43,546 nucleotides of DNA from an uncultured virus (IMG/VR IMGVR_UViG_3300010352_001897) (Duplodnaviria > Heunggongvirae > Uroviricota > Caudoviricetes), in IMG/VR virus record IMGVR_UViG_3300010352_001897; one strand, written 5' to 3'. The position numbers and the translations under genes are program-made. The notes beneath the pieces are model-generated. The model was not told the origin of the DNA, made no database searches, and saw nothing but the letters and a program-made list of their open reading frames with translations. Position 1 is the stretch's first letter; every line of letters begins with the position of its first letter. Positions 1-43,546 of this stretch are shown piece after piece.

Positions 1-2302
1 TAATGTTATACAGTACGAACATATCCCAGTCTTTATCTGCAAGACCAAGTCCACTATCACCGAGCTTAACCTTCCCTACTTCAAGCTCTTCATTTGCAAT
101 AAAATCTAACTTATTGCTTTCCTTTTGACCTAGATGCTTAGTCATTTGCTTGTATAACACCAATAGGTCAATACAAGACACTCCTGCAATCACGGGGGAT
201 AGTTCAGGTTTCTTAAATTGTTCATTAAATTTCTCAGTTAGATACACCTTACCGACTGGAGATAGTTTTATGTAATTGTAGCAATTAATCTTTTTACTAC
301 GGTTTACGATATATGGGAAGTCAAATGCATTACAGTTATGTGTTTTTATTCCATAGTTAGTATTAAAATAATGAGATGTGGTTTCAATATCATACATGAG
401 TTCATCTGTACTTTTTGAAATATTGTCAATTTTTACATAGTAATAATTGTCATAAAAAATATAATTTTTTAGTTTCGCCTTTGTATTTTTATTTTCAAAT
501 ATTTCAATATTTGATATTTTGCTATTCTTGGCACCCACACACTTTAACTGTTTAATAAACTTACGATTTATTTCTTTTTTATGAATATGTATTGTTCCCT
601 TTCCATATCCAAATAAAACTCCATTCCATGAAAGTAACTCCCCAATCTTAATAATATCGTCTCCATTAAAGTTACAGAATCCTATGTTATTTTTTGAAAC
701 CCAACCATCTCCATCAATTAATCCAGAAAAGAATTCACAAAACTGAACATAAGATAGTCTAGACATATTTTCTAGATCTATGTTTTTTTTATTTTTGTCA
801 TATATTAATGTCAGGAACATATTCATGAGTGCAGAATTGTGATGTCTAATTCTTCCACATGAATGTCCGTTTGATATGACATTGCTCTTTGACAAGTTTA
901 GATTGTGTAGGGTGTTTAAATACCATTCCAATATTAGATTATCTTTATTATATAGTGCGATAGTATTTCTTTTATAATCATAGCTTCCGTCAGTATATAT
1001 TAGCCCTAATAATTTAAACACTTCATCTGAAATATTTTCATCTAAGTTAATAGTTGCAGTTGATTTTCCAGATAATATTGTTATTTCTTTTGACTTACTA
1101 ATTACTTCCAATAGATATGAATTATCAACATTAATCAATGATTTTAGATTTTGAAATGAACATTTATGGGCACGTTCTATTGCCCTATTATATCCAGGAA
1201 TTACCTTTCTTCCTTCAAAAATAATGTTCTTATATTTTTCATATGTACTTTCGTCCAATAATATGTTAAATTTTTCGTTTCTACCTGATTTGATTACATA
1301 CTCAACTAAATCTCGATAGCAATATCCTCTATTTTTATTTTCATTAATATCTACCTTCAAATACACATTATTATCTTCTAACAAGGGAATAATATCAGAA
1401 ACCCTTAGATCATATTCTTTATTGAAGTTAGAGGATTTATTATTAAAATAAACTCCCTTTTTTTCCATTTTTATTGGAAAGATATGGGAGTCGGAAGATA
1501 TTATTTTATGCTTATTAATTGTCTCTATTTTAAATGCTTGTTTAGTTCCAGTATTTGCCTTATTAACAATAGTTCCATCTAATAGAGTATTTTCTCCAAC
1601 TGAAACATTCTTGATTTTTAATATTCTGTCCTTTAACCATACTGACGAATTTTCAGAAATACAATTCCATCCTGAAAATATATCACATTTAACCTGTGAA
1701 CAATATTCAAAAAAATTCATTAACAATTCATATTCAGATGAACAATATACATATTCGTAGTTTTCATGTAATTTCAAGTCACCAAATTTATTATATATTT
1801 TCTTCACTTCATTATAATATCCATTTCTTTCCTTAAGAAGTTCATGTAACCTAACTTCATCTACAGGCTTTGTGCCAAATACTTTGTATTTTTTGTATTT
1901 GGTCGTATATATTGAAATTAGGTTGATTTCCCTTGGAGCGTCTGCTGGTTCTGGAAATCCTTTACCGTTAACCACCTCAATATCAATGTAACCAATATTA
2001 TATTGGTCCATCTTAAAGGTCAGGTTTTCTTCTTTTTGATAATATTCACTTAAAATTCTAATCTCAGGTTGAATGTCGATTTCGTGTCGCATCCTACCAG
2101 ATTTAATATCTTCTCTTTCCTCATATGCGCTCCTAAACACAGGAACGACAGGAACTCCATATATTGTCTTATATGGAGCGTCAACTTGGCTCTCTTTCTC
2201 TTGCCAAGATCTACAGCTAAACTCTGAACTTATTACCTTTCCATCGGTAGTCCAGAGTTTAAATGTATTTTCTCTTCTATCTAAGTAGATGTTTTTAAAC
2301 AT
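1..2302 (-). CDS. gp43: Family B DNA polymerase (T4 gp43-like), N-terminal and 3'-5' exonuclease region, intein-containing; runs off the window edge
   Basis: Not in the ORF track; translated by hand from ATG at 2302: MFKNIYLDRR...YIDIEVVNGKGFPEP (ExoI DIE, GFPEP)...DIFSGWN-[intein]-CNAFDFPYIVNR (ExoII). GGAG upstream of the start. Confidence 0.92.
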   Translation of the reverse strand, partial: MFKNIYLDRRENTFKLWTTDGKVISSEFSCRSWQEKESQVDAPYKTIYGVPVVPVFRSAYEEREDIKSGRMRHEIDIQPEIRILSEYYQKEENLTFKMDQYNIGYIDIEVVNGKGFPEPADAPREINLISIYTTKYKKYKVFGTKPVDEVRLHELLKERNGYYNEVKKIYNKFGDLKLHENYEYVYCSSEYELLMNFFEYCSQVKCDIFSGWNCISENSSVWLKDRILKIKNVSVGENTLLDGTIVNKANTGTKQAFKIETINKHKIISSDSHIFPIKMEKKGVYFNNKSSNFNKEYDLRVSDIIPLLEDNNVYLKVDINENKNRGYCYRDLVEYVIKSGRNEKFNILLDESTYEKYKNIIFEGRKVIPGYNRAIERAHKCSFQNLKSLINVDNSYLLEVISKSKEITILSGKSTATINLDENISDEVFKLLGLIYTDGSYDYKRNTIALYNKDNLILEWYLNTLHNLNLSKSNVISNGHSCGRIRHHNSALMNMFLTLIYDKNKKNIDLENMSRLSYVQFCEFFSGLIDGDGWVSKNNIGFCNFNGDDIIKIGELLSWNGVLFGYGKGTIHIHKKEINRKFIKQLKCVGAKNSKISNIEIFENKNTKAKLKNYIFYDNYYYVKIDNISKSTDELMYDIETTSHYFNTNYGIKTHNCNAFDFPYIVNRSKKINCYNYIKLSPVGKVYLTEKFNEQFKKPELSPVIAGVSCIDLLVLYKQMTKHLGQKESNKLDFIANEELEVGKVKLGDSGLGLADKDWDMFVLYNI
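335..1663 (-). mobile_element. Intein (~443 aa) with LAGLIDADG homing endonuclease in the polymerase ExoII motif
   Basis: Begins CISENSSVWL (block A), contains LGLIYTDGS and FSGLIDGDG, ends MYDIETTSHYFNTNYGIKTHN followed by Cys+1. In frame with the polymerase. Confidence 0.92.
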
Positions 2303-2363
2303 TGAATGCTAACTCCAAATCAGGAGGGACATATAATCCCGTCAGCCAGTCAAGAGTAACATA

Positions 2364-3773
2364 TTACTTATTAACAATTTCCTGTATTTTTATATATTGC
2401 GGATGTGATTCGGAAACCTTAACTCCGCCAATACCTGAACTATACGTTTCAACATACTTGAATATGTTGTTATTATTCTCTAGCCAACGAGAGTCTAGAA
2501 AATCATATTGTTCGGATAGGATTTTATTAAATTCGTCTTTATTGCAATGTTTACTAATAATATTTTCCAACTCTTCCACAGTTGTCTCTTCTGTGAAGGT
2601 TAGGCTTAGGTTCTGATATGGGCTAGAGAGCTTTCCAGTGAATCTACTACCAATGAATACAGATCCCATGGCGGAGCTTTCTAGGTACCTTAAATCGCTC
2701 TTACAAGCATTGAATATATTCTCAACAAGTGGAGCAATTACAAAGTCAGCCCTATACTTCTTCAAATTAGTAGTGTATTCAACTGGATTTGTGAAAGGTA
2801 CGATTACTAATTTTCCTGCATCAGCTTCTTCTTTTAGGAAATAAGGAGCACTTCCATAAAATATGAAATTGTAATTATCAATATTCTTCTTTATGAATTT
2901 TTGAACATTATCTGTGAAATCTCCACACATCTGCTGTTCATTATTGTAGTGATAGTTGGCACCTGTATATGCAATTGTTGGCTTCTGAATATCTAAGAAT
3001 CTGAATCTCTTAGTATCAGTTTGATATAAATGCTTTGGCAAATAATTTTCAATAACAGTTATTCTATTTGTCAATCCAAGCTCAACGAGAGAATTCTTTA
3101 ATGTTTCAGTTGAAACAATAATCTCATCCATATTTGCCAAATTAACTAGCAAACTCCTAGTCTTTTCCACAGTGTTTGTCTTATACATCGGATGATAATT
3201 TGGAACTTCAAATATGTAGTCATCGAGTTCAGCGATTAATTTATATTGATACTGTGGCTGGAACTTCTTATACGCATTTATTGCATAAGTGCTTTCTTCA
3301 CCCATTGGACGCTGAAATACGAAAGCCCTAACATGTGGAATTAGGTCATCCTGTACTAGCATTCTAGGGAACAAAGTGCAATTGATCTTACCATCAAATG
3401 AAAATCTAGAGTTTATTAGATTCATAGGATATACCATTCTGAAATGGCCACATCCGCCGTAATCTTTTAAGTAGCCAATTACGAAAGGCTTATTTACGAC
3501 TTGTACTGAATCAGTTTCAACATATGTAGGAATTCTAAAAGAATCATCTTTGAAATTCTTAATTACGGTCTTGTTTTCAAGAATTTGAGTTGCAATTTGA
3601 ACAGAATTATTTTCCAAAATCTTGTTATTCATCTCATTAACTTTGTTGATCGCAGAGTCAACGTTTGCTCCAACGTTTATCTTGTTCAACATGTTGTTGA
3701 TTTTGATAATTTCCTTCATAGGGTTCTGATGAGCACCCTTAAATCTGTTATGTCCACTACGCTTCTTACTCAT
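2364..3773 (-). CDS. Glycosyltransferase (GT-B-like fold)
   Basis: DYGGCGHFRMVYP, ELDDYIF, IIVSTETL and IAPLVENIFNACKSDLRYLE motifs typical of phage GT-B enzymes. Confidence 0.75.
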   Translation of the reverse strand: MSKKRSGHNRFKGAHQNPMKEIIKINNMLNKINVGANVDSAINKVNEMNNKILENNSVQIATQILENKTVIKNFKDDSFRIPTYVETDSVQVVNKPFVIGYLKDYGGCGHFRMVYPMNLINSRFSFDGKINCTLFPRMLVQDDLIPHVRAFVFQRPMGEESTYAINAYKKFQPQYQYKLIAELDDYIFEVPNYHPMYKTNTVEKTRSLLVNLANMDEIIVSTETLKNSLVELGLTNRITVIENYLPKHLYQTDTKRFRFLDIQKPTIAYTGANYHYNNEQQMCGDFTDNVQKFIKKNIDNYNFIFYGSAPYFLKEEADAGKLVIVPFTNPVEYTTNLKKYRADFVIAPLVENIFNACKSDLRYLESSAMGSVFIGSRFTGKLSSPYQNLSLTFTEETTVEELENIISKHCNKDEFNKILSEQYDFLDSRWLENNNNIFKYVETYSSGIGGVKVSESHPQYIKIQEIVNK

Positions 3774-4855
3774 TATTTTACCTTTTTCTTAATATCTAGA
3801 AGTAATTCTTTCACAAGTTTAGCATTTTTTGGAGGCTCTAATCCGATGTAAATGTCACACACCCCCATAAAATCTCCAACAACTAAATGATCACACATGT
3901 CATTGAATACTACATCTTCTTTACTGGTGGTTAATCCGAGATCAGATACGTTCTCAATTTGCTTTGGCTCAGTGGCATACGAAATTGGTCGCTTATCTTC
4001 CAGAATTTTATTTAATGCGAACAGTTCTTCACTTGTTATGGTACTAGGATATGTGCATTTGACGAATGAATTACTAATATCAGGGAGATTTTCAATATCT
4101 CCAATATCAGTTTTAACAAAGGTGGCGCTAATGGTATTTTCAATAAATTCTAGATTCATCTTATCGTCAAGAGTCCAAAATCCTCTTGGCTGTCCGGCAT
4201 CTCCAAATGTCAACTGATATGGGGTTCCTACATATTGAATTACATTGTTGACAAGTTTGTAACTAGAAATGTTATGATAGTGTCCACTAATTACCATTTT
4301 AATATTTTTTAGAAGCAAATTCATGTCAAGACCTACTTCACTTGCAGATCCGTTTTCCATTTTTGCACCAATAATATCAAAATGTCCAAATACTACATCG
4401 CATTTACTGCCAATTTTTTCAATATTATTGATGAACGTTGGACTAATATCACTAACTAGAAAAGGAACCATCAAAATATTCAAATTATTGATGTTTACTT
4501 TTTTCATTGCTCGATACACTGTCACATTTGATAAGTTCTCAAGACATGCTAGCGATGAAATGTCTAAACTATCTCTTAGGAAAATGTCATGATTTCCAAC
4601 CACAATATGATGCTTAAAATTTTTAAGCTTACTGTTGAATAGTTTTACGGCATATTCGATGATGGGCGTTTCTATTGAATTTTGAGTGTCGAATATGTCT
4701 CCGGTCCATAGAATTTCATCAATCCCATTGGTCGAACAATAATCAAATAGAGAACTATAAAATGCGTCCTGGGAAATTAAGATGCGGTCTTTCTTAATTT
4801 TATCAGTATTTTTCTTACCTAGGTGAGGATCCCCAATTATTGCAATTTTTCCCAT
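3773..4855 (-). CDS. gp47: Recombination endonuclease subunit (gp47/Mre11/SbcD-like)
   Basis: GDPHLG, GDIFD, GNHD, GHFD, SGHYH and YVGTPYQLTFGD motifs. Confidence 0.92.
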   Translation of the reverse strand: MGKIAIIGDPHLGKKNTDKIKKDRILISQDAFYSSLFDYCSTNGIDEILWTGDIFDTQNSIETPIIEYAVKLFNSKLKNFKHHIVVGNHDIFLRDSLDISSLACLENLSNVTVYRAMKKVNINNLNILMVPFLVSDISPTFINNIEKIGSKCDVVFGHFDIIGAKMENGSASEVGLDMNLLLKNIKMVISGHYHNISSYKLVNNVIQYVGTPYQLTFGDAGQPRGFWTLDDKMNLEFIENTISATFVKTDIGDIENLPDISNSFVKCTYPSTITSEELFALNKILEDKRPISYATEPKQIENVSDLGLTTSKEDVVFNDMCDHLVVGDFMGVCDIYIGLEPPKNAKLVKELLLDIKKKVK

Positions 4856-4864
4856 GTCCCAATT

Positions 4865-5563
4865 CTAACAATGTTCTGGCAAAATATTCAACTCATCAAG
4901 ATCCAGCCCCCATATTTCTTCTTGCCTGTCGAGCCTATGGATTCTAGTTCTCTTGATCTTACTTACTATCGTAGTCGGTTCTGTTAAACTACTTATTATT
5001 GTTTCATCTAGCTTAGGTATTATTTTATTTCGTATGTAATAACTTGCCACAGATCTCTTACCTAACTCCCAAAGACCAACTCCACCTGCCTTGGTAAATG
5101 CGTCAACGTTTTGCTTTGAATCATCTACTAGTATGTTTTGATTCCCATTTATGACGGCATATTTGTACTTGTCTTCGTCAAAGAAAATTCTACTTTCATC
5201 GTAGATTTTGAAATTATTTCTTAGCCAAAGTTTTTTACCAATGACTGCTTCGGTCATTCGTGGTGGGGTGGCAGTTAAAAATAATATCCTATCTGAATAT
5301 TCTTTCAAACGTCTCATATAAAAACTTGAAACGTTAGTCTTTGGGATTGAGGCCCAAAAATCTCTACTTTCACCCTCGCAACACTCATGTACAAAATCTC
5401 TGATTTTTTTCTTTTTATTATAATTTTCAACATTAATGTCGAGAGGGTGTAGCTTTTTAATAAGGATCATGTGATAGAACCTTCGCCTGAAGTGAGGGAA
5501 GAAGTCAGCTAGCACACCATCCAAATCAAAAAACACATAATTCCTAGATTCCAAATCCACCAT
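4865..5563 (-). CDS. HAD-family 5'(3')-deoxyribonucleotidase-like protein
   Basis: FDLDGVLADF (HAD motif I), LTA, K-x-x-W-L, ILVDD (motif IV). Confidence 0.8.
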   Translation of the reverse strand: MVDLESRNYVFFDLDGVLADFFPHFRRRFYHMILIKKLHPLDINVENYNKKKKIRDFVHECCEGESRDFWASIPKTNVSSFYMRRLKEYSDRILFLTATPPRMTEAVIGKKLWLRNNFKIYDESRIFFDEDKYKYAVINGNQNILVDDSKQNVDAFTKAGGVGLWELGKRSVASYYIRNKIIPKLDETIISSLTEPTTIVSKIKRTRIHRLDRQEEIWGLDLDELNILPEHC

Positions 5564-6494
5564 AGTCTAGCTTATTCTCGTCAAAGGTTATGAAACGATT
5601 ATCTTTTTCGATTGCTTCTTCGTCAAAGTCATCGGTACGATATAGAATTTCCTCATTCAATCGCTTATTATCATTGCTTATTTTCTTTTCAACCTTGATT
5701 ACGTGTTGAGCAGAACGATAGATCATCATGGTAATATAGTTGAAAGAGTTTCTCTTCTTATGATCTTCAAACTGTTGAGATAGATCTTGATATTGTGAGA
5801 ACAATCCCTGTTTGAAATCATCCGGACTCAATCCCAATGAAGTTAGTATTGGTGAAATGTCGTCTGGAGTAATCTTCTTATATGTGGCAGAAGGTACGAA
5901 GTTTGGATCCTTAGACTTCTTAAACATTTTACGCTTAACGTCTTTTAGGTTAGAAATAAATTCCGCATAGTTCAGCTTATTGTCCTCGAAGAATTTTTGT
6001 AGCTTAAAACTATGGACCCTATAGATCCAGTTCAAAAAGAAATCAAATCTTTCGACGTGGTCAATTCGATAGTTATGTGAATATCTTACAAGATTTTCAT
6101 ATGCCTTAGATTGCATTTCATCTTTCCAGCCACTATGATATCCTCTAAAATTTCCCTTTTCAAGCAACTCTTCAGTAATCTTAGTAAACATCCTTGCTAG
6201 TTTTCTAGACATAATATGATCTAGATTAATCCGCTTGCACATAATATGTTTTTCTAACTCACGATGTAGTTCAATTGGATCAATGTACTGTCTCTTAGAT
6301 AACTTATTTAATCCCTTGTTACTTTTCTTTGAATTATTATTTTGAATGTCTTCTATAAGGTCAATACTATCCATGCTTTCAGGAATAGGTAACGTAAGGT
6401 CATCCTGGGTGGCATCTAGTTCATCAAATATTTCTTCAGTTTCTTGTACTGGACCTTCCTCATAAAGATCCTCATATTCTTCATTGTTCATCAT
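5544..6494 (-). CDS. gp55: Late transcription sigma factor (gp55-like)
   Basis: YIDPIEL, KITEELLEKGNFRGY..WKDEM.S.A.EN..RY..N and NSFNYITM match the gp55 pattern; located near gp46/gp47; TAAATA late motifs abound in the window. Confidence 0.75.
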   Translation of the reverse strand: MMNNEEYEDLYEEGPVQETEEIFDELDATQDDLTLPIPESMDSIDLIEDIQNNNSKKSNKGLNKLSKRQYIDPIELHRELEKHIMCKRINLDHIMSRKLARMFTKITEELLEKGNFRGYHSGWKDEMQSKAYENLVRYSHNYRIDHVERFDFFLNWIYRVHSFKLQKFFEDNKLNYAEFISNLKDVKRKMFKKSKDPNFVPSATYKKITPDDISPILTSLGLSPDDFKQGLFSQYQDLSQQFEDHKKRNSFNYITMMIYRSAQHVIKVEKKISNDNKRLNEEILYRTDDFDEEAIEKDNRFITFDENKLDYGGFGI

Positions 6495-6523
6495 TTACCT
6501 CTTAAGCAAATGTTAACAAGTTT

Positions 6524-7030
6524 TTAAGAATTCGCTTGAATAATGTCAGCTACAGATACTCCGTGGGTGTTCAAGTCAGAAAGAATGGAACTATCAAACA
6601 CATCAGTATCAATGCCAATCTTTTTTCTAGAAATTTGGTTAGATAGTTTCTGAATTGTTTCATACGCCTCTGTCCTGCAGATATTTTGTACTGCATCATA
6701 ATGAAATATACTGTTCATATGTCCATCCCTAAACAAGGGGCTTGTGTTTCTAGACATTACATTATCAACGTATTCTGAGTAAATAGTGTAAAAACTTTCA
6801 GCAATTCCATCTTCAATAAACAATTCTAAAATTGAGGCATAGATTACTCTAATCTGATTCATTCTAATTAATGAGTTATCAATGTCCCAATTTATCGCTT
6901 TAGCTTCATATAAGTATTTCGAATAGTACTTAAAATTAAAAGTGTCGGGTATTTTGTTAATATAGTCTTCGTATGGAGTTCCCATTTCCATTAATACATA
7001 ATAGGGATTTTCAAGAATTAAATCTATCAT
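6524..7030 (-). CDS. Hypothetical protein
   Basis: 168-aa ORF overlapping the stop of the upstream gene (ATGA coupling). Confidence 0.65.
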   Translation of the reverse strand: MIDLILENPYYVLMEMGTPYEDYINKIPDTFNFKYYSKYLYEAKAINWDIDNSLIRMNQIRVIYASILELFIEDGIAESFYTIYSEYVDNVMSRNTSPLFRDGHMNSIFHYDAVQNICRTEAYETIQKLSNQISRKKIGIDTDVFDSSILSDLNTHGVSVADIIQANS

Positions 7031-8004
7031 TCTCCACTTCCAATATCAAAGTCATCCGAATCCTCCTCAGATTCATCATCACCGTCTGTGGATTCTGCTA
7101 AATTATCCTCCAGAGAACTTTCTTCTGAATTCTCATCCTCAACCTGAATTCCTAACACACTGGCGTACATTGGGTCAATTTGCACTGATGTTGATGGACA
7201 GTCCGAAACAAGTAGTCCTTTTAAATCAGACTTAGAAAGATCAATTGATATTAAGTGAGTATCAAATAGTTCTGCTTCAGTTAATATTGTGTTATTGAAA
7301 TGACTATAGCTCAAAACTCCACTAAGAATCTTAGCTCTCTTCATGTGGCTGTTTGAGAAGTCACAGTCATGAATAGTAGTAGTGACCATAGATATGTCAT
7401 CTGAATCAGCATGTTGAAACTGACACTTATATAGTACTACGTCAAACATTTCCAATTGTGATAATTGTGCCTCATTAAAAACACATTCATAAAATTGAGA
7501 CTTAGTAATTATCGTATTTCTCAAATCACATGAACTAAAGTCACAGTCGATAAACTTACTCTGAACTATTCGACTGTTTACAAAGTTAGACGAAGTCATG
7601 ATACAATTATTAAATACGCTATTTTTGATTAATATGTTAGATAGTTCACTATTTTCACATATGAACCCACACATTAACATTTGATTAATTACATATCCAG
7701 GATCTACAAATATGGCTCCAATTGTTCTTACAAATGAAGACATTTTAATAATATTCTCTTCAAGAGTATTTGAGGCTTCTTGATACTCTTCGCGAGATTG
7801 TTGCTTTTCTCCATCTTTTTTAATAGTATGAATTGGTCGCATTCTTCTATGAATAGAATCTTCACTCGTTGCAGTATATCCATAATTATTAACTAATTGG
7901 ATAAACTGCTCATATGGAATTTCGTATTCCTCAGATAAACGAATATTCCACTCAGTTGAAGTTAAATTAACTAAATCGGTTGCTAATTCTTTTGCATTAC
8001 GCAT
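7027..8004 (-). CDS. Pentapeptide-repeat protein with acidic C-terminal tail
   Basis: Continuous 5-residue repeats (SVFNN CIMTS SNFVN SRIVQ SKFID CDFSS CDLRN...) over roughly 160 aa; D/E-rich tail. Confidence 0.85.
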   Translation of the reverse strand: MRNAKELATDLVNLTSTEWNIRLSEEYEIPYEQFIQLVNNYGYTATSEDSIHRRMRPIHTIKKDGEKQQSREEYQEASNTLEENIIKMSSFVRTIGAIFVDPGYVINQMLMCGFICENSELSNILIKNSVFNNCIMTSSNFVNSRIVQSKFIDCDFSSCDLRNTIITKSQFYECVFNEAQLSQLEMFDVVLYKCQFQHADSDDISMVTTTIHDCDFSNSHMKRAKILSGVLSYSHFNNTILTEAELFDTHLISIDLSKSDLKGLLVSDCPSTSVQIDPMYASVLGIQVEDENSEESSLEDNLAESTDGDDESEEDSDDFDIGSGE

Positions 8005-8019
8005 AAAATATATTTAGAA

Positions 8020-9897
8020 TCAATTTTCATTAATAATTTGCACAATATCTTCCCTGTCAACCTTTAGAAATTCTGAAAAATCACTGTCAACCTTCCTTGC
8101 CATATAAAAATGATCAATATCTCTCACAAGGGTGTTATCTAACCTATGTGAAATGAACACTATCGACTTATTATCTCTGGTTGAAATTTGCTTCATCATG
8201 TTCAAGGTATCCATCAACCCTTCATGATCAACCGCACCGTCAATGTATTCATCTAAGAATAGGATGTTTGTTTTGAAGTTTCCCATTATCTTGATCAAAT
8301 CTGTTTGTGCAAACAACACTGATAGATTAATTCTCTGCTTTTGTCCTCCAGATAGTCCTTCATATTCATCAGCTAGTCCATTTGAAGATTTCATTAGGTA
8401 GCCGTAGTCAGAAGTTATTTCAAGAGTAATGTCAATTCCGAATATTTTCAAGTAATGATTTATTAGTTTATTGAGAATAGGTAGGAACTTATTGAGAATA
8501 AACGCCTTAATTCCTTCATCAGACAACATCTTAATCAAATACTTGTAAGCTTCAATCTTATCATTAATTTCACCCAACTCTTCAGTCAACTCTTTTATTT
8601 TCAAATTTATAATGTCAATCTTATCTTGAGCTTTCATTGCAGTTTCGGAATCTTTTTTTGCAGACTCAAGACGAGAAATCTCAGAGTTACTTCTACTTAT
8701 TGCAGATTGGACATGGGAAATGTTATTAGTTAATATGTGAATGTCATGTTTTTTTGCTTGAATTGAATAATTAATTTCACTCTTTTTAGCTTGAGCTTCT
8801 TTAATCTTATTAATTTGGCCAGTGAGTGAGTCAGCAAGAGCCGTTACGGTATCTAGCTTTGATTTTACTTGACGACCTTCAAGTATTATTTGATCAATCT
8901 CTAGCTGTTTTTCAGCTCTCTTAGTGTTAGCTTGATCTTCTGAATAGCAATTACCGCAGTGATCGCAAGGAACATTAGGAATGATCTTAGATATTTCATT
9001 TTTCTTCTCCGTAGTCTTCTGTTTTAGGTATTTAAGTGTTGAATTATGTTCAATTATCTCTTCTTGAATCTTTTTAGGATTATTATTATTGTATTCGAGA
9101 ATTAACTTATTCTCCTCTTCTATGACAGTTTCAAGTGAGGAGGTTAATTCACTTAGCTCATCAGAATATTCATCAATTTTTAATTGGATGGAACTTATTT
9201 CGTTCTGATTTCTTACGATTGAAACTGATATTTCTGATATTCTAGTATCAATCTCAGAGTTATTTTTCTGAAGGATTTCCATATAAGGTGCAAGTGACGA
9301 CGTATGGATTTTTATCTCAGATTCAATTACAGATACTCTACTATTACATTCAGTCACTGCATTTTTTGCAATTTTAGAATATTCTTTAGTCTCTGATAGA
9401 TTGGTAATGTTGTCAATGATTTTTCTTTTTTCATCTAACGTCATCTTAATAAATGGTGCGCCACCTGCCGACACTGCAATAATGTTCTTATGTGTGTTTT
9501 CATTAAATCCCAGTAACGTCTCAGATATGTAGTTGTCAAAGGTAGTAGGGACTTTTTCAGCTTTATCTGAATTATTCTTAAATATCTTCTTAATGTTAGG
9601 ATCAATTCCACGCTGAATCAAATAAGTATCACTATGTCCATTTTCAGTAACTCTGATCAATACATATGCTAATAATCCCTTGGTGTTTGTATTATTGATT
9701 AGCTTATCAAGATTAATTCCTCGATAAGATCTTCCAAAAAACACATAATGAATTATTTCAATAATTGTACTTTTTCCGCTTCCGTTTTTACCGCTAATAG
9801 AAGTTAACCCATTTTCAATTTTAAATTTTACAATGGAATTTCCATATCGTAAAAAATTCTTAGCTCCACATTCGAGTATTTCTACATATCTAGACAT
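8020..9897 (-). CDS. gp46: Recombination ATPase subunit (gp46/Rad50/SbcC-like)
   Basis: Walker A GKNGSGKS, coiled coils with CDHCG zinc hook, LSGGQ signature, LFLDE Walker B, ISH loop. Confidence 0.95.
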   Translation of the reverse strand: MSRYVEILECGAKNFLRYGNSIVKFKIENGLTSISGKNGSGKSTIIEIIHYVFFGRSYRGINLDKLINNTNTKGLLAYVLIRVTENGHSDTYLIQRGIDPNIKKIFKNNSDKAEKVPTTFDNYISETLLGFNENTHKNIIAVSAGGAPFIKMTLDEKRKIIDNITNLSETKEYSKIAKNAVTECNSRVSVIESEIKIHTSSLAPYMEILQKNNSEIDTRISEISVSIVRNQNEISSIQLKIDEYSDELSELTSSLETVIEEENKLILEYNNNNPKKIQEEIIEHNSTLKYLKQKTTEKKNEISKIIPNVPCDHCGNCYSEDQANTKRAEKQLEIDQIILEGRQVKSKLDTVTALADSLTGQINKIKEAQAKKSEINYSIQAKKHDIHILTNNISHVQSAISRSNSEISRLESAKKDSETAMKAQDKIDIINLKIKELTEELGEINDKIEAYKYLIKMLSDEGIKAFILNKFLPILNKLINHYLKIFGIDITLEITSDYGYLMKSSNGLADEYEGLSGGQKQRINLSVLFAQTDLIKIMGNFKTNILFLDEYIDGAVDHEGLMDTLNMMKQISTRDNKSIVFISHRLDNTLVRDIDHFYMARKVDSDFSEFLKVDREDIVQIINEN

Positions 9898-9914
9898 GCA
9901 CTAACTATAGCAAA

Positions 9915-10217
9915 TTATATCTTATATTTTTGCTTAAACTTATTTGGCCTGTCAGTAGGCACTTCTTTATTGTTATTTGCGTTTGACATAATTGGGACGA
10001 CTGGTTCCTTAAAAACCCTTTGAGCTAACTCATCCATTAGGTCAACATGATCTTCATTAAACTCTTGGGTATTGTAGTATTTTTTAATGGCTCGAATAAT
10101 GTCATCGTAAATATTCATTTCATCTGAAGATGAATTAATACTTAAGAATATAGAAAAAACCTCATCAGCAGTTGATGAGGTTTTGTTTGAATTAGGTTTT
10201 AATTTAAAATAACTCAT
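9915..10217 (-). CDS. Hypothetical protein
   Basis: 100-aa ORF coupled to the upstream gene by ATGA overlap. Confidence 0.6.
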   Translation of the reverse strand: MSYFKLKPNSNKTSSTADEVFSIFLSINSSSDEMNIYDDIIRAIKKYYNTQEFNEDHVDLMDELAQRVFKEPVVPIMSNANNNKEVPTDRPNKFKQKYKI

Positions 10218-12550
10218 GTTACCTTAAATTTCATTTCCTTTTCAATAGTCATTGCAATTTTATCTTCAGATTCAGCTTCAAATATTTCTGAAGTATATAT
10301 TGCCCTACCGTTGATGATAGGAATGAACTCAGTTCTAAATTGTTCAAGTCCATCTTCTTCATACCAGACTACACCAACACCCTGTTGCCAGTTTTGAAGA
10401 TGTTTCATTCCTGGAACAATGCCTGGATCTAGCTTACAGAGACAACCAAAAGATGCGGCAGTGTACATGTGGAAATTATCATAAGCATCCCAAGTTGTCT
10501 TAGTAGCAACTTCATGGCGATGAATATGACCCTGAATAACAGAAACCCTTGCAGACTTCACCAATTCGGAAACTGTTGCTCCTGATTGTCCCTTAGCTAC
10601 TTCACCATGAATACATACAAGATTGCTATTAAGGGCCACCTTACCATTTGGATAGCTATGATATTCAATATCTAAATCATCAAGAGAAAGTAGATTTTGA
10701 ACAGATAGTGCAGAATTACCTTTTAAGTTATTGACACTCTTAAGTCCGGCCACTGACATTGCACGTTCATTTGTTAATTTATTGAGTCTACAATTTCCTG
10801 TTATTGATACTTTATCATTTCTCCTTACAACTAACGTATCATTAGGTACTGTGAAATCCCACACAATTCCTTTATAATTAACCTTACGTATGTGATTTTT
10901 AATTCTATCAATATATGATACTGTATTTTTTGTAAAATTTAATCTATATTGATTTTTTCTATATTCTGAAATTGAACTTCTATATCCGTTAATTGTTAAT
11001 AAATGTTGAACTTGGTCTAATACTTCCTTTATTCCATACAACATTAGCGAATTTGGATGATTTTTGACCCTAGATCCGTCGCCATCTACTAGTGATTGAA
11101 TGAACAGATCAACCTGTCGTTCTGACATTTCATAAGTCCATTCAGGTAACACATATTTTTCATTAATATGTTCATATATTTTTTTTGATTCATCGGAATT
11201 AATGTGTATTTCACATTGAGTACTTATTTGATTTTTTAACAAAACTCCACATATTTCACTAATATTTCTATTCCTTTCAATTAGTCTATATTTTATTTCT
11301 AGTGAATCTAATAGTGTAGTTATTAGGTTGACTTTTTCTTTTCTCTGATAAATAATAATGTTTTTATAATTACCTGTTTTTCTAGTACTACCATCGGTAA
11401 TAATCCATGCAATCAGCTTTATCATGTTATCACAAATATCAACGTCTTGTTTTAAGTTAATTCCTGATGAGTATTGTATTTTTCTACTATTATTCAATTT
11501 AACATCAGAAGCACAGATCATCTCAAAGTTATTAGGACTATTATTATTTGCCCAATACAATCTATGATTAGGAGTTACTAATAGGTCAGTAGATAATGCC
11601 TTTATTTCATACATTTCACCCTCATAATTATATATTTGAGCTTCAATAAATTTTTGAAATTCTATCTCTTTTGTTTTTTTATTGAAAGTTCCAATCTCGG
11701 TGTTATCGTCAACTTCATAATAGTATTTCCAACCGTCCTTAGTTAGAATTTGAGTATCTTCTGAGAAACATTCATGATTTCCTTCCAAATAGTCAATTTT
11801 AGTACTTTCGTTAATACATCTAAACTTACTCAACCACCATGACAATTCAACTAACGAAGCTTGAGTAGTGAAGTACATGTCAGATGGAACTGAATATTTT
11901 AGAGACATCTCAGCAAGATCCAAGTTGTCTCCTAATAGGACAATCCTGTCAGGATCTAGATAATGTGCAATCTGGAGCGCCACGTCCATTGCCTCTCTAT
12001 CATGAATTGAGACTAGAGAACCATTATTAATGTTTCTTCTAAATCCACACTGCATGTCAGGCAAAATCAATGCACATTTTAGATTTCCATTTCCTCTAAG
12101 TTTCCTTGGAGGATTTGCTGATAAGTTTACTTGAATCTTCGAAGGAAGTTGAAGTTCAATATTTACAACTTTTTTAACAATGTTTATTTTGGTTTGATGG
12201 TGAGTTACTCCTGCACTATCGTCCCAAGTATTGGAATTAACACTAGTAACTTCCCATTCATTAGGTGAATATCCGTTTTTATTTAAAAGCTGTTCAACTG
12301 TATATTCTACAGTTGAAGTATTATTGATAGTTTTTACACTATCTTCACTTTTAATTTCATTGTTATATTGTACCTTCATCTTAGGTTTTTCCTCAATATC
12401 AGGTATAGTAGTGATTGTTTTGGCTATTTCTGCTATTCTACGGCTATCTATAGAATATCTTGCAGAAATCTCTTTTAGAGACATTCCCGACAAATAATCT
12501 TTCTTAATTTTTTCCCTTATCTCTTCGGTATATTTTCTAAACTTTGGCAT
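10214..12550 (-). CDS. Calcineurin-like metallophosphoesterase with N-terminal HTH, intein-containing
   Basis: N-terminal HTH (YLSGMSLKEISARYSI); LPDMQ, GDNLD, GNHE, IHG and QGHIH motifs; intein immediately after GNHE. Confidence 0.85.
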   Translation of the reverse strand: MPKFRKYTEEIREKIKKDYLSGMSLKEISARYSIDSRRIAEIAKTITTIPDIEEKPKMKVQYNNEIKSEDSVKTINNTSTVEYTVEQLLNKNGYSPNEWEVTSVNSNTWDDSAGVTHHQTKINIVKKVVNIELQLPSKIQVNLSANPPRKLRGNGNLKCALILPDMQCGFRRNINNGSLVSIHDREAMDVALQIAHYLDPDRIVLLGDNLDLAEMSLKYSVPSDMYFTTQASLVELSWWLSKFRCINESTKIDYLEGNHECFSEDTQILTKDGWKYYYEVDDNTEIGTFNKKTKEIEFQKFIEAQIYNYEGEMYEIKALSTDLLVTPNHRLYWANNNSPNNFEMICASDVKLNNSRKIQYSSGINLKQDVDICDNMIKLIAWIITDGSTRKTGNYKNIIIYQRKEKVNLITTLLDSLEIKYRLIERNRNISEICGVLLKNQISTQCEIHINSDESKKIYEHINEKYVLPEWTYEMSERQVDLFIQSLVDGDGSRVKNHPNSLMLYGIKEVLDQVQHLLTINGYRSSISEYRKNQYRLNFTKNTVSYIDRIKNHIRKVNYKGIVWDFTVPNDTLVVRRNDKVSITGNCRLNKLTNERAMSVAGLKSVNNLKGNSALSVQNLLSLDDLDIEYHSYPNGKVALNSNLVCIHGEVAKGQSGATVSELVKSARVSVIQGHIHRHEVATKTTWDAYDNFHMYTAASFGCLCKLDPGIVPGMKHLQNWQQGVGVVWYEEDGLEQFRTEFIPIINGRAIYTSEIFEAESEDKIAMTIEKEMKFKVT
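10793..11770 (-). mobile_element. Intein (~326 aa) with LAGLIDADG endonuclease
   Basis: CFSEDTQILTKDGWK (block A), VTPNHRLY (block B), IAWIITDGS and QSLVDGDGS, VWDFTVPNDTLVVRRNDKVSITGN followed by Cys+1. Confidence 0.92.
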
Positions 12551-12620
12551 TAGAACCCCATTTTACTTACTATTTATCGACTATCCCCCTAATGTTAACA
12601 CTAAAACTCCCTGGAAATTT

Positions 12621-12629
12621 TGTTATAGT
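12621..12629 (+). promoter_or_regulatory. Extended -10-like element (TGnTATAGT) upstream of the putative structured RNA
   Basis: AATTTTGTTATAGT; a near-identical AATTTTGTTATACT lies at ~22230-22243 upstream of ORF 22263. Confidence 0.5.
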
Positions 12630-12636
12630 TGGTAAT

Positions 12637-12945
12637 GTTGAGGTTGAAATCTCAGCGGGAGCCTAAGTGGTACAGAGATCCGTCACTGAGTAACAGGTGG
12701 AGGAGAGGATAGGGTGGGAGAGAAATTCCATTTGAGTCCTTTTCGCAGGAAGACTGGCCTTAGGCGTATGAAATGAGCTAGAAAAACTCTAGCTAACTAA
12801 GAGCTTCAATTACGCTAATTTTGTTAAATTGAAGAAAAGTGTACATTTCATAGGGAACTGGTTAACTATTACCAAGGTTTTAGTTAAATCGCTCACTTCT
12901 TACACTTTCATCATTTATTGGTGAGGGGGGTAAGGGGGGAGTGCG
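12637..12945 (+). ncRNA. Putative highly structured non-coding RNA of unassigned family (possible replication primer)
   Basis: Nested stems: 12637-43/12650-56, 12661-67/12759-65, 12712-19/12726-33, 12735-43/12747-55, 12767-75/12844-52, 12776-82/12788-94, 12804-11/12827-34, and a long G.U-rich stem at 12890-12945. No ORF covers the region. Confidence 0.6.
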
Positions 12946-12960
12946 CCGAAACTTAAAGAT

Positions 12961-13008
12961 AATCATATAAACAATCATTTAAATGATCATTTAAATAATC
13001 ATAAAAAC
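12961..13008. repeat. Four tandem 12-bp AT-rich repeats (consensus AATCATTTAAAT)
   Basis: aatcatataaac / aatcatttaaat / gatcatttaaat / aatcataaaaac; includes the palindrome ATCATTTAAATGAT. Confidence 0.8.
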
Positions 13009-13115
13009 ACTAAAGATACTTGAATAGATATTATGTATAGATAATCATTAAATTATAAAAACTATAGATATATCTATACAATTGAAGAAATTAACGTTAA
13101 AAATCTTAAAATTGG

Positions 13116-13619
13116 GTGTTTAAATATTCAGTGGAAATGAAGGAACATATGGACAATCTTACGGATAAAGACTATGAAAACATTCTTGATGAGCATTTTA
13201 ATCTAACCAAGTTAGTTGAAATGTATGAAAATGACACTAAATTAGTACTTAATTATGACAGGCTAGTAAGTGCAAATTTGGATACTCCATCATTAGTTGG
13301 AAAATATGCAAAATTTCAAGCAATGGTTACTAATAGAGTAGCTGATCTTAAGGATGAATTGAAGAAAATAGAGACTGAAATAAGAGTCGCTTATAGAAAA
13401 GAAATAGCAAATCATAGAGTTGAAGTAAAGGGTGAAGTTGAAGATAGAATAGCTTTGGATAAAAGAACTCTTGATACTTTAAGTAAACTTCGTAAAAATG
13501 AAGCTAAGAAGCAATTACTTGATAACTATGTATATTCATTAGTTAGAAATAGAGATCATAATATTAGAAATCATATTGAATTTATGAAATTTAAAGATAA
13601 GACCTATTGGGACAGTTAA
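13116..13619 (+). CDS. uvsY: Recombination mediator UvsY-like protein (start could be ATG 13137)
   Basis: Helical protein ending RDHNIRNHIEFMKF, like the UvsY C-terminal R.F.IKNAIE..KF motif; adjacent to uvsW. Confidence 0.75.
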   Translation: MFKYSVEMKEHMDNLTDKDYENILDEHFNLTKLVEMYENDTKLVLNYDRLVSANLDTPSLVGKYAKFQAMVTNRVADLKDELKKIETEIRVAYRKEIANHRVEVKGEVEDRIALDKRTLDTLSKLRKNEAKKQLLDNYVYSLVRNRDHNIRNHIEFMKFKDKTYWDS

Positions 13620-13644
13620 TTTTAGGTAGAAAAATGTAGATTTT

Positions 13645-13668
13645 AGCCACATAAATAATTATGTGGCT
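13645..13668 (+). promoter_or_regulatory. Late promoter ATAAATA inside a 10-bp hairpin that sequesters the uvsW start codon
   Basis: AGCCACATAA-ATAA-TTATGTGGCT perfect inverted repeat; GTG start at 13663 lies in the 3' arm. Confidence 0.7.
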
Positions 13669-15294
13669 GTTCTTATTGATAAAATAGATAATTCATACGC
13701 TAGAATCGTATGGCAAGGTAGAGATCCAAGTGAATCTACCTATGCAAATCCTTTATCATTTTTGGATGGAAATTATGCCATACATACTCCAAATTATATG
13801 TTTGACGCCAGATATAAGAATAGGAAATTTACAAGATATGATGGAAAGATCCATCTATTTAAAAAGGAAATTGGAGCACTTCCAATTGGACTTATAAGCG
13901 AAGCGATTAGAATATTAAGTCTAAACGGTTTCAATGTAAAGATTACCGATAAGCTTAATGATCATTTAAATAAAAATCAATATGATGAATCTTCAATAGA
14001 CAGGTTTATTGAAGATTTCACCAATCGTAAATTTAAGCCTCACTTTTTCCAAATTGAAGCTTTAAAAAGTGCCATTAAGAATAAGAGAATATTGTTTGAA
14101 TCTCCAACAGGTTCTGGTAAGAGTTTAATAATTTACCTATTAGTTAGATATGTTCTATGGTTAAATAAAAATAGTAATTTCAGAATGTTAATTATGGTAC
14201 CAAGTATTACGCTAGCAGGTCAAATCTTTAGGGATTTTAAAATTGATTATGGTTGGACTTCATTAGATGATAAGGTTGGTATATATCATTCAGACGGATT
14301 GAGTGAAGAGTATTTGGCTGAAACTCTTCAAAAGCAAGTAATGATTAGTACTTATCAATCGGTTGATAGACTAATGAAAAAAGATCCAAGATTTAATCAT
14401 AAGTTTGATTTTGTGTTATTAGATGAAGCACATAAAGCTAAAAATGAAACTAAAGTCATAGTTAAACTATTAAATGCTTGTATAAATGCTGAATATAGAT
14501 TTGGATTGACAGGAACCATTCCAAAAAATTCTTTGTTTGAAAAAACATTAGAAGGATGTTTTGGAGTGAAAGAAATTCTTGTTGAAACTAAAGATCTTCA
14601 AGATTTAGGAATTCTAAGCAAGTGTAAAGTAGTTAAGGTTGAAATTCCATACACGCTGGCTTCAATAAAGTTTATTAAGACAAATAAGGTAAAATATGAA
14701 GATGAAGTTAATTTGGTCAGACTTAATAGGTCAAAATTATACGCCATTACTAAAATAATAAGATCTGGAAGAATTACCCCTGATCAAAATAGTTTAATAC
14801 TTTGCAATAATGTTGAAAATGGTGAATTGGACGATATTGCCAACCATTTGAGAAAATATCATCCAGAGTTTGAGGTTGAAATAATTCACGGTAAGATAAA
14901 ATCAAAGAAAAAAGATGAAATAATTGGATCAATGGAAACTCGACAAGGTGTGATTATTGTAGCCACATATGCCACCATGTCAACAGGAGTGAATATCAAA
15001 AACTTACATAATGGAATTCTTGCATCTAGTCTTAAGGCATACGAAACCATCATCCAAACCATGGGTAGATTACTTAGAAAACATTCTTCAAAGGCTGAAG
15101 CTGTACTGTATGATTTGGTTGATGATATCCAAATTACCATGAGAACTGGAAATATTTGGAGAAGCCATGTAAATGGTCATTGGGAAGAGCGCAATGAATA
15201 TTACATAGAAAAAGGCTTTCCAATTGAGTATGTGAGACTGGAGAAGGAATTTGATATCCTAAATACCATAAGTGAACTATCCAAATCTAACTGA
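13663..15294 (+). CDS. uvsW: UvsW SF2 DNA helicase
   Basis: SPTGSGKS, DEAH, GLTGT, STGVNIKNLH, QTMGRLLR, LYDLVDD; N-terminal DGKIHLF as in T4 UvsW. Confidence 0.95.
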   Translation: MAVLIDKIDNSYARIVWQGRDPSESTYANPLSFLDGNYAIHTPNYMFDARYKNRKFTRYDGKIHLFKKEIGALPIGLISEAIRILSLNGFNVKITDKLNDHLNKNQYDESSIDRFIEDFTNRKFKPHFFQIEALKSAIKNKRILFESPTGSGKSLIIYLLVRYVLWLNKNSNFRMLIMVPSITLAGQIFRDFKIDYGWTSLDDKVGIYHSDGLSEEYLAETLQKQVMISTYQSVDRLMKKDPRFNHKFDFVLLDEAHKAKNETKVIVKLLNACINAEYRFGLTGTIPKNSLFEKTLEGCFGVKEILVETKDLQDLGILSKCKVVKVEIPYTLASIKFIKTNKVKYEDEVNLVRLNRSKLYAITKIIRSGRITPDQNSLILCNNVENGELDDIANHLRKYHPEFEVEIIHGKIKSKKKDEIIGSMETRQGVIIVATYATMSTGVNIKNLHNGILASSLKAYETIIQTMGRLLRKHSSKAEAVLYDLVDDIQITMRTGNIWRSHVNGHWEERNEYYIEKGFPIEYVRLEKEFDILNTISELSKSN

Positions 15295-16831
15295 AGATAT
15301 TTTTAAGACAGCCGCAACTACATATTTTACCAATTCAGGATCATTGGTAGTTAAAGATGGCAAGATATGTGAAAATATTGGACCTGACTCCATAGTAAGG
15401 TATCCAAATATTACAAATGTAGAAATATATAAGGGGATTTATGTTAAGAGTAATCATTTCAACTTTTGGAATATTGTTTCTCCGTATTTGCCACATGGAT
15501 GTTATATTTCACATGCCTATGTTTCTCCGGAAAATCAAGCAAGAATAGGCGTTAAGCTTTTCCTGGAAAACTATCCAACTGTAGACGTAAACTCCTTGAT
15601 TTTAACTGCAGGTTCTGAACAAAATCCAGAATTAATTGGGAAGTATCAGGAATTATATCTGTTCCAATTAGATTATATTAAAATTAAGGGTGATCTGGCA
15701 AGTAAGGGTATAATATGGTCACTCCCAAATACTTCAGTCCACCAAAGAGGTCTTGCGCTAGACATTACATTTAAAAAGGAAAATTACACTAATTTAATTG
15801 ACATTATTAAGTGGTTTTACAATAACAATAATGTGGAGTTAGGGCTCAGTGGAGTATTCATAAAACAATCTGAAACTGAACTCCACATTGAATTTGTCGA
15901 AAGTACGTCTAATGTTACGAATTTCCTAGGTAATTCATATTTTATGATGAATGGTATAAATTCTCCTGTTTCTCAGTTTTTAGCCGACAAGGATAGAAGA
16001 TTTTACGAAATTCTAAAAAAGAATGGACACGTTGATCTTGTAGATACTGGCTATAGTAGAAGTGCCCTAGCGAGAATGCCAGATGCCGCAAAGCGCCAGA
16101 AAAGTGCCCTTGCAAAGGCTATTAGGGAGATCCTAGAGGAGGTTTTGGGAGGTCCAGGTGGAATCATATCGGCACTTCTTCAAGCCCAGCTAGACTACTC
16201 CCAGGGGCTAATTAACGGACTAATGGGAGCCCTATCCGTAGTTGCTGATGAACTCGACACGTTGAGCGAAGGAAGAGCATCTATACTAATAAGAGAAGCT
16301 ATTGAATCTGAGATTGCAAAGACTTCTGACAATGCTCTAATACGAAATAAGACCCTAACATTGACACCTCTAACGGTTAGTGACACTAAGGCATTAATGG
16401 TCAGAGAACAACCAGCAGTAACTACAAACAAAACAAACATTAAGAAGCAAAGGATTGCTAAGAGTGACAGTAATAGGGCAATTTCTAAGAAAGAACCTAA
16501 GACTACTCCACTTAATACCGAACCTACTTATGATAGTTTGAGAATACCAAATGGAAATGTGTCAGAACATATTTTACCGTATGATCACTTTGACGGAATT
16601 AGTACTGAATTTGTAATAAATCTAGAAAAAACAACTATTCCAAAATACACAACAACTGTTAATAGCATAACTTCACAATTAATAACTCACAATCTCAATA
16701 GTGATATTGTGAAAGCATACGCTATCGATTCAACAGGAACGGCTGTAGTATTCTCTCAAATTACCATGGACAAAAATAGCATTTCAATTGGCTTTAATAC
16801 TCCATTCAGCGGAACGATTGAAGTTTATTAG
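15272..16831 (+). CDS. Putative virion protein with a peptidase M15-like motif and C-terminal THNL-type beta domain
   Basis: SVHQRGLALDI...LHIEF resembles SxHxxGxAxD...H; C-terminal ITHNLNSD..AYAID resembles tail-fibre modules. Confidence 0.5.
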   Translation: MNYPNLTEDIFKTAATTYFTNSGSLVVKDGKICENIGPDSIVRYPNITNVEIYKGIYVKSNHFNFWNIVSPYLPHGCYISHAYVSPENQARIGVKLFLENYPTVDVNSLILTAGSEQNPELIGKYQELYLFQLDYIKIKGDLASKGIIWSLPNTSVHQRGLALDITFKKENYTNLIDIIKWFYNNNNVELGLSGVFIKQSETELHIEFVESTSNVTNFLGNSYFMMNGINSPVSQFLADKDRRFYEILKKNGHVDLVDTGYSRSALARMPDAAKRQKSALAKAIREILEEVLGGPGGIISALLQAQLDYSQGLINGLMGALSVVADELDTLSEGRASILIREAIESEIAKTSDNALIRNKTLTLTPLTVSDTKALMVREQPAVTTNKTNIKKQRIAKSDSNRAISKKEPKTTPLNTEPTYDSLRIPNGNVSEHILPYDHFDGISTEFVINLEKTTIPKYTTTVNSITSQLITHNLNSDIVKAYAIDSTGTAVVFSQITMDKNSISIGFNTPFSGTIEVY

Positions 16832-17552
16832 TCTTAGCTAGTTTTTCAATGTTAGATTTGAGTTTCTCAATGTAACCACTACGCCTTAGAAGCTTAAAAA
16901 CTAAATTATCATTTGAGAATTCGCCATCTTCACTTAGAGCAACATCTCTCATATTTGAGATTTTCTTTTTTATCTTTTTCAAGTCTTCTAGTTTACATTC
17001 AGTATGGTCAATTTTATTAATTATTGATGCTGTTTTGTCTTTAACATACTCGTAATCAATTTCAATATTTTCAGGGTCAGGTTTCTGAATCCACTTATTA
17101 TCAATTAATGAATATACTCCTGAATTTTTCCTAAATTTAACTACATCATTCATATTAGTTTCAACTTCAAATCCGCATATTTCATATTCATTATTCAGTG
17201 AATATAGTGTAGCTTTATCTCTGAAATAATTACTTACTAATTCAGTATCGTCATTAATATCTAGATATTTAACTATTACATGTATATCGAAGTCACTATG
17301 TTTTGACCACATATAATTGGCCAATCCACCCGTAAATACCATATCAACAATTTCTACTTTATTTTTCAAATCCTTAGTGCAGAATTCAAAAAAGTCTTCT
17401 CCTATGGCAAGGGCTTGATCTCTGACTTCTTCATTTAGAACGTCATCAAACCATAGGCTAGTATTCAATATGTTTTTTACAATAAGTGAGTCAATGTTGA
17501 TTTGTTCAGGCGAAACATCTTCATTTAATACAGTAAAGTTGGTAATTTTCAT
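16806..17552 (-). CDS. Pol-beta superfamily nucleotidyltransferase-like protein
   Basis: TGGLANYMWSKHSDFDIHV (G-G/S...DxD), GVYSL..NKWI, GEFS..NLVFKLLRR.GY. Confidence 0.75.
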   Translation of the reverse strand: MKITNFTVLNEDVSPEQINIDSLIVKNILNTSLWFDDVLNEEVRDQALAIGEDFFEFCTKDLKNKVEIVDMVFTGGLANYMWSKHSDFDIHVIVKYLDINDDTELVSNYFRDKATLYSLNNEYEICGFEVETNMNDVVKFRKNSGVYSLIDNKWIQKPDPENIEIDYEYVKDKTASIINKIDHTECKLEDLKKIKKKISNMRDVALSEDGEFSNDNLVFKLLRRSGYIEKLKSNIEKLAKTNKLQSFR

Positions 17553-17577
17553 TCAAATATTTAGTTATCATTGACCA

Positions 17578-18462
17578 ATGCTAAGACACGTAATTGTTGA
17601 TTTTGGAACCATATCGTATTGGAAACTATTTTCCCTTGTTTCTAAGGGGAAAGGATATGATGGCACAACTAAGAATATCTTTCTAATTCAAGAATCTGAG
17701 AATGAATTTCCTAATTGGTGTAATGTTGTTGATTCTGAAATTGTTAATTTTATAAACAGGTTTGATCCTGACAAATTAACTATTGCCTGCGACGGTCACA
17801 AGTTATGGAGAAGCAAATTCTACCCTAAGTATAAGGAAAATAGAAAGAAACAAAGNNNNNNNNNNNNNNNNNNNNNNNNNNNNNNNNNNNNNNNNNNNNN
17901 NNNNNNNNNNNNNNNNNNNNNNNNNNNNNNNNNNNNNNNNNNNNNNNNNNNNNNNNNNNNNNNNNNNNNNNNNNNNNNNNNNNNNNNNNNNNNNNNNNNN
18001 NNNNNNNNNNNNNNNNNNNNNNNNNNNNNNNNNNNNNNNNNNNNNNNNNNNNNNNNNNNNNNNNNNNNNNNNNNNNNNNNNNNNNNNNNNNNNNNNNNNN
18101 NNNNNNNNNNNNNNNNNNNNNNNNNNNNNNNNNNNNNNNNNNNNNNNNNNNNNNNNNNNNNNNNNNNNNNNNNNNNNNNNNNNNNNNNNNNNNNNNNNNN
18201 NNNNNNNNNNNNNNNNNNNNNNNNNNNNNNNNNNNNNNNNNNNNNNNNNNNNNNNNNNNNNNNNNNNNNNNNNNNNNNNNNNNNNNNNNNNNNNNNNNNN
18301 NNNNNNNNNNNNNNNNNNNNNNNNNNNNNNNNNNNNNNNNNNNNNNNNNNNNNNNNNNNNNNNNNNNNNNNNNNNNNNNNNNNNNNNNNNNNNNNNGATT
18401 TTAGTGCAGATTACTCAACGACCACGATGTTATTCAATAGAAAATTGTTTAAAATGCATTAA
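17578..18462 (+). CDS. rnh: T4-type RNase H / 5'-3' exonuclease, interrupted by an assembly gap (end and frame uncertain)
   Basis: IVDF, IACDGHKLWRSKFYPKYKENRKK, the FEN/RNase H motif WR...YP.YK..R. Confidence 0.8.
   Translation: MLRHVIVDFGTISYWKLFSLVSKGKGYDGTTKNIFLIQESENEFPNWCNVVDSEIVNFINRFDPDKLTIACDGHKLWRSKFYPKYKENRKKQXXXXXXXXXXXXXXXXXXXXXXXXXXXXXXXXXXXXXXXXXXXXXXXXXXXXXXXXXXXXXXXXXXXXXXXXXXXXXXXXXXXXXXXXXXXXXXXXXXXXXXXXXXXXXXXXXXXXXXXXXXXXXXXXXXXXXXXXXXXXXXXXXXXXXXXXXXXXXXXXXXXXXXXXXXXXXXXXXXXXXDFSADYSTTTMLFNRKLFKMH
17856..18396. other. Assembly gap (541 N)
   Basis: Run of N characters. Confidence 1.
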
Positions 18463-18511
18463 ACAGATAGTCTAAATATCTATCTAAGATAGAAATAAAC
18501 GGAGAAAATGT

Positions 18512-20989
18512 TTGATGAATAAGTCAGAAGTAGACATCGCAACTTTAGAATATTTTAAAGGTGATGAACTTGCCGCAAGCGTATTTGTAGGAAAATATGC
18601 ATTAAAAGATAATAATGATAATTACTTGGAAAAAACCCCAAGAGATATGCACCTTAGACTTACTAATGAATTCTCTAAAATAGAGAATTCATATAAGAAC
18701 CCTATTTCGTTTAATGAAATATTTGACGCTTTTGATAGATTCAATTATATAGTACCTCAGGGATCTCCAATGAGTGCAATTGGTAATGAGTTTAAGATGC
18801 AGTCAGCTAGTAACTGTTTTGTAATTGCTTCACCCGAAGATTCTATGGGCGGTATTCATAGAACTGATGAAGAACTAGCACAATTAGAGAAAAGACGAGC
18901 AGGTGTTGGAATAGATATTTCTAAAATTAGACCTAAAGGATTGGCTACAAATAATGCGGCAGTCACTACGGATGGAATTGCCGTGTTTATGGAACGATTC
19001 TCCAACACAACAAGAGAGGTAGCGCAAGGCGGTAGGCGCGGTGCTTTGATGACTTCATGTTCAATACATCATCCGGAAATAGAAACATTTATTAATATTA
19101 AAAGAGATAAGACTAAGGTAACTGGATCTAATATTTCAGTTAGACTGTCTGATGAGTTCATGACTGCTGTCAAAAATAATACAACGTACGAACAACGATG
19201 GCCGGTAGATTCAACTACCCCAAAAATAACAAAGCAAGTAAATGCAAGAGACATTTGGAATCAAATTATAGATTCAGCATGGGAGTCCGCTGAACCTGGA
19301 ATATTGTTTTGGGATAATATTAAGAAAAATACACCGAGTGACATTTATTCAGAATTTGGGTTTGGTAGTATTTCTACAAATCCATGTGGTGAAATAAATT
19401 TACCAGCGGATGATTCTTGCAGACTTATTACTATGAATACGTATTCATTTGTTGAAAATAAGTTCACAAATGATGCAAAATTTAACTATAGTAAATATGG
19501 AAAATATGTATATATGGCGCAGAGATTAATGGATGATATGATTGACATTGAGCTTAGTCAGATCAATAAGATATTGAATAAAATTGAAAATGATCCAGAA
19601 TCTGATGATATTAAACGTGTTGAGAAGAATCTATGGACTAGAATTAAGATTAAGTGTGAAAATGGTAGAAGAACTGGACTAGGGATTACTGGATTAGGTG
19701 ATACTTTGGCCGCACTTAACATAAAATACGGATCTCCTGAATCTATTAATGTTACTGAAGAGATATATAAACAATTAGCAATAAATGCATATAAATCTTC
19801 AATTGATATGGCCGAAGAAAGAGGAGCGTTCCCAATATGGGATTATGAATTGGAAAAGAATCACGAATTCTTAAATAGAATTATAAGTGAATTACCAATA
19901 GAATATCAGAGAAAATATAAGAAATACGGTAGAAGGAATATTGCACTAACTACGACAGCTCCAACTGGATCAGTTTCCACACTAACACAGACTACATCAG
20001 GCATTGAACCTGCATTTATGTTGAAATATTCACGTAGGAAGAAAATAAATTCATCAGACATTAATGTAGTGTCTGATTTTATTGACGCATTAGGGGATAA
20101 GTGGCAAACATTTGATGTATTCCATCATGGATTTAAAAAATGGATGGAAGTTAATAATAAAAACTGGACAGATCTTGAAGAATCTCCTTATCATGGTGCA
20201 ACTGCGAATGAGATTGATTGGAAATCTTCTGTAGATATTCAGGCAATTGCACAAAAATGGATATGTCACTCAATATCTAAGACATGTAATCTACCTAGCT
20301 CTGCCACACGGGAAGATGTAGCTGAAGTATACCTAAGAGCATGGGAAAGTGGATGTAAAGGATTTACGGTCTATCGTGAAGGTTGTAGAGATGGAATATT
20401 GATATCATCAACTCCAACAATGAAAGAAGTAGCAAACAAGTCTCATCGTAATGCTAAAAAAAGACCAGTAAGTCTAGAATGTGATATTCATCAAGTTAAT
20501 GTATCAGGTGAGGCGTGGACCATTTTAGTTGGATTAGATGATGAGACAGGTATTCCCTATGAAATATTCGGTGGGAAATCTTCAAAAATTTCATTACCAA
20601 AAAAGTATAAAAAAGGAATCACAAGGAAAGGTGCCAAAAACCAAGATAACAATTCAATATATGACTTAATTATTGGACAAGGTGAAGATCAAATTATAAT
20701 TAGAGATATTGTTAATGTTTTTGAAAACCCAACTCAAGGGGATTTTACTAGGGCATTTTCATTAATGCTTAGACATGAAATTGCAATTCATTTTATAGTT
20801 GATCAAATGCAAAAAGATAAGAACTCTGAACTATATTCATTTTCTAGGGTCATGGCTAGAGTTTTGAAAAAATATATAATAGACGGTACTAAAATAAAAC
20901 AAAAGTGTACAAATTGTGGAAGTGATGAGTTAGCATATATTGAAGGGTGTTTAACTTGTCAAAGTTGTGGAAATAGTAAATGTGGTTAA
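18512..20989 (+). CDS. nrdJ: Class II (adenosylcobalamin-dependent) ribonucleotide reductase
   Basis: SNCFVI, QGGRRGA, TNPCGE, RRTGLG, TAPTGS, TSGIEP, KGFTVYREG, C-terminal CTNCG...EGCLTCQSCGNSKCG; no beta subunit alongside. Confidence 0.93.
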   Translation: MMNKSEVDIATLEYFKGDELAASVFVGKYALKDNNDNYLEKTPRDMHLRLTNEFSKIENSYKNPISFNEIFDAFDRFNYIVPQGSPMSAIGNEFKMQSASNCFVIASPEDSMGGIHRTDEELAQLEKRRAGVGIDISKIRPKGLATNNAAVTTDGIAVFMERFSNTTREVAQGGRRGALMTSCSIHHPEIETFINIKRDKTKVTGSNISVRLSDEFMTAVKNNTTYEQRWPVDSTTPKITKQVNARDIWNQIIDSAWESAEPGILFWDNIKKNTPSDIYSEFGFGSISTNPCGEINLPADDSCRLITMNTYSFVENKFTNDAKFNYSKYGKYVYMAQRLMDDMIDIELSQINKILNKIENDPESDDIKRVEKNLWTRIKIKCENGRRTGLGITGLGDTLAALNIKYGSPESINVTEEIYKQLAINAYKSSIDMAEERGAFPIWDYELEKNHEFLNRIISELPIEYQRKYKKYGRRNIALTTTAPTGSVSTLTQTTSGIEPAFMLKYSRRKKINSSDINVVSDFIDALGDKWQTFDVFHHGFKKWMEVNNKNWTDLEESPYHGATANEIDWKSSVDIQAIAQKWICHSISKTCNLPSSATREDVAEVYLRAWESGCKGFTVYREGCRDGILISSTPTMKEVANKSHRNAKKRPVSLECDIHQVNVSGEAWTILVGLDDETGIPYEIFGGKSSKISLPKKYKKGITRKGAKNQDNNSIYDLIIGQGEDQIIIRDIVNVFENPTQGDFTRAFSLMLRHEIAIHFIVDQMQKDKNSELYSFSRVMARVLKKYIIDGTKIKQKCTNCGSDELAYIEGCLTCQSCGNSKCG

Positions 20990-21012
20990 TACCTTACACT
21001 CCATTTGGTTTA

Positions 21013-21020
21013 TATAAATA
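21013..21020 (+). promoter_or_regulatory. T4-type late promoter TATAAATA
   Basis: Exact T4 late consensus 5 nt before ATG 21026. Confidence 0.75.
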
Positions 21021-21025
21021 AGTAG

Positions 21026-22231
21026 ATGATAGTTAATGAAAATACTAAGGCACTGGATGAAAATAAAGGAATTATTTCATCCAGTGCCTTATTTGTGGGT
21101 GATAGTATATTGTGTAGAATTAATGGTAAGGATATTTTTAGTAAAATAGTTTCAATTCGTCATGATGATACTACACCACAGAAACATAAAATAATAACAA
21201 ACACTGGATCATTTTTACGACTTAAGGGTGAACTAAACACAAACACATTATATAAACCTAATTTAAAAATATATAAAACTGAAGATAATGTATTTAATAA
21301 TAATATTGGTTGGCTTATAGGTGCTCACATGGGAGATGGTAGTTCAAATAAATCTAATAAACAAAAATACGCATATAGTAGAGTTAGGATAAATGGTGAT
21401 AATGAAAATGTAATATTGAAATATTCAAAAATATTTAATTTAATAAGTGGTAGCAATTGTAAATGTGTACCTTATAATAAGAAACATATTAATAGTAAAA
21501 TGTGGCAATATAGTGTATGCAATAAACAAGTAGAAGATATTATTAATGAATATTTCGACGGACAAGTCGGAAACAAAACAACATCAGGAATCGTTCCTAA
21601 CATAATTCGAGAAAAGAATCTATGGATACCTTTCATAGCAGGATTGATCGATAGTGACGGTTCAATAAGAAATAATGGAAGTATTGACATTTCAATATGT
21701 ATGAGCAAATTAATAGACGAAATATGTATATTTTTATCCCACATTGGAATATCCTATAAATATATCTTAAAAATATCTAAAAGATCAAATGAACTACCAA
21801 TTAATAGGTTAGTAATATATGTAAGGAATGAAATTGTATCTTCCATTATGGCCCATATGGCACATGAAAATAAAATAATTAAAATATCTAAAGGTAATTG
21901 CTTAAAATATACAAGTCCACATAAGTTTAAAATATCAAACAATCTATATGTTAAAATAATGTCACATAAAATATTACCTAATGAATTGGATTACAATTTA
22001 ATGCATAGTTTAAAACATTTAATGAAAAAGTCAGAAAACGAAATAGGTCTAGCCACGTTAAGAACTTATTATTTAAAAGGAATTGTAAATGAAAACGAAT
22101 ATTATGACATCTTAAGACAAGAAAAAATTTGTAAGATCGAAACGGATAATAATAATGATAATTATTATGATGTAGTTACTGAACAAGGCGTTCCTTATTT
22201 TGGAAATTTTGGGCTACTGACTACTGAATAA
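21026..22231 (+). CDS. Free-standing intein-derived LAGLIDADG homing endonuclease lacking splicing residues
   Basis: Hint-like N-terminus (MIVNENTKAL...LFVGDSI), IGAHMGDGS and IAGLIDSDGS, Hint-like C-terminus (YYDVVTE..PYFGNFGLLTTE-stop). Confidence 0.8.
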   Translation: MIVNENTKALDENKGIISSSALFVGDSILCRINGKDIFSKIVSIRHDDTTPQKHKIITNTGSFLRLKGELNTNTLYKPNLKIYKTEDNVFNNNIGWLIGAHMGDGSSNKSNKQKYAYSRVRINGDNENVILKYSKIFNLISGSNCKCVPYNKKHINSKMWQYSVCNKQVEDIINEYFDGQVGNKTTSGIVPNIIREKNLWIPFIAGLIDSDGSIRNNGSIDISICMSKLIDEICIFLSHIGISYKYILKISKRSNELPINRLVIYVRNEIVSSIMAHMAHENKIIKISKGNCLKYTSPHKFKISNNLYVKIMSHKILPNELDYNLMHSLKHLMKKSENEIGLATLRTYYLKGIVNENEYYDILRQEKICKIETDNNNDNYYDVVTEQGVPYFGNFGLLTTE

Positions 22232-22262
22232 TTTTGTTATACTTCAGTTAGGAGATTAAAGA

Positions 22263-22799
22263 ATGTTACATAAGATATGTCCGATCTGCGGTGCAAAGCT
22301 GTTTGAAATCAAGCCTAGAGAAGATGAACGTACCGTAAACCATAAGGTATATGTTTGTGAAACCGACGTAGACCATAAGTTTTGGGTTAGTGAATATGAG
22401 TCTGACTGCTTAAGATGGAATCCTGCCGTTAATTTTGAGGACAGTATTTACTTCAGGAAGTTCAAGAATACAAATAGAGAGGTTCAAAAAGAACTATCTT
22501 TAAAGGAGCTTAAAGAATATCTGAAATCACCCGAACATCTTGACGGGCTTGCAGATCGTGAAGATGATACTGAACTGTTTAGAACTCAAAGAATTGAGCG
22601 TAAGTATAATGAAACTCCAGAATACGAAGAGATTTTTGATAAGAAGGTACACGAAAACCTATTAGGAATTATTCAATCTCTAAATGAAACAATAAAGCAG
22701 TTAGTCACTGATTATCATGAGCTATCTGCATACACTGAAGAAGTTGAAGCTAAAGTTAAGAAAGATGAACCTAAGTCCGGACTCATATTAAAAATATGA
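22263..22799 (+). CDS. Hypothetical protein with N-terminal zinc ribbon
   Basis: CPICG...YVCE..H; AGGAG upstream. Confidence 0.7.
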   Translation: MLHKICPICGAKLFEIKPREDERTVNHKVYVCETDVDHKFWVSEYESDCLRWNPAVNFEDSIYFRKFKNTNREVQKELSLKELKEYLKSPEHLDGLADREDDTELFRTQRIERKYNETPEYEEIFDKKVHENLLGIIQSLNETIKQLVTDYHELSAYTEEVEAKVKKDEPKSGLILKI

Positions 22800-23092
22800 G
22801 TGAATCTGAATTTGAAATATTTAATATTGAGACATTGTTGATTGAAAACAATGAGATGGAGAGTTTACAAACATCTCTAGATGAATTAATAGAAGTATTT
22901 CCAATGCCAGAGGAAATTATAGAGCTAATTAGGGTTATGATGTATAAGCAGTACTATTCAGGGAGAATATCATCTAATAAAATGTTTATTGAGGGACTTA
23001 AAAAATATGTTGAAAGTCTGGACAATATAACTGATAGTGATGCTAGAATAATACAACATATCATATCAATTTCAAATAATCAACTAGGATAA
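22796..23092 (+). CDS. Hypothetical protein
   Basis: ATGA-coupled to the previous ORF. Confidence 0.6.
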   Translation: MSESEFEIFNIETLLIENNEMESLQTSLDELIEVFPMPEEIIELIRVMMYKQYYSGRISSNKMFIEGLKKYVESLDNITDSDARIIQHIISISNNQLG

Positions 23093-23100
23093 ATAGTTAT

Positions 23101-23553
23101 GTGAGCAGTAATAGGGAACCGGCTAAAGGTCCATATTATCCAAAGAATAGAGAAAAATATATAGGGGATCACGTCCCTATTTTTAGATCTTCTTGGGAAT
23201 ATAGGATGATGTATCATTTGGACAACAATCCAAATGTACTTAGATGGGGCAGTGAAAATGTTGCTGTTCCATATATTTCACCTAAAGACGGGAAAATGCA
23301 TAGATATTTTATTGATTTTTATGCTGAGATTATCAATAAGGACGGTAATAGGGAGAAACTATTAATCGAGGTTAAGCCGAAGAAAAAGTTACTTCCTCCA
23401 AAAACAGAAAATAGATCTAGAAAGACAATTATGACAGAAACTCTTGAATACTACATTAATCAATCTAAATGGCAGTCTGCAAGAGCATATGCAAGTAGAA
23501 ATGGGATGTTGTGGAGCATATACACAGAAGAAGATATTTTAGGAAGAATTTAA
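23101..23553 (+). CDS. gp4: Head completion nuclease (T4 gp4-like)
   Basis: P.N..KY.GD, RSSWE, WGSE, YISP.DGK.HRYFIDF, IEVKP, N..KW..A. Confidence 0.92.
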   Translation: MSSNREPAKGPYYPKNREKYIGDHVPIFRSSWEYRMMYHLDNNPNVLRWGSENVAVPYISPKDGKMHRYFIDFYAEIINKDGNREKLLIEVKPKKKLLPPKTENRSRKTIMTETLEYYINQSKWQSARAYASRNGMLWSIYTEEDILGRI

Positions 23554-23568
23554 AACGAGGTTTGTAAA

Positions 23569-24030
23569 ATGTTACAGGTAATCAATAAGGACATCATTGA
23601 TGTTACTGAGGGCATGATTGTCCATCAGGTAAATTGTCGTGGAAAGATGGGATCAGGTCTGGCAGGTCAGCTAAGACTTAAGTATCCTGTCATATATAAG
23701 AAATACATTGAACTATATAATTCTTATATTGAAAGCGGAGAAACTATTAAGATATTGGGAACAGCACAGATTGTCCCAATTAGTGAAAAGTTGCGTATTA
23801 TAAATGCATTTACTCAATTTAATTATGGGTATGATGGTAAGCTATACACTGACTACGGAGCAATTGAAGAAGTATTTGCTCGCCTAAAGCTAATTAATAT
23901 CAAGAAGACTCAAATATACGTTCCCTATAAGTACGGATCTGGACTTGGAGGTGGAAATTGGGACCTAGTGCAAAAGGTTATTCATAAGGTATACCCTGAA
24001 GTGATTGTTTGCAAAAGAGATCAAGATTAA
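23569..24030 (+). CDS. Macrodomain protein (Appr-1''-p processing / ADP-ribose hydrolase family)
   Basis: HQVNCRGKMGSGLA, NAFTQ..YG, TDY, P..YGSGLGGGNW. Confidence 0.9.
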   Translation: MLQVINKDIIDVTEGMIVHQVNCRGKMGSGLAGQLRLKYPVIYKKYIELYNSYIESGETIKILGTAQIVPISEKLRIINAFTQFNYGYDGKLYTDYGAIEEVFARLKLINIKKTQIYVPYKYGSGLGGGNWDLVQKVIHKVYPEVIVCKRDQD

Positions 24031-24046
24031 TTGTTAGCATTGTCCC

Positions 24047-24343
24047 ATGAATCACACTAAGACGCAGTTCTTTGCCGCATTCAAACACGTTGAGGACAAA
24101 AATACATACTGGATCAACGGCGCATGGTGCTATGACCAGGAGGCTCCTGGGTTGTTTGAATATGAAACTAAGGAACAAAAGCAACGTGTTAAAGATGTGG
24201 GTCAGTCATTGCTTGAAACCTGGAATCTGAAGGATGTTGAGATGGTAGTTCTAAAGATTCAGGATGTCATAAAATTAACTGTGGAGGAAGAAGTTGGAAA
24301 AAAGAGACGTGGCAGAAAACCAAAGAACAAAGATGTTACTTAA
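24047..24343 (+). CDS. Hypothetical protein
   Basis: 98-aa ORF in a tightly packed operon; basic KKRRGRKPK tail. Confidence 0.6.
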   Translation: MNHTKTQFFAAFKHVEDKNTYWINGAWCYDQEAPGLFEYETKEQKQRVKDVGQSLLETWNLKDVEMVVLKIQDVIKLTVEEEVGKKRRGRKPKNKDVT

Positions 24344-24647
24344 TGTTTCAGATAGATTTGCACTAATAAATGTGATTGGAAATATTAGATCTGAGAGGTT
24401 TAGTCTTCTCAGGTTGATTTCATTAATTGAACAATTAAGTCTCACAAAGGAAGAAGCTACCAACCCTGCACTTGAACTTAGATTTAATGAAAATGTAGGT
24501 TCATTTACTTGGAAAGAGAATGTTATTCCTGATTTGGAAATTACTTGTGATACTGAAATCTACGAACTAGTTTTGAAATACGTTTCGGTGAGTGAGTCTA
24601 AGGAGTATAAGGAATTACATGAAAAGCTTACTAAGTCCAATAATTAA
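24333..24647 (+). CDS. Hypothetical protein (ATG 24333 preferred over 24294)
   Basis: In-frame ATG minimises overlap with the upstream gene. Confidence 0.55.
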   Translation: MLLNVSDRFALINVIGNIRSERFSLLRLISLIEQLSLTKEEATNPALELRFNENVGSFTWKENVIPDLEITCDTEIYELVLKYVSVSESKEYKELHEKLTKSNN

Positions 24648-25107
24648 TTTTGTAAAAAATCTAAAATATGAACATGATGAAATTATTGAAAATGATCTCA
24701 ATAATTTCATCACATATGAAACTATAGACGACGCATATATTATTGTTACCAGTGATGAATATTTCACAGGCAAATATGTGAATGAACATAATCCTGAAGA
24801 ATTCTTTTATAAGGAGATGATGGAAGATGGAATGTATGCAATTGGGTTCGAGAGTAAGGATGATCAGGTAGGTAATGTATACGTATCTACCAATGACGGA
24901 GGGATGATTAGAGATACTGAAACCAGGGTGTCGTCACACCCTGTTGAGATATTTTTAACCAACATTACATCGTTAGGTGACACTCCGTTTACTCTTCTGA
25001 GAGTGGAAACTGATAACAAAATTAATGTTATCTTTTGGTATCGGCGTGGAACAGACACGCCAATCGAGAAATCCAAACGAGGAAGAAAGAAGAAAAATGT
25101 ACAATAA
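24619..25107 (+). CDS. Hypothetical protein (ATG 24619 preferred over 24592)
   Basis: AAGGA before ATG; basic KRGRKKK tail. Confidence 0.55.
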   Translation: MKSLLSPIINFVKNLKYEHDEIIENDLNNFITYETIDDAYIIVTSDEYFTGKYVNEHNPEEFFYKEMMEDGMYAIGFESKDDQVGNVYVSTNDGGMIRDTETRVSSHPVEIFLTNITSLGDTPFTLLRVETDNKINVIFWYRRGTDTPIEKSKRGRKKKNVQ

Positions 25108-26659
25108 TCATGAAGAAAAGGTCCTTTTACACTTTTTCACTAATATTGATAAGAATGTTTACTGTGCAACCGACAATATGCCCATGGAATTATGGGCTTT
25201 GTTGTTGGGGGGATATTCTAGATCTTCAGAATCGATGAGAGATAGATTCCTTCAAATATTCAAGGACATTTCTTCTGAATTGAATAGCGACTATGAAGAT
25301 ACCATGAAGCTTCTTAGTGCAGACATTTTCACTCAGTCAGATTTCATGCAAAAGGCACTAGCCAAGGCATCCAACTTCATGTCAAAGTGGGCAGTCCAAT
25401 ATGGACATAACTCACTGAAGGATAGTTGCTTCAACATGATTGCGATTGAACAAGTTTCAATTCGTGCCTCTAAGATTCTTGAGGACAGTAAGCAAGGTGC
25501 TTTCCAGGAAAAGTCAACTAGATATATGGATTTTTCTGGAGATAGTATTTCAGAATATGCTTCTGAATCAGAAGGAGTTGCTTTATTGAATGAAGCAATG
25601 GAAATATATTCTGAAGTGAAAAATGCGTTGATTGAACATTATAAGACAAAGATTTCTCGCGACGAATTTAAAACAGAAAATGCATGGATCAGGACCTGCA
25701 ATGCTAAGTCATTTGACGACGCACGTTACTTACTACCAACCTCAATAAAAACTTCTCTAGGTGTTACTATGACCACTAGAGAAACTGAAAGATGGATTTC
25801 AAAACTATTATCGCACCCAATGTCTGAAATAAAAGACCTTGGAAATATGATAAAAGAAGAGTGTGTGAAAATTACACCATCTCTTATCAAACATGTATCT
25901 GAAAATAGCTATTTGAATAGGTTGAATAGTCAGATAAGTACAATAGTATGTAATAATAAAGAAATTGTCGATGTCATTAACCAGTCTGCATTTGGGACTT
26001 GGTTAGTAAATAGATCTGACGTTGAAAATACGGTAGCCGTTAGTTTATTACAGTCGGCAGGTATTCTCACTAATGAAAGTCTCAATAATAAGAACATCAA
26101 TATTGAAAAAATATTTGAATTAGCTTTCTCCGATAGAGGAACTCATGACGAATTCCCTGCAGAAACTGCAGTAGGGTCTTTACATTTTGAGATTGTATGT
26201 GACATTGGAGCCTTTAGGGACATTCAAAGGCATCGTGTCGGAACTCAAATTGTTGAGCGTTGGAATTCTTTCAGAGGATATTCAATTCCTCCTGTATTGA
26301 ATGAGGAATCTCTTGCACATCTTAAAGAAAAATACATCAGTATTTTTGAAAAAGTAACTGAGTATAATAAAAAAATCTTGAAAGAAGATAATGTAAATTC
26401 TGAATATTACTTGTTGTTGGGTCATAATGTAATGTTTGAATATCATTGTGATTTTAGACAGTTCGCATATTTGGTCGAACTTAGGAGCGGTGAGTCTGGC
26501 CACTATTCTTATCGTAAAATTGCACAGGATATGTATAAGCTATTTGAGACAGCATGTCCTAAATTAGCCAAATATGTTAGAGTCAATATGACTGGATATA
26601 CTGATAGGCGAAATGCTGAAGAGAAGATCCAAGAAAAGATTGATAATATCAAAGATTAG
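25097..26659 (+). CDS. thyX: Flavin-dependent thymidylate synthase, tandem-domain type (ATG 25097 likely start)
   Basis: YSRS, YGHNS, QEKSTRY, FDDARYLLP, DIGAFRDIQRHR, LVELRS...GH.SYR.IA. Confidence 0.9.
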   Translation: MYNNHEEKVLLHFFTNIDKNVYCATDNMPMELWALLLGGYSRSSESMRDRFLQIFKDISSELNSDYEDTMKLLSADIFTQSDFMQKALAKASNFMSKWAVQYGHNSLKDSCFNMIAIEQVSIRASKILEDSKQGAFQEKSTRYMDFSGDSISEYASESEGVALLNEAMEIYSEVKNALIEHYKTKISRDEFKTENAWIRTCNAKSFDDARYLLPTSIKTSLGVTMTTRETERWISKLLSHPMSEIKDLGNMIKEECVKITPSLIKHVSENSYLNRLNSQISTIVCNNKEIVDVINQSAFGTWLVNRSDVENTVAVSLLQSAGILTNESLNNKNINIEKIFELAFSDRGTHDEFPAETAVGSLHFEIVCDIGAFRDIQRHRVGTQIVERWNSFRGYSIPPVLNEESLAHLKEKYISIFEKVTEYNKKILKEDNVNSEYYLLLGHNVMFEYHCDFRQFAYLVELRSGESGHYSYRKIAQDMYKLFETACPKLAKYVRVNMTGYTDRRNAEEKIQEKIDNIKD

Positions 26660-26749
26660 GAAGAATATTGCAACTCCGCCTTGACAGTTTTTCTTAATTT
26701 TTTTACTTTATTTTTATTCAAATGTTGTTTTACTATACTGGAGGAGCCT

Positions 26750-27931
26750 GTGAACAATCCAATGCTTGACACTGATTTGTATATATTCACGATGGGAATT
26801 TTTGCAAAATATAGACATCAAAATATTATTGCAGAATATGTTTTTAAGTGTAGAAATAATGTTGATCTTACTAACATCACTGACACATTGATAAAAGAAA
26901 TTAAAACATTTATTAATAATGCGAGATTTACAAATGAACAAATTGATTATTTAAATTCTATTTTAGAAAATAGAGCTGAATATCTTAGGGAATATGTAAA
27001 TAATCCGCTTCCTATTAATTTTAATGACTTTGTTATTTATAGTAAAAATCATGAACTTATTGTTAGAGCTAAGGGACCATTGTGGGCTTATATTTTTATT
27101 GAAGTGCCACTTCTATATAAAGTTAATGAACTATATAATAATTACAAGTACAACACTATTAATATTGATGAACTATATAATGGCGCAGAAATTAAGCTTG
27201 ATGAGAAAATCAAACTATTGAACAAAAATCCAGGCGTTAAAATTATGGAATTTGGGACACGTCGTAGGTTCTCTAAGGAGTGGCAAAAGCATGTATTATT
27301 GAGACTTCTTAATGAGACGAATAATATTGTTGGTACTTCAAACGTTGAACTTGCGAAGGAGTTTGGAATCTCTCCGTTAGGCACTACTGCCCACCTATAT
27401 AGTCAAGTTTATCAAGCATTAACTCACCCTCTTGATGCTCAGAAACTTTTCTTTAAGGAATGGTCTGAATTCTGGGGTGATAAATTTCTTATTGCCCTTA
27501 CTGATATTTTTCCACAACAGAAATTTTTGAAAGATTTCAACAAAGAACTTGCTAATAAGTATCAAGGTGTTCGACATGATAGTGGAGATCCTAAAATCTG
27601 GTGTCGCGAAATCATTGAACATTACAAATCTAACGAAATAGACCCTAAAACAAAAACTGCAATTTTTAGCGACGGCCTTGACATTCCTATGTGTATTGAT
27701 CTATATAATGAATTTCACGATAAAATTAATGTAATTTTTGGAGTAGGGACTAATCTGACAAATGACATGGGAATGGGGCATCAAGCTCTCCAGATTGTCA
27801 TGAAAGTTGTTGAAATTAACGGAAGAGCAGTCGCCAAGCTTTCCAATAACCCAGGAAAAACTATGTGTGAAAATATGCACTATGTTCAGTGGTTAACTCA
27901 GGCCATTCAGGAGGATGTAAATAATGGCTAA
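26750..27931 (+). CDS. pncB: Nicotinate phosphoribosyltransferase (GTG 26750 likely start)
   Basis: LDTDLY, EFGTRRRFS, GTSNV.LA, GTTAH, RHDSGDP, FSDGL, FGVGTNLTND, KLS..PGK; GGAGG 5 nt upstream of the GTG. Confidence 0.9.
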   Translation: MNNPMLDTDLYIFTMGIFAKYRHQNIIAEYVFKCRNNVDLTNITDTLIKEIKTFINNARFTNEQIDYLNSILENRAEYLREYVNNPLPINFNDFVIYSKNHELIVRAKGPLWAYIFIEVPLLYKVNELYNNYKYNTINIDELYNGAEIKLDEKIKLLNKNPGVKIMEFGTRRRFSKEWQKHVLLRLLNETNNIVGTSNVELAKEFGISPLGTTAHLYSQVYQALTHPLDAQKLFFKEWSEFWGDKFLIALTDIFPQQKFLKDFNKELANKYQGVRHDSGDPKIWCREIIEHYKSNEIDPKTKTAIFSDGLDIPMCIDLYNEFHDKINVIFGVGTNLTNDMGMGHQALQIVMKVVEINGRAVAKLSNNPGKTMCENMHYVQWLTQAIQEDVNNG

Positions 27932-28877
27932 TCTAGCCGTAATTGTTGGTCGCTTTCAAGTTCCCTTTCCGACTGAAGCCCACATTGACTTAATCCAACA
28001 CGCCATCGACGTATATGACAATGTGATTATTTTTATTGGACATTCTCCTAAGCCCAATAGACTGAACATTGTTCCACATAACCTTATTAAAGAAACTATT
28101 GAAAAAATATGTCTTCGTAGGGTTTCCAATACTAACAAAAAAGCAATTGTTAGTACAATTCAAGACGTTTATAATCCTCAGGCATGGAGTTATCTCCTTG
28201 ACGCTAAGATCCTAGAGTTATGTGTTCAAAATAACATCTCCTGCAATAATGCAGTTGCCCTTGGTGGGAGAGATAGTTTTGTATTCTCGTATAAGGGGAA
28301 ATTGTTGACCCCTGAAATATATAGATCTCATCTAGGTGATGAAATGAGCGCCTCGCAAATAAGGAAGGAAATTCTTAATAAAGGTCCAAGAAATACTCCT
28401 GAATTTATTAGTGGTATGATATATCAGAGGCTTTCCCAATATCCAACGGCTTTCCAAACTGTCGATATTGCCATTGAAAATAATGGACATTATCTACTTG
28501 GACATCGTGAAGGTATTAGTAAGTATAGGTTTATTGGAGGTTTTTCTGATCCAGAATCTAATAGTTTAGAAGATGATGCCGTCAGGGAGGTCTTTGAAGA
28601 GACTCAACTGGAGGTCACTGACATTAAATACATCAAGTCAACAAAAATTAATGATGTCAGGTATGCCAACACCGGAGATAGCATTAAAACCGCATTCTTC
28701 CATGCATCAACACAGACATTTGGAACTGCCTCGTGTGCCGAACCTGCGACTAAGAATGGGTTTGACGATATGCCATATCTTAGGTGGTTCAGATTTGAAG
28801 ACATTACTGAAAATATGTTAGTTAGCGAACATGTAATTCTTTTCAACATGCTTAAGAAATATAGGGAGACATTGTAA
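27924..28877 (+). CDS. nadM: Bifunctional NMN/NaMN adenylyltransferase - Nudix (ADP-ribose) hydrolase
   Basis: VGRFQVP..TEAH (HxGH-like), SASQIR, TVD, Nudix box GGF.D.....LEDDAVREVFEET.L. Confidence 0.88.
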   Translation: MANLAVIVGRFQVPFPTEAHIDLIQHAIDVYDNVIIFIGHSPKPNRLNIVPHNLIKETIEKICLRRVSNTNKKAIVSTIQDVYNPQAWSYLLDAKILELCVQNNISCNNAVALGGRDSFVFSYKGKLLTPEIYRSHLGDEMSASQIRKEILNKGPRNTPEFISGMIYQRLSQYPTAFQTVDIAIENNGHYLLGHREGISKYRFIGGFSDPESNSLEDDAVREVFEETQLEVTDIKYIKSTKINDVRYANTGDSIKTAFFHASTQTFGTASCAEPATKNGFDDMPYLRWFRFEDITENMLVSEHVILFNMLKKYRETL

Positions 28878-30550
28878 TGAATAAGAAAATTGCAATGGCT
28901 CAGATTGAAGTTAAGACTGGCGACATTAATGGAAATGTCGAACGAGTGTTGTCTAACGTACAGAAGGCATTTGCTGAAAATGCTGACTTTATTCTTTTCC
29001 CAGAAATGACCATTAGTGGATATAATTGTGGCGACTTGTTCGAAAAAGTGGCATTTATTGATGAATGCCAACGTGGACTCATGTCCATTGTTAAGGAGTC
29101 GAACAACTATCCAGACTTGGTTATTATTTTGGGATGTCCTAGATTTCAAAAGAGAAATCTCTATAATTCTGCCTATGTAATTATGAATGGAATTATTATC
29201 GATAGATATGATAAGCAACTTCTTGCCAATGATTATCACCATGAAGATCGGAAATATTTCAAAGCCGGAACCTCCAACAAAACAGTGTATCTGAAAGGTA
29301 TTAAGTTTGGTATTATTATTTGTGAAGACGGGTGGACCGAAAACGGATATGGTAGAGATATCGTTAATGAATTGAACGCTGAACATGTTGATGTGATTTT
29401 TAGTCTTAATTTCAGTTATTTTACGTACAACAAGAAACAAATTCGTGAGAGTTTGTTCAGAAAGAAATATGGATGTCCAATTGTATATGTAAATTGTGTA
29501 GGTGTTGGAGATATCACTAAGAATTTCATTCTGTATGATGGGAATTCTTTCTATACTGAAGGCAACAATAATCTTACATATATGGAGAATGCTGATTTCA
29601 AAGAAGCGTTCCAAGTAATTAATCTTACCCATGCAACCATAGATTCTTTGGCGCACAATGTTCGGCATAATGAACGTGACCATAAGTATTTTGACATTCA
29701 CAGTGCAATTCTATATGCTCAGAAAAATATCTTTAACCAGTGTGGAATGAAAGTCGCACAGGTTCACATTAGCGGAGGAATTGACTCTGCAATTGTAGGG
29801 TATTTTGCCGTGAAGGCTATGGGTAAAGAGAATGTAGTCTTTATTACTCAGCCTTCTAAGAATAATGGACAAGAGACACTCAACAATGCATATCAATTAG
29901 CCAATGCACTGGGAGTTGAACTAATCAGTGATCCGATTGTTGATTATATTCAAATTTATAAGGAAAAAAGCCCTGACTACACTAAGGCTCAGATTGCCTC
30001 TTTTGAAGCAACTCTTAGAAAATCCTTAGGGTTCTCGTACACCCACAAGTATAAGAGTGGAGTTGTTGCCTGTGGGAACCATACTGAAAATGTTCTTGGG
30101 TTCTTTGGGTTTGGTGATATTGGTAGCATGGGAGTGTACCAGCCTATTGGTGATTTGACCAAAGTTGAGCTATATGAACTTGCCAAGTGCATTAATGAAG
30201 AAATTGAACATTGTGAAATTATTCCTAAGAGACTATACAATGGTGAAATGAAACCTGCCGCAGAGCTAGAAGATATTAAGGAAGACCCTTTTGATTATGA
30301 GATTATGAGTGTAATTTGTGAAAAGATTATTAGAGAAGGTGAAACTCCTAAGCAAATATTCAATGAACTCCGTACTGCATTTAGGTACAGTGGATTGAGT
30401 GATGAATATTTGTCTGAAAATATTGATAAGGCGTGGACCTTGAGTAAGAGGAGCGTATACAAGCGAGCACAGTCGGCACCTGTACTTATTTTGAGCAATA
30501 GGAGCATTGGGTTTAGCTCTAGAGAGACGATTATTAATCATTATAAGTAA
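28877..30550 (+). CDS. nadE: Glutamine-dependent NAD+ synthetase
   Basis: Nitrilase domain (GDINGN, FPEM.ISGY, YDK..L, ICED.W) plus synthetase domain (SGGIDSA, GN.TE..LG, GD, PIGDLTK, P.AEL, YKRAQSAP). Confidence 0.93.
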   Translation: MNKKIAMAQIEVKTGDINGNVERVLSNVQKAFAENADFILFPEMTISGYNCGDLFEKVAFIDECQRGLMSIVKESNNYPDLVIILGCPRFQKRNLYNSAYVIMNGIIIDRYDKQLLANDYHHEDRKYFKAGTSNKTVYLKGIKFGIIICEDGWTENGYGRDIVNELNAEHVDVIFSLNFSYFTYNKKQIRESLFRKKYGCPIVYVNCVGVGDITKNFILYDGNSFYTEGNNNLTYMENADFKEAFQVINLTHATIDSLAHNVRHNERDHKYFDIHSAILYAQKNIFNQCGMKVAQVHISGGIDSAIVGYFAVKAMGKENVVFITQPSKNNGQETLNNAYQLANALGVELISDPIVDYIQIYKEKSPDYTKAQIASFEATLRKSLGFSYTHKYKSGVVACGNHTENVLGFFGFGDIGSMGVYQPIGDLTKVELYELAKCINEEIEHCEIIPKRLYNGEMKPAAELEDIKEDPFDYEIMSVICEKIIREGETPKQIFNELRTAFRYSGLSDEYLSENIDKAWTLSKRSVYKRAQSAPVLILSNRSIGFSSRETIINHYK

Positions 30551-30607
30551 TTGGAAATAATGACCTAACCATTATTTCAATATTTTTTAAAATAGTCTAA
30601 TATTTAG

Positions 30608-30636
30608 GGGCCTGAACAATGTTCAGGCTCTTTTTT
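30608..30636 (+). terminator. Intrinsic terminator after the NAD operon
   Basis: GGGCCTGAAC-AAT-GTTCAGGCTC followed by T6. Confidence 0.8.
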
Positions 30637-30650
30637 GTTACCCTTTTGAC

Positions 30651-31163
30651 ATGCAACTAGAACTACCCCTTGACCTTCCAAAAATTGAGAGCCCTATGAT
30701 TAAACTACGTGGATTTAATGTCGTCTCAAAATACGCTTCGGATCCGATCATCATGCCCTCTAGGGCTACCAAGAAGTCCGCAGGATACGACATCTACAAC
30801 CAGACAGGTGCGGATATTGTACTTGAACCTGGGGAGCTATCTAAAAAGATTACCACGAAATTGTCAGCATATATGCAGGACGATGAAGTCCTACTCCTGT
30901 ATCCCAGGAGCGGACTAGGCTTCACCTATTCAGTTAGGCTTGCCAACACTGTTGGAGTCATCGACGCTGACTATAATCAGTCTGCAAATGAGGGTGAAAT
31001 TTTTGTTAAGCTTCACAATCAAGGCTCTGAACGCTTAGTAATTCCAAATGGTGAAGCTTTTGCTCAGGGAATATTCACCAAATGGTTGCTGATTGATGGA
31101 GATGACCACAATACTGGAGCAGACCGCAACGGTGGATTTGGCTCAACTACTGGAAAGAAATAA
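30651..31163 (+). CDS. dut: Trimeric dUTPase
   Basis: SAGYD, PRSGLG, GVIDADY, AQGIF, RNGGFGST. Confidence 0.95.
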   Translation: MQLELPLDLPKIESPMIKLRGFNVVSKYASDPIIMPSRATKKSAGYDIYNQTGADIVLEPGELSKKITTKLSAYMQDDEVLLLYPRSGLGFTYSVRLANTVGVIDADYNQSANEGEIFVKLHNQGSERLVIPNGEAFAQGIFTKWLLIDGDDHNTGADRNGGFGSTTGKK

Positions 31164-32008
31164 TGGCCGTAGATAAATCCGTAACACTCTCTAAAGAACT
31201 ATTTAAGATCTTTGCGTCATTAAATGTTAAGAACGTTCTAGGAAAAACAATAGCAATTAGAAAGACGGATGACGGACACGCTTGTGCTAGGTTTGATGAA
31301 GGTAGTAAGAATGTGTTCTTCTACCTTTTATTTGACGAATATTCCTTTAATTTCCCTAATAATGAAATATGCTTCAATGATATTGGAGTGTTTCTGGAGA
31401 TTTGTAAAAGACAAGGATTTGGGAAAGATCCTACTTTTAAGATGAGTAGAATGGCCGACAAGCGAGGCGGAGATATTATTCAGGTGTACAATAAAAAGTC
31501 GGCAATGACATATCGACTATATAATCTAAACGCATATCCTGAAGATATTGGACTTGCAGAAGACTTGACGGTAAAAACTGTTGGAACGAATGTAAGCGAT
31601 ATTGTTGTTGACGACGTTGACCCTGAGTCATTTTCAATACTATTAACCGCTAGCGAAATTGACGACATTTCTGATTGTTGCAATAATCAACACTTCAAAT
31701 GTGACACGTTCTATTTCTCAAAAAAGACTGATTGTTTGGTATTGTGTTTCACTGGACCAAATGATATGGAATATCGTCTTAGAATTGAGAGAGAGCGAAT
31801 TAATAATTTTGATAAGATTGATGTTGGAGAAGAAATTAAATTCGGATTTAATTGCTTCAGTATGATGGCACAGATTGGATGGGATTATAAGATATCGCTA
31901 TTAAATCAAGATAGTCACTACAACGTATTGTGTACTTCTCAATTAATAGTTGATAATCAGTCTATTAAGTCAGTAATGCTGGCTTCATCTAGAGTCTCTA
32001 ACGAATAA
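31163..32008 (+). CDS. gp45: Probable sliding clamp (gp45-like)
   Basis: LSKE...IFASLN start and F...I.D...FL pattern; immediately upstream of the clamp loader as in T4. Mainly synteny. Confidence 0.55.
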   Translation: MAVDKSVTLSKELFKIFASLNVKNVLGKTIAIRKTDDGHACARFDEGSKNVFFYLLFDEYSFNFPNNEICFNDIGVFLEICKRQGFGKDPTFKMSRMADKRGGDIIQVYNKKSAMTYRLYNLNAYPEDIGLAEDLTVKTVGTNVSDIVVDDVDPESFSILLTASEIDDISDCCNNQHFKCDTFYFSKKTDCLVLCFTGPNDMEYRLRIERERINNFDKIDVGEEIKFGFNCFSMMAQIGWDYKISLLNQDSHYNVLCTSQLIVDNQSIKSVMLASSRVSNE

Positions 32009-32020
32009 GTAGAGGAACAA

Positions 32021-33031
32021 ATGGATCACAGAGAACATATTTGGGTTGAAAAGTATCGTCCTCAGAAGATCGAAGACTTATGTCTTCCTGAGGAATGTGA
32101 TGAGAATTTGCAGGTAAATTCTTATGAGAAGATGATCTTCTTGGCAGACCTTAGGTTGGTGCGTCAGATTATTAGCAATCCATCTGGATTGCTTAATATG
32201 TGTTTCTTCTCTGAGGAATATGGTACAGGTAAGACATCTACCCTTAAGCTAATAGCAAAGTTAATAGGTGCTAAGACAAAGGTTATTAATGCTTCTCTTG
32301 GTGTGGATGTTAGCACTATTGAGAATGAAATGTTAAGCTTTGCTCGTTTCAATTCATTTAAGAGTGAAAATTCTCCAAAGATAATCATTCTTGAGGAAAT
32401 GGAAGGTGCTAAGGCTAAGTCATTCCAGGAGCCCTTAAAGGCCGCACTGGAAGACATCTCCAATACTACTCGAATTGGAGTTTCTACCAATAACATTGAC
32501 GGTGTTATTGGAGCCCTACTCTCTAGAATGGTTAAGGTTAATTTCAGTCACACTAATCCAAAATATGTGAAGGAAGTTAAGCGTAAGCAATTAAACAGAC
32601 TCATTTATATTGCAAAAAACGAAGATATTGAATATGATGAAAATTTATTCAAACAGTTAATTGATAATAACTATCCAGATTTCAGAACGGCAATTCATAA
32701 TGCCCAGATGATATATAATCTATCTGGCAAATTGTCAATGACGGATATGAAGAGTGAAGTATTCACGTATCAAAGTGTATGTGAAGCTCTACTTAAGGGT
32801 GATTATAGTACTGCAAGATCAGAATATTTAAAAATGCAAATTAACCCAAGTATTTACATTACGATGCTTAGGTTTTTTGAGAAACAAGATCTTAAACCTT
32901 TGACTAAATTAGATATCATTACTTCTATTGGACAAGCTAGCAACTTCCACAACGAGGCTACTAACAAGGAAGTAAATATTGCTTTCATGTTCTCAAACAT
33001 CTGTCGCGCAATCTTGGAGTCTAAAAAATGA
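32021..33031 (+). CDS. gp44: Clamp loader large subunit (gp44-like AAA+)
   Basis: WVEKYRP, GTGKTS, INAS, IILEE, LLSR, YPDFR. Confidence 0.92.
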   Translation: MDHREHIWVEKYRPQKIEDLCLPEECDENLQVNSYEKMIFLADLRLVRQIISNPSGLLNMCFFSEEYGTGKTSTLKLIAKLIGAKTKVINASLGVDVSTIENEMLSFARFNSFKSENSPKIIILEEMEGAKAKSFQEPLKAALEDISNTTRIGVSTNNIDGVIGALLSRMVKVNFSHTNPKYVKEVKRKQLNRLIYIAKNEDIEYDENLFKQLIDNNYPDFRTAIHNAQMIYNLSGKLSMTDMKSEVFTYQSVCEALLKGDYSTARSEYLKMQINPSIYITMLRFFEKQDLKPLTKLDIITSIGQASNFHNEATNKEVNIAFMFSNICRAILESKK

Positions 33032-33534
33032 GTGAAGTCCTTAAAGTAAATAACACGTACACTACCTTTGACGGTTACCAAGTAATCATTAAGTCGAAAT
33101 ATGCTAATTTATTTTTAGCGGAAGTGGAAATTGATGATGATACTTACCAAGTCACATATGATGGCAATGGAACATGTATTACGTTTCCAACTAATATTGG
33201 GTTTAGTGGTCCTGAGTTTGATATTGTGATCGAACCTGAAGATATTTCAACAGATTCATGTCAGGATGAATGTTGTGAAAGTGACTGTTGTGAGAGTTGC
33301 GATGAGGAGTCACCATATGATGCATGTGATGAGGGATCTTGTTGCAAAGATCATGACAATAAACTAATAAACCTCGTATGTTATAGTGTAATAGAAAATT
33401 TAACTGAGAGACTTAATGAGATTAGTGTAGATGTCAAACGTAATCCTTCAAATGAAGTACATTGGAATGCCTATAATTCAATTCTTTCCAATCTGTATAT
33501 GTGGGTAACTAAGCTAGAACAGTTCGGAAGGTAA
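33028..33534 (+). CDS. Hypothetical protein with central Cys/acidic-rich segment
   Basis: ATGA-coupled; SCQDECCESDCCESCDEE...CDEGSCC. Confidence 0.6.
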   Translation: MSEVLKVNNTYTTFDGYQVIIKSKYANLFLAEVEIDDDTYQVTYDGNGTCITFPTNIGFSGPEFDIVIEPEDISTDSCQDECCESDCCESCDEESPYDACDEGSCCKDHDNKLINLVCYSVIENLTERLNEISVDVKRNPSNEVHWNAYNSILSNLYMWVTKLEQFGR

Positions 33535-33539
33535 TTTAG

Positions 33540-34025
33540 TTGAATAGTCCTGACTTGGATATTGAATATAATAAACATCTCAAGAGCTTAGAGGAAACTT
33601 TAAGCTCTCCTTTGGATGATTATGAATTTAAATCAAAATATGAAAGTATCCCTGACGACATTTTTAAATTATTGAATGAAACGAATCCAGATGGATCACT
33701 CAATAATTCACCAAATGTTGTTATACTTTCTATTGTAAACCTTAGTGAAAGTAATCCATGCGGGGTTTGCTCAGAAGCATTAGATCAATTAAAACAATGG
33801 GGACTTGACAATGGAGCAATAGGTGATGGAAAGGTGAGAATCTTAGTAGTTCCGGTTCCAGGGCTTGACGATAAAAAACTCTGGAGAAAATTAGGAATTA
33901 ATGAAGAGGACGTACCTAGACATTACATATTCAACAGAAATTTAGCTCTTGTTGATGTAGTTGATGGAATAATGACTGGTGGATACATAGAAACGTTTTA
34001 CGGAGAGATGATAAATGCAAGATAA
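33540..34025 (+). CDS. Thioredoxin-fold protein
   Basis: CGVC motif and VPRHYIF (cis-Pro-like) followed by beta-strand and G. Confidence 0.55.
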   Translation: MNSPDLDIEYNKHLKSLEETLSSPLDDYEFKSKYESIPDDIFKLLNETNPDGSLNNSPNVVILSIVNLSESNPCGVCSEALDQLKQWGLDNGAIGDGKVRILVVPVPGLDDKKLWRKLGINEEDVPRHYIFNRNLALVDVVDGIMTGGYIETFYGEMINAR

Positions 34026-34212
34026 GAATAAGGTCTTTGACGCACTAGATATACTAAACACAATGAACATGGAATTTGAAAAGTTCGTTGGGGATTGCTC
34101 ACATTGCCTAACCTATGGGACTGGGAAGGTCCAGTTTTCATGTAATCAGGTAGGCTATTGCCCATGCTTTCTGACTCCAGAACAGAAAGCTAAGTTGGAG
34201 ATATTGAAGTGA
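34015..34212 (+). CDS. Small Cys-rich hypothetical protein
   Basis: GGAG upstream; CSHC...C...CPC. Confidence 0.55.
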   Translation: MQDKNKVFDALDILNTMNMEFEKFVGDCSHCLTYGTGKVQFSCNQVGYCPCFLTPEQKAKLEILK

Positions 34213-34421
34213 CCAAACACATAAAGGTCGTAAATCATAATTATAATTCACATTGGTTTGCAGGTATTGGTAGTATTGTTGCGGTAATATTGAGTTACGC
34301 AATGAATCACTCTGTCCTGTGGGCAATATTACATTTCATGTTGTCATGGATGTATGTAATATATGCGGCATTGGTCCGATCAAAAGAAATAATTCCAGCA
34401 CTTCAGAATATGTTCATGTAA
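34209..34421 (+). CDS. Small membrane protein
   Basis: Two hydrophobic segments; S...N.S.LWAILH..LSW.YVIY. Confidence 0.7.
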   Translation: MTKHIKVVNHNYNSHWFAGIGSIVAVILSYAMNHSVLWAILHFMLSWMYVIYAALVRSKEIIPALQNMFM

Positions 34422-34424
34422 TCG

Positions 34425-34452
34425 AAGACCAACCAGCAATGGTTGGTCTTTT
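34425..34452 (+). terminator. Intrinsic terminator
   Basis: AAGACCAACCA-GCAA-TGGTTGGTCTT, 11-bp stem with GNRA loop, then T-rich tail. Confidence 0.8.
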
Positions 34453-34456
34453 AATT

Positions 34457-34464
34457 TATAAATA
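34457..34464 (+). promoter_or_regulatory. T4-type late promoter TATAAATA
   Basis: Exact consensus directly after a terminator and 5 nt before ATG 34470. Confidence 0.75.
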
Positions 34465-34469
34465 ATTGT

Positions 34470-34673
34470 ATGATTATTCTGGAAGAAGAATATAACGGAA
34501 AGCCTGTATTCAAGGTTAATTTTTTGGATTTCTGTAAGCTAGTTTGTAGAGATGAAAGAAGAACTAAATTCTCATTAGATAATGATGCATTAATGGAACA
34601 CATTATTAAAACAAGATATTCAAAGAATTATGTGGTGAATTATGAAGGAATTATGCATATTCCTAAGAAATAA
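34470..34673 (+). CDS. Hypothetical protein
   Basis: 67-aa ORF directly after TATAAATA. Confidence 0.6.
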   Translation: MIILEEEYNGKPVFKVNFLDFCKLVCRDERRTKFSLDNDALMEHIIKTRYSKNYVVNYEGIMHIPKK

Positions 34674-34691
34674 TGTATCTAAATATTATCC

Positions 34692-35705
34692 ATGGCAGTA
34701 AAACTCAATAGTAACATAATAAACATATACGGTGATAATCTAGAGTCTTGCCTATATGCCAGATACCTTGCAGACAAGCACCCTGAAAAGAAGATTATAC
34801 ATAGAAGTACAGGGAAATATGGCGGAGTGTATAATGAATCCACCGGAATGGTTGGTATGTTGACTCAGGCCCAGGTTGATAAGATCTCAGAATACATTAA
34901 TATTAGTTTTGATGTCATTAGTGAAACTTATGTGAAGGTTCCGTATAATAAGATTAAAATTAAGAACACTTCAGATGGAAATATTAGATTTCCATTCAAT
35001 AGAAAGTCGTTTGAATCTGAATTTGATTATGACGACATAATAATGTCAACCCCTACATATGAAATGTTCATGACACAGTTCAAGCAGAGCAAGAACATTG
35101 TTAAGTGTCTGAAAGAAATCTTTTCTGATGATTTTTATATGGACGTGATTAAGAAGATAGGTACTAATTTTTTCAACATCACACAAAGTCAGCTTGACCC
35201 TAAGTACATTTATAAGCACTTATTGCATTTAGAGTCATTAGCAAGTTCAGAATATATTCTTCAATACACGCCTAAGGAAGGATATACTGTATTATGTGAG
35301 GCATTATTGAATTGTTCAAATATTGAAAAATCAATCGAAGATCGAGTTTCAATAAAGAGATATGTTAGAAACAATAATGAATTAAATTACTTATTTGAAT
35401 ATTATGACTATTATATGGATTTTATTTTCGGATCAATAGAATATATTAAATATGGAATTACTCTTCATAAGACCACATTGTTTAGGGCTGACGGAATCTC
35501 AAAAACAATATCTCCATATGATAAGAAGTATGGGCAATATATTCAAATAGAATCAAACATATATGGAATTACCACTACGCCTTACGAAATAACAGCAAAT
35601 GATTTCGATGCTTGTATTCCAATGCCCACATATAATAATGTTAAGAAGATTCAGGAATACAACTCATTAATCAACAACATCCCAAACATTAAGATGTTTT
35701 ATTGA
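34692..35705 (+). CDS. Divergent UDP-galactopyranose mutase-like protein
   Basis: Degenerate Rossmann start (IYGDNLESCLYARYLA...GG), FPFN, P.EGYT.L.E.LL, DYYMDFIFG.I.Y and P.P...N....Y in Glf order. Confidence 0.5.
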   Translation: MAVKLNSNIINIYGDNLESCLYARYLADKHPEKKIIHRSTGKYGGVYNESTGMVGMLTQAQVDKISEYINISFDVISETYVKVPYNKIKIKNTSDGNIRFPFNRKSFESEFDYDDIIMSTPTYEMFMTQFKQSKNIVKCLKEIFSDDFYMDVIKKIGTNFFNITQSQLDPKYIYKHLLHLESLASSEYILQYTPKEGYTVLCEALLNCSNIEKSIEDRVSIKRYVRNNNELNYLFEYYDYYMDFIFGSIEYIKYGITLHKTTLFRADGISKTISPYDKKYGQYIQIESNIYGITTTPYEITANDFDACIPMPTYNNVKKIQEYNSLINNIPNIKMFY

Positions 35706-35733
35706 TAAATATTCTCAACTAGGAGAATAAAAA

Positions 35734-36246
35734 ATGACTGCATTTGATATTACAATGGACTTCGTTCTAGCATTTGAAGGGGGTTATGTGTTTGATCCAC
35801 ATGACCCTGGCGGTGAGACTAATTTAGGTGTCACTGATATGCAGGATGGTAAGGTTGACCGCATGGTTGACGTTAATGGGGACGGTAGCTTGATGGTTCC
35901 TATCAAAGATTTAACTAAAGAGCAAGCAAAAGTTGTTTATAAAAGAAATTATTGGAATCCAATGCATGGAGACGAACTCCCAGGAGGAGTCGCACTTATA
36001 TTGGTAGACACTGCAATCAATATGGGAGTGCGTCAGGCAACAAAGATAATTCAGAAGGTTTCTGGCCTAACTGTTGACGGAGTTTATGGTCCAAAAACTC
36101 TAGAGGCCGCTAAGGTATTAGATGTTGAGAAATACGGTGAAGCTAGATTGGCAATTTATCAGCAACTAAAAGGCTGGCCTAGATATGGTAAGGGCTGGGC
36201 TAGAAGAAATGAATCGGCAGTTAAGACTGCGAAGGGGATGTTATAA
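35734..36246 (+). CDS. Endolysin, glycoside hydrolase family 108
   Basis: EGGY, DPGGETNLGV, Y...YW, D.A.N.G, DG..GP.T, YGKGW.RR. Confidence 0.92.
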   Translation: MTAFDITMDFVLAFEGGYVFDPHDPGGETNLGVTDMQDGKVDRMVDVNGDGSLMVPIKDLTKEQAKVVYKRNYWNPMHGDELPGGVALILVDTAINMGVRQATKIIQKVSGLTVDGVYGPKTLEAAKVLDVEKYGEARLAIYQQLKGWPRYGKGWARRNESAVKTAKGML

Positions 36247-36836
36247 TGAAAAGTAAGCTAACAATGTTCATTGTAATGTTGGCGATGTGTGTTTGTTCAT
36301 TTTTCGTAGGAAGGACATATAGTCCAGTAATTGTTAATACTTCGAAGATAGATTCCATTGAAGTTAAAATCGATACTGTCTATAAACACACCACTGACAC
36401 TATTAGGATATTGAATTATCAAAAAATTAAGGTAGATTCAATATCACATTCTCAAATTAGCAACATTACAAAATTAAAATCTGATACTTCTGCAATAAAA
36501 AAGGTATTTGATTCGACATTTGTTAAGAGTTCAATTGATAGTTTGACTAATGTGGGATATTCTCAAATATACGGTGCTCTAGTTGTGAATAGTAAGTATA
36601 TGAGAGACTCTGCTAAACTTTCAATAACAGAAACTCAATTATCAATTTGTGGGAATGCATTAGATTCCATGTATGTGTTGAGTGGAACTTTGGCAGACAC
36701 TGCCCGTTCAATCGCAAAACAGGAATATAATAGAGGATATGTTGATGGGAATAAGATTGGATTTAAGACTGTAATTTCAGTAGCAACAGTAGCCACACTA
36801 TTAGGGTTGGCTAGTGGAATATACTTAACAAAGTAA
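36246..36836 (+). CDS. Membrane-anchored lysis accessory protein (spanin candidate)
   Basis: N-terminal signal/TM with LAMC and a C-terminal TM; directly after the endolysin. Confidence 0.45.
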   Translation: MKSKLTMFIVMLAMCVCSFFVGRTYSPVIVNTSKIDSIEVKIDTVYKHTTDTIRILNYQKIKVDSISHSQISNITKLKSDTSAIKKVFDSTFVKSSIDSLTNVGYSQIYGALVVNSKYMRDSAKLSITETQLSICGNALDSMYVLSGTLADTARSIAKQEYNRGYVDGNKIGFKTVISVATVATLLGLASGIYLTK

Positions 36837-36838
36837 CT

Positions 36839-37165
36839 TTATTCTTTAGTTTGTGTGTCAGGAGAGTCAACAGTGGTTGGCTCTTCTTTTTTTGTAATTG
36901 CACTAATTGTTGAACTCTTTAATGAAGTAATAGAATTTAGAAGCTGGCTAATTAAAGGTGCCGCATCTCCTTTGAAACATAGATAAATTAGCAAGAAAAG
37001 AATAATAATTAAGTGGCTCCAGTCAATTGGCTGATTTTTCTCTAATAGCTTATAAATTCCATACATTAACGCAATAAAAGTTAACCTGATTAATGAAACA
37101 CCGCCTTTCCAATCATCTGTGATTGGACTTAGCCAAAACCTGAAGAAATTGAGTAGGTATTTCAT
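36839..37165 (-). CDS. Two-TM membrane protein (holin candidate)
   Basis: Two hydrophobic helices and charged C-terminus; adjoins the lysis genes. Confidence 0.45.
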   Translation of the reverse strand: MKYLLNFFRFWLSPITDDWKGGVSLIRLTFIALMYGIYKLLEKNQPIDWSHLIIILFLLIYLCFKGDAAPLISQLLNSITSLKSSTISAITKKEEPTTVDSPDTQTKE

Positions 37166-37166
37166 A

Positions 37167-37178
37167 ATAAATATTTAG
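37167..37178. promoter_or_regulatory. Overlapping back-to-back late promoters (ATAAATATTTAG)
   Basis: ATAAATA (+) is 5 nt before ATG 37179; CTAAATA (-) is 6 nt before ATG 37165. Confidence 0.65.
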
Positions 37179-37922
37179 ATGTTTGACGATTTGACACTAG
37201 GTACTTGTAGTTACAATACTCCACATATAACAATGACTATGTTGAAATCATGGAAAGTTATTAATTCCGATGTGACTAATAAATTATGTATTATTGATAA
37301 TTCTCATAACGAAGATACGGCGCAATTACTACAAGATAATGAGATTAATTATCAACGAGTTGTAGGTGGAACTCATTATAATGGGGTTCAACTAATGCTA
37401 AACAATGTTACTACCAAATATCTATTGTTGGTGGATACTGATGTGATTTTCAATAAGGATTTAACCGATATTATTAATTTTTTCATTAACGGGAATTATA
37501 CAATAATGGGGGAGGTATGTGGAGATAGAGGAGGACAGCCCTTATTTCCAAGAATACATCCGTGGTTTTGTTTAATAAACGTGGAACATATTCGAAGTAA
37601 GAAAATTGCATTTGTAAATATGCCGAAAATCAAAGCAACTAATTCCCAACAATATTATGCAAATATGCCACTCATTAGTTCAGTTAGAAATAGGAAATAT
37701 GATGTAGGTGCCACATTCTTAGAGGATATTATTCATGCAAGACTTAAGGCATATAATAGTAAATTAGATCCTGAGTACTATTTTCACTACGAAGGGATGT
37801 CGTGGCGAGGCAGTTCAGGAATTCCTTCATTAGTAAATGCTCAAAAGGCTAATGAAATTGCCTACCAAAGCGACTACGAAAAGTACAAAGACGTTGACAT
37901 TAAAGGATGGTTCAAGTCATGA
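37179..37922 (+). CDS. Glycosyltransferase family 2 (GT-A)
   Basis: SYNTP, IIDNS, LLVDTDVIF (DxD), YDVG, HYEG.SW. Confidence 0.8.
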   Translation: MFDDLTLGTCSYNTPHITMTMLKSWKVINSDVTNKLCIIDNSHNEDTAQLLQDNEINYQRVVGGTHYNGVQLMLNNVTTKYLLLVDTDVIFNKDLTDIINFFINGNYTIMGEVCGDRGGQPLFPRIHPWFCLINVEHIRSKKIAFVNMPKIKATNSQQYYANMPLISSVRNRKYDVGATFLEDIIHARLKAYNSKLDPEYYFHYEGMSWRGSSGIPSLVNAQKANEIAYQSDYEKYKDVDIKGWFKS

Positions 37923-39427
37923 AATTTGCATATGTACAGCCAATATTCTGTCCAAATGAGGAGATGTTCACTCGAAATGAATTGAGCGTAAATTCATTTT
38001 ATGATTATTATGATAAACTAAATTATGATTTTGTTTGTGTATTTGGTGGATACTGTGCGTCAGATGACCTATGGGATAGAATATATTCCCTCATAATGAC
38101 TAGAAGTAAAGGTAATGCTAAAATTACTAGATTTGATAGGAATTATGGCAAGGCATATGTAGTAAACAAACTAGTATCGACATTAGAAGACTGTGAATAT
38201 TTCCTAACAGCAGACTCTGACATTATTTTTAAGATTGATGAGGTAGATATTGTTGATAGATTGGGAGAGGCGTTTAATGTTGCAAGACTTAGAGGATTAA
38301 ATCCGTCACTAATTGCACTATTTCAGGATCAACATAATTGCCATATCTTGGAACTATGTTATCAGAACAAGTATTATTACGACGGAAAGTACCAACACGA
38401 AATGATATGCAGACCTAATATTAACGGTGGAGTTGCCGGAGGCTGTATTTGTATCAATAAGGCATTTTGGGATCGAGTTGGGGGATATAAAGTACTCGGA
38501 GTATATACCGCAGATGACGCCAACCTAATGAAGGATTCTGTAGATAATGGATATCACTTCTTACTGTCAAATTCAATACGATGCATCCATCCATTTGATA
38601 ATGACATCGAATACTGTAATTGGAAAAGACTTACCTGTCCAAATTCCAGTGAACTAATGTCTGCAGTTGCTGATGCTGATAAGTTTTGGAATAAAAATGA
38701 GGCATTTTCATACATAATGCCACATAGGGCATCTACTCCTGATAGGGAAAGAAATCTTAACTACGTAATTTCATATTTGAGAAATAATTTTAAGAACGTA
38801 GAGATAATTGTTGTTGAACAAGATGAAGTTGAAAAATTTCATAACCCACTGTGCAATAAAATATTATTGAAAGATTCAGGGCCATTTAAGAGATCTGCGT
38901 GTTTAAATTTAGGATATTCACATGCAAAAAATAAGAAGATTATATTTGCAGATAATGATTTATTAATTCCTCATGAACAAATTAGAGAGGCTCTTAGATT
39001 GCTTGATGAATATGATGCGATAAATCCATATAAGACTGTTAGAGATTTACCAGAAGATCTTACTATCAAAGTTACCGTGGTTGATAATTTTTCAGTATTT
39101 ACTAGATACTCTGAAAGAGGAGGTGTAGTATTTTCTGGAGGGGCGTGTGCTTTTACTAAAGAAGGGTACGCTAAGATTGGTGGATATGATGAGGAGTTTA
39201 TAGGTTGGGGTGGAGAAGATAATGCATGTACTCATAAAATATTTAATATGTTGAAATATTGTGAAGTTGACGGGTATTGTTGGCATATGAATCACGATAG
39301 AGGTTCTAGTAATAATTTTCATAAGGATTATAATAATAATTTAGAAGCACTTGCCCATATAGAGTCACTAACAGGTAAGAAGTTAGTGACCTTTTGTAAA
39401 TCCAGGAGAAAATCACATGGGTGGTAA
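37907..39427 (+). CDS. Two-domain glycosyltransferase (GT-A plus galactosyltransferase C-terminal-type domain)
   Basis: RNYGKA, TADSD, VGGY...DD; second domain R.RNL, VVEQ, FADND, GGYDEEFIGWGGED, H..H. Confidence 0.85.
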   Translation: MVQVMKFAYVQPIFCPNEEMFTRNELSVNSFYDYYDKLNYDFVCVFGGYCASDDLWDRIYSLIMTRSKGNAKITRFDRNYGKAYVVNKLVSTLEDCEYFLTADSDIIFKIDEVDIVDRLGEAFNVARLRGLNPSLIALFQDQHNCHILELCYQNKYYYDGKYQHEMICRPNINGGVAGGCICINKAFWDRVGGYKVLGVYTADDANLMKDSVDNGYHFLLSNSIRCIHPFDNDIEYCNWKRLTCPNSSELMSAVADADKFWNKNEAFSYIMPHRASTPDRERNLNYVISYLRNNFKNVEIIVVEQDEVEKFHNPLCNKILLKDSGPFKRSACLNLGYSHAKNKKIIFADNDLLIPHEQIREALRLLDEYDAINPYKTVRDLPEDLTIKVTVVDNFSVFTRYSERGGVVFSGGACAFTKEGYAKIGGYDEEFIGWGGEDNACTHKIFNMLKYCEVDGYCWHMNHDRGSSNNFHKDYNNNLEALAHIESLTGKKLVTFCKSRRKSHGW

Positions 39428-40631
39428 TTTAGTTACGGGTGAGTGGACATATGGAAATCCTGAATTATTTGGAACTGAAAATGATGTATATGTTGGGAAG
39501 TATTGTTCTATAGCATTAAATGTATTGATGGATTGTGGAATGAATCATAACTACAATAATATTAGTACATATCCATTTAACAATATGAATAAAAAGTTTT
39601 CACATCTTACTGGACAGGTTATTAGTAGAGGGGATATTAAAATAGGAAATGACGTATGGATTGGTAGGAACTCCACAATCATGTCTGGCGTGACCGTAGG
39701 AGACGGAGCAATAATAGGTGCCCATAGTTTGGTTACGAAAGATGTTGCGCCTTATGAGGTCGTCGGAGGCGTTCCTGCAAAGCATATTAGGTATAGATTC
39801 GAACACTCCATAATTGAAAAATTACTACAAATAAAATGGTGGAATTGGTCAAACTCCGAAGTAGAAAAAATAGTACCAATTCTAATGTCGAACGATATTA
39901 ATGCTTTGGTTGAGTATTGTATGCCTCAGTTGGAAAAATTACATAGAGGATATAGTGTAGCGATTGTTACTAGATCTATGAATGAGGATCTTTACAATAA
40001 GATGAAGAGCAGAATTAATACTAAATTTGATTTTATTAGAATTACGGATTGTCAAGGGGACCAAGGTGGCAGTAAGTACATGTATGACATTATTTTGAAA
40101 AATTCATACGACTGGGTAATTAATATTGATGAAGATTTCTTCACATATTCGTTTGATAGGGTGCTTTCTCTGTTAGACTATATGATTGATAATGAATATG
40201 ATTATTGTGGAATGTCTGATGGAGGAATGTGTAAGCACAGGTTTCATAGTCCAATTGTACAGAACCCATATTTCAATATTTTTAATGCAGGAAAAATAAG
40301 ACCTACTCTTGATTCTGTTGAATACGTTCAAAACAATTTCAAATATAATAGTTCAATGGAAAGATTTATGCCAACTAATCTTAAAAAAGATTATGGTTGG
40401 GTCAATGATAACTATGAACCATATTATCCATTCTTTTATTGGCTACCCTGTAGGGGATTTAAGGCGTTATATTTGGAAAGTTATGAACACAGTGACGACA
40501 TTTCAACGATCATTAAAAACCATAGCGGTGAGGATATAGGAATTCATACTTGGTATAGCAGGATGTATAATAAAGATCCTTTACACACTAAGAGAATTAA
40601 TAATGCGTATAAGTTGAGTAAAAATAAATAA
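39417..40631 (+). CDS. CatB/Vat-like hexapeptide O-acetyltransferase fused to a GT-A-like domain
   Basis: GKYCSIA, STYPF, IGNDVWIG, GVTVGDGAIIGA.S.VTKDV.PY.VVGGVPA, WWNW; C-terminal INIDEDFF and HTWYSR. Confidence 0.85.
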   Translation: MGGNLVTGEWTYGNPELFGTENDVYVGKYCSIALNVLMDCGMNHNYNNISTYPFNNMNKKFSHLTGQVISRGDIKIGNDVWIGRNSTIMSGVTVGDGAIIGAHSLVTKDVAPYEVVGGVPAKHIRYRFEHSIIEKLLQIKWWNWSNSEVEKIVPILMSNDINALVEYCMPQLEKLHRGYSVAIVTRSMNEDLYNKMKSRINTKFDFIRITDCQGDQGGSKYMYDIILKNSYDWVINIDEDFFTYSFDRVLSLLDYMIDNEYDYCGMSDGGMCKHRFHSPIVQNPYFNIFNAGKIRPTLDSVEYVQNNFKYNSSMERFMPTNLKKDYGWVNDNYEPYYPFFYWLPCRGFKALYLESYEHSDDISTIIKNHSGEDIGIHTWYSRMYNKDPLHTKRINNAYKLSKNK

Positions 40632-40635
40632 TGAC

Positions 40636-40920
40636 ATGAAAATCATCTATAATGGTCATATCTATGAACATTTTAATTATAAAAATCCAATTGTGGGTGG
40701 TAAGGGTGATCATTTAAAGAAATATGATGAAAAGGAAATGAAGTTAGGTAAGAAGATTGAAAAAGAACATATTGGAAAAAATAAGAGCCTAACTCAGAAA
40801 CAAATCTCAGCAGTAACTACGGACATTGCTAGAGATCACTTGGCTGAATTTCCTAATTATTATACTGAATTGGAGAAAATGGAAGAAAGATTGTCAGAAG
40901 AACAAGCTTCTGAAAATTAG
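40636..40920 (+). CDS. Conserved phage protein (DUF5661-like)
   Basis: G..IEKEH...IARDHLAEFPNYYTELEKME. Confidence 0.65.
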   Translation: MKIIYNGHIYEHFNYKNPIVGGKGDHLKKYDEKEMKLGKKIEKEHIGKNKSLTQKQISAVTTDIARDHLAEFPNYYTELEKMEERLSEEQASEN

Positions 40921-40947
40921 TGAGAATTTTCTTTCTAAATAGTATTC

Positions 40948-41172
40948 ATGTTCAAAGCAATAAAAAACTTTCTAATAAATGTGTCACTAAGATCTAACAG
41001 TTCAAGTTCTACTGAATTCAAAATCATGGGTGACGTACTAATAATACAGTTGCCAAAAAATACACTACCTCAAATAAAAAGACAACAATATGCAACCATG
41101 GTGAGTGATGGGTTTATTAGTGTTAAGTCAAAGCTAGGGGTTGAACAGATCATCGTGATGTATAAGGAGTAA
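40948..41172 (+). CDS. Hypothetical protein
   Basis: 74-aa ORF preceded by CTAAATA. Confidence 0.55.
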   Translation: MFKAIKNFLINVSLRSNSSSSTEFKIMGDVLIIQLPKNTLPQIKRQQYATMVSDGFISVKSKLGVEQIIVMYKE

Positions 41173-41174
41173 TA

Positions 41175-42773
41175 ATGTTGAAGTCTCCAGTAATATTCTA
41201 TCACCTATGGCCAGTAGGTGAATGGAAAAGGATTCAAGCGAACATATTTAATAAGATAGTTGAGACTGGGTTAGCAAAATCCATGTCTAAAATGTATATA
41301 TGTGTGAATTCTGATATACCTTTCTCGGAAATAGATCTGCATGGTATTAGTGAAGATAAGGTTGAAATATTACGAATAAGAGACACTCAATCTGAATGGC
41401 CAACTATTCAAATATTATATGAAAAATATGTAAATGATGAAAATACTCCAATCTTATATATTCACTGTAAAGGTGCTAGGTTTGTTAATCGTGACCATAG
41501 TTACTATGCAATTAACTCTTGGGTGGATGGACTTACTTATTTCAATGTAACCAAGTGGAAGAAATGTATTAATTATTTAACATCTGGTAAATTGTCTGTT
41601 GGAATTAGAGTAGCAAGGTTACCAATTCCTCATTATTCAGGTAATTTTTGGTGGATTAATTCTAAAGCAATTAGGTTACTAATTGATCCAAAAACTCAAG
41701 ATCAAAGTTTTAGAAATAGACATGGTGCGGAGTTTTGGATAGGTCGTTTAGGAATTACTAATTTATTTGATAGTGATATGCTTAGGAATCAGTTCAGCTA
41801 TAATTCAGTAATTGATCCTAGAAGATATGTTGACATGAATGGGTCAGAAAGAGCAATGTGTATACATCGTCCAGGAATGTCTGACACATCGTGGGTAAAT
41901 AGAATAGGATATGATTTTGACATCTATCAAAAGAACAGTAATATATCAATTGATAGTACCGCAATGGCATATGTTACATATATTATTGACAACTATGAAA
42001 CTCTACCAAAATACGTATATTTCTTATCTTCGCTTGCAATGTCAACTGTTTATAACTTAGATCAATTGTTGAAAAACCAATATCGAACTTTTCATCCACT
42101 TGGTAGATTGAGGACAAAGGATACTTGTGAAGGGGTGCCAAACCACCCAGGATTACCACTGCGATTAAAATGGGACAGTGTATTTGAAAATGGATGTCCA
42201 GATTGGTTTGAATTCACTCCAGGATCTAATTTTGGGGTTTCTAGAGAAGAAATTCTGAAATACAGTAAGAATTTCTATATCAATATTCGAGAAAATATAG
42301 AAACGAAGGATACTCCAATAGATGATTATTGTTTTGAAAGAATGTGGGAGTCAATTTTTACTAAGAATAATCAAGAGAAAATTACTAAGATTTCAAATGT
42401 CCAGACATTATTATCTGTACCACTTGACAATGTCATGATTCTTACGCCTGAGGGAGTTGAAAGTGAATATTCCGACATAATTTTTAAGTCAATTGGTAGT
42501 ACTAGGGACCAATATTGGGACAATATTATTAATTCAGAAGGTGTTGATAAGATATTATTCGTAAGTAAGAATATAAACTATGAAGAACTAAAACAACTAA
42601 TTGAATCTTCATTTAGTCTAAATAATAGAGTTCAATCTCAGTATCTTGAATTTAGCTTTGAGACGTGGAATGCAATATTGGTTGAGCGTGAAATACTTAT
42701 TAAGAATAAGAATAAGAAAAAAACCTTTGTTGCTCCTTTTTTAGACACTTTAGAAAAAAAATGTTACTATTAA
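41175..42773 (+). CDS. Putative glycosyltransferase-like fusion (HxKG/SGNFWW domain plus DUF3431-like domain)
   Basis: E.PT, LYIHCKG, HYSGNFWW, AEFWIG; then YIIDNYETLP, F.PG..F.VSRE.I, FERMW. Confidence 0.6.
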   Translation: MLKSPVIFYHLWPVGEWKRIQANIFNKIVETGLAKSMSKMYICVNSDIPFSEIDLHGISEDKVEILRIRDTQSEWPTIQILYEKYVNDENTPILYIHCKGARFVNRDHSYYAINSWVDGLTYFNVTKWKKCINYLTSGKLSVGIRVARLPIPHYSGNFWWINSKAIRLLIDPKTQDQSFRNRHGAEFWIGRLGITNLFDSDMLRNQFSYNSVIDPRRYVDMNGSERAMCIHRPGMSDTSWVNRIGYDFDIYQKNSNISIDSTAMAYVTYIIDNYETLPKYVYFLSSLAMSTVYNLDQLLKNQYRTFHPLGRLRTKDTCEGVPNHPGLPLRLKWDSVFENGCPDWFEFTPGSNFGVSREEILKYSKNFYINIRENIETKDTPIDDYCFERMWESIFTKNNQEKITKISNVQTLLSVPLDNVMILTPEGVESEYSDIIFKSIGSTRDQYWDNIINSEGVDKILFVSKNINYEELKQLIESSFSLNNRVQSQYLEFSFETWNAILVEREILIKNKNKKKTFVAPFLDTLEKKCYY

Positions 42774-42777
42774 TGCC

Positions 42778-43020
42778 ATGGAATCTGAATCAAAAGTAAC
42801 AAAGGACCTGTCTTTTGACTTTTATGCAGATTTAGCAATACAGAAGATTCGTGAAGCTAAGAAAATATATGAAGAGGCAATGCACCATACGTCAGTGACT
42901 AGAATCAAAAGATGTCAAAGAAACATTTTAGATTCAAAGTACTTGTTCAAAGAACTTGAGGCTATAGTTTCTGATACTAAGACACATATACTAAACCTAA
43001 GAAAGCAAGATCTATCATGA
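42778..43020 (+). CDS. Hypothetical protein
   Basis: 80-aa ORF in the operon. Confidence 0.55.
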   Translation: MESESKVTKDLSFDFYADLAIQKIREAKKIYEEAMHHTSVTRIKRCQRNILDSKYLFKELEAIVSDTKTHILNLRKQDLS

Positions 43021-43546
43021 GCGTGAGTCACAACGTACTTTTACTAAATCAGGCTGAACAGCCTTTGACAATTCTCTCTTGGAAGAGAGCGTTGACTCTT
43101 ATTTTCTCAAACAAAGCCGACGTAGTGTCTTACAGTGATGTTTGGGTTGATTCTATCTCCAGGAGTTGGAATCTTCCATCCATCATCCGAATGGACAACG
43201 ACGCCGATTTCCACCAGACCATTTATAAGGTCCCTAGGTGTACGAAGAAGCGCATTCACATTCGCGATGGGTACGTCTGTGCCTACTGTGGAAAGAAGTG
43301 TAAGAAGGAACAGTTGACGGTTGACCACATTCATCCTGAAAGCTTGGGTGGTAAGTTGACCTGGATCAACAGCGTAACTTCTTGTAGGCGTTGTAATAAC
43401 AAGAAGGCCAATAAGACTTTGGAAGAGTCTGGAATGGTCTTGTTGCGTAAACCATATATCCCAAGTACAATCTTCGAATTGTTTCTTGAAGAATATGCTA
43501 ACAAGCCTGACTGGAAGAAATATCTTGACGTGAAGAACAAGGGATA
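43017..43546 (+). CDS. HNH endonuclease (McrA/HNH_5-like), runs off the window edge
   Basis: Not in the ORF track; manual translation MSVSHNVLLLNQAEQPL..SWKRA...PSIIR...RDGYVCAYCG...LTVDHIHP.S.GG..TW.N.VTSC..CNNKK. Confidence 0.9.
   Translation, partial: MSVSHNVLLLNQAEQPLTILSWKRALTLIFSNKADVVSYSDVWVDSISRSWNLPSIIRMDNDADFHQTIYKVPRCTKKRIHIRDGYVCAYCGKKCKKEQLTVDHIHPESLGGKLTWINSVTSCRRCNNKKANKTLEESGMVLLRKPYIPSTIFELFLEEYANKPDWKKYLDVKNKG

Follow-up and report, generated by a model that had tools for sequence, protein, structure and literature searches.

GOLLD, ROOL and HEARO are large, multi-domain RNAs that are borne by phages, are GC-richer than their surroundings and have no known function. ColE1 RNA II (Masukata, Tomizawa) is reportedly a long folded transcript made from its own promoter, whose structure and G-run are said to determine if the origin acquires a persistent RNA-DNA hybrid. 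The mitochondrial LSP transcript ends early and forms an R-loop at a two-block G-run. Promoter-proximal LSP transcripts are reported usually to stop early, giving stable R-loops from which primers are supplied (PMC6317783), and R-loop initiation is reported to be favoured where the non-template strand has clusters of G (PMC4083084). For phage T4, a replication review (PMC3016281) describes oriF as a promoter and an A+T-rich unwinding element at uvsY, about 100 bp in size, whose transcript forms an R-loop primer independently of specific sequence. The same review gives oriE evenly spaced 12-nt repeats (a role for these T4 iterons has yet to be proven), places oriE, oriF and oriG at strand switches with compositional-bias shifts, reports that UvsW unwinds origin R-loops, and calls what governs R-loop formation at origins an open question (PMC3016281).

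We analysed a 43,546-nt stretch of DNA from an uncultured virus (the window) and found a structured RNA of about 310 nt on the + strand at 12637–12947, where the 3’ limit was set provisionally at the end of the GUGCGCC motif. To its left lies a divergent gene (10214–12550, - strand) encoding an N-terminal HTH and a calcineurin-like phosphoesterase, split by a LAGLIDADG intein; intein-free homologues of this protein have 447–461 aa, and their HTH and Metallophos_2 matches are sub-threshold. To its right, on the + strand, lie a UvsY-like gene (13116–13619; PHROG 231, E 7.8e-07) and a UvsW-type helicase gene (13663–15294). The listed ORF of the UvsY-like gene starts at GTG 13116, although ATG 13150 behind AAGGAA is more likely to be the start; the UvsY homologue of one related locus (L140) scores 22.9 bits on Pfam UvsY (cut-off 22.8). 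The RNA runs in the same direction as uvsY-uvsW and nearly all genes to the right. Mobile elements are also present near the RNA: the left gene has its intein, and an HNH gene lies at the window end.

An earlier note on this DNA, made from the letters alone, had described a GC-richer, ORF-free segment here, and this description holds. The GC content is 0.447–0.480 (150-nt windows at 12575–12799) vs 0.27–0.33 in the left gene and about 0.3 in the flanking genes generally, and it drops to 0.167 at 12950–13099, just 3’ of the structured RNA. Between 12637 and 12945 there is no ORF of at least 60 aa, merely frames of 31–40 aa, and a six-frame blastp of the window intergenic region vs five homologous regions revealed no common peptide (E <= 0.01).

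Folding of the + strand at 12637–12945 gave an MFE of -102.6 kcal/mol and z = -5.18, and none of 100 shuffles matched this fold; for the - strand of the same segment z was -1.50, and 7 of 100 shuffles matched its fold. The folding z-score, one of the checks named in the earlier note, is thus significant on the + strand only. The MFE structure opens with a 5’ hairpin (12637–12656; 8 bp, UGAA loop). It goes on to a junction stem (12702–12710/12736–12744, together 12702–12744) around a conserved hairpin with a GAGAAA loop (12712–12733), and then to a three-way junction (12767–12852, closed by 12767–12775/12844–12852) that holds the AGCUAGA and CUUCAAUU hairpins. This junction, in the place of which relatives have one variable hairpin of 33–42 nt, is lineage-specific, and so is the hairpin that follows at 12863–12886. 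The last element is a 3’ terminal hairpin of 22 bp (12890–12943) with a CU-rich 5’ arm (CU arm at 12896–12903) and a G-rich 3’ arm. The 5’ hairpin, the three-way junction, the further hairpin and the long terminal stem had all been proposed before and were all recovered. The proposed multibranch domain was recovered in part: its GCCUAAG/CUUAGGC stem is in the MFE structure of 12637–12945 but is lost once 5 nt are added 3’, and instead of three inner hairpins we found two nested stable helices (12702–12710/12736–12744 and 12712–12719/12726–12733).

Several parts of this fold are conserved in sequence. A 27-nt block with a small hairpin and a UGAGUAAC loop (12676–12702) is identical in a relative (64,566-nt contig) whose flanks are less than 80% alike. 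Within hairpin 12712–12733, 4 sequences agree throughout in 10 columns, and the pair flanking GG/CC varies as U-A, A-U, G.U or G-C. The base of the terminal hairpin, CUUCU/AGGGG, is kept in all family members. The 3’ arm of this hairpin contains two G6 runs (12925–12930 and 12934–12939), and the 43.5-kb window has only one other such run.

Related RNAs were found at six further loci with five distinct sequences, all in uncultured T4-like phages, one of which is represented by a complete genome of 306 kb with the locus at 77.8 kb. The RNA always sits between the HTH-phosphoesterase gene and uvsY-uvsW, once per record. A covariance model (R1) built from L001 and L002 only found L005 at the syntenic site (E 4.7e-06), L140 (E 3.8e-50) and L138/L141 (E 1.8e-47). 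It matched once per record in 5 records, with no other match in 694,647 nt, including 80 other T4-like UvsW loci and a whole 212-kb contig. Across the five distinct sequences, 28 of 57 pairs were changed on both sides vs 2–4 in slid controls, and 0 of 500 shuffles reached 28; these counts leave out the MAFFT alignments of the terminal hairpin and junction, which were structurally inconsistent. In the same set 94.6% of cells are paired, 7 of the 15 pairs of an extra 5’ domain are compensatory, and no pair of the 57 is broken between L001 and L002 alone. Homologous regions upstream of uvsY, in which the earlier note had suggested looking for covariation, therefore exist and covary. The fold signal itself is weak in some relatives (z = -0.81 for L140, with 19 of 100 shuffles as good, and z = -1.76 for L002). 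We are highly confident that the segment is a real, conserved structured RNA element.

The window copy is the most divergent member; what links it to the others is synteny, shared motifs and weak matches of covariance models, without a significant score. R1 gave no significant match on it; the terminal hairpin was hit at E 4.3, tenth of 25 matches. When a model was built in reverse from the window terminal hairpin alone, 3 of its 6 matches, its best ones included, fell on the same hairpin (in L001, L138 and L002), with best E values of 0.055–0.071, and L005 was missed. The window and its relatives have the same neighbour genes and share a two-tier CU/G terminal hairpin, and the GG..GAGA.A..CC hairpin is invariant, the window copy included. 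In a near-identical strain there is 1 substitution in the RNA’s 309 nt vs 6 in the 189 nt before it and 3 in the 311 nt after it. This lone substitution (12741 T>C) converts a G.U to a G-C pair in the junction stem and so keeps the pairing.

To compare the RNA with known classes we used Rfam 15 (4227 models), which gave 0 matches at gathering score over the whole window. At 12400–13250 there was noise only (E > 2; best E 2.4, 15 bits vs a threshold of 85), and the RNA in four homologous loci (L140, L138, L001 and L005) likewise had no match. We take the Rfam 15 models to include RNase P, tmRNA, 6S, group I/II introns, GOLLD, ROOL, HEARO, riboswitches and ribozymes. ARAGORN reported 0 tRNA and 0 tmRNA in the window. 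A group I/II intron was rejected, as the segment lies between genes with intact starts and no intron model matches. The Rfam and ARAGORN results bear out the statement that the RNA is not a tRNA, tmRNA, RNase P or group I/II intron, and the cmscan check against Rfam leaves its novelty standing. The earlier note had also argued from G.U pairs for selection on a + strand RNA rather than on DNA palindromes. Such pairs make up 19 of the 104 MFE pairs, and the + strand fold, the covariation and the lack of an Rfam match together uphold both statements: a + strand RNA is under selection, and it belongs to no described family. A novel phage ncRNA is therefore supported, but action in cis at a replication origin is possible. 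The RNA resembles GOLLD, ROOL and HEARO in being large, multi-domain, GC-richer than its surroundings and phage-borne, whereas it is smaller, is confined to one locus of one phage clade and has no Rfam match. As a covariation-backed, multi-domain RNA of about 300 nt outside all described families, it joins the short list of large structured phage RNAs.

A promoter-like extended -10 (TTTGT-TATAGT, 12619–12629, + strand) precedes the RNA, with TATAGT at 12624–12629, TG-T ahead of it and the predicted RNA start 7 nt downstream. This agrees with the earlier proposal of a start about 7 nt after TGnTATAGT, and the extended -10 recurs before other genes: the motif TTTTGTTATA.T is found again before the gene at window 22233 and 9 times in the related 212-kb phage contig, where several copies stand just past terminator-like hairpins and ahead of an RBS. 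The window promoter motif equals that of L005, and the homologous promoter in the 212-kb contig has a 17-nt exact repeat at a second place. On the - strand, the only promoter-like sites near the RNA are at 12598–12569, which fits the left gene, and at 13059–13030, in the spacer downstream of the RNA. No intrinsic terminator was found after the RNA or between the RNA and uvsY.

A single study supplied two metatranscriptome runs, and their contigs cover 12714–13125 in a patchy way and do not cover the uvsY body. Their depth is 2–13 and neither strand nor ends are given; a low-depth DNA run has a similar isolated contig over 12673–12988. Given this depth and the similar look of the DNA run, gaps in coverage do not show that a transcript is absent. 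At the G-runs the assemblies of both RNA runs are interrupted (12883/12923 vs 12936/12946), while a DNA contig runs through. Transcription of the RNA from its own sigma-70-type extended -10 promoter is weakly indicated, and the limits of the transcript are inferred.

The DNA 3’ of the RNA has a recurrent layout. A tandem repeat at 12959–13009 with a 12-nt period and 4.1 copies has the highest TRF score (56) of 26 rows in the window, and 7 of 21 matches to the repeat motif fall inside 12959–13059. In all five lineages checked (the window, L140, L138, L001 and L005) G-runs close the RNA, no more than about 15 nt separate its end from the start of the locus’s best tandem repeat, and an AT-rich spacer comes after. 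The repeat unit differs by lineage (8, 9, 12, 21 or 122 nt). In the window the spacer occupies 12947–13115, and the 150-nt window from 12961 has a GC content of 0.16, the lowest outside the N run; as RNA the spacer has z = -1.59. The homologous spacer has the lowest GC of 21,264 windows in the 212-kb contig; in the complete 306-kb genome it comes only 740th among 30,611 windows ordered by AT content, and in L001 it is not the lowest in GC of its own locus. The coding strand also switches at the locus, and cumulative GC skew has a local minimum there; the global minima lie elsewhere in both whole contigs, and the local minimum may simply reflect gene orientation. In the 212-kb contig this is the only divergent intergenic region of at least 200 nt.

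Taken as a whole, the statement that the locus carries a conserved structured RNA which also has an origin role, as an origin transcript resembling T4 oriF/oriE or ColE1 RNA II, is one that we favour tentatively. The module would be a composite origin made of a promoter, a folded RNA ending in G-runs, lineage-specific short tandem repeats and an AT-rich spacer. As the origin transcript, the RNA would keep its G-rich 3’ end paired with the C-rich template, and the resulting R-loop would be placed at the edge of easily melted AT-rich DNA. The conserved fold would decide whether the RNA-DNA hybrid forms, as in ColE1 RNA II, and the repeats would bind an initiator or regulator, for which the neighbouring HTH-phosphoesterase is a putative candidate.

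The window resembles T4 oriF in several respects. It belongs to a T4-type phage, and the locus lies beside uvsY with the UvsW gene adjacent; the predicted promoter (an extended -10) is directed into an A+T-rich element (spacer GC 0.16); and there is a strand switch with a compositional-bias shift beside uvsY, although the skew minima are local. Unlike oriF, it has about 310 nt of covarying RNA and two G6 runs between the promoter and the AT-rich DNA, and an R-loop here is hypothetical. It resembles oriE in its evenly spaced direct repeats behind a sigma-70-type extended -10, with the same 12-nt period and 4.1 copies in the window and with repeats that abut the RNA in L140, L138, L001 and L005, but the unit changes in every lineage of the clade. 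With ColE1 RNA II the likeness is a functional analogy: the RNA is folded, has G-runs and has its own promoter, the fold and promoter being supported and the adjacent DNA being a candidate origin only. The differences are that it occurs in a phage, not a plasmid, has no sequence or Rfam relation to RNA II, and shows no evident counterpart of the antisense RNA I, with neither a - strand fold signal (z = -1.50) nor a fitting - strand promoter-like site; no antisense regulator is evident at the RNA. The G6-N3-G6 at the RNA 3’ end recalls the mitochondrial LSP by analogy only, since that system belongs to another domain of life and uses another polymerase, and the window G-runs are paired in a conserved RNA hairpin.

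Several points weigh against the origin reading. T4 oriF works without a folded RNA, and within an R-loop an RNA is unfolded; the conserved terminal hairpin pairs the G-runs with the CU arm of the RNA and would compete with the hybrid; and the lineage-varying repeats could be operators of the uvsY promoter. The skew minimum that is only local, the modest AT rank of the spacer in the 306-kb genome and in L001, the lack of an evident antisense regulator, the weak fold signal of L140 and L002, the weak model matches of the window copy and the weakly indicated transcription count against it as well. A more specific version, which we regard as doubtful, is that the RNA is the phage counterpart of ColE1 RNA II, a folded pre-primer of about 300 nt that licenses origin firing in this large T4-like clade. 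The CU/G hairpin would be the off state and the G-run R-loop the on state, the repeats and the HTH-phosphoesterase would set the switch, and UvsW would later erase the R-loop. Such a mechanism would mean that a virus has a primer RNA which is both structured and regulated, and R-loop formation at T4-type origins would then follow a concrete rule.

If the RNA is an origin transcript, T4-type origins would gain their first primer or R-loop RNA that is folded and conserved, and this RNA would link T4 oriF/oriE, ColE1 RNA II and mitochondrial R-loop priming, which are usually treated apart. Large uncultured phages, in which no origins are known to us, would then have a likely one at this locus. 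The RNA would also make the rule of R-loop formation at origins, an open question in the T4 review (PMC3016281), testable on a defined sequence.

The strongest alternative, which we consider somewhat less likely, is a free-standing structured RNA that acts in trans, is released near the G-runs and binds a protein of the phage or its host as scaffold or decoy, with the repeats as unrelated promoter/operator DNA of uvsY. The RNA has its own promoter, and its eight or nine helices kept by compensatory changes and its sequence-invariant loops (GAGAAA-type and GAUGA), together with the 27-nt block identical in a 73% relative, would suit this role; compensatory helices and invariant loops are typical of RNAs with protein or tertiary contacts. 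The near-identical strain, in which the RNA region is more conserved than its flanks, fits as well, and if the RNA does act in trans the invariant loops would point to an unknown protein partner. Release near the G-runs would agree with the break of both RNA-run assemblies there while the DNA contig is continuous, but this break may be a G-run sequencing artefact in two runs of one study, and no terminator follows. The RNA is unlike any described RNA in Rfam, and a trans-acting role leaves the tandem repeats that abut its 3’ end in 5/5 lineages unexplained. A CsrA-type sponge in particular is unlikely, as GGA is no commoner than in shuffles (7–9 GGA per RNA vs 6.2–7.1, with 0.24–0.58 of shuffles reaching the observed count), and a CsrB/RsmZ-type RNA was therefore rejected.

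The conserved synteny with uvsY, the position directly behind a promoter, the common direction with uvsY-uvsW and nearly all genes rightward, and the lack of a terminator before uvsY would also suit a cis-acting 5’ leader of the uvsY-uvsW unit, acting in put-/EAR-like processive antitermination or as a regulatory leader of uvsY. We judge this unlikely: antitermination RNAs are not known to come near a size of about 310 nt, 170–300 nt of AT-rich repeat DNA separate the RNA from the start codon, and no expression platform lies over the RBS. The RNA-run contigs also end at 13097–13125, with none over the uvsY body, which is weak evidence because depth is low. Finally, a DNA-level element only (protein-binding palindromes, or a mobile-element or intron remnant) with an incidental RNA fold, as the busy control region with divergent promoters and repeats and the mobile elements nearby might suggest, is very improbable given the strand-specific fold (z = -5.18 vs -1.50, 19/104 G.U), the pairs kept through G-C/G.U/A-U exchanges that DNA palindromes do not tolerate, the single copy per genome, and the absence of a conserved peptide or an intron family match.

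Other searches and candidates added little to the family. BLASTN of the window intergenic region, the L001 RNA and the L005 RNA vs 50,697 phage records gave no match, and a single-protein UvsW scan of IMG/VR and an exact 26-nt pattern found nothing. On ENA/Logan contigs, the UvsW relatives P0002–P0014 are 76–53% identical, with P0003 at 73%. The JGI metagenome scan returned only the same phage (L004, 99.9%) and L005, and the GTDB scan only L115, equal to L005. A G-run/GTGCGCC pattern hit 22 loci, 2 of which are the L001 and L002 contigs; the others fall in coding DNA rich in GC or are unrelated G-runs between genes, two of which adjoin terminase genes. The three extra loci of a GTACTTCT/G-run pattern are all coding. 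L103, a locus of the G-run/GTGCGCC pattern which has a 12-nt string in common with the window promoter, and eight other loci of this pattern had no R1 match and were taken as chance. A short ORF from the GUG of GUGCGCC (9 codons in the window and L001, 14 in L002) was dropped because it is absent in L005 and its spacing to the SD-like G-run is 1–2 nt. A 119-nt ‘skip’ joint in a relative’s contig was judged an alignment artefact because the stretch measures 671 nt in the relative and 689 nt in the window. Among the 80 general T4-like UvsW loci, only one GC-elevated intergenic gap was seen (L009).

We found the source of the window to be a distant T4-like phage; its gene set includes DNA polymerase, SbcC/SbcD, a gp55-type late sigma factor, UvsY, UvsW, ribonucleotide reductase and clamp loader, and its UvsW is just 34% identical to the best match among 50,697 phage records. 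Large ORFs are all on the minus strand left of 12550 and nearly all on the plus strand right of 13116, and the 565-nt gap between the divergent genes has two compositional parts: a G-skewed, GC-richer part (12575–12799, GC 0.447–0.480) and a strongly AT-rich part (12950–13099, GC 0.167). A plus-strand TATAGT preceded by TG-T (12624–12629) lies 7 nt upstream of 12637, the predicted start of the RNA. The promoter motif TTTTGTTATA.T was found again ahead of a gene at 22233, and a related 212-kb contig has nine copies of it, several standing directly after terminator-like hairpins and directly ahead of an RBS. Since the motif recurs before genes, we took it to be a type of promoter that functions in these phages. 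On that contig (G001:C18), a stretch of ~70 nt with the motif and its flanks is present twice on the plus strand, ~17 kb apart (188600 and 205570), with 1 base difference over the 72 nt compared, and a 17-nt promoter string is also present on contig C172 of the same MAG.

An earlier note had claimed an ORF-free, multi-domain structured RNA at 12637–12945. The plus strand folds with an MFE of -102.6 kcal/mol (z -5.18; 0/100 shuffles as good), a significant score, versus z -1.50 for the reverse complement, and 19 of the 104 pairs are G.U. Five of the helices described in that note are present in the MFE structure: a hairpin at the 5' end, a three-way junction (12767–12852) together with its two hairpins, a further hairpin (12863–12886) and, at the 3' end, the 22-bp terminal hairpin. 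The proposed GCCUAAG/CUUAGGC stem appears in one MFE structure, vanishes once 5 nt are added, and was counted as unproven. No ORF of at least 60 aa lies in the region, and no peptide common to it and the homologous regions was found. Rfam gave no match, neither at the gathering score nor at E < 2, and ARAGORN finds no tRNA or tmRNA gene. BLASTN of the region against phage records likewise gave no match, and no description of this RNA was found in literature searched by title and opening of abstract. The window RNA is rated a new RNA family.

Homologous regions upstream of uvsY were obtained from related phages. UvsW relatives with 76–53% identity to the window's are present in ENA and Logan assemblies; one locus is 99.9% identical to the window and represents the same phage, and UvsW identity is 55% for L005 (on a 212,780-nt contig), 40% for L001 and 37% for L002. 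A motif scan yielded L138, L140 and L141, the RNA of L141 being identical to that of L138, and L140 lies in a complete genome of 306,252 nt with terminal repeats. All loci have the same gene order: the RNA is preceded by the HTH-phosphoesterase gene and followed by uvsY and uvsW, which lie on the strand opposite to that gene. CheckV completeness (14% for 44–49 kb contigs, 26% for an 80 kb contig) suggests, by extrapolation, ~300-kb genomes for that branch. L115 (the G001:C18 contig), which comes from a T4-like phage and equals L005, was binned in a MAG titled Candidatus Omnitrophota; this is an artefact of binning or else points to the host. On this contig, 11 ORF-free gaps of 200–811 nt cluster at 142–162 kb; in 9 of these the richest 150-nt window has a GC of 0.37–0.51 (genome GC 29%); genes for tRNAs or for other RNAs may account for them.

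L001 and L002 are ~88% identical over the RNA and keep 57 of 57 consensus pairs, 2 of them altered on both sides and 6 on one side. A covariance model built from these two sequences alone (R1) matched L005 at the syntenic site (E 4.7e-06), L140 (E 3.8e-50) and L138/L141 (E 1.8e-47), with a single match per record in 5 records and no further match in 694,647 nt, a total that covers the 212-kb contig in full and a further 80 UvsW loci of T4-like phages. Covariation is evident across the five distinct sequences, with both-side changes in 28 of the 57 pairs and pairing in 94.6% of cells. The alignment was fitted to R1, which favours the structure, and slid controls carrying the same bias score far lower (2–4 both-side changes versus 28); the observed values were reached by 0/500 shuffles. 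L140, L138, L001, L002 and L005 also share an extra domain lying 5' of the R1 core, in which a 9-bp stem encloses a pair of small hairpins, one of them with the loop GAUGA (compensatory pairs 7/15). In each lineage the RNA is ~300–330 nt long in full. Because folding z is uneven (L001 core -3.59, L005 -2.79, L002 -1.76, L140 full length -0.81), it is covariation rather than folding energy that supports the family. L009:374–648 is the only GC-elevated intergenic gap (0.44 versus 0.31) within the 80 general T4-like UvsW loci; R1 does not match it. Nor does R1 match intergenic G5-6/G6 runs followed by GTGCGCC beside terminase genes in two unrelated phage contigs (L091 and L105), which may be packaging-site motifs.

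The window RNA is the most divergent member of the family. R1 gave no significant match on the window (terminal hairpin E 4.3, rank 10/25). What links it to the family is that it has the same neighbour genes, that its promoter motif is the one of L005, and the hairpin features and R2 matches given next. In the hairpin at 12712–12733 the GG..GAGA.A..CC positions are invariant across four sequences, while the pair next to GG/CC is U-A, A-U, G.U or G-C. The terminal hairpin has the same two-tier form as in the relatives, with a CUUCU/AGGGG base and a 3'-side internal loop. A model of this hairpin alone (R2), searched in 45 kb, ranked the same hairpin in L001 first (E 0.055–0.071), in L138 second (0.72) and in L002 fifth, so that 3 of its 6 matches were the hairpin in relatives; L005 and L140 were missed. 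The single variable hairpin of the relatives is replaced in the window by the three-way junction and an extra hairpin, and the second small hairpin of their junction is missing. A near-identical strain has 11 differences over 12448–13256, of which 10 are listed: 6 in the 189 nt before the RNA, 1 in its 309 nt and 3 in the 311 nt after. The lone change within it, 12741 T>C, turns a G.U into a G-C pair in the stem 12702–12710/12736–12744. A 64,566-nt contig matches 12676–12702 exactly, with flanks <80% alike; a UvsW 73% identical to the window's (P0003) is encoded on a contig of likewise 64,566 nt.

In each lineage the RNA has G-runs at its 3' end. The window's are a pair of G6 runs with 3 nt between them, two of the three G6 runs in its 43.5 kb. 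Directly 3' lies a tandem repeat, the highest-scoring TRF match of its locus wherever scored: a 12-nt unit in the window (4.1 copies, TRF 56, best of 26 rows), 8 nt in L140 (4.1 copies, 66), 9 nt in L138 (2.4 copies, 44) and 21 nt in L001 (3.1 copies, 68). L005 has 2 copies of a 122-nt unit, and L002 dispersed short repeats only. Leaving aside the N run (541 bases at 17856–18396, within a plus-strand ORF region), no other 150 nt of the window is as AT-rich as the spacer that holds the repeats. The homologous spacer has the lowest GC of 21,264 windows in the 212-kb contig, where this locus is the sole divergent intergenic region of at least 200 nt, and ranks 740 of 30,611 windows for AT content in the 306-kb genome; that of L001 is not the lowest-GC stretch of its locus. 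Cumulative GC skew has a local, not global, minimum at the locus in both whole contigs.

Metatranscriptome contigs give a weak hint of transcription: 12714–12923 and 12946–13125 in one run, 12721–12883 and 12936–13097 in a second run of the same study, all strandless and at depth 2–13, with no contig over the uvsY body in either run. Both RNA-run assemblies are interrupted at the G-runs, where a DNA contig runs through; a low-depth DNA run gave a similar isolated contig over 12673–12988.

T4 oriF, or ori(uvsY), is described as consisting of a promoter and an A+T-rich unwinding element; the transcript enters a persistent R-loop on that element and thereby primes synthesis. The same account places oriE, oriF and oriG at strand switches with compositional bias shifts, and has origin R-loops unwound by UvsW (PMC3016281). 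R-loop initiation is reported to be favoured by non-template-strand G clusters (PMC4083084), and most mitochondrial LSP transcripts to terminate early, with stable R-loops formed (PMC6317783). The module here carries all the sequence-level features of a T4-type origin, and has a conserved folded RNA in addition. ColE1 RNA II is a precedent for an RNA fold that controls hybrid formation. On these grounds we tentatively favour, from sequence, the reading that the window RNA would be the origin transcript of a transcript-primed origin, a known kind of system and the most likely identity of the new family. Against this, the conserved hairpin ties the G-runs up in RNA-RNA pairs, skew and AT-richness give partial signals, and the repeats could be operators. 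A trans-acting RNA, in whose favour the invariant loops and a possible 3' end at the G-runs speak, is possible but somewhat less likely. A leader or antiterminator of the uvsY operon would fit the direction of transcription and the finding of no terminator, and we consider it improbable. An element acting only as DNA is very unlikely, given the strand asymmetry of the fold and the G.U-mediated covariation. A CsrA sponge was also considered and rejected.

Finally, the window's HTH-phosphoesterase gene (10214–12550, minus strand) encodes 778 aa with a LAGLIDADG-type intein (Pfam LAGLIDADG_3, residues 480–537), whereas its homologues in L005, L140 and L138 are 447–461 aa without intein. In L001 (824 aa) and L002 (534 aa) the starts of the listed ORFs reach into the RNA region, and the lengths given are probably overstated. 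Together with an HNH endonuclease gene that continues past the window end (43017–43544, plus strand), the intein shows this genome to have active mobile elements. Three neighbouring plus-strand genes at 26681–30550, assigned by PHROGs as nicotinamide phosphoribosyltransferase, a cytidylyltransferase/NUDIX fusion and NAD synthetase, look like a phage cassette for NAD+ salvage or rebuilding; such cassettes are discussed as a means of countering host defences that deplete NAD.
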